Source: Thermoproteota archaeon (lineage in GTDB: Archaea > Korarchaeota > JAOZGF01 > JAOZFZ01). Taken from it: a stretch of DNA of 64,000 nt. Every line of letters starts with the position of its first letter. Within the stretch, counting starts at the first letter, position 1. The stretch lies in contig JAOZFT010000004.1 in assembly GCA_027492035.1 (NCBI GenBank), forward strand, positions 64,001 to 128,000, read 5' to 3'. Positions 1-64,000 of the stretch are shown here, one piece after another. Made by a program: the position numbers and the translations under genes. Below the pieces are notes generated by a model. The model was not told where the DNA came from, made no database searches, and saw only the letters and a program-made list of their open reading frames with translations.

Positions 1-1849
1 CACCATCTTTCTCAACTAAGTTACCGTTTAAATCCACTACCCGGTATTTCCCTATTTCACTTCTCCTTAATTTACGTATATCCTTTACAAGTAAGGTTCC
101 CCCGAACACGTAATCAATTACTTTTCTGAATTTTTCGTCGTATTGAATGAAATCCTTTATTAAACCTAAACTTCTACTTTGCGGAGGTGGAGGTTTTTTT
201 GTTTTGACGGTGTCTAATGGTATAAACCTTGCCCTTCCCACCTTTCCCTTTGTTAATATTTCTATACATTTCTTAGCTGTTTCAAAAGTATCAACCACTA
301 TTAAGTTTAGTTTGGAACTTACCGATGACTCAATTGCTCTTTCATAGCCTTGTTTAGGTTTTATTAACTCGGAAAGTAAACCGTAAACCCCAGGTAGATT
401 CTTGAGATGAATTGCTGCTTTTGGTTTAAATTTATCCAGGAGAGTGTTTAGTCTTTTAATTTCAGCTTCGTTAGCTTTCAGTTGAGCTTTTTTTACTTTT
501 AAATTACTTTTTAAGTTTTCGTAACGTATAGATTCTGTTTCTTCAATTAATTTTTTCTCAATTCTTTCTATATCAGCCGTTTTCTCCCTTATTTCTTCCC
601 TTATTTTGACTAATTCTTCATCATAATTTATTTTAGTGTAGTTTTTTATTTGGTTCTCTATTGAAGCCTTTTTCTCGTTTAAGCTTCTGAAACGGGAAAC
701 TAAGATACTGTCTTCCAAGTGCTTCCTTCTTTCCTCTAGTTCAAAGTACTTCTTCATTTTTTCTATTTCTTTCTCTAAATTTTCAACTATTCTCCTTTTC
801 TCGTCAATTATTATTTTTATTTCTTGGAGTTTTTGAAGAGTTTCCTCTAGCTTCTTTAAAGCTCTCTCTTTCTTTTCTTCATATTCACCTATGCCGCTTA
901 TTTCGTCTATTATTCCTCTCCTTTCTACAGGTTTCATTTTAACAATTTTTGTTACGTCACCTTGTAACACAATGTTATGACCACTTGGTTGGAGACCATA
1001 CCTAGCTAACATGTCCATAACAACTGTCCTGGTTGCTCTTTCCCCGTTTAACCTGTAAACACTCTGTCCTTTATTTGAAATCTCTCTTGAGATTTCGATC
1101 TCTTCCCCTTCCCCCTTGAGCTTTAAAGAAACTTTAGCTTTCTTTTTTTTCAGTTTATTGCAAATTAATTGGGTTAAGTTTTCAGCTCTTAGGTTTTTGG
1201 AGCTTCTAACCCCTAATGTGAAGTTTATTGCTTCAATAATGTTTGAGTTGTGGATAAAAATGTTGTTACCTACAAAATTGTGTGTAAAGGGAATGAATAA
1301 ATCATAAACTTTCCCCTTCTCTTGGAAATAATTTATTTTCTTAATTATGTCAATTCCCAGTTTGTCACTTTTTTCCACATAAGAAAGTATTTTTATTCCT
1401 TCTTCCAAGCTTCTTGCTTCTAAAAACTTGAAGATGTTGTTTTGAATAACTAGAATGGGATGGTCAGAAGTTGTCTCTATTTTTCTCCCTTTAATTGTTT
1501 CTATTTCCAGTATTTCTCCGTTGTTCATTTTTTCTACGAAAAAAGACAATTTACTTTTGCAAAGGGAGCTGGTGGCTGGGTTAAAAGTAAGAATTTTGTA
1601 AGGGGATTCCTTCCAGTAGTAGAAAAAGCCTTCAGGTGAAGGTTTTCTTTCACCTTTCTTCTTTGCTTCATCCACTATTTTCTTTATTTCAAGTGGTTCA
1701 TTGTCTACTAACTGAATCAAAGTGTCCCCTTTTACACATTTCCCGCTTCCGTTAGGTCCAGTTATAGCATTAAAACCTGTTGAGAAGGGGATCTTAGCTC
1801 TTTTAAAGGATTTGAAATTTCTGAGGGTTATTGATTCAATTTTCAACAA
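1..1849 (-). CDS. smc: Chromosome segregation ATPase SMC (5' part, runs off window start), contains an intein
   Basis: Manually translated, not in ORF track. TTG start at 1849 (or 1846) after GAGAGGT; MLKIESITLRNFKSF...AITGPNGSGK[intein]SNIIEAINFTLG...IVLQGDV (Q-loop)...IIDEISGIGEY, coiled coil, then hinge GVYGLLSELI...GRARFIPLD. No stop seen in the stretches translated. Confidence 0.95.
   Translation of the reverse strand, partial: MLKIESITLRNFKSFKRAKIPFSTGFNAITGPNGSGKCVKGDTLIQLVDNEPLEIKKIVDEAKKKGERKPSPEGFFYYWKESPYKILTFNPATSSLCKSKLSFFVEKMNNGEILEIETIKGRKIETTSDHPILVIQNNIFKFLEARSLEEGIKILSYVEKSDKLGIDIIKKINYFQEKGKVYDLFIPFTHNFVGNNIFIHNSNIIEAINFTLGVRSSKNLRAENLTQLICNKLKKKKAKVSLKLKGEGEEIEISREISNKGQSVYRLNGERATRTVVMDMLARYGLQPSGHNIVLQGDVTKIVKMKPVERRGIIDEISGIGEYEEKKERALKKLEETLQKLQEIKIIIDEKRRIVENLEKEIEKMKKYFELEERRKHLEDSILVSRFRSLNEKKASIENQIKNYTKINYDEELVKIREEIREKTADIERIEKKLIEETESIRYENLKSNLKVKKAQLKANEAEIKRLNTLLDKFKPKAAIHLKNLPGVYGLLSELIKPKQGYERAIESSVSSKLNLIVVDTFETAKKCIEILTKGKVGRARFIPLDTVKTKKPPPPQSRSLGLIKDFIQYDEKFRKVIDYVFGGTLLVKDIRKLRRSEIGKYRVVDLNGNLVEKDG
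1247..1738 (-). mobile_element. Mini-intein (164 aa, no homing endonuclease) in the SMC Walker A motif
   Basis: Starts CVKGDTLI (block A), has TSDHP (block B TxxH), ends VYDLFIPFTHNFVGNNIFIHN followed by Ser; in-frame 492 nt; removal restores GPNGSGKS. Confidence 0.95.
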
Positions 1850-2119
1850 AGCAACCTCTCAAAAAGGGATGAAGGAAAATCTTTTGCAGAATCAACAATA
1901 AGGAAGAAACGTGTCCCCTTGAAAAGGATGAGAACTTTTAAAAGTTTATTTTTAAATTTTTATACTTAAAAGGAAAATTAAAAATCATTAAAACAATTTG
2001 ATGTTTTCCATTGGAAGGGACAGAGGGGTAAAAATAGGGCAGGGAGTTAATTTGTACTTGTTTGAAAACCCTTAAAAAGTTTTTTCATTAGAGAAATAAG
2101 GAAGTAATGGAGAAAAAAT

Positions 2120-3241
2120 ATGTGGATGCCCCAAAGGCTTGACGCTTTAACAGTCTGGTTTAATAAGGAAGTAAAGGAAAGATTAAAATGGTATTATGAA
2201 GTAATGGCTGAAAAGAAACCAGCTAAGTACTTGATCTGTAAAAGAGTACCTACAGAATTGAAACTGGAGGAAGCAAGTGAAAAAGAGCTGTGGAGCGAAC
2301 ATAAAAGGTTAAGTGAAGAGTTTAAAAAAATTTGGAACAAAATAAAAAAGGGAGAGTTAAAATTAAATGAGTTAAAAAGGGCAAAAACAAATTTTTTAAG
2401 CTTAAAGATAGAGATAGTAGAAAGGATACTGGAAAATTGCCATTTCTGCGAAAGAAAATGCAGAATCAACCGAAGAAAGGAGGTAGGGTACTGCAAGTTA
2501 AAAGATAAAAGTTATGTTGCATCCTTCTTCCTCCATTATGGTGAAGAAGCCCCTTTAGTCCCAAGTGGCACAATATTCTTTCTAGGTTGCAACTTCAGCT
2601 GTGTTTTTTGCCAAAACTGGGATATAAGTCAAGAATGGAGGAGAAACAACAGGGTAAACGGAGTTAAAGCAGATCCTGAAGTTTTAGCAAGAATCATCAA
2701 GGAACTAAAAAGTAAGAGGGCGAGGAATATTAATTTCGTTGGAGGCTCCCCTACCCCAAATTTGCACACGATTTTGAATTCCTTAAAGTACATAAGCGTC
2801 AACGTACCTCTGCTTTGGAACAGCAACTTCTACATGAGCATGGAAACAAACAAAATCTTAACTGAAGTGATTGATATATGCCTACCAGACTTAAAATATT
2901 TCAACGACGAATGTGCTTTAAGGTTGTCGAAGGTTCCAAAATATTTTGAAAAAGTGTCTAGGAACATCAAGTATTTTCATGATGAAGAAGTAGATACAAT
3001 CATTAGACACTTGGTTTTACCTAACCACCTGAATTGCTGCAGCAAACCCTTACTGGAATGGATAAGTGAAAACTGCCCACATGCCTTAGTGAATTGCATG
3101 AGTCAGTACAGACCTGAGTTTCTGTGCAAAAGACACCCTGCACAGTACCCTGACATAAACAGAAGACCTAGTCAAGAAGAAATGAAAGAGATACACAGTT
3201 ACTGCGACAAATTAGGTTTAGTGTGGCGTCCTATTTCCTAG
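2120..3241 (+). CDS. Radical SAM protein, PflX-like (PFL-activating enzyme family)
   Basis: CNFSCVFCQN (CxxxCxxC), N-terminal CHFCERKC, HYGEE...PSGTIFF, IIRHLVLP. Confidence 0.85.
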   Translation: MWMPQRLDALTVWFNKEVKERLKWYYEVMAEKKPAKYLICKRVPTELKLEEASEKELWSEHKRLSEEFKKIWNKIKKGELKLNELKRAKTNFLSLKIEIVERILENCHFCERKCRINRRKEVGYCKLKDKSYVASFFLHYGEEAPLVPSGTIFFLGCNFSCVFCQNWDISQEWRRNNRVNGVKADPEVLARIIKELKSKRARNINFVGGSPTPNLHTILNSLKYISVNVPLLWNSNFYMSMETNKILTEVIDICLPDLKYFNDECALRLSKVPKYFEKVSRNIKYFHDEEVDTIIRHLVLPNHLNCCSKPLLEWISENCPHALVNCMSQYRPEFLCKRHPAQYPDINRRPSQEEMKEIHSYCDKLGLVWRPIS

Positions 3242-3580
3242 GAAACACTGACATCTGATAATGAAAGGCAAGTCAGGGAAGAAACAGTACAAGGTTTTAT
3301 CAAATGAATAGAGGGAATATCAGAAAATGAATTTAAGGTCCGTATGGGTTTCATGTTGCAATTAAGATGCTATACAACACGGAATTCTTCAAGTAATAAA
3401 GAACCATGAAAACTTGAGAATTGGAAATAATCAAAAGTTAACTTTTCACTTAAGGAGGGTTATTTCTGGTTACTTTTCGTAATAACTAGATATATCGAAA
3501 AATTTAAAACTCTTAAATAACATTTCAATATCAATACATATTTAGGTATAGGAGGTAGGAGGGAAGGGGGAAGAAAAAAC

Positions 3581-4717
3581 GTGCTGAAGTTAATTTTCAA
3601 AATGGCTTTCAGAGATTTTATTATGCGTAAAGCAAGAACTATTTTAACAATTTTAGGTGTAGCTATCGGTATAGCTACAGTAGTTTCCCTTGTTTCAATT
3701 TCAACCGGAACTAAAGCGCAAATGGAGAAATCTTTAGCTGGATTAGCCGACTTCATGGTTTCTCCATCTAGTAACGCCTTCGGCACTGGAAGTAAAATGG
3801 ACTACACTTACTACCTTTACATCAGGGGATTCCCTGAAGTAGAAGCTGCTGCACCTTACTTGGAGGGGATACTGGCTGTTAATAATAAATTATCGCTTAT
3901 TATTGGATTGGATCCTTCCATCGACGCTATCCATAGCTCTCCAATAAAAGAGGGAAGAAGTATTAATTGGTCAGCTAAAGAAGCAGTTGCAGGATATGCA
4001 GCTGCTCAGTCACTCAACCTAAAAGTTAACATGATTTTACATATTTCTAAAGGACCTGGATACAAGGGAGAAGATTTTAAGCTTGTTTCAATTCTTGAAA
4101 GGACAGGAGGGTTCATAGATGGAGAGATATACATACCTTTACAGTACATGCAGAGAATAATGAAAGCTGAAGGTAAAATAAACGGTGTAATTATTAAGTT
4201 GAAAAGTCCTAACTTGGCGAATTCCTTCAAACAAAGAATAAAAAAGAACCTCCCTGACCTGGAAGTGTTCTCACCAGGGACCATAATGGAAAACATAGGA
4301 GAAGTTCTGTCTCTCCTGGACTCTGTTCTTCTTGCAATAAGTGGGGTATCTTTACTCGTAGGCGTAACAAGTGTTCTATCCACCATGATCACAAATGTAA
4401 TAGAGAAAACCAGGGAGATAGGGGTTATGAAAGCTATAGGGGCAAGTAGACGGCAAATATTAACTATTTTCCTTTTCCAATCCGTAATTGTTTGCTTAAT
4501 TGGGGGAATTTTGGGTGTTTTCTTCAGTATAGGGGTTTCTCCCTTCTTGGAGCAGCAAATTAGTTTAGCTTCCGGAATATCTTTCCAAGCTGTTTACTCC
4601 CCTGAACTTGTGCTTGGAGCAATTGCTTTATCGTGTTTGTTAGGTGTCGCCTCAGGTTTCATTCCTTCGTGGAAAGCAGCTAATATCCAACCCGTGGAGG
4701 CCCTAAAATATGAGTGA
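3581..4717 (+). CDS. ABC transporter permease, MacB/FtsX/LolE family
   Basis: RTILTILGVAIGIA N-terminal TM, extracellular loop, EKTREIGVMKAIGA motif, three C-terminal TMs, ends PVEALKYE. Confidence 0.92.
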   Translation: MLKLIFKMAFRDFIMRKARTILTILGVAIGIATVVSLVSISTGTKAQMEKSLAGLADFMVSPSSNAFGTGSKMDYTYYLYIRGFPEVEAAAPYLEGILAVNNKLSLIIGLDPSIDAIHSSPIKEGRSINWSAKEAVAGYAAAQSLNLKVNMILHISKGPGYKGEDFKLVSILERTGGFIDGEIYIPLQYMQRIMKAEGKINGVIIKLKSPNLANSFKQRIKKNLPDLEVFSPGTIMENIGEVLSLLDSVLLAISGVSLLVGVTSVLSTMITNVIEKTREIGVMKAIGASRRQILTIFLFQSVIVCLIGGILGVFFSIGVSPFLEQQISLASGISFQAVYSPELVLGAIALSCLLGVASGFIPSWKAANIQPVEALKYE

Positions 4718-5582
4718 AAATATGGATAAAGTAGTAATAAAGTTAGTTGAATTAACTAAGATTTATGAAGTAGGAGTACCTGTGAAAGCTTTAGATAACG
4801 TAAATCTGGAGATAAGGAATGGTGAATTCGTTTCAATAGTGGGGCCTTCAGGTTCAGGAAAATCAACGCTTTTAAACATGATAGGTTGTATGGATAAACC
4901 TACTTACGGCAAAGTTTACGTAGATGAAGTTGATGTTACACAGTTGAAGGAAAAGGACTTAGTTAAGTTAAGGGCTGAGAAGATAGGTTTCGTTTTTCAA
5001 ATGTTTAATTTAATCTCTACCTTAACTGCTTTAGAAAACGTTCAACTACCCATGCTTTTTTTAGGCAAAGGATATAAGGAGTCTTTAGAAAGAGCTGCTT
5101 TGTTGCTTAGATTAGTTGGTTTATGGGATAGAATGAACCACAGGCCTCTCCAGTTAAGCGGTGGACAAAGGCAGAGAGTAGCCATAGCCAGAGCTTTAGC
5201 TAACGACCCTCCCATAATTCTAGCCGACGAACCAACCGGTAACTTGGACAGCAAAACCGGTCAAGAAATCATTGAAATTATGCGGGAAATAAATGAAGTG
5301 ACAAATAAAACATTTGTAATTGTTACCCATGACTTGGAGGTGGCTGAAAAAACCGACAGAATAATTTTCTTGAAGGATGGAAAAGTAATTACGGAGAAAG
5401 GTAAGATTGAAGAGAAGAAAAGTTCTATTGAAAAACTTTTGGGAGAGTTGGAGAAACTGAAGAGGGAACTGCTTCTTCTCAACATAATGAAGGAAAGCTT
5501 AGATGCTGAAACCTATAATTGGAAAAGGACGGAGATTTCGGAGAAGATAATGCAAATTGAGGAAGAGGTGGAGAGAAGGTGA
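4710..5582 (+). CDS. ABC transporter ATP-binding protein, LolD/MacB-like, with C-terminal coiled-coil tail
   Basis: [39 protein letters not shown]. Confidence 0.95.
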
Positions 5583-7855
5583 AAAGAAAACTAACATTAG
5601 TTTTAACGCTTACAGCGCTGGTTATTATCTCTCAATATTTACATATTCAGATTTCTTTTTCAAGTGAAGAACCACGCGAAGGCCCCGAAATATCAGTTAA
5701 TAAGGATGTGAAGTATGAGCTAAGTGTCAGTTTTACAGGTAAGAAAGCAGCATTTACAGAGGACGTCCAGTTAACAATTTTTAACAGGGGAAGAGAAACT
5801 CAAAAAATAAATTTGACAGATAGGGTTTTCCAAGGAAAAATTGAAACTTTAACATTTAAAGAGGGACCTAGAAACAGTTTTTCGGAGAAAATAGGTGATG
5901 TTCTTTACCTGGAATGGATAAATCTTGAAGTGAAACCGCATTCAACAACCGTGATACATTACGAAATCGACACGGATTTCGCATTAATTAATGCAAAAGT
6001 AACTTTTTTAGTAAATGGGGAAAAATCTAAAGTTATTCATGTTTCAGGTGACCGGTACCTGTTTGTTAACAGGTCTGACAATTTGTCGCTTTTAATCAAT
6101 TTAAGTAATGAGTTGCCTGTGTGGGTGAATGAAGTAAAGTACTACCCCTTCCAAATTCTTTTATCTGTAAATATACCTGAGGATTACTTTATGTACGTCA
6201 AAGCAGATCCTGAACCTACTTTATCAAGTTCTTTAATGGGGGTAGAGGTTAAAACTTGGAGTTTTACCCTATCAAACAGTTCTGAAAAAATTAAACTTAA
6301 TCTTAGAGCGAAAAGAAACGCTTCTTTAGGCTTTGTAGAAGTAGACCCGATTAGAGTGGTGGTTTTACCTCAACCTAAAGAAACCATTCAAATGCTTGAG
6401 AATTCACGGGAGAATATGCAGAAATCCATAGATCAACTTAACAACATGAGCAAATATTTAAGTAATTTCAGCAATGTTTTAGATGCTGAAACTAAGCTTT
6501 TAAATGCTTCACTGCGTTACATGAATTTTGTTTCTAATTCCCTCAGGAATTTATCTGGTGGGACAAGGAATATTTCTTCAGCTCTAAACTTAACAAGTAA
6601 AGGATTAAAGAACCTTTCCAACCTGGTTGGTGACACAGTTACTAGACTGAGGGTTTCTACCAGCTCTATACCTTCAAATCCACCTTTCCTTCTCCACGTA
6701 TCTGAGATTCCAGCTTTACCTCCAAATTTCCCAATACCTATAAACTCTTCTTTATTAAACAAATTAAAGGAAATGTTTTCGGAGGTAACTCAGGAAGTTG
6801 TGGATAAAGTGAACTCATTTATTACCAATATTTGGTCCAGTTTTATTTCACAAGTTGTAACTCCGTTGAGGAGACTAGTTCTGGAGCTCGAGTTTCTAAA
6901 GAAACAATTGAACTATGTTTCTGACTCCGTTTCTTTATTAACAAATGCAACAGGCAACGTTTCCACTGCTTTAAAACTACTTTCAAACCAAACAATGAAT
7001 ATACATGATTTAATCAATGAATCCTATCAAGTGACTCTGCATTCAAAAAAGGCTGTAGATAAAATGGTGGACGAAATAAATTCTCAAATTTCTAATTTAA
7101 CGAGGAAGAAAAAAGACCTTGAGAACGAAATAAAACTTTTAGCCATGAATACTCCCTTAAACATGCCTGTTTCAATTGTTTCCGTTAAAAATGGAGGAAT
7201 CCATTTCTCAATTAAAAAAATCGGCGACAAAAACTGGGAAGTAAGGGATTTGCAATTAGGCGAAGCTTTAGGGCTTAATTTAACTTGTGTCTCAATCTGT
7301 TTTGATGAAACGTCGGAAGTAAAAACTTTTGTGCAGGGAGAGGGAGGTGAATTTGTGGAAGTTAACCCCACTTCCTTAAACATGTATGTAGGAAATGGAA
7401 CCATAACCTTTTTACCCTATAACTCTGATGCAGGAAACGAGAGACCCTTTTTAAAAAGTTTAACAGGTTCAGAAATTAGGATAAGGATAAAGTCAAAGGA
7501 AAAACCTAAAGTGAAAGCGGTGCTGGATCTAGTAAACAGTTCTTGGTTAAGTTTTGAAGAGAATAATGAATATGTAGTATATGTTCGGTTGCCGAAAATC
7601 TCCTATGGTTTCATTCCGAAAAGTTTAGAAACACCCAACTTCAACTTAACTCAGGAAAGAGAGAAAGTTTCAGGTTTTAAGTTTGAAAGATGGATGTGGA
7701 TTCCCTTACTTACTATTCCATTGATAGCAACAACGCTTTTGATATTAAGAGAGAAGCCTCCTAAAGTTGTTGTCACTGATAAATTAATTTCAAAGGTTGA
7801 CGAATTAGAAAAGAAACTGAAAAGTTTAAGGAACAGCCGAAAACCTGTTAAATAG
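5579..7855 (+). CDS. Large secreted/membrane-anchored protein with long helical (coiled-coil) central region, function unknown
   Basis: 758-aa ORF overlapping the ABC ATPase stop; N-terminal hydrophobic signal, C-terminal TM (WMWIPLLTIPLIATTLLIL), many N-x-S/T sequons. Confidence 0.8.
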   Translation: MKRKLTLVLTLTALVIISQYLHIQISFSSEEPREGPEISVNKDVKYELSVSFTGKKAAFTEDVQLTIFNRGRETQKINLTDRVFQGKIETLTFKEGPRNSFSEKIGDVLYLEWINLEVKPHSTTVIHYEIDTDFALINAKVTFLVNGEKSKVIHVSGDRYLFVNRSDNLSLLINLSNELPVWVNEVKYYPFQILLSVNIPEDYFMYVKADPEPTLSSSLMGVEVKTWSFTLSNSSEKIKLNLRAKRNASLGFVEVDPIRVVVLPQPKETIQMLENSRENMQKSIDQLNNMSKYLSNFSNVLDAETKLLNASLRYMNFVSNSLRNLSGGTRNISSALNLTSKGLKNLSNLVGDTVTRLRVSTSSIPSNPPFLLHVSEIPALPPNFPIPINSSLLNKLKEMFSEVTQEVVDKVNSFITNIWSSFISQVVTPLRRLVLELEFLKKQLNYVSDSVSLLTNATGNVSTALKLLSNQTMNIHDLINESYQVTLHSKKAVDKMVDEINSQISNLTRKKKDLENEIKLLAMNTPLNMPVSIVSVKNGGIHFSIKKIGDKNWEVRDLQLGEALGLNLTCVSICFDETSEVKTFVQGEGGEFVEVNPTSLNMYVGNGTITFLPYNSDAGNERPFLKSLTGSEIRIRIKSKEKPKVKAVLDLVNSSWLSFEENNEYVVYVRLPKISYGFIPKSLETPNFNLTQEREKVSGFKFERWMWIPLLTIPLIATTLLILREKPPKVVVTDKLISKVDELEKKLKSLRNSRKPVK

Positions 7856-8882
7856 GTTTTAGGAAATCGCCTTTATAGCCTAAAACCATATGCAAATACT
7901 TAGCGTCCTCTTTTAAGTCTTCAATTTCTTCTATGTCCCCTCTCACCTTCACCTTTTCACCTTTTTTAACATGTTCAGTAAACCTGCCTCTAAAACTTGT
8001 TAATTCCTTTATTTTCTCTAAGCCAGGGAGGTTACTAATTGGTTTGACGTTGCCGACCACGTATTTGCACGGTGTAAAAATGGAGTCCTTATCTTCCCAT
8101 ATTTCACAAGTTATGGTTCCTTTACCTATGAAACGAAACTTTAACTCTCCATATTTGTACCTGATTTCACTCCTTTTTTTCACAAGCCTGACAAAATAGT
8201 CTTTATCCTTTATTTTGCCGTGAAGAATTTTCTTGGCTTCAATTTTTCTTAGGTGCATATTTGAAACTGCTTTTTCACCCCATCTAAAGGACACTATCCT
8301 TTTAACTGTTTCCAAATTATAAGGCTTAATTTCTCCTTCATTCCTCATTTCCTTCAGTGCAGAGTAAACTTTTCTACTTTCCCTTTCACCATAAACAACT
8401 AAATCTATGTCTGAATCCTTTGTTTCTAAACCCACCAAAACAGAACCGGAGACCCCTATGGAGGAAAAGAAACCCCTTCTTTCATTAAGTTCCCCCACAA
8501 ATTCACAAATTAAAGTTTCCAGTTCACTTTTCCTCTTTTTTAAAGTAAGCTCCTTGATTTTTTCTACTGGGTTATAAATTTCCTTTATTTCACTCAAAGG
8601 AACACTTTGAATCAGTTTACTCATTACTGGGTCAAAATAAAGATATTTTGGGTATTTCTTCCTTAAAAGATTGAAGCTTTCATTTAGGTCGTAAACTCTC
8701 AAATATTTCCTCTTCCCTCTTCTCCTATTTCCTTTACTTGAAGGAACATAACATAAAAAAGCTGTTACCCTATTTGGTGGATGGACTCCTCCTTTAACAT
8801 GGAAAAGTAATCCTTCATTTGTTTCAAGATAAAACCCCTCATTTAATTCAGGGAATTCCATTTTTAGCCACATCCTTTTCAA
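7848..8882 (-). CDS. Predicted nucleotidyltransferase (COG1665-like), paralog 1
   Basis: GVSGSVLVG...SDIDLVVYG Pol-beta NTase motif; N-terminal HPPNRVTAFLCYVP; C-terminal OB-like region. Confidence 0.8.
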   Translation of the reverse strand: MKRMWLKMEFPELNEGFYLETNEGLLFHVKGGVHPPNRVTAFLCYVPSSKGNRRRGKRKYLRVYDLNESFNLLRKKYPKYLYFDPVMSKLIQSVPLSEIKEIYNPVEKIKELTLKKRKSELETLICEFVGELNERRGFFSSIGVSGSVLVGLETKDSDIDLVVYGERESRKVYSALKEMRNEGEIKPYNLETVKRIVSFRWGEKAVSNMHLRKIEAKKILHGKIKDKDYFVRLVKKRSEIRYKYGELKFRFIGKGTITCEIWEDKDSIFTPCKYVVGNVKPISNLPGLEKIKELTSFRGRFTEHVKKGEKVKVRGDIEEIEDLKEDAKYLHMVLGYKGDFLKPI

Positions 8883-8924
8883 AGAAACCTGGATAGAAGG
8901 GTTTGAAAAGGTTTAAAGGATGCA

Positions 8925-9335
8925 TTAATGAAAAAAAAGTATACTATCAGCTAATTTAACCCCTTTCACTGTTTCAAGTTCTTTAAACAATTTCTTTATC
9001 TTCCTTCCTTCCCCTAAACAAATAATTGTTTCTAAACAGTCCTCTTCTAAATGAATATGAGTGGAACTCATGACAATGTCATGGAAAAGATGCTGTTTCT
9101 CAGTTATCTCTTCTTGGCAACCATGTTTCTCATGGTCATAAATCAAACTTATTACTCCAATATTAGCTTCTTCTTTTTCAAAAGTTTTATGTTTATTTAT
9201 TAGTAATCTTATAGCAGCTCTTATTGCTTCAGACCTATTAGCAAAACCTGTTTCATCAATGAAAGAGTCAAGCTCTTTCAAAAGACTGTTAGGCAAACTA
9301 ACACCGAACCTAACAATTTCTTTTTGAGGCATCAA
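8925..9335 (-). CDS. nikR: Nickel-responsive regulator NikR
   Basis: RHH (RFGVSLP...NRSEAIRAAIR) plus Ni-site residues YDH...QH...STHIHL...CLE. Confidence 0.9.
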   Translation of the reverse strand: MMPQKEIVRFGVSLPNSLLKELDSFIDETGFANRSEAIRAAIRLLINKHKTFEKEEANIGVISLIYDHEKHGCQEEITEKQHLFHDIVMSSTHIHLEEDCLETIICLGEGRKIKKLFKELETVKGVKLADSILFFH

Positions 9336-9412
9336 AATTCTTCCTCACATTTTAAGGAACTCTTCCGTGGAGGTGTCTTATGAAAACATGCTATGTTTTT
9401 AAACTTAAAAAA

Positions 9413-10477
9413 CTATTCTTCAATTTCTTTTATATATTCATCTTCTCTGAAGGCGCTGGAACCGATTACTACCCTGAAATACTCTCCATTACCTTTAACT
9501 TGCATAACTTTTTCAAGTTCACCTTTAACTTCTATCCTGTCCCCCTTTCCTGCAATATCCATGAATAAACCTTCGTAAGAAACTACCTCTTTTATTTTTC
9601 CAGGTTGCAGATTTCCATTGAACAATGAAACCTCACTTATTTTGTAAATGGAGGGAAGGAAAACAGCTTCAGATGAATCTTCAACTGTAGCTTTCAGGAT
9701 TACTTGCTTAATTGGAAGGTAAAGTTTGTCACCGTATTTTTCCTTTATTTCTTCATCTTTCCTTACTGGATGGATAGAGAAATAAGTGTTTTGGTAGAAG
9801 CCGTAGTTCCACCTTCCCTTTCCAATGTGATAGAGTTCTTTGTAGCCCAAGGTTTGAAAAAGAGACATCCTTTTCTCAACCCATTCCTTCAACTTTTCTT
9901 TAGTTAAAGGTTTCAACTGAGCTTCTTTACATTCCAAAATTTCTTTAAGGACTTCCTTAACCCTAAAAGAGTTTCTAGAGCCGTAAACAATTAAATCTAT
10001 ATCTGAAAATTTTGGGTTATGGATTCCAAGCAATATCGAACCTGTTACTCCGAAATTATTTATTTCTACACCGCTTAAATCAGAAATTTCTTTAACAAGG
10101 CTTACTGTTTTCCTTTCCAGTGTATCGATTTTTCTTCGGTTTAAAAGTTTTTTAAGTTTTTCTTCAGGCTTATAATATTTTTTAATCCTTTCCTTTGGTA
10201 CAAAAGAGAAAAACATGTTTCTAACTGGACATTTCGAAACATAAAGGGGGTAGTTGTTTTTTAGGAAATCAATGGTTTTCTTAACTTCAACTGCATGGTA
10301 GTGGGTAAGTTTTCTTTTATAACTTACTCCCTTCCCCCTCCATTCCCCATCTTTGGCTGGTGTGTACTTTAGATAGGCAGTGTACTTGTTTTTTGGATGT
10401 AAATAACCTGTTACACAGAAAAACATGTCCTCCCTTGTTTTTATGAAGTCACGGTCTTTAGGTTTTCTTATTTTCAT
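9413..10477 (-). CDS. Predicted nucleotidyltransferase (COG1665-like), paralog 2
   Basis: GVTGSILLG...SDIDLIVYG; KDRDFI...GYLHP...AYLKY. Confidence 0.8.
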   Translation of the reverse strand: MKIRKPKDRDFIKTREDMFFCVTGYLHPKNKYTAYLKYTPAKDGEWRGKGVSYKRKLTHYHAVEVKKTIDFLKNNYPLYVSKCPVRNMFFSFVPKERIKKYYKPEEKLKKLLNRRKIDTLERKTVSLVKEISDLSGVEINNFGVTGSILLGIHNPKFSDIDLIVYGSRNSFRVKEVLKEILECKEAQLKPLTKEKLKEWVEKRMSLFQTLGYKELYHIGKGRWNYGFYQNTYFSIHPVRKDEEIKEKYGDKLYLPIKQVILKATVEDSSEAVFLPSIYKISEVSLFNGNLQPGKIKEVVSYEGLFMDIAGKGDRIEVKGELEKVMQVKGNGEYFRVVIGSSAFREDEYIKEIEE

Positions 10478-11502
10478 TTCTTCACCGTTTTAACAAATTC
10501 CTCTTTCAAACCTGAACCTATAATTACCCTATACCTACCTGAGCTTGACTTTTCAAGCATTCCTTTAACTATAACCACTTCACCTCTTTTCAAGTAGCTC
10601 CTATACAAGCCGATCATAGAGACTATTTCTTCCACTGTAACATTAGGAGTTCTCCCCTCTAAAAAACATTTTTTTACCTTGTAAATTACTGGCCTGAACA
10701 TCGACTCCGCAGTGTCAGCAACTTCACAAGTTACTGTTACAGGATGTAAAGGTTTCCATTCCTCTTCATTTCTTATTTCATTTATTAGCCTTGTAGCGTT
10801 TAAAACAAACCTTTTTCCATTGTAGAATCCGGTATTCATTCTCCTTTCCTCCACTTCATTCTTTCTTGAAATTTCCAAAACTTCTCTTTTCTCTAGCACC
10901 TGTAAAGTTTTAATTACTTTTTCATAGTTTCTGGAGCCGTAAACAGCTACATCTATATCACTTTGCTCACTATGCATGCCTAAACTTATTGAGCCATGGA
11001 TGCCGAAAAAATCAATTTTCACTTTTGAGTAAAACGAGAGGAGATGAATCAAATTTAATGCTTTTTTTTCCAGTTCATCCTTCATTCTCTTACTTAAAAG
11101 TTTTTTTAAGCATTCATTTGGGCGGTATACCTCCTTTATTTTGTCACGTAAGGGAGCAATCAACCATTTCTTCAGGTTCAAGTCATAAAAAACGTAACCT
11201 GGGAAATGACTCTTCAAGGACTTTATTATTTGCGAGTAATTTTCTGGAGAGTAAAGTAAAGCTGGCCTAACCATTTCTACACTTTTAAAAAACCATTTTT
11301 GACTAAGCCATTTAAGTTTGAAGTTGTAAGCCAGTTTTGAAGGGATGTATTTGAGGAAGCTTATTACCCTGTTCCAGGGATGTTTATAGCCGAAAGTGTA
11401 AAATATAAAATTGTCCTTTGAAACTATGACATCACCATCCCTGAAAATTCCATTTCCCGGCGTGTAAGGTTTTCTATTTTTCATTCCCTCCCCTTCTTTC
11501 AT
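10474..11502 (-). CDS. Predicted nucleotidyltransferase (COG1665-like), paralog 3
   Basis: GIHGSISLG...SDIDVAVYG; RDGDVI...GYKHP...SFLKYIP. Confidence 0.8.
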   Translation of the reverse strand: MKEGEGMKNRKPYTPGNGIFRDGDVIVSKDNFIFYTFGYKHPWNRVISFLKYIPSKLAYNFKLKWLSQKWFFKSVEMVRPALLYSPENYSQIIKSLKSHFPGYVFYDLNLKKWLIAPLRDKIKEVYRPNECLKKLLSKRMKDELEKKALNLIHLLSFYSKVKIDFFGIHGSISLGMHSEQSDIDVAVYGSRNYEKVIKTLQVLEKREVLEISRKNEVEERRMNTGFYNGKRFVLNATRLINEIRNEEEWKPLHPVTVTCEVADTAESMFRPVIYKVKKCFLEGRTPNVTVEEIVSMIGLYRSYLKRGEVVIVKGMLEKSSSGRYRVIIGSGLKEEFVKTVKK

Positions 11503-11517
11503 GCTTCCCTTTCTCTG

Positions 11518-12672
11518 TTAAATGGCTTCAGTGATTCTTTTAGCTTTCCTCTTTAAATTTTGAAACACTTTTAAATAGTTTTTATGAGTGTCTACAACGC
11601 TGCAAACAGGCTCTCCTTTTTTAACCTCTGTATTCGGGGGAGAAAGATCTTTCACAAAACTGTAAAGTTTAAGGTTTGGCACCTTCCCTTTCCTGGGCGA
11701 AAAAACAACTCCTCTCCCGCTGAATTTTTTAGCTTTAAATTTTTTCTTCGGTAATTCTCCGTTACAGGCTTGCAAATGTAACTGAGTTAAGTTTATTTCG
11801 TATGCCCTTTCAATACACCCTATGCTTCCTTGAAACCTGGGGTTGACTTCAACAAGGTAAGGGATTCCTTTCTTTAGAATAAAATCTATTCCGTTTGATC
11901 CGACGAGGCTGAATTCATTCGTTAAAGCATCAACAATTACCTCAATTTGTTTTTTGGTTTCAGGTTTAACTTTGTACGGTGAAATATTGCCGCAGAAAGT
12001 GAAATCCCCAGGCGAATTTAACCATTTCTCCCCTATTAATTGCCTGTTTATTGAAACTAGAAAGGCTTCTTCTCGGTTTGAAAGAAAGGATGCGCTTGCA
12101 TCCACCCCTTCCACATACTTCTGCACTAGAACTTCCCCCTTAACAGCAGGGATGTCGTCTTCTGTTAAAATAAGTTTTTTCCCTTTACCGCCACTTCCGA
12201 ATGGGGCCTTTAAAACTAAGGGGGGTTTCATTTCGTTTAAGATATTTAAAACTTCATCGTAGCCTTTAACAATTTCTGTTTCTGGGAAGTTAATCCCTCT
12301 CTCCTCCAGAAAACTGAAAAATTTTCTCCAATTCCTCACATTCCTCACCGAATCAGCACCGTTTCCCTTCAAAGGGAAAATTTTACTTATTTCCTTCCAG
12401 AAAAAGGGGAAATCGTCGAAACCAGAGGTTACCAGACAAAAATCAATCTCTTCAGTTTCCTTCAGTTTCCTCAGTTCCTGTAGACATCTCTTGATTCCAG
12501 TTTTAATGTCCTCAAGCTGAAACCAAGGGATTTTAATTGTTTTAACCGTCTTATCAACTACATCTAAATCTTTCCAATAGGTTACACAGTATATTTCATG
12601 GTTTAAATTTTTCAGCGATTCTACAACCCCCCTTACGTTATAGCCAACTACCAATACTTTCAAAGGAACCAC
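11518..12672 (-). CDS. ATP-grasp domain carboligase (COG2232-like, family associated with methanopterin/methanofuran C1 gene sets)
   Basis: VLKAPFGSGG, VQKYVEG, GSNGIDFI, EVNPRFQGS. Confidence 0.8.
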   Translation of the reverse strand: MVPLKVLVVGYNVRGVVESLKNLNHEIYCVTYWKDLDVVDKTVKTIKIPWFQLEDIKTGIKRCLQELRKLKETEEIDFCLVTSGFDDFPFFWKEISKIFPLKGNGADSVRNVRNWRKFFSFLEERGINFPETEIVKGYDEVLNILNEMKPPLVLKAPFGSGGKGKKLILTEDDIPAVKGEVLVQKYVEGVDASASFLSNREEAFLVSINRQLIGEKWLNSPGDFTFCGNISPYKVKPETKKQIEVIVDALTNEFSLVGSNGIDFILKKGIPYLVEVNPRFQGSIGCIERAYEINLTQLHLQACNGELPKKKFKAKKFSGRGVVFSPRKGKVPNLKLYSFVKDLSPPNTEVKKGEPVCSVVDTHKNYLKVFQNLKRKAKRITEAI

Positions 12673-12885
12673 TTCTTTGTAAAATTTATTTTGTTTTACC
12701 TATTTAAAGGGGGAAATTAGAAACGAAACAAGAGAAAATTTGAGAACAGGCACTTCGCATAACAGAAACTTTTTTATTTTCCCTTTTCAAAGTTTTAAAA
12801 GAAGTATAAAAGTTTAAAAATAAACTTTAACTATTTCGCCTTCCTTTCTTCTTCTTGCAAAAGGAGAATAAATTTTAAAGTAGAG

Positions 12886-12901
12886 GAAAAAAGTTTATAT
12901 A
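12886..12901 (+). promoter_or_regulatory. Probable BRE-TATA promoter of the ferredoxin-AOR operon
   Basis: Purine-rich GGAAAAAAG followed by TTTATATA (12894-12901), about 45 nt upstream of ATG 12946. Confidence 0.5.
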
Positions 12902-12945
12902 AATCATTTATAAATTCTTGGAAGGATTGGTCCTGGTGCTGTAAA

Positions 12946-13380
12946 ATGCCTATTAAAATCAGGGTAGATCATCCAGATAGATGTATGGGCTGCTATAACT
13001 GTGTTTTTGCCTGCAGCCGAGAACTGTACGGAGTGATTTCTAAAAGATTTTCTGCAATTCAGGTGCACGATTCAAAAACTTCAAATACGTTTCTCATAAG
13101 GGTTTGTGTCGGCTGCACCGACCCTGACTGCGCCAACGCCTGCCCCTACGAAGCATTGAAACCTCGGCCGGAAGGAGGAGTTGAACTTGTCAACCCTGAC
13201 AAATGTAAAAAATGTGAAGATAGACCCTGCATACCAGCATGTCCAGTGAATGCTTTACCATGGGACCCTATCAATAAGAAACCCATAATTTGCACAGAGT
13301 GCGGTGAATGTGCCAAATACTGTCCACATGAAGTTATTTTTTACGGAGAAGTGATTGAAGCTACACCGTCTCCGATTTAA
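12946..13380 (+). CDS. 4x[4Fe-4S] ferredoxin-like subunit (DmsB/AorA-like)
   Basis: CMGCYNCVFAC, CVGCTDPDCANACP, CKKCEDRPCIPACP, CTECGECAKYCP. Confidence 0.9.
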   Translation: MPIKIRVDHPDRCMGCYNCVFACSRELYGVISKRFSAIQVHDSKTSNTFLIRVCVGCTDPDCANACPYEALKPRPEGGVELVNPDKCKKCEDRPCIPACPVNALPWDPINKKPIICTECGECAKYCPHEVIFYGEVIEATPSPI

Positions 13381-13396
13381 AAGGAAGGGAGAAAAA

Positions 13397-15148
13397 GTGG
13401 AGAAAGTACTTTTTATAGATCTAACTGAAAGGAAAGTTTGGAGTGAAGAGAAGGGGGAATTGTTTAAAAAATTCCTAGGAGGATCAGGAGTTGCAATAAA
13501 TTTGCTTCATGAACTTTGCCCTGAAAAAGAGGATCCTTTCTCACCTGAGAACCCGATAATTTTCGCTGTAGGGCCCCTGTTAGGGGTTTACCCATCTTGC
13601 ACAAAAACAATAGCAATGTTTAAATCTCCTTTAACAGGGAATTTAGGTGAATCACACGCAGGAGGCAGGTTCGGTACAGCTTTAAGATGTGCTGGCTACG
13701 GCGCAGTAGTTATAAAGGGAGTTTCAGCAGAACCTGTTTACTTAGATATTTACGACAATGACAAGGTGTTGTTTAAAAGAGCCGCTTCCTTCCTTGGGCT
13801 TCCACCCAGAAGAATAATAGATTATCTGAAAAGAGAGGATGTGCTGGGTTTAGAGAGTGTAATTGCAACAGGGTTAGCAAGTGAAAAATTTGTCGCGTTC
13901 GCAGGGGTAATAGTTGATAAACACTTCTATTTTGGAAGATTAGGTTTAGGTACAATTTTTGGAGCAAAGAATTTGAAAGCCATAAGAATAACTTCTGACG
14001 GTAAGATTCCGATAAAAAACGTAGATGAATACAAGATTTTGTATGATGAAATTTATGAGAAGATAGTTAAAACGGATGCTATGGCTAAATACCATAACTT
14101 AGGAACTCCTCAAAATGTTCATTCTTTAAATGAAATAAGAGGCCTTCCAACAAGAAACTTTCTTTCAGGATATTTTGAAGAAGCTGAAACCATTTCAGGA
14201 GAATATTTTGCAGATAACATTTTGTTACGTAAAATGCCATGCTCCCACTGCCCAATAGGATGCAAACATGTGGCACTGGTTAAGGAACAATTTGCTGCAC
14301 AACATGAGCTAGAAGTTCTTGAACTTCCATACGACTATGAACCAATTTATTCACTTGGTTCAAACCTTGGAGTAAGTGACACAGTAGGGGTGCTTAAGCT
14401 TATTTCAACCTGTGACCTTTATGGCTTGGACGCCATGATAACAGGCAACTTACTTGCGTGGGTTACTGAAGCATTCATGAGAAATTTAGTGACTGAAAAA
14501 GAAACCTTGGGACTGAAACCTAAATGGGGTTATTACGAAACCTACATAAAAATGATTGAAAACATAGTTAAAATGCCTAACTCTTTCTATGCGAGTCTTG
14601 CAATGGGTAAAGTGCCTGTGAAGGAGGGAGAAAGTTTCTACATGACAATTGGCGGTAACGGAGTAGCAGGTTACCACACAGGCCTAGCCCAAGTTTTAGG
14701 TACAGCCATTGGCGCTAGACACTCCCACGTAAGCAACGCAGGATACTCTTTAGACCAAAAGTACTTAGGAAAAGAATTACCACCCGAAGAAATAGTTGAT
14801 ACATTAATAACTGAAGAACAGAAGAGATGCATACTTGAATCATGTGGAGTGTGTCTATTCGCGAGAAGAGTTTATGATTTAGAACTTATTTCGAAAGCTT
14901 TAAATCCTTTAGGCTGGAATTACTCAGCAGATGAACTCAGAGAAATCGGTAAAGAGATTTATAGGCTGAAGTTTAAGTTTAAGTTCAGGGAAGGGTTCCA
15001 ATTTGAAACTTTGCACATCCCAGAAAGGTTCTTTGAAACCCCCTCAGCTAATGGCTTAATAAGTAAAAAGAAATTCTTTAAAGCATTAAATTACGCAGCG
15101 AAAAGGATAAAGGAACTAGCTGAAATTCCAGTGGTTGAAAAGAAATGA
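13397..15148 (+). CDS. Tungsten-dependent aldehyde:ferredoxin oxidoreductase family protein
   Basis: KSPLTG..GESHAGG, GRLGLGTIFGAKNLKAI, CSHCPIGC, DYEP, CDLYGLD; probable GTG start at 13397 (track gives 13355). Confidence 0.93.
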   Translation: MEKVLFIDLTERKVWSEEKGELFKKFLGGSGVAINLLHELCPEKEDPFSPENPIIFAVGPLLGVYPSCTKTIAMFKSPLTGNLGESHAGGRFGTALRCAGYGAVVIKGVSAEPVYLDIYDNDKVLFKRAASFLGLPPRRIIDYLKREDVLGLESVIATGLASEKFVAFAGVIVDKHFYFGRLGLGTIFGAKNLKAIRITSDGKIPIKNVDEYKILYDEIYEKIVKTDAMAKYHNLGTPQNVHSLNEIRGLPTRNFLSGYFEEAETISGEYFADNILLRKMPCSHCPIGCKHVALVKEQFAAQHELEVLELPYDYEPIYSLGSNLGVSDTVGVLKLISTCDLYGLDAMITGNLLAWVTEAFMRNLVTEKETLGLKPKWGYYETYIKMIENIVKMPNSFYASLAMGKVPVKEGESFYMTIGGNGVAGYHTGLAQVLGTAIGARHSHVSNAGYSLDQKYLGKELPPEEIVDTLITEEQKRCILESCGVCLFARRVYDLELISKALNPLGWNYSADELREIGKEIYRLKFKFKFREGFQFETLHIPERFFETPSANGLISKKKFFKALNYAAKRIKELAEIPVVEKK

Positions 15149-15942
15149 AAATTTGTATTTCCGGGAAAGGGGGTACAGGAAAAACAACTCTTGCAGGGAC
15201 TCTTTCACGCTTGTTCGGGAGGGATGGTTATAAAGTTTTAGCAATAGACGCTGACCCAAACACTACACTAGCTTCAGCACTGGGCATACCGCCTGAAACA
15301 GCTGAAAAAATAATACCTATTTCCGAAAATAAGGAATTAATCAAGGAAAGAACAGGCACCCAACCAGGAAGTTCATGGGGTGTTTTCTTCAACCTTGTAC
15401 CTGATGTAAGAGATATAAAGGATAAGTTCAGTATTCAAGCACCCGACTCAGTATCTTTACTAGTGACTGGAACAATTGAATTCGGTGGAGGAGGCTGCTT
15501 CTGCCCAGCAGCTGCTTTACTGAAAACCCTCCTTAGTTATCTTATAGTGAGGGAGAAGGATGTGGTAATTGTTGACATGGAAGCAGGGCTAGAGCACTTG
15601 GGACGGGGAGTAACAAAAGAATTTGATGTCCTTTTAATCGTAGTAGAACCCAGCCTCAAATCCTTAGAAACAGCCGAGAAGATAAGAAAATTAGCTGAAG
15701 ATTTATCAATAAAGGAAGTATTTGTTGTCCCTAATAAGGTCTCCACTAAAGAACAATCAAGAAGAATCAAGGAGTATCTTTCTAACAAGGGATTTGAAGA
15801 AATAGGGGAAATACCTTATGACACAAACGTGATTGAAGCAGACATGGTTGGTAAAGCTTTACTTGATTACAACCCAAACTCTAAAGCAGTGAAAGCAATA
15901 AAGAAAATTTACCAAGGACTTGTTAAACTAAATCAACATTAA
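15145..15942 (+). CDS. cooC: CODH/ACS nickel-insertion ATPase CooC/AcsF
   Basis: SGKGGTGKTT, IDADP, GGGCFCP (CxC), DMEAGLEHLGRG. Confidence 0.92.
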   Translation: MKICISGKGGTGKTTLAGTLSRLFGRDGYKVLAIDADPNTTLASALGIPPETAEKIIPISENKELIKERTGTQPGSSWGVFFNLVPDVRDIKDKFSIQAPDSVSLLVTGTIEFGGGGCFCPAAALLKTLLSYLIVREKDVVIVDMEAGLEHLGRGVTKEFDVLLIVVEPSLKSLETAEKIRKLAEDLSIKEVFVVPNKVSTKEQSRRIKEYLSNKGFEEIGEIPYDTNVIEADMVGKALLDYNPNSKAVKAIKKIYQGLVKLNQH

Positions 15943-15979
15943 AAATCCCTAATCCATAAAAAATTGGAGGAGGGGCTTA

Positions 15980-16657
15980 GTGCCACCTGACTTGCTGACA
16001 GAAATAAAGGAAGCATTAATTTTTGGGAAATACGATACAGTAGAGAAAAAGGTAAATGAAGCATTGAAAAAGAAAGTTCCACCAATGAAAATCCTAAATG
16101 AAGCCTTAATTGAAGGAATGAAAGAAGTCGGGAGGAAATGGATTGATGGCGAAGTTTTTCTAGCCGACGTAATGATGTCAGCTGAAGCAATGAGGAAGGG
16201 AATGAATTTAATTGAGCCATTAATTTCTAAACCAGGAAAGGAAAGGAAGATTAAGGGCAAAGTGTTAATTGCAACCATTTATACCGACATCCATGACATA
16301 GGGAAGAAAATAGTTGCAGCTTTACTGCAAGCTGAGGGGTACGAAGTAATTGATTTAGGAGTTGATGTCCCACCTTCAAAAATAATTGAGGAGGCTTTAA
16401 AGAACAAAGTGGATTTAATTGGTGTTTCATGCCTCTTAACAACCTCTATTCTCTACATAAAAGACTTAATTGACTTCCTTTCCACAAGGAAGCTGAGGAA
16501 TAAATTTATTGTTGCAGTTGGAGGAGCTGCTTTAACAAAAGATAAATCTGAGGAGATAGGGGCTGATCTCTACGCCGAAACAGCGGAGGAAGCAATTAAA
16601 GAAATAAATGAAAAAATTAAAGAGTTTAAAGCAAGAGGTAAGGAGGGAAATGATTGA
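15980..16657 (+). CDS. Methyltransferase cognate corrinoid protein (MtmC/MtbC-like)
   Basis: B12-cap helical domain plus DIHDIGK, DLGVDVP, VGGA motifs. Confidence 0.92.
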   Translation: MPPDLLTEIKEALIFGKYDTVEKKVNEALKKKVPPMKILNEALIEGMKEVGRKWIDGEVFLADVMMSAEAMRKGMNLIEPLISKPGKERKIKGKVLIATIYTDIHDIGKKIVAALLQAEGYEVIDLGVDVPPSKIIEEALKNKVDLIGVSCLLTTSILYIKDLIDFLSTRKLRNKFIVAVGGAALTKDKSEEIGADLYAETAEEAIKEINEKIKEFKARGKEGND

Positions 16658-18014
16658 CCCCTGGGAGATTATAGGAAGGGGGGAGGAGGGACCCCACATA
16701 CCTGAAAAAGAATTTGACATGAACCTTTTCAAAAAACTAGCTTCTTTAGAGAAAGAGTACGAAATAAAATTCAACGGAGAGCCCCTCCTTCAGGATAAAC
16801 AAATGATAAACTCAATTTATGAAGCAGGTTTAGAGTTAGCTGTAGAAACAGGTTTCTATTTGCTTGACACACAAAGGAGAATTCTTTTCACAGAGGATGA
16901 AATAAAGTATTATTTATCTAAATCCAAGAAAAAACTAGTTTTAGGCGAAGGGAAAGAAGCTGAAGAATTGGTGAAAAGGGAAATCAATGACAAGAAACCT
17001 CCTTTGTTAATAGCAGGAATGGCTGGAACCCCTTTACCGGAAAGGGATTTCTTTATTAAAAGCGCCATGTCATACGTTAAAGAAGAGGTGGTGAAGGGTT
17101 TAGATCATGGCTCAATAACATCAGTTGAAGGGAGAGAAGTAAGAACTGGAAGTCCTTTAGAAATTCATGCAACTAGAAGAGAGATAACTTGGTTAAGGGA
17201 GGCTTTGCAGAGGGTAGGTAGACCTGGTTTACATTTACTAGACGGGGAATCAAGCATAACTTCAAAGGGAGTTTTATCTGTGCTTTCACCAAACTATTTA
17301 AGAAAAACAGACGCATACTTTGTGCCGGTGCTAAATGAAATGAAGACAGATTACGTTAGGTTAAGTAAAGCATTAGCTGGAACAGAATACGGTTGTTTAA
17401 TTGCGAGCTTGGTTGACCCAATTCTTGGAGGATACTCAAGAGGCCCAGAAGGAACAGCTATTTGTTCAATTGCAGAGTTAATACTGAGCAAAATAATTTA
17501 TCAAGCCAACTATTTTCTCCTACATCCCTCAGATATAAGGGTGAAGTCAACAACCACACCTCAGTGTACATGGGTCCTAGGTGCAGTAGGGCAAGCAATA
17601 AGTAAGAACACAGACCTTCTTGTTTTTGCAGATGTTTGGGTTACTTCAGGAGCAGGCACCGAAACTGTTTTCCAAGAAATAGTTCCTAACACCTTAGTGG
17701 CTACCTACTCTTCACTGCATTTATTGGGGCCTGTTACCGCTTGCGGTTTATTACCTAACGGTACAGGTCTTGAGGCAAGATACATGGGGGAAATAGCTGA
17801 AACAACAGCAAAGAAACAGCTTAAACCGGAGATAATTAACGAAGTAGCTTCCCGTTACTTAAATCTCTACATTAACAAGTTATCTTCACCAGATTTAGGA
17901 ATTAGTTTTAAAGGTCTTTACAACATGGAGAAAGTGACACCGAGAAAAGAGTATCTGAACACCTTTGTCGCTAACTTTGAAAAGTTTAAGAAAGAAATAG
18001 GTATCCACGATTAA
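16650..18014 (+). CDS. Monomethylamine:corrinoid methyltransferase MtmB-family protein lacking pyrrolysine
   Basis: GSPLE, GRPG, ELK/EMK-D, GGYSRGPEGTAI, GAGTE, TGLEARYMGE MtmB motifs; ATG 16650 after AGGAGGG; no in-frame TAG. Confidence 0.88.
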   Translation: MIDPWEIIGRGEEGPHIPEKEFDMNLFKKLASLEKEYEIKFNGEPLLQDKQMINSIYEAGLELAVETGFYLLDTQRRILFTEDEIKYYLSKSKKKLVLGEGKEAEELVKREINDKKPPLLIAGMAGTPLPERDFFIKSAMSYVKEEVVKGLDHGSITSVEGREVRTGSPLEIHATRREITWLREALQRVGRPGLHLLDGESSITSKGVLSVLSPNYLRKTDAYFVPVLNEMKTDYVRLSKALAGTEYGCLIASLVDPILGGYSRGPEGTAICSIAELILSKIIYQANYFLLHPSDIRVKSTTTPQCTWVLGAVGQAISKNTDLLVFADVWVTSGAGTETVFQEIVPNTLVATYSSLHLLGPVTACGLLPNGTGLEARYMGEIAETTAKKQLKPEIINEVASRYLNLYINKLSSPDLGISFKGLYNMEKVTPRKEYLNTFVANFEKFKKEIGIHD

Positions 18015-18051
18015 AAGTTTAGAAAGTTACCTGTTTGCAATGGTTAATTTT

Positions 18052-19422
18052 TCATTGACGTAACCATTTCTTTTCAAGAAACCCTTTGATTTCTCTTGAA
18101 TCAAAAGGCCCAACCAGGACTTCCCAGCCGCTAACATCCTCTATTTCTCCACCTAATTTAGCTGCCCTACCTGGAATAATTATTTTCTTATGTTTAACCT
18201 TTTCTTCAATTCTGTTTTCTTTAATGAGTCTAGCTACACTGTCAGGGTTTATTTTATTCCCTGCAACTGAAGTGTTGACACTTAGCCCTCCTGTGTCAAC
18301 AACAAGCAAGTAAGTTGAAATTCCTTGAATTTTTAAGTCATTTGAAACTATGTGGTAGGTTAGAGAGTAGTTTGTAGTCATCATTACGGGAGAGTTTTCG
18401 TCAGGAGACCCTATCACGTAAAGTCCTGGTTTTATTTGTAACGGAATCCTTGGGTCGATGTAGATTGCTTGTCTTAGCAACATTAAAGGAAGAACTGCCC
18501 ATTTTACGATGTTGGAGAGGATAATTATTCCTCCATACCTTAGAAGAAAGGCTGCTGATGCCATTACCTCCCAGTAATCCTTAAAATTGCCATTATTTAC
18601 CTTGATCAAGTTTGGGAAAACCAAAGTCGGGTAACCTAGAGTTTTAATTTTCTTCTCAACAGCTCCCCTCCTAATAATTGTTAGTGAACTTATTTCATCC
18701 ATTAAGTTTTGACCAGGAGGAATTATTAATATTTCATTAACTCCGAATTGATTTAATCTGGTAATTAAGGTTTTAACTTCCTCTAGATTGCTTCCATGAA
18801 CAGCTACGGGGGTTTTAAATTTCTTTGCAAGCACAGCCATTTGATTCACGTTCATTGACGTAACTGGACATATTAAGGGTTTATCTTCACCCACAAACTC
18901 TAAAGCTTTCATTAAAGAGTAGGGAGTAGTGCTGCAAAGAATTAATGGGAGATTTGTGTGTTGTTTCACTATTTTTAAGGTTTCTACAAATTTTTCAGCG
19001 TTACCAGAAACAGACTTCACAGCAAACATGTTCAGTTTTAACGTCTGCCCCATTCTCTCAATTCTAAATTCTTCAGCTTCCTTTATTTTTTCAATTATTT
19101 CCTCGCTAGACATTCTGTCACTTATTTCTACTGCGAACAAAGCTTCATTGTAGAATTTCTCTTCATGTCTAAACGCAACTTTCTCTCCCCCTATAACTAC
19201 TTTGTTTCTTCCAGTACCTATCTCAACTTTTACAACTGGGGGAGCAGTTTTTGTTAAAAGTGCATCCTTAGCTTCCTCGCTTAAGTAGGGGCATTGTGAA
19301 GGGTTTGCCTTCCCTTCAACTATTTTGAAAGCGAACGCCATACAAGTAGGTACCCCGCATTCTCCACAGTTCTTTTTGGGAAGAAGTTTATAGATGTCGG
19401 TAGGACTTATTTTTTTAGCCAT
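18052..19422 (-). CDS. cdhE: Corrinoid Fe-S protein large subunit (ACDS gamma), second copy
   Basis: LPKKNCGECGVPTCMAFA...CP; DPRIP, TTNYSLTY, IIIPG, VLVGP; probable ATG 19422. Confidence 0.92.
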   Translation of the reverse strand: MAKKISPTDIYKLLPKKNCGECGVPTCMAFAFKIVEGKANPSQCPYLSEEAKDALLTKTAPPVVKVEIGTGRNKVVIGGEKVAFRHEEKFYNEALFAVEISDRMSSEEIIEKIKEAEEFRIERMGQTLKLNMFAVKSVSGNAEKFVETLKIVKQHTNLPLILCSTTPYSLMKALEFVGEDKPLICPVTSMNVNQMAVLAKKFKTPVAVHGSNLEEVKTLITRLNQFGVNEILIIPPGQNLMDEISSLTIIRRGAVEKKIKTLGYPTLVFPNLIKVNNGNFKDYWEVMASAAFLLRYGGIIILSNIVKWAVLPLMLLRQAIYIDPRIPLQIKPGLYVIGSPDENSPVMMTTNYSLTYHIVSNDLKIQGISTYLLVVDTGGLSVNTSVAGNKINPDSVARLIKENRIEEKVKHKKIIIPGRAAKLGGEIEDVSGWEVLVGPFDSREIKGFLEKKWLRQ

Positions 19423-19433
19423 ATTTGCCGCCT

Positions 19434-20441
19434 TTACCTGGTTTTTAACCACTCCTCCACAGTTATAAACTGCTTAGGTTCATTGAAGAAATTATTAACG
19501 AATTCATTTATCAGCTTCGCTGCTTCAGGGTGTAGGGATGAAGATATGTTTGCTCCAGCCATTATCCCAGTTATTGCCGTTAAAACTTCGAAAGTTATTC
19601 CTGTTTTTTCTGTTTCGAGTTTATCTTCTTCCTGAAGTTCCCTTGCAAGCCAGCTTTCACTTGAAAAAATAATGCTTGGACTTTGAAGGATTTTGTCTCC
19701 TCTAAGGGCCCTTATTTTTACTCTTTCAAGCGTTGAAAAAGTATATTCGATGCCGTAACCTAAAGCCCCCGTGGTCACATCCATAATTATTTCTTTATTT
19801 GTTAATCCAAGGTTTAAGAGGGAGGTATTAAGTTTAAGTGCTTGGTTTACATCCATGTTTGTTTTTGCAAGTACAGGGTGTTTCTTTTCCAGACAAGCCT
19901 TACCTATTTCTTGGAAAGCATTAGTGTACACAGGCCCTATTAAACATTTTTCTCCTTCACATATTTCAGCTGATTTCGTCAATATTTCATTGTTTTTCCT
20001 GTAATCATCCATTTCAATGATGTCCATTACCCCTGTAATTAGGAGGGGGACCTTAACTGCTTGAAGAACTTCCTCAATAACGTTACTTATCTCTTTTTTG
20101 AAAGTTTCATTCCTTATAGAGAAGGCATCTGTCAATCTTAAGTTAACCATTTCTGCTTTAAATTTATTAACAGCTTCTCTACTCCATTCAACAGGGTTAT
20201 CTACCAAGTCACCGAAGAAATTAAACAGGGAACCGGGTAAAGGAGCATGGTAACAATACACTTCGTGAGCTATTCTTGGGGGGTTAGGGTTGATCCCTTC
20301 AAAACTGTAGAGAGGTAAGTATTTGTCTCCCCCTACAGTTACTGAGTAACTTCTAGTTCCCCCTTCAGTTTTTGTGGCCCCAATCTCAACTTCTTTAATT
20401 TCGCCCTCATATTTTTCGAAAGAAATGGGAATACTTGACAT
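19434..20441 (-). CDS. cdhD: Corrinoid Fe-S protein small subunit (ACDS delta), second copy without N-terminal extension
   Basis: EVEIGAT..GGTR, VLQAVKVPL, MDVTTGALGYGIEY, HPEA; probable ATG 20441 after GGTGA. Confidence 0.9.
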   Translation of the reverse strand: MSSIPISFEKYEGEIKEVEIGATKTEGGTRSYSVTVGGDKYLPLYSFEGINPNPPRIAHEVYCYHAPLPGSLFNFFGDLVDNPVEWSREAVNKFKAEMVNLRLTDAFSIRNETFKKEISNVIEEVLQAVKVPLLITGVMDIIEMDDYRKNNEILTKSAEICEGEKCLIGPVYTNAFQEIGKACLEKKHPVLAKTNMDVNQALKLNTSLLNLGLTNKEIIMDVTTGALGYGIEYTFSTLERVKIRALRGDKILQSPSIIFSSESWLARELQEEDKLETEKTGITFEVLTAITGIMAGANISSSLHPEAAKLINEFVNNFFNEPKQFITVEEWLKTR

Positions 20442-20633
20442 TTCAGTTTTCACCAAAAAATTACTTGGGTGAACAGAAACCTCTTTTTCAAATAAGTTTT
20501 TCCCTTAAAACAGTTTATTTGTCTCCTTCTAGAGGTGCAAAGTTCCCTTAGGAAAGGAAACGTGACTTCAAGGATGGGGTTAACACTGGATAATTTCTTT
20601 TGTGAGAGAAAAAATGTAGGTGTTAGGAAAAAA

Positions 20634-22028
20634 TTACTTCCATTTTTCTTGCATAAATTTAGGTATTCCTGAGGAATCTAATGGCCCTACAAGCACTTTC
20701 CAACCGCTTTTTTCCTCTATTTCTCCACTTAACCTTGAAGCTCTGCCAGGGATCACTATTTTTCTATGTTTCACTTTTTCTTCAATTTTGCTTTCCTTAA
20801 TTGAATCTGCGACTCTGTCAGCAGTTAATTTCCTTCCTGCAACAGCTGAATCAACAGATAACCCTTCTGTATCAACAACTAAGAGGTAGCAATCCAGTTT
20901 AGCTGACTGTATATCTGCAGCAACTGTGTAATAGGTTAAAGCGAAGTTGGTAGTGAATAATACAGGTGAGTTTTCGTTAGGTTGTCCAAACGTCCTTATT
21001 CCTGGTTCAACAGCCACAGGTTTCCTTGGGTCTGTATATATGTTTTCTCTTAGGATAATTTGAGGCAGAAGACTCCAACCTTCCAAGTTATGAACTATTA
21101 ATGCATCTGCAAACCTCACTATCAACATACCGGCTAAATATGTTTCCTCCCATTTCTTATCCAGTATACGTCCTTCTTGAGTCCAAGCAGTTATGGGAGT
21201 GCCTATTAACGGGAAACTAAGTAATTCATCATTTTCCTTAAAAGCTGCTCTACGGATCATTGTGAAATTGTTCAGGGTTGCTGAGACTCCATCGCCTGGA
21301 AAAGTACCTGGATCTAGAACTAAATCTTCGATTCCGTACTCTTTCATAGTTTTCACCAATGACTTAAGCAATGTTATATCGTTAGGTGCAAAAATTGTTA
21401 AGGGGCAATTATACATTGAAGCTAGTTCACCCATTTTGTCCCAGTTATCTTTTGTAGCTGCGTAAATAAGAGGCTTGCTGTTTTTAGCTTCTGACAAACC
21501 TGACTTCATGACTTTAGGGTTGAAGGTGCAAAGGATCATTGGTAAACTTGTGTTTTCAACAACTGTTTTAACTGTTTCCCCGAATTTTTCAGGATCTTCT
21601 GTTACTGACCTCACAGCCACCAAGTTTAGCTTTAATTCTTTGCCTATGTAGCTATAGGAGAAGTTTTCAATTTTCTTAACCCTCTCAATTAATTCGTCTT
21701 TAGGCAGGTCATCTGTAACATCTACAGCTATAGCTGTTGGGTTTATGTAAGTTAATTCATGTCTATACATCACATACTCTCCACCTATTTTCACTTCTTT
21801 AGTTGGGCTTTTAATTACTACCTCTTTCAGAGTAGGCTTTATTAAATCCCAAATTTTTTCTCGGTTTCTTCTGTATTTACTTGTTAAAAGAGGTTTACAG
21901 GCGTCAAGTCCAATTTCCATTGCAACAAGTTTAGTTGCAAAAGCCATACAGTTTTCTAGGCCACATTCTTTACAGTTAGTTTTGGGAAGGAGTTTATAGA
22001 TGTCTAGTGGACTTAATTCTTTAGCCAA
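20634..22028 (-). CDS. cdhE: Corrinoid Fe-S protein large subunit (ACDS gamma)
   Basis: LPKTNCKECGLENCMAFA, IYTDPRKPVAVEPG, TTNFALTYYTV. Confidence 0.95.
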   Translation of the reverse strand: MAKELSPLDIYKLLPKTNCKECGLENCMAFATKLVAMEIGLDACKPLLTSKYRRNREKIWDLIKPTLKEVVIKSPTKEVKIGGEYVMYRHELTYINPTAIAVDVTDDLPKDELIERVKKIENFSYSYIGKELKLNLVAVRSVTEDPEKFGETVKTVVENTSLPMILCTFNPKVMKSGLSEAKNSKPLIYAATKDNWDKMGELASMYNCPLTIFAPNDITLLKSLVKTMKEYGIEDLVLDPGTFPGDGVSATLNNFTMIRRAAFKENDELLSFPLIGTPITAWTQEGRILDKKWEETYLAGMLIVRFADALIVHNLEGWSLLPQIILRENIYTDPRKPVAVEPGIRTFGQPNENSPVLFTTNFALTYYTVAADIQSAKLDCYLLVVDTEGLSVDSAVAGRKLTADRVADSIKESKIEEKVKHRKIVIPGRASRLSGEIEEKSGWKVLVGPLDSSGIPKFMQEKWK

Positions 22029-22043
22029 GTTGCGTCACCTTTT

Positions 22044-23234
22044 TCAGAATTTTTTAGTAACCCAGTTAATAACTTCCTGAGGTTTTACAGGCTTTTGCTC
22101 CACCAGCCTCTGAATTACCGACTTCACTGTTTCAACTGCTTTGGGATGCATCATCATGAATAAGTCAACTCCAGCTAAAAGCAGAGTTAATGCAGTAACC
22201 ACTTCCCATATTGGTCCTCTTAGCTCCCTAGGTTCCCATTCTGGTCCTAGTTTTATCCATGCTTCTCTAGCAGCCCAAGCATTGGTTGTGCCTGAGGATA
22301 ATGGGTGCTGCAGCTCCTCGTCGCCCATTAACGCAGCAAGCCTCGTCCTTTCCATTATAGTGAATGCATAATCTAAACCATAACCTAAAGCTGCAGTGGT
22401 TGTATCCATTATTATGTTTTCTTTGGGTAAGTACTCGTAGAGTTTACGGTCAAGTTCTTTCTGCTGCTGCATATCCATTGAAGTAAAGGCAATTACGACA
22501 TGGCCGTGCTCCTTAATAGCTTTGGCGGCTTTTTCCAGATCCATGTCCAAGGTAACTGAGTTGATAAGTATTCTTTCTCCTTCAGCAGCCTCAGCCACTT
22601 TCTCAAAAACCTGTAAATCCTTTACAGGGTCTCCGCAACCCCCTACTGTCAAGGGTACTTTAACTGCTTGAAGAACTTCCTCCACTGTTTTCGCAGCCTC
22701 ACTTGGAGAAGTGTTTTCACGTAAGGGGTCTATGCTTTCCATGTGAAGGTTTATCATTTCAGCACCGAATTTGTTGACTGCCTTTTTAGCCCATTCTGCA
22801 GGATCATCTAACACATCTCTCCAATTATTTTTCACTGCTTTAGCCATGGGTATCTTGGTGTCGAAAACATCCAGTGAAACAACAGGGGGGTGGGGAGTAG
22901 GTGATTCAAAAGTGTAAAATGCAGGAGAAGTTTCTCCTCCCACCACTACGGTTTTATCCCTAGTACCTCCTTCCTTTTTAGTGGCTCCGATTTTTACTTC
23001 AACAACTCTTCCAGGGTAAATTTGAATAGGGGGGGTGAATTCAGTCTTTAAAATTTCAGTTGGTTTTTTGATTTGTGGAACAGCGGCAGGGTAGGGAATA
23101 AACCTTTGAGGCACTGGTTCAAACTCCAACTCTGAAAATTCAGCTTCAATGTTTTCTAGGATCATTTCAGAATTGTTTAATTTTTTAATTAGGTCAAGTA
23201 TGGAGTTGAAGAAAGAATTAGCTTCCTCGCTCAA
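22044..23234 (-). CDS. cdhD: Corrinoid Fe-S protein small subunit (ACDS delta) with N-terminal extension
   Basis: DTTTAALGYGLDY, NAWAAREAW, RGPIWE, MMMHP. Confidence 0.95.
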   Translation of the reverse strand: MSEEANSFFNSILDLIKKLNNSEMILENIEAEFSELEFEPVPQRFIPYPAAVPQIKKPTEILKTEFTPPIQIYPGRVVEVKIGATKKEGGTRDKTVVVGGETSPAFYTFESPTPHPPVVSLDVFDTKIPMAKAVKNNWRDVLDDPAEWAKKAVNKFGAEMINLHMESIDPLRENTSPSEAAKTVEEVLQAVKVPLTVGGCGDPVKDLQVFEKVAEAAEGERILINSVTLDMDLEKAAKAIKEHGHVVIAFTSMDMQQQKELDRKLYEYLPKENIIMDTTTAALGYGLDYAFTIMERTRLAALMGDEELQHPLSSGTTNAWAAREAWIKLGPEWEPRELRGPIWEVVTALTLLLAGVDLFMMMHPKAVETVKSVIQRLVEQKPVKPQEVINWVTKKF

Positions 23235-23240
23235 TTAAGT

Positions 23241-23465
23241 CTACCTCTTTTCCTCTTTAGTTTTATGCAAAGTTAGTTTTTCAATACTGAGTTTAACCCC
23301 CTTAATTTTTTGAACTGATCCTTTAGAGGAGGGCTTGATGTGCATTTCATCAAAAGTTAAGTTTATGTTTTCAAGAATGGTTTCTGATTTCTCTATCTCT
23401 TCAATTAATTCTACAACTGTTTTAAGTAAAGGTTTTGGTTCCCTTCTTTCACTCAAGTTTTTCAC
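23241..23465 (-). CDS. Small ACDS-operon protein resembling CdhD N-terminal plus CdhC C-terminal extensions
   Basis: Fills the cdhC-cdhD gap exactly; probable TTG start 23456 after GGTGA; internal similarity to both neighbours (see findings). Confidence 0.8.
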   Translation of the reverse strand: MKNLSERREPKPLLKTVVELIEEIEKSETILENINLTFDEMHIKPSSKGSVQKIKGVKLSIEKLTLHKTKEEKR

Positions 23466-23467
23466 CT

Positions 23468-24883
23468 TTATCTCCTTTTCCTTTTCTTTTCTACTTTTTT
23501 AAGAAGCAATTTCTCGATGTTGATTTTTGCACCTTTAATGCTGATTTTAAAGTTTCCAATTGGTAGCGGTAAAGGCATTCCTTGGACAGGTACTCCAGCT
23601 GCAGGTACTGCTTCGATTTCTTCTTCTTCCTCTTCAGCTATAGCTTCTTCTTCCAATCCCATTTCTTTCCACCTTTCAACAACCGGGTGATTGACTTTTT
23701 CCAGGAACTCTTTTAATTCATCTATGTTCTGCACATCTTTCTCTGTAGCTATTTTATCAACTACATCTTTTGGGATGAAATCTTTTACTCTTTCTTTAAA
23801 GTCTGTAGGCATCCAAACAACTCTGTGCCATCCTCCATCAACCTGCAAAAATTTGGGGGATCTTGTGTATTCTATGGAAATGCCGTGGAAACCGTCTACT
23901 TGTCTACCTCCAGCTGTTGCATCCGCCATTGTCCCAAACCTTAAACCATTGACAGCGTTACCTTTGAAGTCCCTGTGAATTAGACCCATACCGTCCACTT
24001 CAGGGATATAGAAAGCTATGCCTTCAAAACATCCACAGGATGTGTGGGGGTATCCAAAAGCAGTGTAAAGCCATACTCTTTCAATAGCACCCAAGGACTT
24101 CTCCTTTGCAGCTTTATTGGCTCCAGTGTACTCTCCCTTCCAAGGATCTAAACATTCACCTTTAGGAATTGCGAAAATTGGTCCCTTTGGGTCTATTTTT
24201 GCAGCAGCACGTCCATCATACCAACTTATTGCTCCACAATTGGAATAACGTTGGGGAGTGATTATGCAGACATGGGTAGGAGCAAAGGATTGGCAGAGGA
24301 GGCAACCGTAGAATTCATCCACTTCTTCATCCTTTAACCCTCTAGCTTTAGCGTCTCTGGCTTCATAGACTTTCAATGCCATATTGTATTGTTCCTCTAC
24401 CTTTTTTGGGTCGGTTAAGAAAGTTACTTGTATTTTTTCAATTATGGGTAATTCTGACTTATATAATCTGATCATAACTTTCCCTACAAGTTCAAAAGTG
24501 TTTAATCCTTTTTTGAAAGAGTTTTTACTTACTCTGCACCAGATGTCGTATCTCTGGTTTAAGTGCATGAATCCCTCTATGTAATTTGTGAATTCATGTA
24601 TTCTTCTTTCAATGACGCCTTCTAGATCCTCTTCCAGTTCCTTTCCTGCCACTTCCACAAGAATACCGAACGGATACGTTTTTCCCTCTTCTAAATCTTT
24701 CAAGTCAGGCCCTACAATGCTTATTTTACCATCCTCAACTTCTCCTGGTTTCTTCACTCTTACGAGTTCAAACTTTGTTTTTACCTTCGGCCCCCCTAGT
24801 TCAACATACATTTCGTTTTTTCTTATTCTTTCCCCTTCATAAACTATTCCTACGTCAACAGGAATGTCTTGAAACATGGACAT
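23468..24883 (-). CDS. cdhC: Acetyl-CoA synthase, ACDS beta subunit
   Basis: YEGERIR, FYGCLLCQSFAPTHVC, HTSCGCFE A-cluster motifs; acidic linker and C-terminal tail. Confidence 0.97.
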   Translation of the reverse strand: MSMFQDIPVDVGIVYEGERIRKNEMYVELGGPKVKTKFELVRVKKPGEVEDGKISIVGPDLKDLEEGKTYPFGILVEVAGKELEEDLEGVIERRIHEFTNYIEGFMHLNQRYDIWCRVSKNSFKKGLNTFELVGKVMIRLYKSELPIIEKIQVTFLTDPKKVEEQYNMALKVYEARDAKARGLKDEEVDEFYGCLLCQSFAPTHVCIITPQRYSNCGAISWYDGRAAAKIDPKGPIFAIPKGECLDPWKGEYTGANKAAKEKSLGAIERVWLYTAFGYPHTSCGCFEGIAFYIPEVDGMGLIHRDFKGNAVNGLRFGTMADATAGGRQVDGFHGISIEYTRSPKFLQVDGGWHRVVWMPTDFKERVKDFIPKDVVDKIATEKDVQNIDELKEFLEKVNHPVVERWKEMGLEEEAIAEEEEEEIEAVPAAGVPVQGMPLPLPIGNFKISIKGAKINIEKLLLKKVEKKRKRR

Positions 24884-25460
24884 TTTTTTCCCCTTCTTTC
24901 TTGTACGAATTTGAGCTTAGAGCCTTTTTAACTCTTTACTACAAACCATTTCTAAAATTAATTTACCTATTTAAATTTTTAACATTTAAAAATCTATCTT
25001 TTACCTTCTTGATGCTACTATATCTCTTTTTTGGCTTTATTTAAGCTGGAGGAAACTTCATCTACAAATAAATTTTTTACAAGGAAATTTAAGGGTTTTG
25101 AAGCTGAAAAAGAGGTTATAGGAAGCTGAGAAATACCGGGTTCTATAAGTTGTTTATATAGGTCTCTCTTTAAAAAACTTTTTAACAAAATAAAGTTTCT
25201 GGAGACTGAAAAATTTGTTTAAATGAAAAAAGAGAAGAAGAGTACAGTTTTTCCGGGTAGAGATGTTCCTATGCTAACAGGTTTATTTACTGCCTAAGTC
25301 CTCCATTATTTGTTTTTCACCAAAAATGTAAGCTGCTGGATAATTGATTACTTTGTTCAGCTTAATAAAAAGATTTGTAAAGTTTAAAAATAACTGTTGC
25401 TTAAAAAAACCGGAAAATAAAATGAGAAAGGGACAACTGCTACTGAAAAACATTGAAAAG

Positions 25461-25476
25461 GGTAAAATTTATATAA
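25461..25476 (+). promoter_or_regulatory. Probable TATA box upstream of cdhA in the divergent cdhC/cdhA intergenic region
   Basis: TTTATATA at 25468-25475 preceded by purine-rich sequence. Confidence 0.4.
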
Positions 25477-25563
25477 GTAATTTATAAACAATTTTCCTTA
25501 AACTTCATTTCCCTAAAGCTGTCCGTTTCAAAATCCTTTTCCTCTTTCCAGAGGCGATTCATT

Positions 25564-27909
25564 TTGTCAAAAAAGGACTTAAGAGTGAAAATAGGAGAAG
25601 TTAAAACAGAAAAAGGCACAATGAAAGATTTAGAAATTTCAATTGGGAGAATATTTGAGGAGGAGTGGGAGGAACCGGTTGGCCCAACCCCCTTTCCATC
25701 AATCAAGGACTTAAGGAACTGGGACTTCAAACTCTTAAAACGTTACAAACCATTTTACATGCCTTTCTGCGATTTATGCTGTTTTTGCACCTACGGAAAA
25801 TGTGACTTGACAAAAAATAAAAGGGGAGCTTGTGGAATCGACATGGCTGGCCAACAAGCCAGGATTGTTCTGTTAGCCTGTGCAATAGGTGCAGCTACAC
25901 ATTGTGGACATGCCAGACATTTAGTAGAACACTTGATTGAGGAATATGGAAGAGATACACCTCTATCAATGGGTGAAAACGTTGAGATAGAGGCTCCACA
26001 CGTAAGGCTTGTTTGTGGAATAAGGCCAAGGAAAATAAAAGATTTAGAAATAGCACTTGATTACGTGGAAAATCAAGTAACCCATTTGCTTTCTGCCATA
26101 CATACTGGCCAAGAAGGGCACTGGATGGATTTTGAATCAAAAGTTTTCCATGCAGGCATGATTGACCACGTCGCAATGGAGATAGCTGACATCGCCCAAA
26201 TAGCAGTTTACAACTTCCCTAAAGCCGACCCAGATGCTCCGTTGGTTGAGTTAGGTGCTGGTGTTGTAGACTCTAAGAAACCAACAATACTTGTGGTGGG
26301 GCATAACGTCCCTCCAGCCATAGCTATCGCAGATTACTTGACAAAAGAAAATCTTGTAGGCAGCGTTGAAGTTGCTGGCTTATGCTGCACTGCTATAGAT
26401 TTGACAAGGTACTCTTCATTTGCAAAAATAATTGGTCCAATGAGTTGGACTTTAAGGTTTATAAGAAGCGGATTAGCAGATGTAATAGTAGTGGATGAGC
26501 AGTGTGTAAGAACAAACTTAGTTGAAGAGGCCAAGAAAATCGGGGCGCTTTTCATTGCTACTTCTGAAAAAAACTGTCAGGGCCTGCCTAACAGAACAAA
26601 TGATCCAGCGGATCAAATCGTGGATGATTTAGTGAGTGGAAAACAACCTGGAGTTTTAATTTTTGACACTGAAAAAGTTGGGGAAGTAGCTGTTAAAGCA
26701 GCTTTAGCTGTAGCACCTAAGAGGAAGAAGAAAAGATCTCTTTTAACACCCAAAGAGATCATTGAGGGATCAAAGAAATGCATTAAATGCCAAGAATGCA
26801 TAAAGGCATGCCCAGATAATTTACCAGTGATGTATGCAGTGAATGATGCCGCTCGAGGAGATCTTTCTAAGTTAGCTGAACTTTATGAGAAATGTATCGG
26901 CTGCGCCAGATGTGAAAGTGCATGCAGCGTGAATTTGCCGCTTCACACTTACATCATTTCAGCTGCAGAGAAAAAAATGACGGAAGAAAAGTTTAAGATA
27001 AGAGCCGGAAGGGGACCTATTAGCGACATAGAAATAAGGGAAGTTGGTCAACCTATCGTTTTCGGTGAAATACCTGGAGTTGTTGCCTTTGTAGGTTGTC
27101 CAAACTACGCAAATGGTGGAAAAGAAATTCCTGAAATGGTTGATGAATTTGCAAAGAGAAGATACATAATTACTCTTTCAGGATGCGCAGCCATGACAGC
27201 TGGAATGTTCAAAGATGAAGAAGGGAAGACAGTGTATGAAAAGTATCACGGCAGATTTGACGCTGGAGGAGTTGTAAACGTGGGTTCATGTGTTTCAAAC
27301 CCACACATTTCTGGGGCGGCAATAAAGATAGCTAGAATATTCGCTAAAAGGAACATAAGAGCAAACTATGAAGAAATTGCTGACTATGTTTACAACCGTA
27401 TAGGTGCAGTTGGTGTTGCATGGGGCGCTATGTCGCAAAAAGCAGCTTCAATAGCTTCAGGTTTTTGGAGACTAGGGGTTCCAGTAATCGTTGGCCCCCA
27501 TGGTTCGAAATATAGAAGAATGCTGCTTGGAAGGAAAGACAGGGATGAGGACTGGTATGTTTGGGATGCAAGGACAGGTAAAAAAGTATATGTTGGACCT
27601 GCACCGGAACACCTGTTCTACACAGCTGAAACAAAGGAGGAAGCCATGGTTATGATAGCTAAACTTTGCATAAGACCTAACGATACAACTAAGGGGAGAG
27701 CTATAAAACTGACCCACTACATAGATCTTTACAAGAAATTTTACGGTAAGTTACCTGATGACATACATCTTTACGTCAGAACAAAAGCAGATATTCCATT
27801 AACCATGAAAGATGAAATACTCGCATATTTAGAAGCTAAAGGATGGAAAGAAAAAGCAACGCCTGACCCGACACTTCTACCTCGATTAATAAGGAAAAAG
27901 GAGGGATGA
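25564..27909 (+). CDS. cdhA: CO dehydrogenase, ACDS alpha subunit
   Basis: CDLCCFCTYGKC, GHN, GLCCTA, DEQC, two extra ferredoxin motifs, GSCVSN, WGAMSQKA. Confidence 0.97.
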   Translation: MSKKDLRVKIGEVKTEKGTMKDLEISIGRIFEEEWEEPVGPTPFPSIKDLRNWDFKLLKRYKPFYMPFCDLCCFCTYGKCDLTKNKRGACGIDMAGQQARIVLLACAIGAATHCGHARHLVEHLIEEYGRDTPLSMGENVEIEAPHVRLVCGIRPRKIKDLEIALDYVENQVTHLLSAIHTGQEGHWMDFESKVFHAGMIDHVAMEIADIAQIAVYNFPKADPDAPLVELGAGVVDSKKPTILVVGHNVPPAIAIADYLTKENLVGSVEVAGLCCTAIDLTRYSSFAKIIGPMSWTLRFIRSGLADVIVVDEQCVRTNLVEEAKKIGALFIATSEKNCQGLPNRTNDPADQIVDDLVSGKQPGVLIFDTEKVGEVAVKAALAVAPKRKKKRSLLTPKEIIEGSKKCIKCQECIKACPDNLPVMYAVNDAARGDLSKLAELYEKCIGCARCESACSVNLPLHTYIISAAEKKMTEEKFKIRAGRGPISDIEIREVGQPIVFGEIPGVVAFVGCPNYANGGKEIPEMVDEFAKRRYIITLSGCAAMTAGMFKDEEGKTVYEKYHGRFDAGGVVNVGSCVSNPHISGAAIKIARIFAKRNIRANYEEIADYVYNRIGAVGVAWGAMSQKAASIASGFWRLGVPVIVGPHGSKYRRMLLGRKDRDEDWYVWDARTGKKVYVGPAPEHLFYTAETKEEAMVMIAKLCIRPNDTTKGRAIKLTHYIDLYKKFYGKLPDDIHLYVRTKADIPLTMKDEILAYLEAKGWKEKATPDPTLLPRLIRKKEG

Positions 27910-28436
27910 TGAAAATGAAACTCGAACCCTACCAAAAAGCTGAAATACCTGGACCGTCGAAAGCTTTCGCAATAAGCAATGCGAAACTGCTACTGGCTAA
28001 AATAAAGAAAGCGAAGAAGCCTTTAATGATTATTGGCCATAAATCTTTAGAGTTAGAAATAAATGGCAAATTACTTATAGACTACTTGGTTGAAATAGCG
28101 AAAAAATACAGGATACCAGTTATAACTTCTACTCCCACCTACCTAGAAATTAAGAGGAGGGGGTATGAAACAGTGTACCCAATGAATTTAATAGAGGCTG
28201 CCAGCATGGTTAAGGACCCTTCATGGACAGGGTTTGACGGAAAAGGAAATTACGACTTAGTTTTCATTGCAGGATTCCCTTACTATTATGAATGGTTGAC
28301 CTTGTCAGGTTTAAAACATTTCTCGTCAATTGAAACAATTAGTTTAGACCCTTACTATCAACCACATGCCTCATGGTCTTTTCCAACAATGAAGAAGGAA
28401 GAATGGGCCAAAATCATAAATGAACTGCTGGAATAA
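27906..28436 (+). CDS. cdhB: ACDS epsilon subunit
   Basis: KAKKPLMIIG, WTGFDGKGNYDL, LSGLKHF, YQPHASWSF; directly follows cdhA. Confidence 0.93.
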   Translation: MMKMKLEPYQKAEIPGPSKAFAISNAKLLLAKIKKAKKPLMIIGHKSLELEINGKLLIDYLVEIAKKYRIPVITSTPTYLEIKRRGYETVYPMNLIEAASMVKDPSWTGFDGKGNYDLVFIAGFPYYYEWLTLSGLKHFSSIETISLDPYYQPHASWSFPTMKKEEWAKIINELLE

Positions 28437-28553
28437 AACATTCCTTTCAAACCTATCCTTTTTTACTAAATAAATTTCTCTAAAAAGTATCTTTACATGT
28501 AGGGAGGAGTTGTCGGCAGAACCACATGCTTCAGTTTTATTTCATTTTAGTTA

Positions 28554-29450
28554 TTGAGAGAGAAAATGAAGAGATTTCCCACCTATAAATTTACCCCACA
28601 CAAAAAACATTTTTTAACTTTTCCTGCAATAAAGGAGATTATTAAAGCATTCAATAAAGGAGTTAGTTGTTTAGAGATAACTTTGGACTTAGGCAAAACG
28701 GTTAGCACTATAAAGTTTGAAGAATTTAATGTAGTTTTTCCAGATGACGCTAAGATCCATGTTGAAATTTTAAGGAAAGTGAAAGACGAAAGAGCTGTGT
28801 ATGGAGTGAATCCTACAACTAATTCCCTATTTAAGGTTTCGTTTTCAAAAAGTAACTCCTTTTATAAATTGGTGAGCATAGGAAAGGAAGAAGCCCCCAC
28901 CTTAGAAATAAACGGAATCCATATGCATCAAATAAAGAAACTTACCCCCTGGCAAGATTCAAAAAAGAAAGTTTCAGCCGCACAAGTTAGAAGAGGAAGT
29001 AAAGTGTTGGACATAGGAACAGGTTTAGGTTACACCGCAATCCTCAGTTTCCAAAAATCCTTATGTGAAGTGTTAACCATAGAAAAAGACAGGAATGTAC
29101 TGGAAATAGCTGAATACAATCCCTGGTCCTGGCCTCTAGCTAACCAGGAAATAAAAATTCTAAACGGAGACGCTTCAAAAGAGATAAAGAAATTTGAAGA
29201 TGAATACTTTGACAGAATAATTCATGACCCACCTAGATTCAGTTTAGCAGGTGAACTCTATAGTTTAGATTTTTACCGTGAACTTTACAGGGTTCTAGCT
29301 AGAGGTGGCAAACTTTTCCATTATACAGGGGAACCGAGGAGGAGAGGAGGCAGATCAGTTATTGTGAAGGGAGTCAGTGGAAGATTAAAGAAAGCAGGTT
29401 TCAAAGTTGAAAGAATAAAGGAAACACAAGGCTTTTTGTGCTATAAATAA
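28554..29450 (+). CDS. Archaeal SAM-dependent methyltransferase (COG2521-like)
   Basis: PTLEINGIHMH, VLDIGTGLGYTA, NPWS, IIHDPPRFSLAGELYS. Confidence 0.85.
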   Translation: MREKMKRFPTYKFTPHKKHFLTFPAIKEIIKAFNKGVSCLEITLDLGKTVSTIKFEEFNVVFPDDAKIHVEILRKVKDERAVYGVNPTTNSLFKVSFSKSNSFYKLVSIGKEEAPTLEINGIHMHQIKKLTPWQDSKKKVSAAQVRRGSKVLDIGTGLGYTAILSFQKSLCEVLTIEKDRNVLEIAEYNPWSWPLANQEIKILNGDASKEIKKFEDEYFDRIIHDPPRFSLAGELYSLDFYRELYRVLARGGKLFHYTGEPRRRGGRSVIVKGVSGRLKKAGFKVERIKETQGFLCYK

Positions 29451-29575
29451 TTGGTTTAATCACACATTCCTATTTCTAGTTTCCAATTTTTACCTGTTTT
29501 AGCCAGGTTCAACCTCGTTAGGAGTTTAGTAAAGTAAAATTTTTCTCTGAATTCTTGCCTTAAAAAAGGATGTTT

Positions 29576-29995
29576 TCAAGTCTTCTTCCCCTTTCCAAGT
29601 AATTTTTTATAAATATTGACTAATCCGGTATTTGCGGTTATTATCTCGGAAGCCCTCGAATCTAAAGCTGAAGCTAAATGCACCGCTTCTGCAGGAGTTA
29701 GTTTCTCTTGCATAACCAATTTAAGAGCCTTAAACAGTATTTCTTCATTTAACTCAATAAGTTTTAAATTCTTAAAGAAAAGAAACATTTTAGCCTTCTC
29801 TAAAGCTATATCTCTACCTATTTCTTCATTTAATTCACCAAAAAACTTTACCCAAGTTAAAACTGAAGTACAAGCCCTAATTTCTCCTTTAACGGTTTTT
29901 AGCAAATAATTCCTGTACTTCTCCGTCTTTTCATTTAGATAACCAAGTACAGGTTCCAAAAAAACTTCTGGGAAGAAATAAATCAACTCTCTCAA
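29576..29995 (-). CDS. PIN-domain (VapC-like) protein with degenerate active site
   Basis: PIN scaffold (TSVLTW, AVHLASAL, IIT) but acidic catalytic residues substituted; start overlaps upstream AbrB-like stop (TTGA). Confidence 0.75.
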   Translation of the reverse strand: MRELIYFFPEVFLEPVLGYLNEKTEKYRNYLLKTVKGEIRACTSVLTWVKFFGELNEEIGRDIALEKAKMFLFFKNLKLIELNEEILFKALKLVMQEKLTPAEAVHLASALDSRASEIITANTGLVNIYKKLLGKGKKT

Positions 29996-30192
29996 CCCTT
30001 TTTTCTTTTATGCAAAGGGGACGAACAAAAACTTTCAATGAATTTTTCAGGTGGAAGGAGAGGCTTCAAAACTATAGCATCCCCTTTCACTTCAAATGTT
30101 ACAACGCTTCCTTCTTTTAAACCGAAATGATCTCTTATGTCCTTAGGAATCACTATTTGACCTCTTGCACCTAACTTTCTGGTGAAGTAAAT
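29992..30192 (-). CDS. AbrB/MazE/SpoVT-family antitoxin-like protein (start uncertain, possibly ATT at 30192)
   Basis: Manual translation, not in track: YFTRKLGARGQIVIPKDIRDHFGLKEGSVVTFEVKGDAIVLKP; stop TGA 29994-29992. Confidence 0.8.
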   Translation of the reverse strand: MYFTRKLGARGQIVIPKDIRDHFGLKEGSVVTFEVKGDAIVLKPLLPPEKFIESFCSSPLHKRKKG

Positions 30193-30310
30193 TCCAAATC
30201 CCCTCCAAAAAACAAAATTTTTAACTTCCCTTACCTTCCTTTCTCCAAACTAAGGAACAAGAAATGAATTAAAAAGTTTTAGTTTTAAGTAATGTGAAGG
30301 AGGAAAAGGC

Positions 30311-31612
30311 ATGGTTTATTCACATATTCAAGATGTTCTTTTAGGCAAATTTAAAGAAGGAGAAACGGTGAACCTGAGAGGATGGGTTTACCTTACAAGA
30401 GACCTCGGTAACCTCTACTTCCTGGTTTTAAGAGATGCTACAGGTTTGCTTCAAACAGTTATAAGAAAAAGCAACACTGAACCTGAACTTTTAGAAAAAA
30501 TTAAACAAATTTCCCAAGAAACAGCAGTTTCTTTAAATGGCAAAATCAAGAAAGATGAAAGGGCACCTGGAGGATATGAAATAGAAATCAACAACTTAAA
30601 TATTTTAGGCCTTTCTAGAGATTACCCTCTCTCAAAAAAGTCACACGGAGTCGAGTTCTTACTCAACCACAGGCATTTATGGTTAAGAAGTCCTCGGCAA
30701 AGAGACATATTGAAAATTAGAGAGTCAGTTACCTGGTATGCGAGGGAATTTTTTAGGAGAGAAGGCTTCACAGAAGTACATCCACCTATGTTAACTCCTT
30801 CAATGGTGGAAGGAGGGGCAACCCTTTTCGAGCTAAAATACTTTGACAGAAATGCCTACTTAACCCAGAGTTCACAACTGTATTTGGAAGCTTTAATTTT
30901 CTCACTTGAAAAAGTTTGGTGTTTAGCACCTTCTTTTAGAGCTGAGAAATCAAGAACAAGGAGGCATTTGACCGAGTACTGGCATTTGGAAGCTGAAGAA
31001 GCTTTCTACAGCAACGAAGACAACATGAAACTTCAAGAAAAACTTGTAAGTTACATATGTAAGAAAGTAGCTGAGAAGAACAGAGAAGAACTTGAAACTT
31101 TCCAAGTTAGACCTGAGAGGCTGCTGAAAATTAAACCCCCCTTCAAAAGAATGAAGTATCAAGAGGCAATAGATAAGCTGCAAAGGAAGGGTTTTGACGT
31201 TAAATACGGAGATGATTTCGGAGCAGATGAGGAAGAAGCCCTCACAAAAGATATGGAGACCCCTTTATTCATAACTAACTACCCTTTAGAGATAAAGGCT
31301 TTCTACATGAAAGAAGACCCTAACAACCCAGGAACGGCACTTTGCGCTGATTTGCTTTTACCAGAAGGGTATGGAGAAGTTATTGGTGGAAGCGAACGTG
31401 AAACAAACTATGAAGTATTAGTTAAAAGGATAGAAGAAACTGGACAGCCTATAGAAAACTATAAATGGTACTTAGACCTAAGGAAATATGGTTCGGTGCA
31501 ACACTCCGGGTTTGGATTAGGACTTGAAAGATTGATAATGTGGCTGCTTAAGTTAAGCCATATAAGGGAAGCAGTTCCCTTCCCAAGAACCCCTAGCCGA
31601 ATCTACCCCTAA
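30311..31612 (+). CDS. asnS: Asparagine--tRNA ligase
   Basis: OB anticodon domain, HRHLWLRS, EGGATLF, FRAEKSRTRRHLTEYWHLEAE, HSGFGLGLER. Confidence 0.93.
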   Translation: MVYSHIQDVLLGKFKEGETVNLRGWVYLTRDLGNLYFLVLRDATGLLQTVIRKSNTEPELLEKIKQISQETAVSLNGKIKKDERAPGGYEIEINNLNILGLSRDYPLSKKSHGVEFLLNHRHLWLRSPRQRDILKIRESVTWYAREFFRREGFTEVHPPMLTPSMVEGGATLFELKYFDRNAYLTQSSQLYLEALIFSLEKVWCLAPSFRAEKSRTRRHLTEYWHLEAEEAFYSNEDNMKLQEKLVSYICKKVAEKNREELETFQVRPERLLKIKPPFKRMKYQEAIDKLQRKGFDVKYGDDFGADEEEALTKDMETPLFITNYPLEIKAFYMKEDPNNPGTALCADLLLPEGYGEVIGGSERETNYEVLVKRIEETGQPIENYKWYLDLRKYGSVQHSGFGLGLERLIMWLLKLSHIREAVPFPRTPSRIYP

Positions 31613-31677
31613 TAAGCCTTAAACAAGAAGTCAGGAAAGTTTAGAAGAGAAATTTGTAAAGGTGACAAAGTTATTTT

Positions 31678-32463
31678 TCAAATTGAAGCATCAGCTTTCT
31701 TTAAAGCTTTCTCCACTTCTTCCCTTATTATATAACCACCTACGTGGAGAATAGGTTCCTTGAGCTCAGGATCAACAGACATTGTAGCTGTACAAGGGTA
31801 ACTATGATGAGCCTTCGCTACAGCGTCATAAATGGTTTCTTTCTCAATTTTTACACCTATAAGTTTTTTTGCAACATACCATGTAGAGCCGCAAGGAGCG
31901 CTCCTTATCACAACAGTAGATGGAACTACATCATGCTTATTACCTTTTGTAACAGAGACTTCCAGTAGTGGCCTTCCTATCCCTAACTCATTTATGAACC
32001 TTGAAATTAAGGGTTTGTTGTTTTGAGGCTCCAATGAACAAAAGGGTTTCGGGAAGGCATACTCCAAACCTGTTTCCTGACATTCTCTTTCCAGCTGATT
32101 TTTTAAACCCGTAGGAACTTCAGTAAAATCTTCAATAGGTACAATTAATCCTTTTACACCATTTTCCTTTAAATAGTAAGGAAGCTCCAGCAACAGGTCT
32201 TTATGTAAACCAGAGGCTATACACAGATCAACCTCCGGAATTTTTTTAGGCATATACTCTTGAGGTTCATCAATAAAACCTGGTAATTCAGAGGGATTAG
32301 GCAACTGTAAAGCTGCTAAAATATTACGAGCGTAAGTATACACACCGTATTTGCAAGAGTCACAATATAGGCCGCAGGCCTTGCAAAAACTTGGATCATT
32401 CACTAAATTCCTTATTACACGTTCCATAAATTCTCCGCTGTAGATGAAGACTAATTTTAACAT
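31678..32463 (-). CDS. DUF166 / COG1810-like protein
   Basis: GLHKDL, PKPFCSL, RSAPCGSTWYVA, HHSYPCTATM. Confidence 0.75.
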   Translation of the reverse strand: MLKLVFIYSGEFMERVIRNLVNDPSFCKACGLYCDSCKYGVYTYARNILAALQLPNPSELPGFIDEPQEYMPKKIPEVDLCIASGLHKDLLLELPYYLKENGVKGLIVPIEDFTEVPTGLKNQLERECQETGLEYAFPKPFCSLEPQNNKPLISRFINELGIGRPLLEVSVTKGNKHDVVPSTVVIRSAPCGSTWYVAKKLIGVKIEKETIYDAVAKAHHSYPCTATMSVDPELKEPILHVGGYIIREEVEKALKKADASI

Positions 32464-32561
32464 TTCCTAATCCACTTACCAATAAAGAAATTAAAACTGG
32501 CTTTCCCTTTTCTAAAAAAATTAAATGTTTTAAATAAGGCCTTTAAACCGAATACTTTCAT

Positions 32562-32801
32562 TTAATCAATTAATTGCATCACACCCTTTGGACAAGCTTT
32601 TATACATTCCATACACCGTGTGCATTTACCGTAATCAATAACTGGTGGCTTAACCTCTTCTATAGCTGATTCAGAGCATGCATTTACACAATAGAAGCAC
32701 CCATGGCAATTTCCTATTGCTGCAACATACACTTCCTTGTTGTATTTGTACTTATCTATTTCACTCCTAACTAGTGAACCAAAAAATACTTGTTTTCCCA
32801 T
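32562..32801 (-). CDS. 2x[4Fe-4S] ferredoxin
   Basis: CHGCFYCVNAC and CTRCMECIKACP. Confidence 0.88.
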   Translation of the reverse strand: MGKQVFFGSLVRSEIDKYKYNKEVYVAAIGNCHGCFYCVNACSESAIEEVKPPVIDYGKCTRCMECIKACPKGVMQLID

Positions 32802-33038
32802 TTAAACTCGTTATAAATAAGTTATAATAACAGTTTATAAAATTTTCTTAGATAAATACGGAAAAATTTTATTAGGTTTTCAAAAGAAGACGAAAAAGAA
32901 AATTCAAAAAAGCAGATTTCTTACACTTCTTTTTAGAAAGGGTTCAATTATTACCTTTCTCAGTTTAAATTATTGAAGAATCTACCGAAGAAATTCTCAT
33001 ATCAGAACCCGAGGGACTGAAATGAACTTTCCCTATTT

Positions 33039-33599
33039 TTATGTTTCTTTTCCAACTGTAGAAACAGTAACAAAGTAGTCTTTCCCTACATGAAGAAGAG
33101 GCCTGAAAACTTTAAGGTTGTAAAGTCCTTCATTAGTTAAGTATTTTTCTTGGGCTTCAGCTAGAAGCACGTCAGCTAAGAAAAGGTCATGATCGCCTGC
33201 TTTAATAACTTCTCTAATCTTACATTCAATATAGGCGATACATTCCTTTATTCGGGGTGTTTCCACTTTTTCGCTTTTTTCAATCCTTAACCCTGCCTCC
33301 TTAAATTTGTCAACCTTTTCACCGGAAACACTTCCACAAAACAATGCCTGTTTCATTAAGTTGTATGAAGGAATGTTAACAACAAATTCTCTTGCCTCTT
33401 TGATTATTTTGTAAGAGAATCTAGTGGGTTTTATGCTTAATACTAGAATAGGGGGGTTCAAGCTAACAGGTGTTATCCATGCAACAGTTATAATATTTGT
33501 TTTGTTTGTTTCTTTATTTTTACATGTTATTAGTACTGTTAAACAGGGGTGAAGAAGGTAATTAAACTTATTTAATGGGATCTTAACCACACAATTCAC
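33039..33599 (-). CDS. Flavin reductase/flavoredoxin family protein
   Basis: NIITVAW, EFVVNIP, CGSVSG..VDKF, IEC, GDHDLF. Confidence 0.9.
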   Translation of the reverse strand: MNCVVKIPLNKFNYLLHPCLTVLITCKNKETNKTNIITVAWITPVSLNPPILVLSIKPTRFSYKIIKEAREFVVNIPSYNLMKQALFCGSVSGEKVDKFKEAGLRIEKSEKVETPRIKECIAYIECKIREVIKAGDHDLFLADVLLAEAQEKYLTNEGLYNLKVFRPLLHVGKDYFVTVSTVGKET

Positions 33600-33672
33600 C
33601 TCCGAAGTTTTTACTTGACAAGCTAGAAAATTTTGGCATCAGTAATAAGTTTCCTTTAATTTTTTAATTTAT

Positions 33673-34329
33673 TCAGCTTTCTTCAATTAATTTTTTACAT
33701 TTCTTAACAGCCTCAATCGCGTCTTTACCGTAGGAATCTGCACCTATTTCTTTGGCAAGGGTTTCAGATGTTGGTAACCCTCCAATTATGACCTTCACTT
33801 TGTTCCTTAAACCTGTTTTAATTAGTTCAGAAATAACTTCCCCCATTTCTTTAACTGTCACTGAAAGTAGAGCTGACAGTGCAAGTATTTTCGCTTTATT
33901 CTTTTTCACAGCCTCTACAAATTCTTCTTTAGGTACATCTACACCAAGATTTATAACATTGAAACCTGAGGCTTCAAGCATGGTTGCCACAAGGTTTTTA
34001 CCTATGTCATGAATATCCCCCCTTACGGTACCTATAACCACTGTATTTCTCACTACATTACTTCTTTTTTCAATGAGAGGCTTCATTTTTTCCATAGCCT
34101 CTTTAAACATTTCAGATGCTATTAACATGTCTGTTAGAAAGTATTCCCCCCTCTCAAACAGTTCACCGATTCTCTGCATCCCAGGTGTTAAGGCTTCAAA
34201 AATTATTTTTTGCACCATAACCCCCTTTTCTAAAGCTTCTTCAAGAAACTTAAAGAATTCTTTATGGTTCAATTCTATTAATTTCTCCTTTAATCCCTTA
34301 ATTAATTGGTTCTGCCCCATAACTCCCAA
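33673..34329 (-). CDS. Methyltransferase cognate corrinoid protein
   Basis: GTVRGDIHDIGKNLV, LGVDVP, SALL, IIGG. Confidence 0.93.
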   Translation of the reverse strand: MGVMGQNQLIKGLKEKLIELNHKEFFKFLEEALEKGVMVQKIIFEALTPGMQRIGELFERGEYFLTDMLIASEMFKEAMEKMKPLIEKRSNVVRNTVVIGTVRGDIHDIGKNLVATMLEASGFNVINLGVDVPKEEFVEAVKKNKAKILALSALLSVTVKEMGEVISELIKTGLRNKVKVIIGGLPTSETLAKEIGADSYGKDAIEAVKKCKKLIEES

Positions 34330-35351
34330 GCCCTTCTCAGCTTCAGTATTTTCTCAAAAACGTTTTCCTCCCTAAAAGTTCTACCAGGGTAAGGCCTGTG
34401 AGTATTTGAAAGAACTAATTTCTTTTTCCCATGCTTCTTTAGGAGTTTTTCAGGTATTGACAAGAAATGTTCAGGTGTTAAATCATCTCTAAAAAGCAAA
34501 TCAACCGGTAAACCCGTCATAAAAACTGTTTCCTTCACTTGCTGCCTGGCTTTCGCAACTAAGTCAACCCATTTTAGAGCATCACTTAAGGTTGATTTAA
34601 CGCTTAAGTCTAAGGGGTGAAGTGCATCGTAGAATTTGCTCAACTTAGTTATGAAGTTCTTTCTTGTAATGTCGCCGTCACTATGTAGAATACTTAGTTT
34701 CCCTTCCCTTTTTATTTCGGCTGTAAATTTTTTATGCCAAGGAAAATAAAGTTTCATAAAAAATTCAGGCCGGTAATTAGGTCCACTGTAACTGCATGCG
34801 TCGTCAGCAACCCTTACAGCATCCACCCACTCAATTTCTAAACCTACCTTAATAAGTTCCAGTATATATTTTGAAACCTTGCTATAAAGTTCACTTGCCT
34901 TCTGCGGATTTAGTTTCGTAAGAGAAGAGAAATCGAAACGATGGAAAGATAATTCAGTCTGGGTTGAGGGTTTAAATTGTTCCGGTGCACACATGTACTC
35001 ACACTGCTCCGTGGGGCCAAGAACCTCAAACACAACAAATTTTTCCTTTGCATAATTTGAAACCTGTTTCTTAAACTTCTCCACAGCTGAAGACACGACA
35101 TAACTTACTTCAGGCCATTCATACTTCTCTATTTCCATTTCATCAGCCCATTCAAAAATGCTTTGATTGTTTCTCCTACAAAATGGGCCTTTCTCTCTAA
35201 GGAAAACGGACCATTGGGGAATCCAAGCATAGCCCAGAACTAAATCACTGAATTCAGCTTCAAATTCTTTATCTAACGTTTCAAGATGCAAAGGCACTCT
35301 GCCAGTTTCTTCACCATTAAAAACTTTAATTACAAGGTCTCTGCTGTCCAT
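34302..35351 (-). CDS. Uroporphyrinogen decarboxylase-fold methyltransferase-like protein (MtaA/CmuA superfamily)
   Basis: Probable ATG 35351 (MDSRDLV..VF.GEETGRVP), VADD, LHSDG; adjacent to corrinoid protein gene. Confidence 0.75.
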   Translation of the reverse strand: MDSRDLVIKVFNGEETGRVPLHLETLDKEFEAEFSDLVLGYAWIPQWSVFLREKGPFCRRNNQSIFEWADEMEIEKYEWPEVSYVVSSAVEKFKKQVSNYAKEKFVVFEVLGPTEQCEYMCAPEQFKPSTQTELSFHRFDFSSLTKLNPQKASELYSKVSKYILELIKVGLEIEWVDAVRVADDACSYSGPNYRPEFFMKLYFPWHKKFTAEIKREGKLSILHSDGDITRKNFITKLSKFYDALHPLDLSVKSTLSDALKWVDLVAKARQQVKETVFMTGLPVDLLFRDDLTPEHFLSIPEKLLKKHGKKKLVLSNTHRPYPGRTFREENVFEKILKLRRAWELWGRTN

Positions 35352-35553
35352 TATTGCACCCAGCAATTTTCGGATACAGAAAATCTCTTCTAAAATAAAA
35401 CTTAAACAAAACTCTTTAAAATCCTTTATCAGTACAAAATATTTCCCATTTAAAAATGTAGTATTGGAAATGTGAAACTGAAAGTGTTGACTAAAACAAA
35501 TTAAAGGATATAGAGGAAAATGAAAAAAATTCCTACAGTGGGGGAGTGTCTGT

Positions 35554-36108
35554 ATGATTTGGGAGTATTTGTTAATTGGGTCAGCGTTTGGTGCATTCAT
35601 AGGTTACTTAGCTAACCGCATAGCCGTTTGGATGCTTTTCCATCCAATTAAACCCTTAAAAATAGGGCCCGTAGTAATGCAAGGTATTTTTCCAAAGAAG
35701 AAGAGGGAAATAGCTGAAAGAATTGCTTTAGTTATATCTGAGAAAGTTATGTCAGGGGAGGAAATAATAAAGTTGACAACAGAGGCTGTTGAAAAGGAAC
35801 TAAGTCAAAGAAAGTTGTTTTTTCCTTTTCCGTCATTCACAACCTTTAGAGAAGTAATAAACGCCATAGTTAAGGCCACAGTAACAAATTTTATGAAAAG
35901 CTTCCTCTTCCTTAAAGGGACAGAAGAAAACATTAACATTAAAGAATATATTCTGGAGAAATTTGATGAATTCAGCAATGAAGAATTCGAAAAAGTATTC
36001 AAAGAAGCAGTGGGTAAAGAGTTAAATTATATTTCAATAAATGACGCAATAATAGGGGGAGTTGTAGGGATCATAGAAGTCTCCCTCCTAACTATCCTTC
36101 ACATTTGA
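35554..36108 (+). CDS. DUF445/YheB-like membrane protein
   Basis: GAFIGYLANRIAVWMLFHP, QGIFPKKK, KELNYI...GGVVG. Confidence 0.8.
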   Translation: MIWEYLLIGSAFGAFIGYLANRIAVWMLFHPIKPLKIGPVVMQGIFPKKKREIAERIALVISEKVMSGEEIIKLTTEAVEKELSQRKLFFPFPSFTTFREVINAIVKATVTNFMKSFLFLKGTEENINIKEYILEKFDEFSNEEFEKVFKEAVGKELNYISINDAIIGGVVGIIEVSLLTILHI

Positions 36109-36353
36109 GCCAGACCTCCCAAAACTGAGAACTTCTAAACCTTTCAAAATTTTAACCCCTTACTTAATGTTTTTGGACATGCCCTGAAATAAGTGGGAAA
36201 ATAGAAAAAGGAGAAATAACTTTTTTGAAGCCTAAAAACAAACTGTGAAGCGGGATTACTGCATAGTTGAAATAAGGAACAGGAAAGTTGTAGACGTAAA
36301 GTTTGAGAACTTGTTCCCGAAAAAGAAGAGATGAAAAAGAGGGAATAGGGGTT

Positions 36354-37118
36354 ATGAGGATAGGGGAGTGGTTAAAAATTTACAGAAGAATAGCCGAAGA
36401 CTTCGGTTTTGATATGAAAAAAGACCAAGTAGCAAGTTATATTCTTTCATCCCTCTTAGATTCAGATCACTTGTTCGAACTCACTGCAAAAATTAGAAGG
36501 AAGCCGTGTTTAGTTTTCGGTGCAGGGCCTAGCCTGGCAAAAGATTTCAAAAAAGCATTGAGGCTAGGAGCTACCGAAAAAACAGTTACTGTTTGCGCAG
36601 ATGACGCTGTAACAGTTTTTAAGCAACATAAAACCAAATGTGACGTAATAACTACGGACCTAGATGGGGATTTACAAAATTTAAAGTGGATGTTTCAACA
36701 AGGGTCTTTGTTTGTTGTACATGGTCATGGCGATAACATTAAAAAGCTTAAGGAAATTGTGCCTTTACTGAAGAGCAGAGTTGTGGGTTCAACACAAGTT
36801 TTCGAGACGCCACGCGTCCATAACTTCGGTGGTTTCACAGATGGAGACAGGGCTGTCTTTTTATGTACAAGTTTAGGAGCTTCAAAAGTGGGTTTGTTGG
36901 GGATGGATTTTAGGGGAGAGATAGGGAGTTACTCTATCAAGGATTTAGATAAGGTTAAAGACCCTTCTTGGGAAGACAAAAAAAGGAAAAAGTTGAAATG
37001 GGCTGAAGAATTAATTTCTATTTTGGTTAAAAAAGAAAGGGTGCCAATTTATAACCTATCTAAAACATGTATTAAAGACGTGCCAAATCTAGGGCTTAGA
37101 AAGTTTTTAGGTGAGTAA
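36354..37118 (+). CDS. mptE: 6-hydroxymethyl-7,8-dihydropterin pyrophosphokinase MptE-like
   Basis: GAGPSL, TTDLDG, HGHGDN, NFGGFTDGDRAVF, GMDF, KKLKWA. Confidence 0.85.
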   Translation: MRIGEWLKIYRRIAEDFGFDMKKDQVASYILSSLLDSDHLFELTAKIRRKPCLVFGAGPSLAKDFKKALRLGATEKTVTVCADDAVTVFKQHKTKCDVITTDLDGDLQNLKWMFQQGSLFVVHGHGDNIKKLKEIVPLLKSRVVGSTQVFETPRVHNFGGFTDGDRAVFLCTSLGASKVGLLGMDFRGEIGSYSIKDLDKVKDPSWEDKKRKKLKWAEELISILVKKERVPIYNLSKTCIKDVPNLGLRKFLGE

Positions 37119-37146
37119 TGGCTTCAGTTGCGGAGGGGGGAGAAAC

Positions 37147-38295
37147 ATGACCACTTCAAGTTTGAGCAAGACAGAGTTTTTGAATGAAGTTGGTAAATTC
37201 GTTTCTGAGAGGATAGCTCCTTTAAGCAGGGAGATAGATGAGAGAAATGAGTTTCCGAAACTTCTTTATAAAGAAATGGGTGAAAAAGGCATTCTTGGAG
37301 TGACGGTTCCAAAAAAGTATGGGGGAAGAAATTACGGTTTCCCTATTTATTTAAAGGTGGTGGAAAGGGTTGCTAGGGAGTCTTCAGCCGTTGCAGCCTC
37401 AATAGCCACTCATGAAATGTTAACGTATATTTTGTTGAAACACGGAACAGAGAAGCAGAAAGAAAAATATTTAACCAGTTTAGTTAATGGGGAAATGGTT
37501 GGTGGTTTCGCTATGACTGAACCATGGGCAGGAAGCGACGTAAACAGTATATCAACTTCTGCAGAAATAAGGGAAGATACAATAATTATTGATGGTGTGA
37601 AGAAATTTATTTCAAACGGCACATTTGGAGACTTGTTTGGGGTTGTTGTGAAGACTGGTGAGTTGGGGAAGGGAAGGGCTGAACTTTCGTTTGTTTTGGT
37701 AGAGAAAAAGGATCCAGGGTTTAAAATGGAGGAGAAACTTGATTTATCAGGTAATAGGGGGTTAGGAGTAGCTAAACTTGTTTTTAACAACTGTGAAGTG
37801 GAGAGAGGTAAATTAGTTGGTGAAAAGGGGGAAGGTTTTAAGATAATTATGGATGCCTTGCTCCTTGGCAAGCTTTCCTATGCAGCTATAGCATTGGGTT
37901 TAATGGAGGAAGCTGTGAATCTTTGTCTTAGTTACACGAGAGAAAGAAAGCAATTTAATCAGCCTTTGTTTAATTTCCAAGCCGTGAATTTCACCATAGC
38001 TGAAATGGCGACAGAGTTTGAGGCATCTAAGGCTTTACTTGAGAAAGTTGCATCGAAGTGGGGGAGGGATGAAAACTTAAACTTCTATGCTTCAGTGGCT
38101 AAGTTATTCATAACAGGAAAGGCTTGTGAAACAGCGCTGAAAGCTGTTCAGTTACATGGTGGACGGGGTTACTTGAGAGGTGAAAAAGTTGAAAAACTGT
38201 ACCGTGACGCAAAAGGGTTAGAAATAGGTGAAGGAACTTCAGAAATTCAGAAAAGAATAATAGCTAGGGAACTTTCAAAAATGGGGATGGTTTAA
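37147..38295 (+). CDS. Acyl-CoA dehydrogenase
   Basis: FAMTEPWAGSD, KKFISNG, RKQFNQP, QLHGGRGY, YRDAK..EIGEGTSEIQ. Confidence 0.93.
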   Translation: MTTSSLSKTEFLNEVGKFVSERIAPLSREIDERNEFPKLLYKEMGEKGILGVTVPKKYGGRNYGFPIYLKVVERVARESSAVAASIATHEMLTYILLKHGTEKQKEKYLTSLVNGEMVGGFAMTEPWAGSDVNSISTSAEIREDTIIIDGVKKFISNGTFGDLFGVVVKTGELGKGRAELSFVLVEKKDPGFKMEEKLDLSGNRGLGVAKLVFNNCEVERGKLVGEKGEGFKIIMDALLLGKLSYAAIALGLMEEAVNLCLSYTRERKQFNQPLFNFQAVNFTIAEMATEFEASKALLEKVASKWGRDENLNFYASVAKLFITGKACETALKAVQLHGGRGYLRGEKVEKLYRDAKGLEIGEGTSEIQKRIIARELSKMGMV

Positions 38296-38568
38296 ATGAG
38301 TGAGAAAGAAAAAGAGGAAAAAGTTGGGGAGGAATTACCTGTTTCAGAAAAACTGAAAGTAATTAAAAGCGTTACCCTTTACAAAACAAAGAAGTGGTGG
38401 TCTGCAGCAGCATTAATTGATTCCTTTGGAAGAAAACAAGTCGCCCTTTACGTTTGGCTAAACAAGAACGGTAAATGGAAGAGGAACCAGAAATTCGTGG
38501 TTCATAGCAAGAAGGAATGGAACGATGTTCAAAGAACTGTTGAAAAATTAATTTCTGAAATTGAATGA
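38296..38568 (+). CDS. Small basic Trp-rich hypothetical protein
   Basis: 90-aa ORF abutting the acyl-CoA dehydrogenase stop; beta-strand-like segments then a C-terminal helix. Confidence 0.7.
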   Translation: MSEKEKEEKVGEELPVSEKLKVIKSVTLYKTKKWWSAAALIDSFGRKQVALYVWLNKNGKWKRNQKFVVHSKKEWNDVQRTVEKLISEIE

Positions 38569-38572
38569 CACT

Positions 38573-39643
38573 TTACACATTTTCCAAATTGAAAACTATT
38601 CCTTTTTTAAAAAATTGTTTGGTTTTAAGTAATTTGACAATTTCCTTTAAAATTTTTGTTACTTGGCCGACAAGTGATAACTCAGCTATTTTTAGGGCAG
38701 GGTTGTCTCTTTTTCCTGTAACTGCAAGTACGTGTTCAGGTTCAAACCAGTAAAGGTTTTCAAACGTCCCCATTACGCCCCAAAGAATTAAAAGTTTAGG
38801 TTTCAATTTTCTATCCACGTAGTTGAAAGCTTTTTCTTCAGAAGCGAACATATTCGAAGCTGCAAAGGAAGGTATTACTGAAGCACCTATTAATTCTCCG
38901 AATTCTTTAAGCAGCAGAAAATTCTCTTTCTCCCCAAGTTCAAGCCCGCCGCAGACAATTACTTCCTGTTCAGCGAATTTTCTTTCTTCTATACATTCTT
39001 TACCTACTATTTCCGTTTTTAAAACTCCTAAGTCTTTAATTTCTATCATTGATGATGAACCGTACCTGAATTCATCCTTGAAAGGCTCCGGTAAATTTTC
39101 AACTTTGACAGTAGCAATTTGCGGCTTAGTTTTAGGAGTTATAGCTTCAATTTTCTGTTTAGAATTGAAAATTGATTTAGTTTGTATGAGTAATCTGTTG
39201 ACAGTATCTAAGGACAAATCCTCTACTTCTGTTACAGCGCCGGTTTTTAAAGCCGCTGACAATTGCCCTGCTAAACTTACCCCTAAATCTGTGTGAGCAA
39301 AAAGTAGAACTTCTGGTTTCTTCTCTTTAACTATTTTTTCCAATGCCTTCTTATAAACTTCCAATGTTTCGTTTATTTCCCCCTTTAATTTTATTAAGTA
39401 AACAGTATCTGCTCCATAACTTATTAATTCCTTACTTCCCTGTGTTTCTTGTGAGAAACATATTGCTTCAACTTTTGTTCCGAGCATGTTAGCTAGTTCT
39501 CTTGCTTTACCAAGCACCTTGATTGATTTTTTTGAGAAAGTACCCCTCTCTTGCTCAATAAGAACCCAAATGTTTCGGTAGTCTCCTGATTTAATTTCTT
39601 TCTGCACAATACTTTCCAAATATTTTTCTTCAGCTGGAATCAT
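38573..39643 (-). CDS. etfA: Electron transfer flavoprotein alpha subunit (FixB/EtfA), divergent FAD domain
   Basis: IWVLIEQ, YGADTVY, KPEVLLF, PQIATV; C-terminal domain recognisable but motifs altered; probable ATG 39643. Confidence 0.85.
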   Translation of the reverse strand: MIPAEEKYLESIVQKEIKSGDYRNIWVLIEQERGTFSKKSIKVLGKARELANMLGTKVEAICFSQETQGSKELISYGADTVYLIKLKGEINETLEVYKKALEKIVKEKKPEVLLFAHTDLGVSLAGQLSAALKTGAVTEVEDLSLDTVNRLLIQTKSIFNSKQKIEAITPKTKPQIATVKVENLPEPFKDEFRYGSSSMIEIKDLGVLKTEIVGKECIEERKFAEQEVIVCGGLELGEKENFLLLKEFGELIGASVIPSFAASNMFASEEKAFNYVDRKLKPKLLILWGVMGTFENLYWFEPEHVLAVTGKRDNPALKIAELSLVGQVTKILKEIVKLLKTKQFFKKGIVFNLENV

Positions 39644-39659
39644 TTCCCAATCATCCCTT

Positions 39660-40427
39660 TCAGTATTTTTCAAGTTGCTTGAGCAGGTAGTGGGCAAGTT
39701 GCTTAGGTTTACCTTCAAGTATCTGTGGCCTTTTTTTTGTTTCAGAGGGCAGAAACTTCTTTTTCACTTTTGTCACTGCTTCCCTCAAAGCCTCTTCTTT
39801 TATGTTTAAATCTTTAACTGTTAAAACCTTAATTTCTTTTTTGTAGGCTTTATGTATTTCCCAAGAGGTTTGGTACCTTTTTGGGAAAGAGTTTTCTTGA
39901 ATTGTTAAAAGAGCCGGGAGATGAGTGGAAACTTGAATTATTTGGTCTTGAAATTTAGCTTTCACAGTTAATTCTCTCTTCTCAATCCTGATTTCTTTAA
40001 CATTAGGTATAAATGGGATATTAAGTAATTCAGCCATTTGCGGACCTGTTAAACCGCTACGGTAATCTTGACTTGTTTTTCCGCACAGAATTAAGTCGAA
40101 ACCTATTTTCTTCATTGCTTCTGATAAGAGGTATGATTGTGAGAGAGAATTCAGTTCACCCAGCGATGGTGCATTCACCATAACTCCTTCATTTATTCCG
40201 AAAGATAATGCTTTACGCAAAACGTTTTCAGCTTCAGGGTTGCCTAAGCATAAAGCTATAACGTGGGCGTTGATTTCCTTTTGTAAGTAAAGTGCAGCAT
40301 CTATTACAAACTTGTCATATGGGTTTATGGTTAAGGGCACATCGTCTAGAAGCAATGTTTCTGTTCTTTTATGCACCTTTACTTTTTCAGGGTTGTAAAT
40401 TGGTTTTATACAAGCTACTACTTTCAT
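39660..40427 (-). CDS. etfB: Electron transfer flavoprotein beta subunit (FixA/EtfB)
   Basis: MKVVACIKP, INPYD, DLILCGK..D..SG.TGP..AELL, LPALLT. Confidence 0.88.
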   Translation of the reverse strand: MKVVACIKPIYNPEKVKVHKRTETLLLDDVPLTINPYDKFVIDAALYLQKEINAHVIALCLGNPEAENVLRKALSFGINEGVMVNAPSLGELNSLSQSYLLSEAMKKIGFDLILCGKTSQDYRSGLTGPQMAELLNIPFIPNVKEIRIEKRELTVKAKFQDQIIQVSTHLPALLTIQENSFPKRYQTSWEIHKAYKKEIKVLTVKDLNIKEEALREAVTKVKKKFLPSETKKRPQILEGKPKQLAHYLLKQLEKY

Positions 40428-40431
40428 TTTT

Positions 40432-41655
40432 TCAGAGACCTCTCTCAACTATGTCTCGTGCAATAATCCATCTTTGGATTTCGTTGGTTCCTTCATAAAT
40501 TTCTCCTATTATGGAGTCTCTGAAAGCTTTCTCTACAGGTAATCCTTCAGTGTAGCCTAAGGAGCTGTAGAGTTGAAGGGTTCTTTCAATTGCCCGTGAA
40601 GCAGTTTCTGAACTTAACGCTTTAACCATTGCAGAGTACCTTGACACTTTCTCCCTGAAGGCTCGAGACACCTTTTCTTTGTTGGCTATTTTGTGAAAGT
40701 ACTGTTCAACCATTGCCACTGTTTGGTAAACTAAATGCCTCGCTGCTTCGTATTCTATCGCTGAGTTAGCTATGAACCATTGAACCATTTCTTTATCCCC
40801 TATTTTTCTATCTAACTTATCGTTTAGTTTCACGTATTCAATCATTTTCTCTATTGCCCACCTGGTTCCTCCTAAAGTGCCTGCTGACAGGGTGGCTCTT
40901 CCCCCATCAAGAGCAGTTAAAGCTACAATGAAACCGTAACCTACTTTCCCTAAAACGTTTTCTTCAGGTACTCTGCAGTTGTCAAAAACTATTTCATTTG
41001 TAGGAGCTGCTCTAATGCCCATTTTCTTCTCTTTCACACCTACTTTAAACCCTGGGAAATCTTTTTCAACTATGAAAGCAGTTATTCCTCCCCTTGCACC
41101 TAAAGCCTTGTTCGTAGCTGCAAAAACTAAAAAAACATCTGCTATTTCTCCGTTTGAAATAAACATTTTAGTTCCGTTTAAAACGTATTCACCCCCATCC
41201 TTTTCAGCTGTTGTTTGGATATTGGCTGCGTCACTTCCAGCTTCAGGTTCAGTTAACCCGAAGGCACCTATTTTTTCTCCTTTACACATTGAAGGTAAAT
41301 ACTTTTCTCTTTGTTCTTCATTTCCAAAAAGCCAGATTGGAACCAGGCAAATGCCTGTATGGGCACCTATAATTGTTGCGTGAGCATTATCCACTCTCGC
41401 AAGCTCCTCTAACATTATTGAGTAACCTATTTCTCCAAATCCAGCTCCACCATATTTTTCAGGGATAGGTACACCAAAGAAACCTGCCTTCGCCAGCTTT
41501 TTTATGGTGACTGTCGGAACCTTTTCCAATTTATCATACTTACCCACGTAAGGAACAACTTCGTTTTCCAAAAATTCCTTCACAAACTCCCTGAAACACT
41601 CCTGCTCTTTAGTGAATGAAAAATCGAAAGGCAAGAGCAACCCTCCTTTTTCCAA
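40432..41655 (-). CDS. Acyl-CoA dehydrogenase
   Basis: FGLTEPEAGSDA, GTKMFISNG, KMGIRA, LDGGR, EIYEGTNEIQR; start possibly TTG 41634. Confidence 0.93.
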   Translation of the reverse strand: MEKGGLLLPFDFSFTKEQECFREFVKEFLENEVVPYVGKYDKLEKVPTVTIKKLAKAGFFGVPIPEKYGGAGFGEIGYSIMLEELARVDNAHATIIGAHTGICLVPIWLFGNEEQREKYLPSMCKGEKIGAFGLTEPEAGSDAANIQTTAEKDGGEYVLNGTKMFISNGEIADVFLVFAATNKALGARGGITAFIVEKDFPGFKVGVKEKKMGIRAAPTNEIVFDNCRVPEENVLGKVGYGFIVALTALDGGRATLSAGTLGGTRWAIEKMIEYVKLNDKLDRKIGDKEMVQWFIANSAIEYEAARHLVYQTVAMVEQYFHKIANKEKVSRAFREKVSRYSAMVKALSSETASRAIERTLQLYSSLGYTEGLPVEKAFRDSIIGEIYEGTNEIQRWIIARDIVERGL

Positions 41656-41677
41656 GAATTTTTCTCAGAAAAAACGT

Positions 41678-42466
41678 TTATTTCCCTTTGAATTGAGGCT
41701 GTCTTTTTTCAATGAAGGCTTGCATTCCTTCTCTTAAATCTTCAGACTTAGCCAACTCCTTCATGCACTCAAGTTCCACCTTTAAGGCATCTTCTATTGC
41801 CAGTTTCTCCAATCCCTCATTTATTGCCTTCTTAGCAAGTTTAACAGCTAAGGGTGATGCCTTCATTATTATCATACGAGCAATATCCATGGCCGCTCTT
41901 AATTCCTCACCATCAGGAACCAATTTATTCACTAAACCAATGCGATAAGCCTCCTGTGCACTTACCATTTGACCCGTGAAGATCAGTTCTTTAGCTTTTC
42001 CCTTACCTATTAATCTAGCCATTCTCTGTGTTCCACCCCAGGCTGGAATCAAACCTAAAGTTACTTCAGGTTGGCTAAATCTTGTCCTGTCTGAAGCAAC
42101 CCTTATGTCACAGGCCATGGCCAATTCATTTCCTCCCCCGAGAGTGTAGCCATGTAATGCAGCTATTACGGGTTTAGGTAGTTTTTCAATTTTAGTAAAT
42201 ACTCTATGCCCCTTTTCAACAACTTCTACAGCTTGTTCAGGGGATAACTGGGCTAAATCTTTGACATCAGCACCTGCAGAGAAGGCGTTAGGTCCTGCAC
42301 CGGCAATTACAACAGCTTTAACTTCTTCATCCTGAGCTATTTCGTCAAAAACTTTATCTAATTCGTCAAGCATTTTCCTACTTAAAGCATTCACGGGAGG
42401 AGAGTCTAATGTCACTATACCTATTCCTTCTTCCTTCCTATATTTTATTGTTTCGTATTCCGCCAA
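41678..42466 (-). CDS. Enoyl-CoA hydratase (crotonase family)
   Basis: AFSAGAD, GGGNELAMACD, QPEVTLGLIPAWGGTQR with both catalytic Glu. Confidence 0.95.
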   Translation of the reverse strand: MAEYETIKYRKEEGIGIVTLDSPPVNALSRKMLDELDKVFDEIAQDEEVKAVVIAGAGPNAFSAGADVKDLAQLSPEQAVEVVEKGHRVFTKIEKLPKPVIAALHGYTLGGGNELAMACDIRVASDRTRFSQPEVTLGLIPAWGGTQRMARLIGKGKAKELIFTGQMVSAQEAYRIGLVNKLVPDGEELRAAMDIARMIIMKASPLAVKLAKKAINEGLEKLAIEDALKVELECMKELAKSEDLREGMQAFIEKRQPQFKGK

Positions 42467-42597
42467 TGAAAAACACCTCCTTGAAAAACATTACCAAAAT
42501 ATGGGGGAAGGGTTAGAGATTAAATATTTAACCTTTTCAAAACAGGTTTCTTTTCCTTCACTTTTCATCATGAATTGATTTCAGGGCCTTTATTTTT

Positions 42598-43581
42598 TTA
42601 GGTTTGGGCTGTGTAGTCGTAAAAGCCTCTGCCTGTTTTCTTTCCCCATCTTCCCAGGTGGTAAAGTTGTTTAATTATCTGTACCGGTTTCATTTGGACC
42701 AAGCCGCCCCAAGCTTCTTTCAAGCTTTCTTGTACATGGTAAATCACGTCTATTCCTATCGTGTCAGTTAACTCAAAGGGGCCCATGGGCCAACCTGCCC
42801 CTACTTTCATTGCTAAGTCGATATCCCTGGGGGAAGCTATCCCTTCTTCATACAAAGCGTAGGCTTCGTTTAAGGCTTTTGCTAATATGCGGTTGACTAT
42901 AAATCCTGGTGTTTCTTTCACTTTTATTGGCTGCATTAGATATCTTTCATTTCTTAATGTTCTTAGGAAATCTAGGGTGTCGTCGACTACATCATACCTT
43001 GTTTCTAGGCCGGGTATGACTTCTATTAAGGGAAGAACTGTGGCTGGGTTGAAAAAGTGAATCCCTATTACTTTTTCAGGCCTGGTTGTGGCTGAAGCTA
43101 TTTCCGTTACTGAAAGAGTGGATGTATTAGTCGCTAAGATTGTTTTTTCTGGACATATCAGGTCTATTTCTTTGAAAACCTTCTTTTTTATGTCTATTCT
43201 TTCAACAACAGCTTCAATGACTAGATCCACGTCTTTAAATTCATTGTAGGAGTCTGTTACTTTTATTTTCCCCAGTATTTTTTCTTTCCTTTCTGGGGTG
43301 TAAGTTGGCTTCAACCTTTCTTTTATTTGTTTTTTCTGTTCATCCGTAAGTTTTATCCCGTCTTTTTCCTCTATTCTTTTTATTTCATTATCTGCTTTGT
43401 GGAGATGGTATTCCACTAACTTATCTAGGCTTTTTTTTATCCTTTCCAACCCTTTTAAAGCTAGATCCATGTTTATGTCCTTTAATACAACATCTAAGTT
43501 ATTTATAGCCATTATTTCTGCTATTTGACTTCCCATAACCCCTGCCCCTACAACCCCTACTTTCCTTATGAACAGAACCAT
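42598..43581 (-). CDS. 3-hydroxyacyl-CoA dehydrogenase
   Basis: GAGVMG, IEAVVE, ATNTSTL, GIHFFNP, PGFIVNR, PMGPFEL. Confidence 0.95.
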   Translation of the reverse strand: MVLFIRKVGVVGAGVMGSQIAEIMAINNLDVVLKDINMDLALKGLERIKKSLDKLVEYHLHKADNEIKRIEEKDGIKLTDEQKKQIKERLKPTYTPERKEKILGKIKVTDSYNEFKDVDLVIEAVVERIDIKKKVFKEIDLICPEKTILATNTSTLSVTEIASATTRPEKVIGIHFFNPATVLPLIEVIPGLETRYDVVDDTLDFLRTLRNERYLMQPIKVKETPGFIVNRILAKALNEAYALYEEGIASPRDIDLAMKVGAGWPMGPFELTDTIGIDVIYHVQESLKEAWGGLVQMKPVQIIKQLYHLGRWGKKTGRGFYDYTAQT

Positions 43582-43689
43582 CCTTTAAACACCACCATTT
43601 AGTTTTTGTTCAGAAAACTCCATGGAAATAATTGAAGGCAATGAATATTTAAATGAAGAAGTGAAAAAGTTGCTTAAGTAAAAATTTTT

Positions 43690-44376
43690 TCAAGTATCCG
43701 GTAATTTCTTCCTTATTACTAAACCGTGCCAAGTTAAGTCAAGGTTTTGTGTCGAAGAAGATGCAGTAGTTTTTTGTTTTCGCGGAATCAGCGTATCTGA
43801 AGGAATTGGGGTATGAATTAAGAGCTCTTTTTGTTGCCCATATTGAAGGATGGCACGTTCTTTAAAGAAAGAGGGTAATGGATTTTGGTGTAAGTAACGC
43901 TTTGGCTTTAACAATGTATAGTGGCTTTTTGTTAGGAATTGTTGACTCTTCTCCCCCCTCAAAATTTCTATGGCTTCTTTTATGACTTTTTCGACGGGAA
44001 ACCCGAGGCCTAATCCTTCACAAGATGAATCTACATAAACAAAATACTTTTTCGAGTTAAAAGTAAAGATTGCTTCTTCTGGTTTATACTTTTTTAAAGG
44101 AGAGGTTTGGACATAAAAAGGAAATGTTTTACAAGCAACGGGTTTAACTCCTTGAATAGTGCATAAGTTGTTTTTTAAAAAAACACAGGAACCATCAACT
44201 CTTCTTTTTAAGTAAATTTTTCCTTTTCTAACCTCTAAATAGTTTGAATAATATTTCAGAAAGAAGGGAAGTTCTCCTGAATTTATTGGAACCCAGTAAT
44301 GTCTGCAGCATTTGCCGCAGCCTAAACATAACCAATATTTCACGTGTCTCCAAGGAATGAGCCATTTGTTCCACAT
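43690..44376 (-). CDS. YkgJ/CxxCxxCC family Fe-S or Zn-binding protein
   Basis: CLGCGKCC, CVFL..NLCTI...KPVACKTFPF, CEGLG. Confidence 0.82.
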   Translation of the reverse strand: MWNKWLIPWRHVKYWLCLGCGKCCRHYWVPINSGELPFFLKYYSNYLEVRKGKIYLKRRVDGSCVFLKNNLCTIQGVKPVACKTFPFYVQTSPLKKYKPEEAIFTFNSKKYFVYVDSSCEGLGLGFPVEKVIKEAIEILRGEKSQQFLTKSHYTLLKPKRYLHQNPLPSFFKERAILQYGQQKELLIHTPIPSDTLIPRKQKTTASSSTQNLDLTWHGLVIRKKLPDT

Positions 44377-44553
44377 TTTTTATCCCTGAAGACACACTAA
44401 AATCATCTGGAGAGGGAGGTAAGAAACCTTTATATAGTTTTAAAGAAAACTTTCTCTCAAAAATTTTTAAGGAAAACCTACAGTTCCTCTCAATAAAATT
44501 TTCTAATATGTTTTCTTTCTCTTATAAAGGTTTAACTAAAGTAGGGGGAAATA

Positions 44554-45090
44554 TTGAAAAATAAAGAAACAACTTCTTTTATCCATAAAGAGAAGGCACC
44601 TAAGGAATTCTCTTTCGGCATAATAATAGTAAGCGATTCCAGGTTTCAACAAGTTTTAAAGCGGAAGGAGATAATTGATGAAAGTGGCAGAGTGCTTGAA
44701 GAAGCTTTGAAAAAGGATGGGCATAAAAAGGTTTTCGAATTTATTTTACCTGATGATAAAGAGATAATAATGGCTTTTGTTAAATTTATAGCGAAAAAAG
44801 AGAATTTAGACACCTTAATTTTTATAGGAGGAACAGGCATTTCCAATAGAGACGTGACAATCGAGGCTTTGGAGGAAGTTTCTGAAAAGAAAATGAAGGG
44901 ATTTGGTGAAATTTTCAGGTTCCTCAGTTATAAAGAGATAGGCTCAAGCGCCATTTTATCAAGAGCTGAAGCTTATATTTATCATGGAAAAATTATTTAC
45001 TGTTTACCAGGCTCACCTAATGCCGTGAAAGTAGCACTACCATTAATACTTAAAGAAACAGGGCATGTTTTAAGACATTTAAAGGAATAG
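44554..45090 (+). CDS. moaB: Molybdenum/tungsten cofactor biosynthesis protein MoaB/Mog
   Basis: VSDSR, DESG, GGTGISNRDVTIEA, GFGEIFR, LSRA, LPGSPNAV. Confidence 0.9.
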   Translation: MKNKETTSFIHKEKAPKEFSFGIIIVSDSRFQQVLKRKEIIDESGRVLEEALKKDGHKKVFEFILPDDKEIIMAFVKFIAKKENLDTLIFIGGTGISNRDVTIEALEEVSEKKMKGFGEIFRFLSYKEIGSSAILSRAEAYIYHGKIIYCLPGSPNAVKVALPLILKETGHVLRHLKE

Positions 45091-45552
45091 GCAGAATCAG
45101 GGGGAGGCGGGAACTTGGAAGTGGATACGAACAAAGTACTGAATAAGAACGAACTCATGAAAATTTTTAAAGTACTGAAGTGAAGAAGCTGGAGAAATCT
45201 GGACAGGAGTAATGAATCTCAGTAAGAAGGGCTGCCCTTTAATGAAGAAATAAATTGGCACCTCTTGAAGGTGCTGAAAGAAATCGAAACTATGGCATGG
45301 AGGTGATAAGTTTCCCGTAAAAATTGAGAAAAACTGGAGGTACATTGAAAAAGATTGAAAATTAAGCCTCTTTCCCCTTCTTCAGATGACCCAGTTGAAG
45401 GGTCTCTACATCTCATTTTATAAAAGGGGTAATTTCTCTTTAAAAATCTTTCTACTTAAGTGAGGGAGTAAAAGTTAAACTTTTTGAAAACTCTGGATTC
45501 TTGTTTCATGTTTTCGAAAAATTGCTTTCAAAGATTAGTGAGGAGTTAGTTT

Positions 45553-46806
45553 TCAGTTACGCCATTTTTCTTCACGGTATTTCTTGATGTATTTTTTAAA
45601 CCAAGTTTTGAGATCTTCTTGTTTTGTTCTTTCGTAAATGTACCCTACAGTTTTGTTATTTATTTTTAGGGGTTCCAGGTTTAATTTGTTTGCATCTAAA
45701 ATGGTGAACCTCCTCCGTTTTCCCGTTTCAGTTTTTTTAGATGGATGGTTACTAATTATTGCTTTTACACCTGTTCTTCTCAAGAAATTAACACCATCTG
45801 TATCTTTGACGAGAGGGTTTTTTACGTAAACCATGGTAAACCCTTTTATTGGTAATCTTTCATTTACAGCATGGATTTTTTCCAACGTTAAATTCTCGAT
45901 TAATGGGACAAAGACTATGGTTTTTTTATTTAGTGCCTCGTTTAGTTTTTGTACAAGTAGTTTAAGTTCTCTTAATGTTTTTTTCAGGGAAATGTTTTCT
46001 TTACTTACTTTCTTGAAGTTTTCAATTAATTTCTTTATTTTCATATCCCTTATAAATAACTCTCTGTCTTTGCTGATTCTCTGGTTCCTTTGCTTTTTGA
46101 ATTCTTCAATTTGGTAGAGATAGGTGTTTATTTTTTCTTTGAGTGCATTCATTTCTGAGACCAGATTTTTGTTTTCTACTCTTAATCTTTCTATTTCGGC
46201 TTCTTTTGCCTTTAACTTAAGTTCAAGATCCTGAAGTGGCAAGTTTTTAGGTTTACCTCCCCTTCTTTGGATAGAAATTTTTCTTGTTTTCCCTTTTTCA
46301 AGCTTCGCAATTGCGTTACAAATGGAGACACCACGTAAAACAGCGGCTTTTAACTCATCACCGTATAGTTTACCCTTTTTTTCTAAGGAGTGGATATCTA
46401 TTCTTTCCAATAAGTTTTTGTAAGCCTTGTATGCTTTTCTAGCAGCTGTATAGGCATCTTTTTCGTGTTGACCCCATTTATTGATTTTTAAACTGTTCAA
46501 GCCTTCAGAAAAAATTTCTAGTTTTTCTTCCTTCGACAAGTCTTTCTTTGGTGCATATATTTGGCTATTCAGAATCCTTGCCACTTTATACACTACTCTA
46601 GACGGGTTTTTCTTGTCGACAGCAATAATTAAAGGATTCCCCATTTTTGAAATTAACTGAACCACTGCTGGGAAACTGGGCTTCCTTAACTGTGTCTTAA
46701 ATATTAATTCACCCTTTAAATTAAGAATAGCTAAACCTGTTGTGTCGCCAGGGTCTACACCTACAATTAAGTATTTACTTACCCTGTTCTTTTTCAGGCA
46801 ATTCAC
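45553..46806 (-). CDS. DUF460/COG2433 protein (RNase H-like N-terminus plus coiled coil)
   Basis: LIVGVDPGDTTGLAILNLKG, PLIIAVD, HEKDA..AA; C-terminal IKKYREE. Confidence 0.78.
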   Translation of the reverse strand: MNCLKKNRVSKYLIVGVDPGDTTGLAILNLKGELIFKTQLRKPSFPAVVQLISKMGNPLIIAVDKKNPSRVVYKVARILNSQIYAPKKDLSKEEKLEIFSEGLNSLKINKWGQHEKDAYTAARKAYKAYKNLLERIDIHSLEKKGKLYGDELKAAVLRGVSICNAIAKLEKGKTRKISIQRRGGKPKNLPLQDLELKLKAKEAEIERLRVENKNLVSEMNALKEKINTYLYQIEEFKKQRNQRISKDRELFIRDMKIKKLIENFKKVSKENISLKKTLRELKLLVQKLNEALNKKTIVFVPLIENLTLEKIHAVNERLPIKGFTMVYVKNPLVKDTDGVNFLRRTGVKAIISNHPSKKTETGKRRRFTILDANKLNLEPLKINNKTVGYIYERTKQEDLKTWFKKYIKKYREEKWRN

Positions 46807-46934
46807 CCTCTAACTTATTGCTAAACAAGGTTACAGGTTTTTAAGTATGGAAGAATTATTTAAAACGTCACCCTTTTTTAAAAATAGTTCTTTCCTAAAA
46901 ATTAATGAAAGCAACTCTACTCTGAGGGAAAGAA

Positions 46935-48308
46935 ATGATTAAATTGTTTCCTAAACCAATAGTTTCTTATTTTTTGATTTATTTAATTTTTTCAGGTTTT
47001 GTTGCACCCTTCCAGTCTTATTCCTCGGAGAATTCAAATAGAAAGTTTAGTTTTTCAGGAAATGGAATAAAAATAGAGTTCTACTTGTCTAAAAATGTTT
47101 ACTTCACATCTGAAAACATAGATGTTCTGAATTTCTCTATTAAAAACAATAGAGATGACTCTGTTTTTCTTTCCAGTATAGAGTTTTTTTGGTACTGGCG
47201 CCCTATAAGGTGGAGTATAAAGAAATATTTACGTGGAGGCTCCCAATACTCCATAAAGAAGTTGTCTCTAGAGATACCTGGAAACTTAGAAACAAAAATA
47301 TATCCTTTTAGGGTATATGTTTATTTGGTGAAAGGAAATTCCTCAAGTAGCGAAATTTTCTCTGTCAAAAGCCCAGAATTCTACATAGTTGTGAGAAGGA
47401 GTATTTATTCATGCGAAATTGAACAGTTTAAGTTTCCAAAAGTTGTTGAAAGAGGATCTTCTTCAGATTTCAGCTTTGATTTGAAAAATACCGGTAATAA
47501 AGAAATAGAAGAAGTGAATTTATCAGTCGTGGTCACCAATTCCACTTTATTATCTATTAAGAAAAAAATCCATCTGAAAAGTGAAGATACACTTACCCTC
47601 GAATTTAACTTTACTGTACCTTACACTGTAGCAACAGGTTACCAGAAATATTTTGTTACTTTAGAATTCCATGGTTTTCAAGTAACAAGAGAAGGGGACT
47701 TGTTTATTTCGCCTGGAAAAAGGGAAATAGTAGAGTTAAATATTGAGTTAGCTAAGGAAAATTTCAAAAAAGCATATTTAACATACCAAACCAGTAGAAA
47801 TGATGGATTAATCGATAATCAGTTAGAAGCTTTATATACAGCGTTAAAAATTGAAGAAGAAAATATGATGAAAATGTATAACCAATCAAATTTTGGAGAT
47901 GCAGGTGAAAAAGCAAAGGAAGTGAATAACTTATCTAAACAATTAATTTTGTTAATTTACAAAAAATATTTAAGTGAGGCGGAAAGGAAACTAAATGAGG
48001 CAAGGAAACTGTTCAATGCTGCTGTTTCAGCCGGAGTACACAGGAATACCTTGTTTAAAGCTGAGAAATTAATAAATCAATCAATGGAGGAGATAAGGGG
48101 AGGATATTCTTCATTTAATCAAACAATAAACGAAATCAAGAAACATAGCTTCAAATCTCTTAACTTGTCTCAGGAGGCTGAACTGGAAATAAAGGATGCA
48201 TTTGAAAGAACTAGAAAGATTCAAGCACAAACTTTAGTTTTAATTTTTTCAATAATTTCATTGATTATATTCCTTGTTCTGGTTGTTATAGAGCTTTATT
48301 TAGCTTGA
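46935..48308 (+). CDS. Secreted, C-terminally membrane-anchored protein (Ig/CARDB-like domains plus helical stalk)
   Basis: Signal-like N-terminus, LKNTGN motif, helical region, C-terminal TM. Confidence 0.7.
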   Translation: MIKLFPKPIVSYFLIYLIFSGFVAPFQSYSSENSNRKFSFSGNGIKIEFYLSKNVYFTSENIDVLNFSIKNNRDDSVFLSSIEFFWYWRPIRWSIKKYLRGGSQYSIKKLSLEIPGNLETKIYPFRVYVYLVKGNSSSSEIFSVKSPEFYIVVRRSIYSCEIEQFKFPKVVERGSSSDFSFDLKNTGNKEIEEVNLSVVVTNSTLLSIKKKIHLKSEDTLTLEFNFTVPYTVATGYQKYFVTLEFHGFQVTREGDLFISPGKREIVELNIELAKENFKKAYLTYQTSRNDGLIDNQLEALYTALKIEEENMMKMYNQSNFGDAGEKAKEVNNLSKQLILLIYKKYLSEAERKLNEARKLFNAAVSAGVHRNTLFKAEKLINQSMEEIRGGYSSFNQTINEIKKHSFKSLNLSQEAELEIKDAFERTRKIQAQTLVLIFSIISLIIFLVLVVIELYLA

Positions 48309-48348
48309 TATTTTAATTTCCGAAATTTTTACAGGAAAAGAACTGTTT

Positions 48349-49242
48349 TCATCTATAACCTATGAGATACTCCTTTACTTCATTTAAATCTTTTTTAACT
48401 CCTAATTTCTTTCTAAAGAAATCCAGAATTGTTTTTATATCTCTTTCTAAAAGGAAATATGAACCATAATCATTTTTTGTAACCCATTGAGCCCAATCTA
48501 TCACAGTTATTTTATCAAGTTCCTCAATTAAGATGTTGTATTGATTAAGATCACCATGCACAATTTGAACAGTTTCCAGCCAAAATTTTATTTCCTCCAT
48601 TATTTGTTCCAATAACTTTTCGGGGTGTAATATTTTCCAGTAGGAGTTAACAAGCATTTCCCCCTTTATTTTTTCTGTTAATAGAACTTGTCTAAACTGG
48701 AAAATAGGCTTCGGGACCTTCGCTTTTCTTGGATAAAGTTTTTTTAAAGCTTTAAATTCTCTTTTAGCTAATTCTTTGGACGTTTCATAGCTCCAGTAAG
48801 GAGAAGAGACATTTCTTAACAAGCGGTACCTCTTTACCTTCTTAAACGCAGGCATTCCCACTTTCAAAACCTTTACTGCAACTTCTTCATCTTTACTTGT
48901 TAAGCCTTCATACACTTTAGATTCTTTTCCAACCCCTAGTTCTTTGCCTATGTAAACCAGTACATTCATTTCTCCGAGTAATCTTAAAGTTAAAACATCG
49001 AAGGCTACAGGTGTAAGCTTAAAGCCTACATAGGGTTTACTGCTTAACCTCACCAGTTTCTTTTTATTGAGATTTTTCATTATTTTCTGTGTAAGAGTTG
49101 AAGAAAAACTTGTTCTTTTAGCAACTTCTTTAAGAGGTATAAGGAGGAAGTGTTGTGAAAGCTTCTCGGCTTCCGAAAGGAAGGTTAGTTCTTTGGATGT
49201 TAAGTTTTTAGCTATGTACCCAATTGTTTTAGCAAAGAACAT
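48349..49242 (-). CDS. rio2: RIO2-type serine/threonine kinase
   Basis: N-terminal wHTH, GVGKESKVY, VHGDLNQYNI, IDWAQW, ERDI. Confidence 0.9.
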   Translation of the reverse strand: MFFAKTIGYIAKNLTSKELTFLSEAEKLSQHFLLIPLKEVAKRTSFSSTLTQKIMKNLNKKKLVRLSSKPYVGFKLTPVAFDVLTLRLLGEMNVLVYIGKELGVGKESKVYEGLTSKDEEVAVKVLKVGMPAFKKVKRYRLLRNVSSPYWSYETSKELAKREFKALKKLYPRKAKVPKPIFQFRQVLLTEKIKGEMLVNSYWKILHPEKLLEQIMEEIKFWLETVQIVHGDLNQYNILIEELDKITVIDWAQWVTKNDYGSYFLLERDIKTILDFFRKKLGVKKDLNEVKEYLIGYR

Positions 49243-49255
49243 TTATTTTTCCCTT

Positions 49256-50173
49256 CTAGAAGAAAGTTTCTTCTAACACGTCATAGTTGTCTATTTCTCC
49301 ATCACTATCCATATCTTTTCCTAAAAAGACAGCTGCATAATTTGTGGATGTGTTAACTTGAACTTCCTCCTTTTTGCCAAGAGTTAAATTCTGTAAAGCT
49401 AAAAGGGCTGTTTTTGTGCCGTGAAGACTTAAACCAGCTATTAATAGCAAAGCATATCTCTCGTTGTAGGGGTTTTGAATTTTCTCCAACACCCCCACTG
49501 CTTCGTCGGTGTAGTTCTTGTTTGTTAAAGAGGAAGAAACACGGTGATTAGCTACGTCAAAGAAGACAGGTAATAGGGAATTGATTTTATCCGTTAACAT
49601 GTTCGAGATTGGGCCACCTATTAAAATAAGGCTTCGTTCTATTTCTGAAATTTCCACCCTATAATCCACATCCATGTAAATACTTATTGGACTCAACCTT
49701 GTACTGAATAAACCGAGTAAGTAGGTTACTTGAGCAGCTAAATATGCATCTTTTGCTCTGTGCCCGTATTTCCCGTGAAGATCCGGTGAACCCACAACCA
49801 CATCGACATCTACTTTACCTTGAGTTATGAAATAATTTAGGGGGAACGGGGTTTGTTTATCTTCAACCTGGTTATGTATTAAACCCTGTTCAGGTTGCTC
49901 ACTTAAAAAGAGAATATAGGTTTTGGATGTAGGGGCGAGAAACTTCGTTTCTATTCCCTTCCTATGTATTTTCCTTACAGTTTTCACTAATCCTTCTCTT
50001 TTTAGAATTGAAATGTGGTAATATAATCGTTGCTCGTTTATGTTTAGTTCCTTAGCTAGTTTTTTCGTGTAAAGAGGTTTCTTAGCTAACCTTCTAAGTA
50101 TTTCGACGCGTGTGGGGTGAGCTAATGCTTTTAGTTCATTTATAGTGAGTAATTTAAACTTTTTATTAATCAC
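49256..50173 (-). CDS. ArsR-type HTH regulator fused to S-layer-like C-terminal domain
   Basis: KALAHPTRVEIL...LYYHI HTH; VVVGSPD, LILIGGPISN, LLIAG..GT motifs. Confidence 0.75.
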   Translation of the reverse strand: MINKKFKLLTINELKALAHPTRVEILRRLAKKPLYTKKLAKELNINEQRLYYHISILKREGLVKTVRKIHRKGIETKFLAPTSKTYILFLSEQPEQGLIHNQVEDKQTPFPLNYFITQGKVDVDVVVGSPDLHGKYGHRAKDAYLAAQVTYLLGLFSTRLSPISIYMDVDYRVEISEIERSLILIGGPISNMLTDKINSLLPVFFDVANHRVSSSLTNKNYTDEAVGVLEKIQNPYNERYALLLIAGLSLHGTKTALLALQNLTLGKKEEVQVNTSTNYAAVFLGKDMDSDGEIDNYDVLEETFF

Positions 50174-50486
50174 CTTTTTCCACCTAAAGTTTAAATTTTC
50201 TTATAACGGTATAAATTTTTTTTAGTTCTCTATTTTGAATACAGCTTCTTATTTCAATGAAAAACTCGAAGAAGATCACAGAGAAAAGGAAAGATAAATG
50301 TAGAATAATGAAACTTTATTCAGTGATTGTGCAAATGGATTGTATGATTTCACGTTTCTTATCTGTTTTAACAATCTTTAAATGAAGATTTTTATAAGAG
50401 CAATCAGTCTCTGAAAGTGTTTTACTTAATTTAGGGGGATACATGATCCTTCAACTAGCCATTTTCATTGAGTGGGGGAAACAAAC

Positions 50487-52295
50487 TTGTGCGGCATTGT
50501 GGGTGTCATAAGTAAAGAATTTAATGTTGCTCCTTTAATTGTTTCTATGCTGAAAAAATTGGAGTATAGAGGGTATGATTCCGCCGGTGTAGCTTTGGTT
50601 CAACCGGGAAAAGTAGTTGTAAAAAAGGATAGAGGAGTGATTGATGACATCAGGGAGAGGTATAACTTAACCAAAATGGAAGGTAAGGTAGGTTTAGGCC
50701 ATACAAGATGGGCAACGCATGGGGCTCCTTCACATAAAAATGCTCACCCCCATCAGGATTGCAGGGGTGAAATAGCAGTTGTACATAACGGTATAATTGA
50801 AAATTATGTGGAGTTGAAGAGGGAATTAGTTATTCGAGGACATTTATTCAAATCTGAAACAGATACAGAAGTTATACCGCATTTAATAGAAGAAAAGTTA
50901 GCTGAAGGATTAGATTTGAAGGAAGCAGTTAAGGAAACAGTTAAAAAATTAAAGGGTTCCTTTGCTATTGCTGTTGTTTCAAGCAAGTTTCCCCATAAAA
51001 TAGTTGCAGCTAAGAAAGGTAGTCCACTGGTGGTAGGTGTGTCTGAAGAAGCTTTATTCATAGCTTCTGATATACCAGCCTTTCTTCAACAAACAAACAA
51101 AGTTATTTTCATAAGCGAGGAAGAAATTGTTACTCTTACTGGTAATAAGGTTGAAATTGAAACTTTTAACGGTCAAAAAGTGAAAAGAACTATTCAAACA
51201 ATAAACTGGACATATGAAATGGCTCAAAAATCAGGATATCCACATTTCATGTTAAAAGAAATAGAAGAACAACCCCTAGCTATAAAAGAAACCCTTAGAT
51301 CAACTAATGGTGAACTAATGGAGATAGTTGAGGAAATAGTGAAAAATGAGGGAAACCTCTACTTTGTAGCAAGCGGAACCTCTTACCACGCTACACTTGC
51401 TGGAAAGTATATTTTCGCAAAAGTGGCGGGGATACCCTTTGAAACTATGCAATCATCGGAATTTACTGAAGCAATAGTTCCTACTCTTAGCCCAAAATCA
51501 CTGGTTTTTGCAGTTAGTCAATCGGGAGAAACTGCTGACACAAAAGTTTCACTTAAAAAAGCTAAAGAAAGGGGGGCTAAAACCATTGCTTTAACAAATG
51601 TTTTAGGAAGCTCAATAACTAGGATAGCTGATGAAGTATGTTACACTTACGCAGGCCCTGAGATAGGAGTAGCTGCAACTAAAACATTCACTTCTCAAAT
51701 TACGTTGCTGACTTATCTCGCCCTTAAATCAGCTGAGGTTTTAGGGCTTGAAGTGGAGGAGAAGTTTAGAAAACTGAAAAAGTTACCTCAATACCTTTCT
51801 AAAACTTTAACCACATCCAACCTTGCGCAAAGAATAGCTAAAGAAATAAAAAGCCATGGAGACGTTTACTTTATTGGAAGAGGAGTAGGATATCCAGTAG
51901 CTTTGGAAGGAGCCTTAAAATTGAAGGAAATAAGTTATATTCATGCGGAGGGAACAGGAGCGGGGGAGTATAAGCATGGTCCACTGGCGTTAATTAGTGA
52001 AAACACTCCTGTGGTAGCTGTTGTTACGCCCGGCCCATCGCAAACAAAGATGGTGGGAAACATAGAAGAAGTAAAAGCAAGAGGAGCTAAAGTTATTTCG
52101 ATAGCTCCAGAAGGAAACAAAAAAATAGAGGAAATGTCGAACTTCACCTTTAAAATAAATAGAGAAGTGGATGAATTCCTATCACCAGCACCTTACATAG
52201 TTCCTTTACAATATTTAGCTTATTATACAGCAGTTTTAAGAGGTTTAAACCCAGACAAGCCTAGAAACCTGGCTAAAAGCGTCACTGTAGAGTAA
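50487..52295 (+). CDS. glmS: Glutamine--fructose-6-phosphate aminotransferase
   Basis: TTG 50487 gives MCGIVG (catalytic Cys1); LEYRGYDSAG, GHTRWATHG, SQSGETAD, PRNLAKSVTVE. Confidence 0.97.
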   Translation: MCGIVGVISKEFNVAPLIVSMLKKLEYRGYDSAGVALVQPGKVVVKKDRGVIDDIRERYNLTKMEGKVGLGHTRWATHGAPSHKNAHPHQDCRGEIAVVHNGIIENYVELKRELVIRGHLFKSETDTEVIPHLIEEKLAEGLDLKEAVKETVKKLKGSFAIAVVSSKFPHKIVAAKKGSPLVVGVSEEALFIASDIPAFLQQTNKVIFISEEEIVTLTGNKVEIETFNGQKVKRTIQTINWTYEMAQKSGYPHFMLKEIEEQPLAIKETLRSTNGELMEIVEEIVKNEGNLYFVASGTSYHATLAGKYIFAKVAGIPFETMQSSEFTEAIVPTLSPKSLVFAVSQSGETADTKVSLKKAKERGAKTIALTNVLGSSITRIADEVCYTYAGPEIGVAATKTFTSQITLLTYLALKSAEVLGLEVEEKFRKLKKLPQYLSKTLTTSNLAQRIAKEIKSHGDVYFIGRGVGYPVALEGALKLKEISYIHAEGTGAGEYKHGPLALISENTPVVAVVTPGPSQTKMVGNIEEVKARGAKVISIAPEGNKKIEEMSNFTFKINREVDEFLSPAPYIVPLQYLAYYTAVLRGLNPDKPRNLAKSVTVE

Positions 52296-52299
52296 GGAG

Positions 52300-53412
52300 T
52301 TGTTTAGGATGACAGATTTATGTTTCATATCTAACAGTTTTCCTCCGGATAAAGTTGGCAGCAAAGAATATTACGCGTTTCACGTATACAACCGCGTAAA
52401 ACCAATTTGGGATGTAAAAGTAATAACTAAACATTGGTTATTAAAAATTCAAGATGAAAACGTTATCCAACTGGATTTCTGGAAAGTAAGAAAGATAGGA
52501 ACTTACCTCTGGGCTCATAAAGTAGCTAAGGTTTTGAAGGAACAAAACCCAAAACATGTTCATGCCTTCGATTTTAGATCAATTTATTCAGCTTATTTGA
52601 GCGGCTTAAATTTTTCAGGGACATTACACCATGAAGACATAAATTACATATCTAAACACTTTCTTCTCAAAAGAGTTTTTAGGAAATACTTTGAGAAAAG
52701 CGACAAGGTTTTCGTAACCAACTATAAATCGTTAAATCTTCTGAAGAATTCCTTTAAGGATATAACCGATAAACTTGAACTTCTACCTTTAGGAGTTGAT
52801 GCAAATAAGTTTTCTCCCTTTCAAAAGACCAACACTATAAAGAAAAGGCTAAGTCTAGGCGAGAATGTTATTTTGCACGTCAGTGGTGAACTAACCCAAA
52901 ACCAAGAATTAAAAAATTTAATTGAAGCATACCGTAAATTAAAGAAAGAAATAAATGTCTCTTTGCTGATAATAGGGAAACCCTCTGAGAGTTTCAAAGA
53001 TAAGTACAACCAACTTGTTAGAAACAGTCCCGACGTGACTTTCCTGGAATTTGTCCCTCACACAGAAATAAACAAGTATTACGCTTTAGCTGATGTTTTT
53101 GTTACCTTACCTTTAAAATATGACGGTGTGGGTTTGTCCATTCTGGAGGCAATGGCTTCAGCCACTCCTGTAATTTGTCCTCCTTCAGAAATCTATAAAG
53201 AAATGGGGGAGGAAAATATATTAACAGTCCCTAATGTAAAGGATGTTAAGGCACTAACAAAAATTCTAAAGGCTGTTCTAACAGATAAGAAATTCTCTAA
53301 AACATTAGGCTACAAGTCAAGGAAGTATGTGATGGAGAATTATACGATCGAAACAATGATTTCTAAGTTGTCAAAGTATTTTGAAGAGAAAATAAAAAAA
53401 GTGAAATCTTGA
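52300..53412 (+). CDS. Glycosyltransferase family 4
   Basis: LGVD..KF, ADVFV, DGVGLSILEAMASATPVI. Confidence 0.85.
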   Translation: MFRMTDLCFISNSFPPDKVGSKEYYAFHVYNRVKPIWDVKVITKHWLLKIQDENVIQLDFWKVRKIGTYLWAHKVAKVLKEQNPKHVHAFDFRSIYSAYLSGLNFSGTLHHEDINYISKHFLLKRVFRKYFEKSDKVFVTNYKSLNLLKNSFKDITDKLELLPLGVDANKFSPFQKTNTIKKRLSLGENVILHVSGELTQNQELKNLIEAYRKLKKEINVSLLIIGKPSESFKDKYNQLVRNSPDVTFLEFVPHTEINKYYALADVFVTLPLKYDGVGLSILEAMASATPVICPPSEIYKEMGEENILTVPNVKDVKALTKILKAVLTDKKFSKTLGYKSRKYVMENYTIETMISKLSKYFEEKIKKVKS

Positions 53413-53478
53413 AAGGCTACACCATATTTCATAACAAGGCTTTTCCGAAGCTAGAAATGCTCTAAGGAATTTAAAAAG

Positions 53479-55074
53479 TTAGGGTAAATATTTGACCATA
53501 TAAGCCCCCAAGTGTTCGTACCCTAGCCTTTTATAGTATAATTTTGTACCTAAAGCGCTTGTTACCAGAATTTTCTCTTTACGGTGCTTTTCACTTATTT
53601 CTTCAGCTAAAGATAAAAGCTTCTTTCCTACACCCTTATGCTGGTAAGCATTTTTTTTCTTGGCACCTACAGGAATCATCTCGCCATAAACATGCAGCTC
53701 ACGAACTAACGCTGACTTACCCCTTATCTCCCACCTGAAAACCTTTGAAGAAGGAAATCTGAGCCTAAGAAAACCTACCAATGCGTCCTCTAACTTAGCC
53801 GTTAAAAAGAATTCACGCCCCCCCGAGGCTTCATAACTAGTTATTTCATAACTTATTTCACAGGAACCTTCCTTTTTCTTCTTCAAACGACCTATTTCAT
53901 TACATCTTATGCATTTGCATCTTAACCCCTTTTCATCCATGTATTCCTTAATAAGTTGTCTTAAATTGCTTTTCTTAACACCAGCTGCTATTTCCGGTGC
54001 TGGGATGTCACGTTGAACCCGCATTATCCGCACCCAAGGCGGAACTAAGGATTTTATTGCAGCAATTACTTCAATTGCAGTTTCTAAACTGTAAGGGATG
54101 TACACCCCCTCTTTCCAAAGGGTATAAAGCTTAGTTCCAGGAATAACCAAGGTGGGGTAGATCTTTAACATGTCAGGTTTAAATTTCTCATCCATGAATA
54201 TTTCCTTCGCCATTGAAACATCCATCTTAGGAGTTGAACCAGGTAAACCAGGCATGATATGGTAACATACTTTTAAACCGGAGTCTTTCAGTTGTTGAGT
54301 GGCTTCATAAACATCCTTTACTCCATGTTCCCTATTTATCAAGGAGTATATTTCATCATAAATGGTTTGTACACCTAATTCAACCCTGGTAACACCTAAT
54401 TCCAGCATTAAGTTTATATGTTCCTTTTTTGAATAATCAGGCCTTGTCTCCACAGTTAAACCAACATTTCTTATTTCACTTGACTCAGCAAGCCTTTTTG
54501 TTTCCTCTAGCGTCCTTCCTATTTTATTATTTAAAGCGTCTAAACATTTTTTCACAAACCCCCTTTGATAATTTCTTGACATTGCAGGGAAAGTGCCTCC
54601 CATAATAATTAGTTCAACTTTGCTTACGGTATGTCCTATGGAGGATAATTGCTTTATACGCTGTTTAACTTGCATGTAAGGATTGAATTCGTTTTGAATT
54701 GCCCGCATAGCTGCTGGTTCTTTGCCTGTATAGCTCTGAGGAACGTCGCCAAAAATCGAACTAGGTCCTCCAGGGCAATAAATACATGGTTTATCTTTGG
54801 GACAGGGGAAGGGATGAGTCATAACTGCTATAACATTCACGCCTGAAAGACTTCTGACATTTTTTATCCTCAACAAGTTTTTAAATTGAAACAGCCCCCT
54901 CTTTTCCATGTAGGAGATAATCTCTGAATTTTTGGGGACCCTTCTCAAGTTTAGCCTTTTAGCTACCTTAATCTTTAATTTATTAAGTTGAACAGGGTCC
55001 ACAGTTCCTGAATTGGGAATTTCTTTCAACAATTCTTCAGAGAAAACATTTGTGGACCAGAGGGTGTTTTCCAA
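53479..55074 (-). CDS. elp3: Elp3 tRNA uridine(34) acetyltransferase (radical SAM plus GNAT)
   Basis: CPKDKPCIYCPGG, QSYTGKEPA, ETRPD, RVQRDIP, VRELHVYG, QHKGVG. Confidence 0.95.
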   Translation of the reverse strand: MENTLWSTNVFSEELLKEIPNSGTVDPVQLNKLKIKVAKRLNLRRVPKNSEIISYMEKRGLFQFKNLLRIKNVRSLSGVNVIAVMTHPFPCPKDKPCIYCPGGPSSIFGDVPQSYTGKEPAAMRAIQNEFNPYMQVKQRIKQLSSIGHTVSKVELIIMGGTFPAMSRNYQRGFVKKCLDALNNKIGRTLEETKRLAESSEIRNVGLTVETRPDYSKKEHINLMLELGVTRVELGVQTIYDEIYSLINREHGVKDVYEATQQLKDSGLKVCYHIMPGLPGSTPKMDVSMAKEIFMDEKFKPDMLKIYPTLVIPGTKLYTLWKEGVYIPYSLETAIEVIAAIKSLVPPWVRIMRVQRDIPAPEIAAGVKKSNLRQLIKEYMDEKGLRCKCIRCNEIGRLKKKKEGSCEISYEITSYEASGGREFFLTAKLEDALVGFLRLRFPSSKVFRWEIRGKSALVRELHVYGEMIPVGAKKKNAYQHKGVGKKLLSLAEEISEKHRKEKILVTSALGTKLYYKRLGYEHLGAYMVKYLP

Positions 55075-55296
55075 TTCTATATACCCCTAAATTTAATTAG
55101 TTTGGGAAAGGATAGTTTATTAGGGGGAGAGAGAAACTTTAATAATATTCTTTTAAATTCTCCTTAGCCTTTCATGGGAGTAGAGGAAAAAAGGCAGGTT
55201 TACTTACGTTACTTTTTTAAGGTATACCTTTATATTTTTAAACATTGAAGGAATTTTATGGAAGGGAAACGTGAGCATGGGATTTCTTTATTGCTT

Positions 55297-55326
55297 CTCT
55301 CCTTTTTTTTAAAAAAAAAGGGAGAG
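55297..55326. repeat. Near-perfect inverted repeat CTCTCC-T8/A9-GGGAGAG in the elp3/rps30e divergent intergenic region
   Basis: Directly visible dyad symmetry; function unknown. Confidence 0.6.
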
Positions 55327-55393
55327 TGAATGAAAAAGAGTAAAGGGTGAGAAGACTTTCTGCAGGTTAAAATTTTGAGGAGGTGATACTTTT

Positions 55394-55575
55394 ATGCCAA
55401 GAGGCAGCCACAGGTTTTAACCGGCTAGGGCAGCTTGGCAAAGGCAGGAAAGGTTAGAAAAGCTACTCCTAAGGTTGAAGGGAAAAAGAGACGCAGTCCC
55501 CCAGCTAGGGTAAGAAATAAAAGAAATTACATTAAGAGGGTGTTATTGAAAAGAAAAATTGGTCAACCTAAGTAG
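55394..55575 (+). CDS. rps30e: Ribosomal protein eS30 (S30e), join(55394..55411,55429..55575), 54 aa
   Basis: GGAGGTGA RBS 7 nt before ATG; spliced product MPRGSHGSLAKAGKVRKATPKVEGKKRRSPPARVRNKRNYIKRVLLKRKIGQPK matches the eS30 signature HGSL.KAGKVR..TPK; lies upstream of nop5. Confidence 0.92.
55412..55428 (+). other. Candidate 17-nt bulge-helix-bulge mRNA intron (AGGTTTTAACCGGCTAG)
   Basis: Canonical BHB geometry; contains in-frame TAA; removal restores frame and conserved motif. Confidence 0.88.
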
Positions 55576-55609
55576 GGAAGATCCAATTAAAAGACTAAGT
55601 AGGTAAAAA

Positions 55610-56788
55610 TTGAAAATGAAAGCTTACCTAACTGTTTCACCATTGGGAGTGTTAGCAGTAAATGAAAAAAAGGAAATAATTCTAGTTAAGAAATTAAAGG
55701 GGGATATAAACCAAGTAACGGACAAATTTATCTCTTTTTTAGAAAAAAGGACACTTACAGAACTCAATAACGCCTTAGAAGAATTACTAGATATGGGATA
55801 CCGAGAAATAAACATTGAAGAGAGGGAACCTGTAAAGGTAAAGGAAGAAATTAAGGGAGTCATAAAATATAGTATACCAAATAAAGCTGGTTTATTGTTT
55901 AGAAGATATTTCACGGCTTTATCAGTTGAAAAATTTGGTTTCAGAAACAAAAAGGAAGCAAGAAGACGCATTCGTGAAGTAAGTATAAGGGTTACGGTTT
56001 ATGGAATAAAGAAGGATAGATCCAGAAAGGATTTATCGATCATTCAAGCCATACATGTATTAGATGACTTGGAAAAAATGCTTAACTCCCTCTTTTTGAG
56101 GATAAAGGAATGGTACTCACTATACTTTCCTGAACTGTTTGATATATTAGAGTCTCAAGAATTAATAATCAAACTAATTTCCAAATTTAAGAAACCAGAA
56201 AAGATTAACCCACAAACCCTTAAGGAAGAATTTAATTTGCCATCAGAGATTATAAATAAAATAGCGAGTTCCATTAATGAAACTGTTGGGGCGAAGTTGC
56301 AAGAGAGAGACAGTGAGGTTATAGAGGAATTGATTCAGGAGTGGCTTTCTTTAAAAAAGTGCTATGATGCAGTGAGGGGCTACATAGAAGAGGAAATGCC
56401 GAAAGTAGCACCAAACACTTCTTCACTTACAGGGGCATTAATAGCTGCCCGGCTTATTTCGTCAGCAGGAGGGCTGGAATCACTTGCTAAATTACCCTCA
56501 AGCACTATCCAGTTATTAGGAGCTGAAAAAGCTTTATTCAGGTTTATAAGAGGAAAAGGTACACCCCCAAAACATGGAGTTATTTACCAATACCCTTTAA
56601 TAAGGAAGTCAAACAAGAAAGTAAGAGGGAAGCTAGCTCGTAAACTTGCTAACAAGATAGCCATTGCAGCTAGAATTGACATGTTTTCAGGGGGCAGAGG
56701 TGAAGGCAAGCTTCAAGAAAAATTTGTGAGAGAAATCAAAAATATTGTTAAGGAAGAAAGGAATGAAAGTAATAAACAGCAAATTTGA
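55610..56788 (+). CDS. nop5: C/D box sRNP protein Nop5 (Nop56/58)
   Basis: EWYSLYFPEL, APN...G..IAARLI, PSSTIQLLGAEKALF, PKHGVIYQ, RGKLAR. Confidence 0.93.
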   Translation: MKMKAYLTVSPLGVLAVNEKKEIILVKKLKGDINQVTDKFISFLEKRTLTELNNALEELLDMGYREINIEEREPVKVKEEIKGVIKYSIPNKAGLLFRRYFTALSVEKFGFRNKKEARRRIREVSIRVTVYGIKKDRSRKDLSIIQAIHVLDDLEKMLNSLFLRIKEWYSLYFPELFDILESQELIIKLISKFKKPEKINPQTLKEEFNLPSEIINKIASSINETVGAKLQERDSEVIEELIQEWLSLKKCYDAVRGYIEEEMPKVAPNTSSLTGALIAARLISSAGGLESLAKLPSSTIQLLGAEKALFRFIRGKGTPPKHGVIYQYPLIRKSNKKVRGKLARKLANKIAIAARIDMFSGGRGEGKLQEKFVREIKNIVKEERNESNKQQI

Positions 56789-57443
56789 GGGAATTTACTG
56801 GTTAAAAAAAGGTAAGAGAAAGTTCTTAGTAACAAAAAATTTAGTGCCTGGATTTAGAAGCTGTAATGAAGAAATAGTTTATGTAAATGGTCGAGAGTAT
56901 AGAGTATGGGACCCTTACAGGTCAAAAGCTTCTGCAGCGATACATAAAAAGGTAAAAGAGTTTCCTGTGAAGGAGGGGGACCTAATACTCTACCTTGGAG
57001 TAGCTTCTGGTACCACAGCGTCTTATTTAAGTGACATTATTGGTGAAGAGGGAGTCATCTATGGAGTTGATTTCTCAGCTTCAGCTTTATTACCATTAAT
57101 CCAAATTGCAAGGAAAAGGGAAAATATTGTTCCTTTACTCGCAGATGCAAGAACTCCTTCACGGTATATTAACTTCGTCGAAGAAGTTGATGTGGTGTAC
57201 TGCGACGTTGCGCAACCTAACCCTACTAGTATTGTGTCGACTAATTCAAATCTTTTTTTGAAAGAGTCAGGTTATGTACTGCTTGCTATAAAAGCCAGCA
57301 GCATCGATATTTCAAAAAAACCTAAAGAAGTGTACCTAGAAGAAGAGAAGAAGCTGAAAGAGACGGGTTTTGAAATAATTGACTCAGTGAATTTAGTGCC
57401 TTACCATAAGAAACATGCTTTCCTTCTCTTGAAAAGGAAGTAA
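56763..57443 (+). CDS. flpA: Fibrillarin-like rRNA/tRNA 2'-O-methyltransferase
   Basis: EYRVWDPYRSK, LYLGVASGTTAS, DARTP, DVAQPN; probable ATG 56763. Confidence 0.95.
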   Translation: MKVINSKFEGIYWLKKGKRKFLVTKNLVPGFRSCNEEIVYVNGREYRVWDPYRSKASAAIHKKVKEFPVKEGDLILYLGVASGTTASYLSDIIGEEGVIYGVDFSASALLPLIQIARKRENIVPLLADARTPSRYINFVEEVDVVYCDVAQPNPTSIVSTNSNLFLKESGYVLLAIKASSIDISKKPKEVYLEEEKKLKETGFEIIDSVNLVPYHKKHAFLLLKRK

Positions 57444-57460
57444 ATTTAGAGAAAAGAGAC

Positions 57461-58597
57461 ATGAAGCTTAAACTTTATAAGGAGGGAAAAGTTTTCTTCT
57501 TTGCTTCCCAAGGAGAACTTAATTCCTCCGCACCTGTTTTCTATAACCCGAAAATGAAACAGAATAGAGATTTCACAATATTAGTGGGAGCATGGCTTAG
57601 GAAAGAAAAGAAAAAAGGAATAAATTATTTAGAGCCATTATCAGCTTCTGGAGTTAGAGGGTTAAGGTTTGCAAAAGAAATTGAGGCCTCTAAAGTAATT
57701 ATTTCAGACAAGAAAAAGACAGCTTACCAAGTAATGCAGACGAACATCAAAATAAATGAGTTGGAAAGTAAAGTAACTCCTTTCAATTTGAAGGCAATTA
57801 CCTTAATGGAAATACTTAAAGAAATGATGTTCTGGTTTGATTTAGTTGACATAGACCCTTTTGGTTCACCAATCTACTTTGTTGAAGCTGCCTCAGCTAT
57901 TCTTAAAAGGAGAGGAGTACTAGCGGTTACAGCTACGGATTTAGCCACTTTACAAGGTGTTAAACCTGAAACATGTTTTAGAAGATACGGAGTAATGCCT
58001 TATAGAACAGATTATTCTAAAGAACTTGGTCTGAGAGTATTAATAAGTTCAGTAATTTTACGAGTCTCTCCCTCTGAAATATTTCTGGAACCTATTCTGT
58101 CCTTTGCAGGTAAGCATTACTACAGAATTTTCTTTCAAGAGGTGAAAGGTTTCAATTATAAGAGATGGGGTTACAATCTCTACTGCAAAAGTTGCTTATG
58201 GAGAGGAACAACCTCAATTGAAGAGAGTCACTACCATAAATGCCCCAATTGTGGAGGGAATATAAAGGTTATAGGGCCATTATGGTTAGGCCCTCTGGTA
58301 TCGTGCAACTTAATTGAAAAATTAAAAGAAATGCTTAGAAATTTTCGATATATAGAAGATAGAGAGAACCAAAAGTTGCTTAGTTTGTTAAGTCAAGAAT
58401 GTTCAGCCCCTCCTTTCTATTTCGATCTTCATTCTTTTTCGTCTAGAATAAGAGTCTCTCCACCAAACATCGAAGAAACAATGCTTAGGGTTAAAGAGCT
58501 AGGTTACTCAGCCTACAGAACCCATTTCTCCTCCACTGCAATAAAATCAAACATTGGCGCAAAGGACTTGACTGAATTGTTACGAAGGAGGAATTAA
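57461..58597 (+). CDS. trm1: tRNA (guanine26-N2)-dimethyltransferase Trm1
   Basis: VFYNPKM..NRD, SASGVRGLR, DIDPFGSP, TATD, GPLWLG, RTHF. Confidence 0.93.
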   Translation: MKLKLYKEGKVFFFASQGELNSSAPVFYNPKMKQNRDFTILVGAWLRKEKKKGINYLEPLSASGVRGLRFAKEIEASKVIISDKKKTAYQVMQTNIKINELESKVTPFNLKAITLMEILKEMMFWFDLVDIDPFGSPIYFVEAASAILKRRGVLAVTATDLATLQGVKPETCFRRYGVMPYRTDYSKELGLRVLISSVILRVSPSEIFLEPILSFAGKHYYRIFFQEVKGFNYKRWGYNLYCKSCLWRGTTSIEESHYHKCPNCGGNIKVIGPLWLGPLVSCNLIEKLKEMLRNFRYIEDRENQKLLSLLSQECSAPPFYFDLHSFSSRIRVSPPNIEETMLRVKELGYSAYRTHFSSTAIKSNIGAKDLTELLRRRN

Positions 58598-58599
58598 TT

Positions 58600-58971
58600 T
58601 CAGAGGCTGTTCAGCCATTTAAGTAATTTGCTGCAGTTATAGCTTCTACGGCGATCAGAGATATTACACTCATGAATGAGTTCACAAGTGAAGCAAGGGG
58701 CACTCTTTATTAAAGAGTAATCATGAAGCACTTTTTCAGGAAAGAAAGGATGATACTTATTCCCTTCGCCGTTAACCAAAAACCCCTTCTTGAGAAGGAA
58801 GTTAATAGCTTCATTAATTTTTTCTCGGGAAATCTGAAGCTTTTTTTCTAAGTCTTTTACTGTTGCCCCTTTTCCGTTGTTGGTTTTACTTATTGCATGG
58901 TAAACATCTAAGTATGTCTCTATATCGATTTGACCCTTTTCCCCCTCCATTTCCTCCATTTCAAACCACAC
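58600..58971 (-). CDS. Transcription factor E beta subunit (RPC34-like wHTH plus Fe-S domain)
   Basis: wHTH followed by APCFTC....C.........C.KL.KWL four-Cys motif; next to trm1 and gar1. Confidence 0.75.
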   Translation of the reverse strand: MWFEMEEMEGEKGQIDIETYLDVYHAISKTNNGKGATVKDLEKKLQISREKINEAINFLLKKGFLVNGEGNKYHPFFPEKVLHDYSLIKSAPCFTCELIHECNISDRRRSYNCSKLLKWLNSL

Positions 58972-59065
58972 TCACCTTTGAAAAAATTTTCCCAAGAAAA
59001 AATTCAGCCAACAAACACCAATAAAAATTGTATTTGCTACAATATAAAAATATTAGGTTTAAAAA

Positions 59066-59269
59066 CTATGAATTTGATGATTGAACCAAAACGTACGGTT
59101 GAGAAACAGGGCCCAGTACATCTACCACTTTGCCTTTTAGGGTTTTCTCCCCCTTAACTGTTACTTTACTGAAGAGCTTGGGTACTTGGGAATGTTTTTT
59201 TAACTTGATAAGAAATTTACTTGGTTCAATTTCTGTCACAATTTCACCTTCAATAATTATGCTTTTCAT
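59066..59269 (-). CDS. gar1: H/ACA RNP protein Gar1
   Basis: GKVVDVLGPVSQPYVLV signature. Confidence 0.85.
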   Translation of the reverse strand: MKSIIIEGEIVTEIEPSKFLIKLKKHSQVPKLFSKVTVKGEKTLKGKVVDVLGPVSQPYVLVQSSNS

Positions 59270-59283
59270 TGCAAAAAACTTCC

Positions 59284-59571
59284 TCAGCCCTGCTTTACTA
59301 GTTTTTCCCCTATCAACTTAAGGATGTAGGTCTTACTCTGAACTTTTTTGACTTTTAATCTTCCTTTCTCGGTGAACCAAGTTCTTGGGTGTCTTTTATT
59401 TTCTTCCAAGATAGGGTTTAGGTTTAACCTTTGAGCTATTTGGAAGAGTTTTTGGGGGTCAGGGTTTCTAACTGACAATTTTTTCGGCACTTTTCTCCCT
59501 TTTTTCCTCGATTTCTTAGTATCAAAGTATAGGGGGTAAATGATGATGTATTTTCCCTTCTCCTCCTTCAT
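59284..59571 (-). CDS. srp19: Signal recognition particle 19 kDa protein
   Basis: IIYPLYFD..KSRKKGRKVPK, KRHPRTW, GR..V. Confidence 0.93.
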   Translation of the reverse strand: MKEEKGKYIIIYPLYFDTKKSRKKGRKVPKKLSVRNPDPQKLFQIAQRLNLNPILEENKRHPRTWFTEKGRLKVKKVQSKTYILKLIGEKLVKQG

Positions 59572-59960
59572 TCTTCTTCAACTTTGACCGCGTTTATAAC
59601 TCCGTTTTGGCCTGGTCGGCTTGTCACTCTTACCAAGCCCAAAGGAGTTGAGAGAATGGCTCCTTTAGTGATTACTTTCCTTCTTGTATAGATTTTGTTT
59701 GCAGGGTTTTCGATTAAGTCTTGTATCTTTGTTTTCTGTGTTTTCTTTGTTTTTGGGTCATAGACGTTCACTACCTCGTCTCTTAAAAGTTTAAATTTCA
59801 CTTGCCCCCTTTTCCCCTTTACTTTTTTAAGTTTTCTTTCCCCTATTTTAGTTTGGGTTGGATAAGACCCTATTAAGGCTTTCTTTTTCGTTTTTCTATG
59901 CCTTATAAACTTCTTCCCAGTTTTCGTCCTTCCTTTCACTTCACCATGATACACAGACAT
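59568..59960 (-). CDS. rps8e: 30S ribosomal protein S8e
   Basis: RTKTG, NPAN..Y.RR.VITKGAI, VTSRPGQNGVINAV. Confidence 0.95.
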   Translation of the reverse strand: MSVYHGEVKGRTKTGKKFIRHRKTKKKALIGSYPTQTKIGERKLKKVKGKRGQVKFKLLRDEVVNVYDPKTKKTQKTKIQDLIENPANKIYTRRKVITKGAILSTPLGLVRVTSRPGQNGVINAVKVEEE

Positions 59961-60057
59961 GCAAAAGACACCTTTTGTTTAAGAAATATTTTTTGATAAA
60001 GTCTTTTTAAAAGAGATACTTCCCAATTTAAAAAAATGGTAGTGTTTACTCGAGAAA

Positions 60058-61347
60058 CTATGAATAGGTTTTTAAACAATGAACTGAAATTCTTAATGAA
60101 GCAGCAAATAAAGCAAGCTCGAAAAGGCTGAAACCCATCTCGAATTTTGAAACAAGTTCACTTATTAGAATTAGGTAGGATGCTAGACAATGCTCTGCTT
60201 TTCTTAACCTGTAATTGAGTCCTAAAATAAATCCTAAAAGTAAGGGTAAGGAAATTAATTCAGCTAAACCACCATCCATCACGAAAGGAGCGAAAAAGGA
60301 TGCGGTTAACCCTTTATTTTTATGGCCAATGAAATGGCCTATTACTAAATTTGGGTGGTAGTAAGCTGTCCATACACGTAATCTGAGCCCTTCATAGCCG
60401 AAAGGCAAGCTCTTCTTCACTATTTTATTGTATAGACCTATATTTACTCCCAACCTGTAAAGTAATAGGTTAAAAGGGTTAGCTTCATTTCTCAAATTTC
60501 CGTATTGGGAAGAAGCCTTAAAAAAACCAAGCAAAGCCACTAAAGAAAACAGGATAGAAACAAAAAGAAATACTGAAAGTAGAGTTTTCCAGGAGAGGGA
60601 TTTTTTAGCCGTTAAAACTATAAAGAAACCTATTAAGAGGAAAGAGATTAGATCTACTCTGTAACCGTAACTTCCATAAATTAGGGCTGATAAGGCAATA
60701 AACAACACTTTGTTGAATGTTTTCTTTATTTTTTGGAGAGCTGCGGCATAAGTGAACACCCCATAGGCTCTACCTACTGTTGATAAGGGATAGTAAGTTG
60801 GTAAACCTTGAGAAGGAAATAAAAGTGGAAACTTTAACTGAGAAAGCAAAGGAAGGAGGAACATTATGGAGAAAATTGAGTAAAGAGAAAACGTAATCTT
60901 AGGAGAAAAATAAAGGAGATATTTAGATTCTTTATACCCTTTTATGTATTTCCTGAAGTAAAACGGCACCTTAAAAGATGATTCAAAACTGAACCAAATT
61001 GCAGCAGATATTAAGAAACTCTGGAAATCAAATAGTTTTTTAAAAAGGATTTCTGAAATCATGAAGCCTGAGATTACGAAGAAGATAAAGGATAAGAACC
61101 AAGACCTCTTTACCAGAACGAATTCTTTATTGAGCTTAATGTGCAAAGCCAAAAATAAACCGGAATAAATACTAGCCATGCCTAAAACAAAAGTAAAAAA
61201 TGTTTCTAAGGAGGGTTTATTGAAGTTGCTTAACCAATTGGAGGTTGGAGTCCAAAAAAAGGCTAATTCCGCCAAAGAAAGGTATAAAAGGAAGATAAGA
61301 AATGTGAGCAGGTATGGATTAATTAATGTTTCAGTTTTAAATTTCAA
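60058..61347 (-). CDS. Multi-pass membrane protein, oligosaccharide repeat unit polymerase (Wzy/DUF70-like)
   Basis: About 11-12 TMs, GYR motif, TASFFAPFVMDGG. Confidence 0.65.
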   Translation of the reverse strand: MKFKTETLINPYLLTFLIFLLYLSLAELAFFWTPTSNWLSNFNKPSLETFFTFVLGMASIYSGLFLALHIKLNKEFVLVKRSWFLSFIFFVISGFMISEILFKKLFDFQSFLISAAIWFSFESSFKVPFYFRKYIKGYKESKYLLYFSPKITFSLYSIFSIMFLLPLLSQLKFPLLFPSQGLPTYYPLSTVGRAYGVFTYAAALQKIKKTFNKVLFIALSALIYGSYGYRVDLISFLLIGFFIVLTAKKSLSWKTLLSVFLFVSILFSLVALLGFFKASSQYGNLRNEANPFNLLLYRLGVNIGLYNKIVKKSLPFGYEGLRLRVWTAYYHPNLVIGHFIGHKNKGLTASFFAPFVMDGGLAELISLPLLLGFILGLNYRLRKAEHCLASYLILISELVSKFEMGFSLFELALFAASLRISVHCLKTYS

Positions 61348-61348
61348 C

Positions 61349-62656
61349 CTAAACCCTCCTTTTCAATGAGCATAGGAATAGAGTAATAGAGATGAAGAGG
61401 TAGATGTAAACATTAAAATCTAATATTCCAGTTTCAATTCCTGGAACAAAGTAAGACATGAAAACAGAATAAGAAAAAATCGGAATAACTTTTCCTTCAT
61501 TTACTTTACTATGAATTAAACTTATAACTAGACCCATCAAAAGAAACTCAAGCAAAATTCCAGATAGGCCAAAATCAGCTAAGAATTGGCCGTAAATTGT
61601 GCAAGTTGAGGTGACACCTGCTTCAGCACCTATTAGGTTAGTTATTATGGACCTTGGTCCTATTCTTGGACCTGGCAAAAATTTAATAACACTTGTTATT
61701 GCTGAATATTGGACAGCACCCCTTGTGTACCCGTTAAAACCCACCCTTTTCAAAATCAGTTCTAAATTGTAGGTTGTAATTGTGGACCTGGAGAAAATAA
61801 GGGTGAGAAGCAGCAAGGGATTAGCCACCCCCCACCTTACTGAACTTACTGCAACATATACCGTTCCACCCATTAAGGCGGGAAGGAGGATATCGATAAA
61901 CCTAAGGGTGCCAGTCAGGTAGAGCACAAATATACCTCCTATTGCTTCCGCTAAAACGCCTGTCCTGAAACCTAAAAATGAAACCAAGATAAGGTTAACC
62001 AGGAAAAAGAAACCCAGTGAAACCCTAATTTTAGAGTTACTGTTTACAGAATATTTATTGCCATAAAAACACAAAATAAAAAGGGAGGAGGGAATAATTG
62101 TCCATGCTAGATAGGTAAAACGTACGTACTTGTAAAGATACCCCCTAAGCCCTGGCTGAAATAAAGGAATGCCACCTACTGCCCATAACAAGTAAAGTAA
62201 CGAAGAGAGAGAGAATAGGTAGAGGAGAATAAAGGAGCTAAGCAAAAATTTTCCAACTTCCCTCACCTTCATTTTTTGAAAAATTCTCCCTCCTATTTTA
62301 GTCCCCAGTAAAAAAGCAACTATTCCTGAAAAAATAACTGTTAACGCTTCTTTAGTGAGTTTAACACTTGATAAGGAGAAAAAGAGAAATATAAGGAAAG
62401 GGAGAAAAAGTGGGCTGAAAAGCAACCTTAAAAATTTACTATTTCTTTCTAAAATTGAAAAAGAAGAAGTTAACTTGACCCATTTTATGTCAACCCAACT
62501 AAACAGTTTAATCAAGCTGTCCAGAAAGGAGAGAATAAGGCAGCAAATAAGTGAGTGAAGCAAAAGGTTTTTAAGTGATAGAAAAAAATTAGTTGCAACC
62601 TTTAACAAAAAGCTTCTTTTGATGTCACTTTTCAATTTTTCGAGGAAGGAAGCCAC
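61349..62656 (-). CDS. Multi-pass membrane protein, oligosaccharide repeat unit polymerase (Wzy/DUF70-like)
   Basis: GGIPLF, LGFRT, GPR, TCTIYGQFLADFG, GIETGILD. Confidence 0.7.
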   Translation of the reverse strand: MASFLEKLKSDIKRSFLLKVATNFFLSLKNLLLHSLICCLILSFLDSLIKLFSWVDIKWVKLTSSFSILERNSKFLRLLFSPLFLPFLIFLFFSLSSVKLTKEALTVIFSGIVAFLLGTKIGGRIFQKMKVREVGKFLLSSFILLYLFSLSSLLYLLWAVGGIPLFQPGLRGYLYKYVRFTYLAWTIIPSSLFILCFYGNKYSVNSNSKIRVSLGFFFLVNLILVSFLGFRTGVLAEAIGGIFVLYLTGTLRFIDILLPALMGGTVYVAVSSVRWGVANPLLLLTLIFSRSTITTYNLELILKRVGFNGYTRGAVQYSAITSVIKFLPGPRIGPRSIITNLIGAEAGVTSTCTIYGQFLADFGLSGILLEFLLMGLVISLIHSKVNEGKVIPIFSYSVFMSYFVPGIETGILDFNVYIYLFISITLFLCSLKRRV

Positions 62657-62713
62657 TTCATTTCTCCTTTCCCTTTTATAAGAAAGCTTGAAGTTAAACT
62701 TATATTTTAAAGT

Positions 62714-63568
62714 TCAAGGTAGACTTGGAACAATTTTTATTTGATCTGTAAAAACTTTGCCCCTCACATTTTTAAGGTTTTCATGAATGACCTTATACCC
62801 ACGAACAGGGGACATTGCTTTTTCTGTACCGATGTAAATAAGCAATCTATTTGTGAGAACTTCCTTGTAACTTATATTAAGTTTGTCTAGTGAACGTTGC
62901 AGGAAATAAATTTCATTTTCCCTCCAATCTTTAAAATAAGCAGAGATTAATCCTTCACTGAAAACAAAATAAACTTCTCCTGTTAATGGAGCTTCCTCAA
63001 ACTCTGAAACAAGAGATTGATAGATGTAAGGGTTAGGTTTTAAATTAGGGACTGTCAATATAAGGACTCCTGTTATTTTGTAGGTTGAAACTCCGTATTT
63101 GCCAGCTATTTCTCTTGAAATAAAACTGAGAGTATTAACAAGCCCATCAATTGTATTGTTTTCCAAAAGATGCGTTCTAACTTTTATAACGGATTTGGAA
63201 GCTCCTTTAACTTCTAAGTTCTCAGCCGCTACGTCTTCTAAATAGGAAGCTGGACCTCCTACGGTTATAGTTTGGTTACGGTAAATTAGGTATATGGAAC
63301 CCGGGGCTGTTTTAGCTACTACACCTTCCCCATCAAAAAAGGAGCCATTACCTGTCCACTTACCCTTTACATGAAGAATTACCATGAATCCCTGGGACAT
63401 TATGTCATTTATTTCATCAACTGTAGTGTATATTGCAGTTCCTGGGTAATTATGAGGAGAAACCAAGTAGGAAACTTGGCCAAAAATAAACCATAACACA
63501 ATTAAGAGCAGAACAGAAATGATTGTTAAGTCAACCAGGTTTAGCTTTGAAAAAAAATATTTATTCAT
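62714..63568 (-). CDS. Membrane-anchored hypothetical protein
   Basis: 284-aa ORF with N-terminal TM after NLVDL; co-oriented with the two Wzy-like genes. Confidence 0.7.
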   Translation of the reverse strand: MNKYFFSKLNLVDLTIISVLLLIVLWFIFGQVSYLVSPHNYPGTAIYTTVDEINDIMSQGFMVILHVKGKWTGNGSFFDGEGVVAKTAPGSIYLIYRNQTITVGGPASYLEDVAAENLEVKGASKSVIKVRTHLLENNTIDGLVNTLSFISREIAGKYGVSTYKITGVLILTVPNLKPNPYIYQSLVSEFEEAPLTGEVYFVFSEGLISAYFKDWRENEIYFLQRSLDKLNISYKEVLTNRLLIYIGTEKAMSPVRGYKVIHENLKNVRGKVFTDQIKIVPSLP

Positions 63569-63600
63569 AAGAATCTGAAACTCAAAAAAATTAGGAGAGG

Positions 63601-64000
63601 CTACTCAGTTTCTTCCCCTCCCTCCTTACCTTCTTTGCCACCTGTTTTCTCTTCAACTCCTTTAGCAGCTAGAATATCATCTATTCGAAGAATCATTGTC
63701 GCTGCTTCAACTGCTGACTTGATCTCATGTTTCTTAACTCTCCAAGGCTCTATTACACCATTTTGGACCATGTCAACTACTTCACCCGAAAAGACGTCGA
63801 CGCCTGCATTTTTTACACCTTCCTTATGCTGCGAAGTCAGTTTACTCATTATTTCTATCGGGTCAAGACCTGCGTTTTCAGCAAGTGAGCGAGGTATTAT
63901 TTCCAGTGCATCTGCAAATGATTTAATAGCTAATTGCTCTTTACCACTAACAGATTCAGCGTATTTCTTAACCTCCTTTATTATTTCTGCTTCTACTGCA
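63601..64000 (-). CDS. ths: Thermosome (group II chaperonin) subunit, 3' part
   Basis: GKEQLAIKSFADALEIIPRSLAENAGLDPI...GVIEP.RVK...SAVEAATMILRIDD; frame continues beyond window end. Confidence 0.95.
   Translation of the reverse strand, partial: AVEAEIIKEVKKYAESVSGKEQLAIKSFADALEIIPRSLAENAGLDPIEIMSKLTSQHKEGVKNAGVDVFSGEVVDMVQNGVIEPWRVKKHEIKSAVEAATMILRIDDILAAKGVEEKTGGKEGKEGGEETE

Follow-up and report, generated by a model that had tools for sequence, protein, structure and literature searches.

A small gene between cdhC and cdhD combines copies of the CdhD head and the CdhC tail and may encode a hub-associated subunit of ACDS

Introduction

What is the role of a short open reading frame that lies between cdhC and cdhD in an archaeal genome and that resembles the start of one neighbor joined to the end of the other? 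These neighbors belong to ACDS, the enzyme complex at the center of both the archaeal Wood-Ljungdahl pathway and methane formation from acetate. How this complex of approximately 2 MDa holds together was first addressed in 2026, in a preprint reporting that the N-terminal region of CdhD oligomerizes CoFeSP into hexa- to octamers (Zimmer et al., bioRxiv 2026, PMC13370988). In Methanosarcina acetivorans, according to that work, this region is a hexa- to octameric coiled coil and forms the center of ACDS. In the same source, a GFP fusion of CdhD residues 43-88 oligomerizes and mutants of Leu50/57/64 do not. The disordered C terminus of CdhC and the N terminus of CdhA are proposed there, without biochemical data, to tether to the CdhD hub, and their roles are left as proposals; one cross-link, between CdhA E15 and CdhC K452, is given (PMC13370988).

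Here, we analyzed the window, the whole stretch of 64,000 nucleotides from contig JAOZFT010000004.1 of a Korarchaeota genome. An original prediction, made from these letters, had proposed that the short reading frame (the mini-ORF) encodes an extra, catalytically empty scaffold subunit that would nucleate, fill or titrate the ACDS core. It took tails such as those of CdhC and CdhD as proposed means of oligomerizing and tethering ACDS, which agrees with the preprint, where the tethering by CdhC and CdhA is a proposal (PMC13370988). It was aware of no described cdh gene of this kind, and none was found in the literature searched, in Pfam or in NCBIfam. The preprint itself uses neither "small protein" nor "hypothetical," and likewise neither "additional subunit" nor "operon" (PMC13370988).

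Results

The mini-ORF has its own start signals inside the cdh operon

The mini-ORF was predicted to stand between cdhC and cdhD with a GGTGA-TTG start of its own. This arrangement was confirmed, with coordinates and sequences agreeing and the motif AGGTGA found 5 nt upstream of TTG 23456. The features of the locus in window coordinates are as follows.

25564..28436, plus strand: cdhA and cdhB, divergent from cdhC-mini-cdhD-cdhE
24883..23468, minus strand: cdhC, 471 aa; Pfam CdhC and ACS_CODH_B_C matches cover residues 7-403 only
23471..23557, minus strand: first parent, the CdhC C-terminal tail, CdhC residues 443-471, beyond the Pfam cover (7-403)
23467-23462, minus strand: ribosome-binding site AGGTGA of the mini-ORF, 5 nt upstream of TTG 23456
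23465..23241, minus strand: mini-ORF, 74 codons from GTG 23465 or 71 from TTG 23456; stop 23243-23241
23331..23429, minus strand: first half of the mini-protein, residues 13-45 of the 74-aa form, CdhD-head copy
23244..23330, minus strand: second half of the mini-protein, residues 46-74, linker and CdhC-tail copy
23234..22044, minus strand: cdhD, 396 aa, TTG start; Pfam CdhD match from residue 79
23115..23234, minus strand: second parent, the CdhD N-terminal head, CdhD residues 1-40; Pfam CdhD starts only at residue 79
22028..20634, minus strand: cdhE, downstream of cdhD

The AGGTGA motif, which we take to match the archaeal anti-Shine-Dalgarno sequence, directly follows the cdhC stop codon (23470-23468). 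The same layout is found at the starts of cdhE (GGTGA, 6 nt, TTG) and cdhD (GAGGTAGA, 5 nt, TTG), and the TTG-Ser-Glu start of the mini-ORF is homologous to that of cdhD. Public gene calls start the mini-ORF at GTG. Because cdhE and cdhD start alike, and because the other small proteins described below begin with MSE or MAE, TTG 23456 appears to be the likelier start, giving a protein of 71 residues. TTG starts behind a GGTGA-type ribosome site thus occur on the minus strand in three consecutive genes (mini-ORF, 23456; cdhD, 23234; cdhE, 22028). The gaps separating the mini-ORF from its neighbors measure 2-11 nt, which therefore leaves no space for a terminator. A search of the mini-protein for a catalytic domain returned neither a Pfam CdhD nor an ACS domain.

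Several further observations were made in the surroundings. Directly downstream of cdhE lies a second pair of CdhD-like (340 aa) and CdhE-like (466 aa) genes, adjoined by a pyrrolysine-free MtmB-family gene (together window 18052-20456, minus strand, and 16608-18014, plus strand). This second CdhD-like protein has no N-terminal head, and a similar second CdhD, in a 343-aa frame, is present in the genome of the sister genus (G001). The pair may represent a hub-independent corrinoid protein of a methyltransferase system. On the other side of the locus (window 29576-30153, minus strand), a 53-aa ORF overlaps a 139-aa ORF by 4 nt, and by eye the two have the look of an AbrB/SpoVT-type antitoxin and a PIN-like toxin.

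The first half of the mini-protein is related to the CdhD head

In the first half of the mini-protein, an amphipathic helix leads into an acidic segment that ends in Pro; this half has a net charge of -5, and an alpha-type hydrophobic moment extends over residues 7-27. A gap-free alignment of this half to the CdhD N terminus had been predicted, and BLASTP against the CdhD of the same genome (residues 8-40) returned exactly the pair that had been quoted, with 12/33 residues identical, 21/33 positive, no gaps and an E value of 5e-6. When CdhD residues 1-45 were used as the query against every six-frame ORF of 25 aa or more in the genome (34,932 ORFs), the mini-ORF was the top non-self match (E 0.0015). 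The first half was missed by a hidden Markov model (HMM) of 79 CdhD N termini from other genomes (rank 88, E 32), and an HMM of the 7 closest CdhD N termini gave only E 0.23. The residues S-E-x-I-L-E-N, F-x-E and the final P, which are common to the closest CdhD heads, are retained in the mini-protein. Judged by these comparisons, the first half was copied from the CdhD head of its own genome and has since drifted from the family consensus.

The charge sign of this paralogous copy is that of the family. However, in contrast to the CdhD N-terminal hub module, the mini-protein is free-standing, with its own stop codon and with no Pro-rich linker and TIM barrel after the head. An AlphaFold2 (AF2) model of CdhD built with a 42-row alignment has a helix at residues 3-20, and residues 21-40 are nonhelical (pLDDT 75-83). 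The single-sequence AF2 model of the mini-protein was poor (pLDDT 63), with a helix at residues 12-26 followed by four strands. The coiled-coil segment of M. acetivorans (CdhD residues 45-68) was compared by eye only and, as printed in the preprint, differs in not being acidic (PMC13370988).

The second half is in register with the CdhC tail

In the second half, a short Ser/Gly/Lys linker precedes a basic ..KG.K..IEK.. stretch and a Lys-rich end, with a net charge of +6. BLASTP alone gave no significant match of this half to CdhC (5/8, E 1.2), because the stretch is too short to score. The predicted alignment to the CdhC C terminus was nevertheless borne out by MAFFT, which placed the second half in register and gap-free with 39 CdhC tails. 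Counted by eye, 10/19 residues are identical to the own CdhC tail over a 19-residue stretch, and 10/15 over the 15-residue pair originally quoted. With the last 40 CdhC residues as the query, the mini-ORF was again the top non-self match among the 34,932 genome ORFs, at an E value of 1.3 that is not significant alone, and with an HMM of 83 CdhC tails from other genomes it ranked second behind CdhC itself (E 0.51). CdhD-head and CdhC-tail queries thus both select the same ORF from 34,932, and this ORF lies exactly between both query genes.

The mini-protein retains the tail residues K-G-x-K and I-E-K-L; in the first stretch of the tail copy, two hydrophobic positions of the CdhC motif are gone (F to S and I to Q). 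Like the CdhC C-terminal extension, the second half is basic and stands at the C-terminal end of its protein, but it comes without the ACS A2-A3 body and the acidic/Pro-rich linker. Such linkers, which the original prediction held to part the CdhC and CdhD tails from the catalytic domains, were seen in both sequences. The charges of the two halves (-5 and +6) compare with means of -8.0 for CdhD heads (n=79) and +6.7 for CdhC tails (n=82).

Some features of heads and tails were noted in passing. A hydrophobic pattern is common to the acidic segment of the CdhD head and the basic tail of CdhC, with charges of opposite sign, and in a composite MAFFT alignment the acidic CdhD segments were placed on basic tail columns because the two motifs share this pattern. 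In alignments from 80 loci, the CdhD heads occur in two length states, and a variant of the CdhC tail (KG-A-R/K-I-N-I-D/E-K versus KD-A-K-I-Y-A-K-K) appears to be linked to the length state of the head. This pairing could reflect coevolution or merely shared descent.

The flanking junctions point to a tandem duplication

The two ends of the mini-ORF have parallel junctions. Upstream, a Lys-rich tail and a stop codon are followed by AGGTGA, 5 nt and TTG AGT GAA; downstream, a Lys-rich tail ends in a stop codon inside AGGTAGA, followed by 5 nt and TTG AGC GAG. The mini-ORF and cdhD start 222 nt (74 codons) apart. If a tandem duplication extended from inside the cdhC tail to just behind the CdhD head, it would leave exactly such a middle gene, with the start and head of cdhD and, fused to them in frame, the tail and stop of cdhC. 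A repeat search found no long DNA repeat at the locus, the two units being only approximately 55-59% identical in DNA. From the junctions, we infer that the mini-ORF is the product of a 222-nt in-frame tandem duplication of the cdhC 3' end and the cdhD 5' end.

The reading frame has been under purifying selection

A copy made by duplication may be a functionless relic, with its frame open by chance or its DNA kept for translation coupling of cdhC and cdhD. The exact structure of the duplication junction and the narrow distribution of the gene (see below) are in keeping with such an origin, and the original prediction had itself named a decayed duplication junction as the scenario to set against it. 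We therefore compared the mini-ORF with its parents, which is the sole basis for the selection estimates on this gene. By the Nei-Gojobori method, pS and pN were 0.86 and 0.36 for the first half, 0.89 and 0.30 for the second half, and 0.87 (saturated) and 0.33 overall. Codon positions 1, 2 and 3 were identical to the parents in 28, 44 and 19 of 54 cases (Fisher, position 2 versus 3, p 1.8e-6), so that second positions are 81% identical while silent sites are saturated. A neutral copy would change all codon positions evenly, and a second-position difference of 19% would correspond to drift far below the saturated level of the third positions. Constraint at the DNA level would not specifically spare the second codon position.

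Neutral drift was also simulated with a proxy ancestor and the genome base composition, with 20,000 runs per level and indels ignored. At 0.5, 0.75 and 1.0 substitutions/site, 3.0%, 1.4% and 1.2% of runs kept an open frame, and a second-position identity of at least 0.80 was reached in 0.14%, 0% and 0% of runs at the same levels; both outcomes speak against a relic that has drifted this deep. The codon-position pattern and pN/pS thus indicate long purifying selection in the frame of the mini-ORF. Of the scenario of a decayed duplication junction, the duplication is upheld by the parallel junctions, but the decay is contradicted by these data.

The mini-protein is rare, with three near-identical proteins in 5.8 billion (3 matches among 24 candidates). 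These public variants (99, 96 and 92% identical) are all 74 aa long and keep the frame. They differ at five residues (8, 10, 47, 50 and 54), outside the helix and acidic core; the changes fall in the leader and the linker, apart from a single conservative I/V replacement where the tail motif begins. Metagenome contigs and genome contigs yielded no DNA for the 96% and 92% variants. Taking the junctions, the codon pattern and the variants together, we infer that the mini-ORF is a real, selected small gene of the cdh operon.

The mini-ORF is narrowly distributed

Among 1.84 billion representative proteins, nothing was recovered beyond the mini-ORF and a single unrelated protein of 545 aa (E 1.7e-4), the ESM Atlas gave no usable match to the mini-protein, and Rfam returned no match at E up to 1 for window positions 22800-23900. 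In its own phylum, cdhD was present at E <= 1e-20 in 10 of 43 genomes. In six of the ten, cdhC abuts or overlaps cdhD (G001, G042, G026, G035, G027 and G022), and in one (G002) the contig ends inside cdhD. The remaining three carry an ORF between the two genes, namely, the genome of the window (G000) and two genomes of genus g7 (G020 and G023). In the sister genus (G001, 94% complete), cdhC is directly followed by cdhD, a single CdhD head is found genome-wide, and there is no mini-ORF. ACDS as such can therefore do without the mini-protein.

The 80 best cdhD loci of species-representative genomes were all labeled Bathyarchaeia/-ota except two. Upstream cdhC was visible at 75 of them, the other 5 having masked bases or contig ends, and at 0/75 did more than 10 nt separate the cdhC stop from the opening of the cdhD frame. 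Three Bathyarchaeia loci (L059, L061 and L100) carry masked bases (X) over the cdhC/cdhD junction region.

Short CdhD-head copies occur between cdhC and cdhD in other lineages

The ORFs of genus g7 have 42 codons, a GTG start and their own AGGTGATC/AGGTGGTC site, and they contain the CdhD head only. Further small ORFs were sought with a profile of the head (A3, 42 rows). In a 17-genome class, 14/14 matches lay in frames of approximately 400 aa. Of 401 genomes sampled from another phylum, that of the Bathyarchaeia loci, 89 gave a match. In 6 of these 89, a match lay in a frame of 48-61 codons; this frame stood approximately 150 nt upstream of the head of cdhD, except in G383, where the match was the only one reported. 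The small ORFs (minis) of both groups are located as follows.

L015, 1303-1428 (G020), and L016, 413-538, minus strand (G023): g7 minis between cdhC and cdhD
L104-L109 (G298, G430, G139, G167, G388 and G383): six further minis of 44 to approximately 48 residues between cdhC and cdhD

Between G020 and G023, the g7 mini has 17 synonymous and 9 nonsynonymous differences (dN/dS 0.079), as compared with a dN/dS of 0.09 for the first 45 codons of cdhD and 0.049 for the 3' half of cdhC. For the further minis, dN/dS was 0.062 (L105/L108), 0.197 (L106/L107) and 0.23 (L104/L107), with L104/L106 saturated. The original prediction had suggested looking in related cdhC-cdhD gaps for conserved ORFs. Selected short ORFs were indeed found there (dN/dS 0.06-0.23), but the mini-ORF itself was absent from the sister genus.

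A profile of nine minis (A6) recovered 25 proteins of 39-74 aa (2,163 candidates, 5.8 billion proteins), which by eye fall into five types. The nine named matches are all "hypothetical protein," with the labels Nezhaarchaeota/-ales, Methanomethylicia and Nitrososphaerota. Pfam and NCBIfam hold no family for the minis; 2 of the 5 minis scanned against these databases have matches to the initial 35 positions of CdhD subfamily models (E 0.001-0.06). In the A6 alignment, L17, E25, L28 and N30 are invariant in the nine minis. Asn in the L-x-N-[VI] position was counted by eye in 23/25 minis, and the mini-ORF studied here also conforms; the same position in 79 CdhD heads is occupied by D in 67, N in 10 and G in 2. 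This count of Asn is purely descriptive, as the relatives are not independent, and it fits either one old family or convergence.

The mini-ORF of the window shares with the short minis (39-55 residues) its place, its own ribosome site and start, its CdhD-head copy and its purifying selection. However, it is the longest (71-74 aa) and has a complete head followed by a complete tail, with approximately eight Ser/Gly/Lys-rich residues as the linker between them. The Methanomethylicia-labeled type (G430/G388) is a spliced hybrid, whose last 11 residues, compared by eye, match the own CdhC tail at 8/11 positions and the own CdhD at 4/11.

The mini-protein studied here has the two-residue indel state of the CdhD heads of its own family, which 0/8 other minis with DNA have. 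It is identical at 12/34 positions to own-family CdhD heads, with its own CdhD at rank 2/17, and 25-28% identical to the other minis. The indel state and the nearness to own-family heads indicate that it probably arose separately from the other minis. We also considered whether every mini is closest to the CdhD head of its own genome; this is not so, as the cognate head ranks 2 to 11 of 17.

Discussion

The CdhD head is the oligomerizer of CoFeSP and the CdhC tail is the proposed tether of ACS, according to the preprint, and a protein built of the two would thus be placed in or on the hub (PMC13370988). We therefore consider it rather probable that the mini-protein is a small hub-associated subunit of ACDS, presuming that it is translated, binds the hub and affects stoichiometry. 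It would act as a body-less hub protomer, the helix and acidic segment of its head coassembling with CdhD heads and its basic tail taking a site of the CdhC-tail type, either on its own head or on that of a neighbor. The effect would be to set the number of CoFeSP and ACS bodies per hub or to bridge heads and tails. A complex prediction with CdhD 1-60 (A3), CdhC 425-471 (A4) and the 71-aa mini-protein, run without controls, gave no verdict, with scores of 0.05 and 0.01 against a mark of 0.32.

The same parts could also make a dominant negative microprotein, one that ties up CdhD heads, CdhC tails or both in dead-end contacts and so loosens or caps the supercomplex, for example, freeing CODH or CoFeSP. 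The mini-protein has interaction modules only and no catalytic body, its parents are described in the preprint as hub and proposed tether (PMC13370988), and the genome contains a second CdhD/CdhE pair without a head, so that free subcomplexes may matter. However, the mini-ORF lies within the operon and uses the start signals of its neighbors, which suggests fixed coexpression and not conditional titration. We regard titration as unlikely on balance.

Still less probable, in our judgment, is a helper of assembly that transiently shields the nascent CdhD head and/or CdhC tail until the hub forms and is then absent from the mature complex. The gene order cdhC-mini-cdhD would put such a helper between its two clients, and its charge dipole is complementary to both, but nothing specific supports this role, and the sister genus has the ACDS genes without the mini-ORF.

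We see very little probability that the mini-protein, though selected, has parted from ACDS and now binds a different partner. The family HMM no longer recognizes its first half, and the first stretch of its tail is altered, as might be expected after neofunctionalization, but the gene is still in the operon and keeps the conserved residues of both heads and tails. Equally improbable is the functionless relic considered above, which is the sole alternative strongly opposed by the data obtained here.

The preferred reading, a hub-associated subunit, invites comparison with known small proteins of a similar build. MicroProteins, for example, LITTLE ZIPPER in plants and Id in animals, are small and consist of no more than the interaction domain found in a larger protein. 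The mini-protein likewise derives from interaction modules of larger proteins and has no catalytic part. In contrast, those proteins regulate transcription factors and are expressed separately, whereas the mini-ORF lies inside the operon of a metabolic complex.

As regards its origin, the mini-ORF is, by the junction evidence, a clear case of gene birth from the duplication junction of two adjacent genes, and its product is a candidate sixth ACDS subunit. More tentatively, the minis may form an unrecognized class of small ACDS hub subunits, which would be free CdhD-head copies in the central scaffold, with the two-module mini-protein as a single-chain model of the head-to-tail contact; we think this wider view possible but doubtful. 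If it is true, direct binding between the acidic head of CdhD and the basic tail of CdhC would follow, and the repeated duplication of the cdhC/cdhD junction would represent evolution tuning the number of enzyme bodies per hub. Made only of proposed docking elements, the 71-residue mini-protein would be a ready-made probe of head-tail binding and of hub size.
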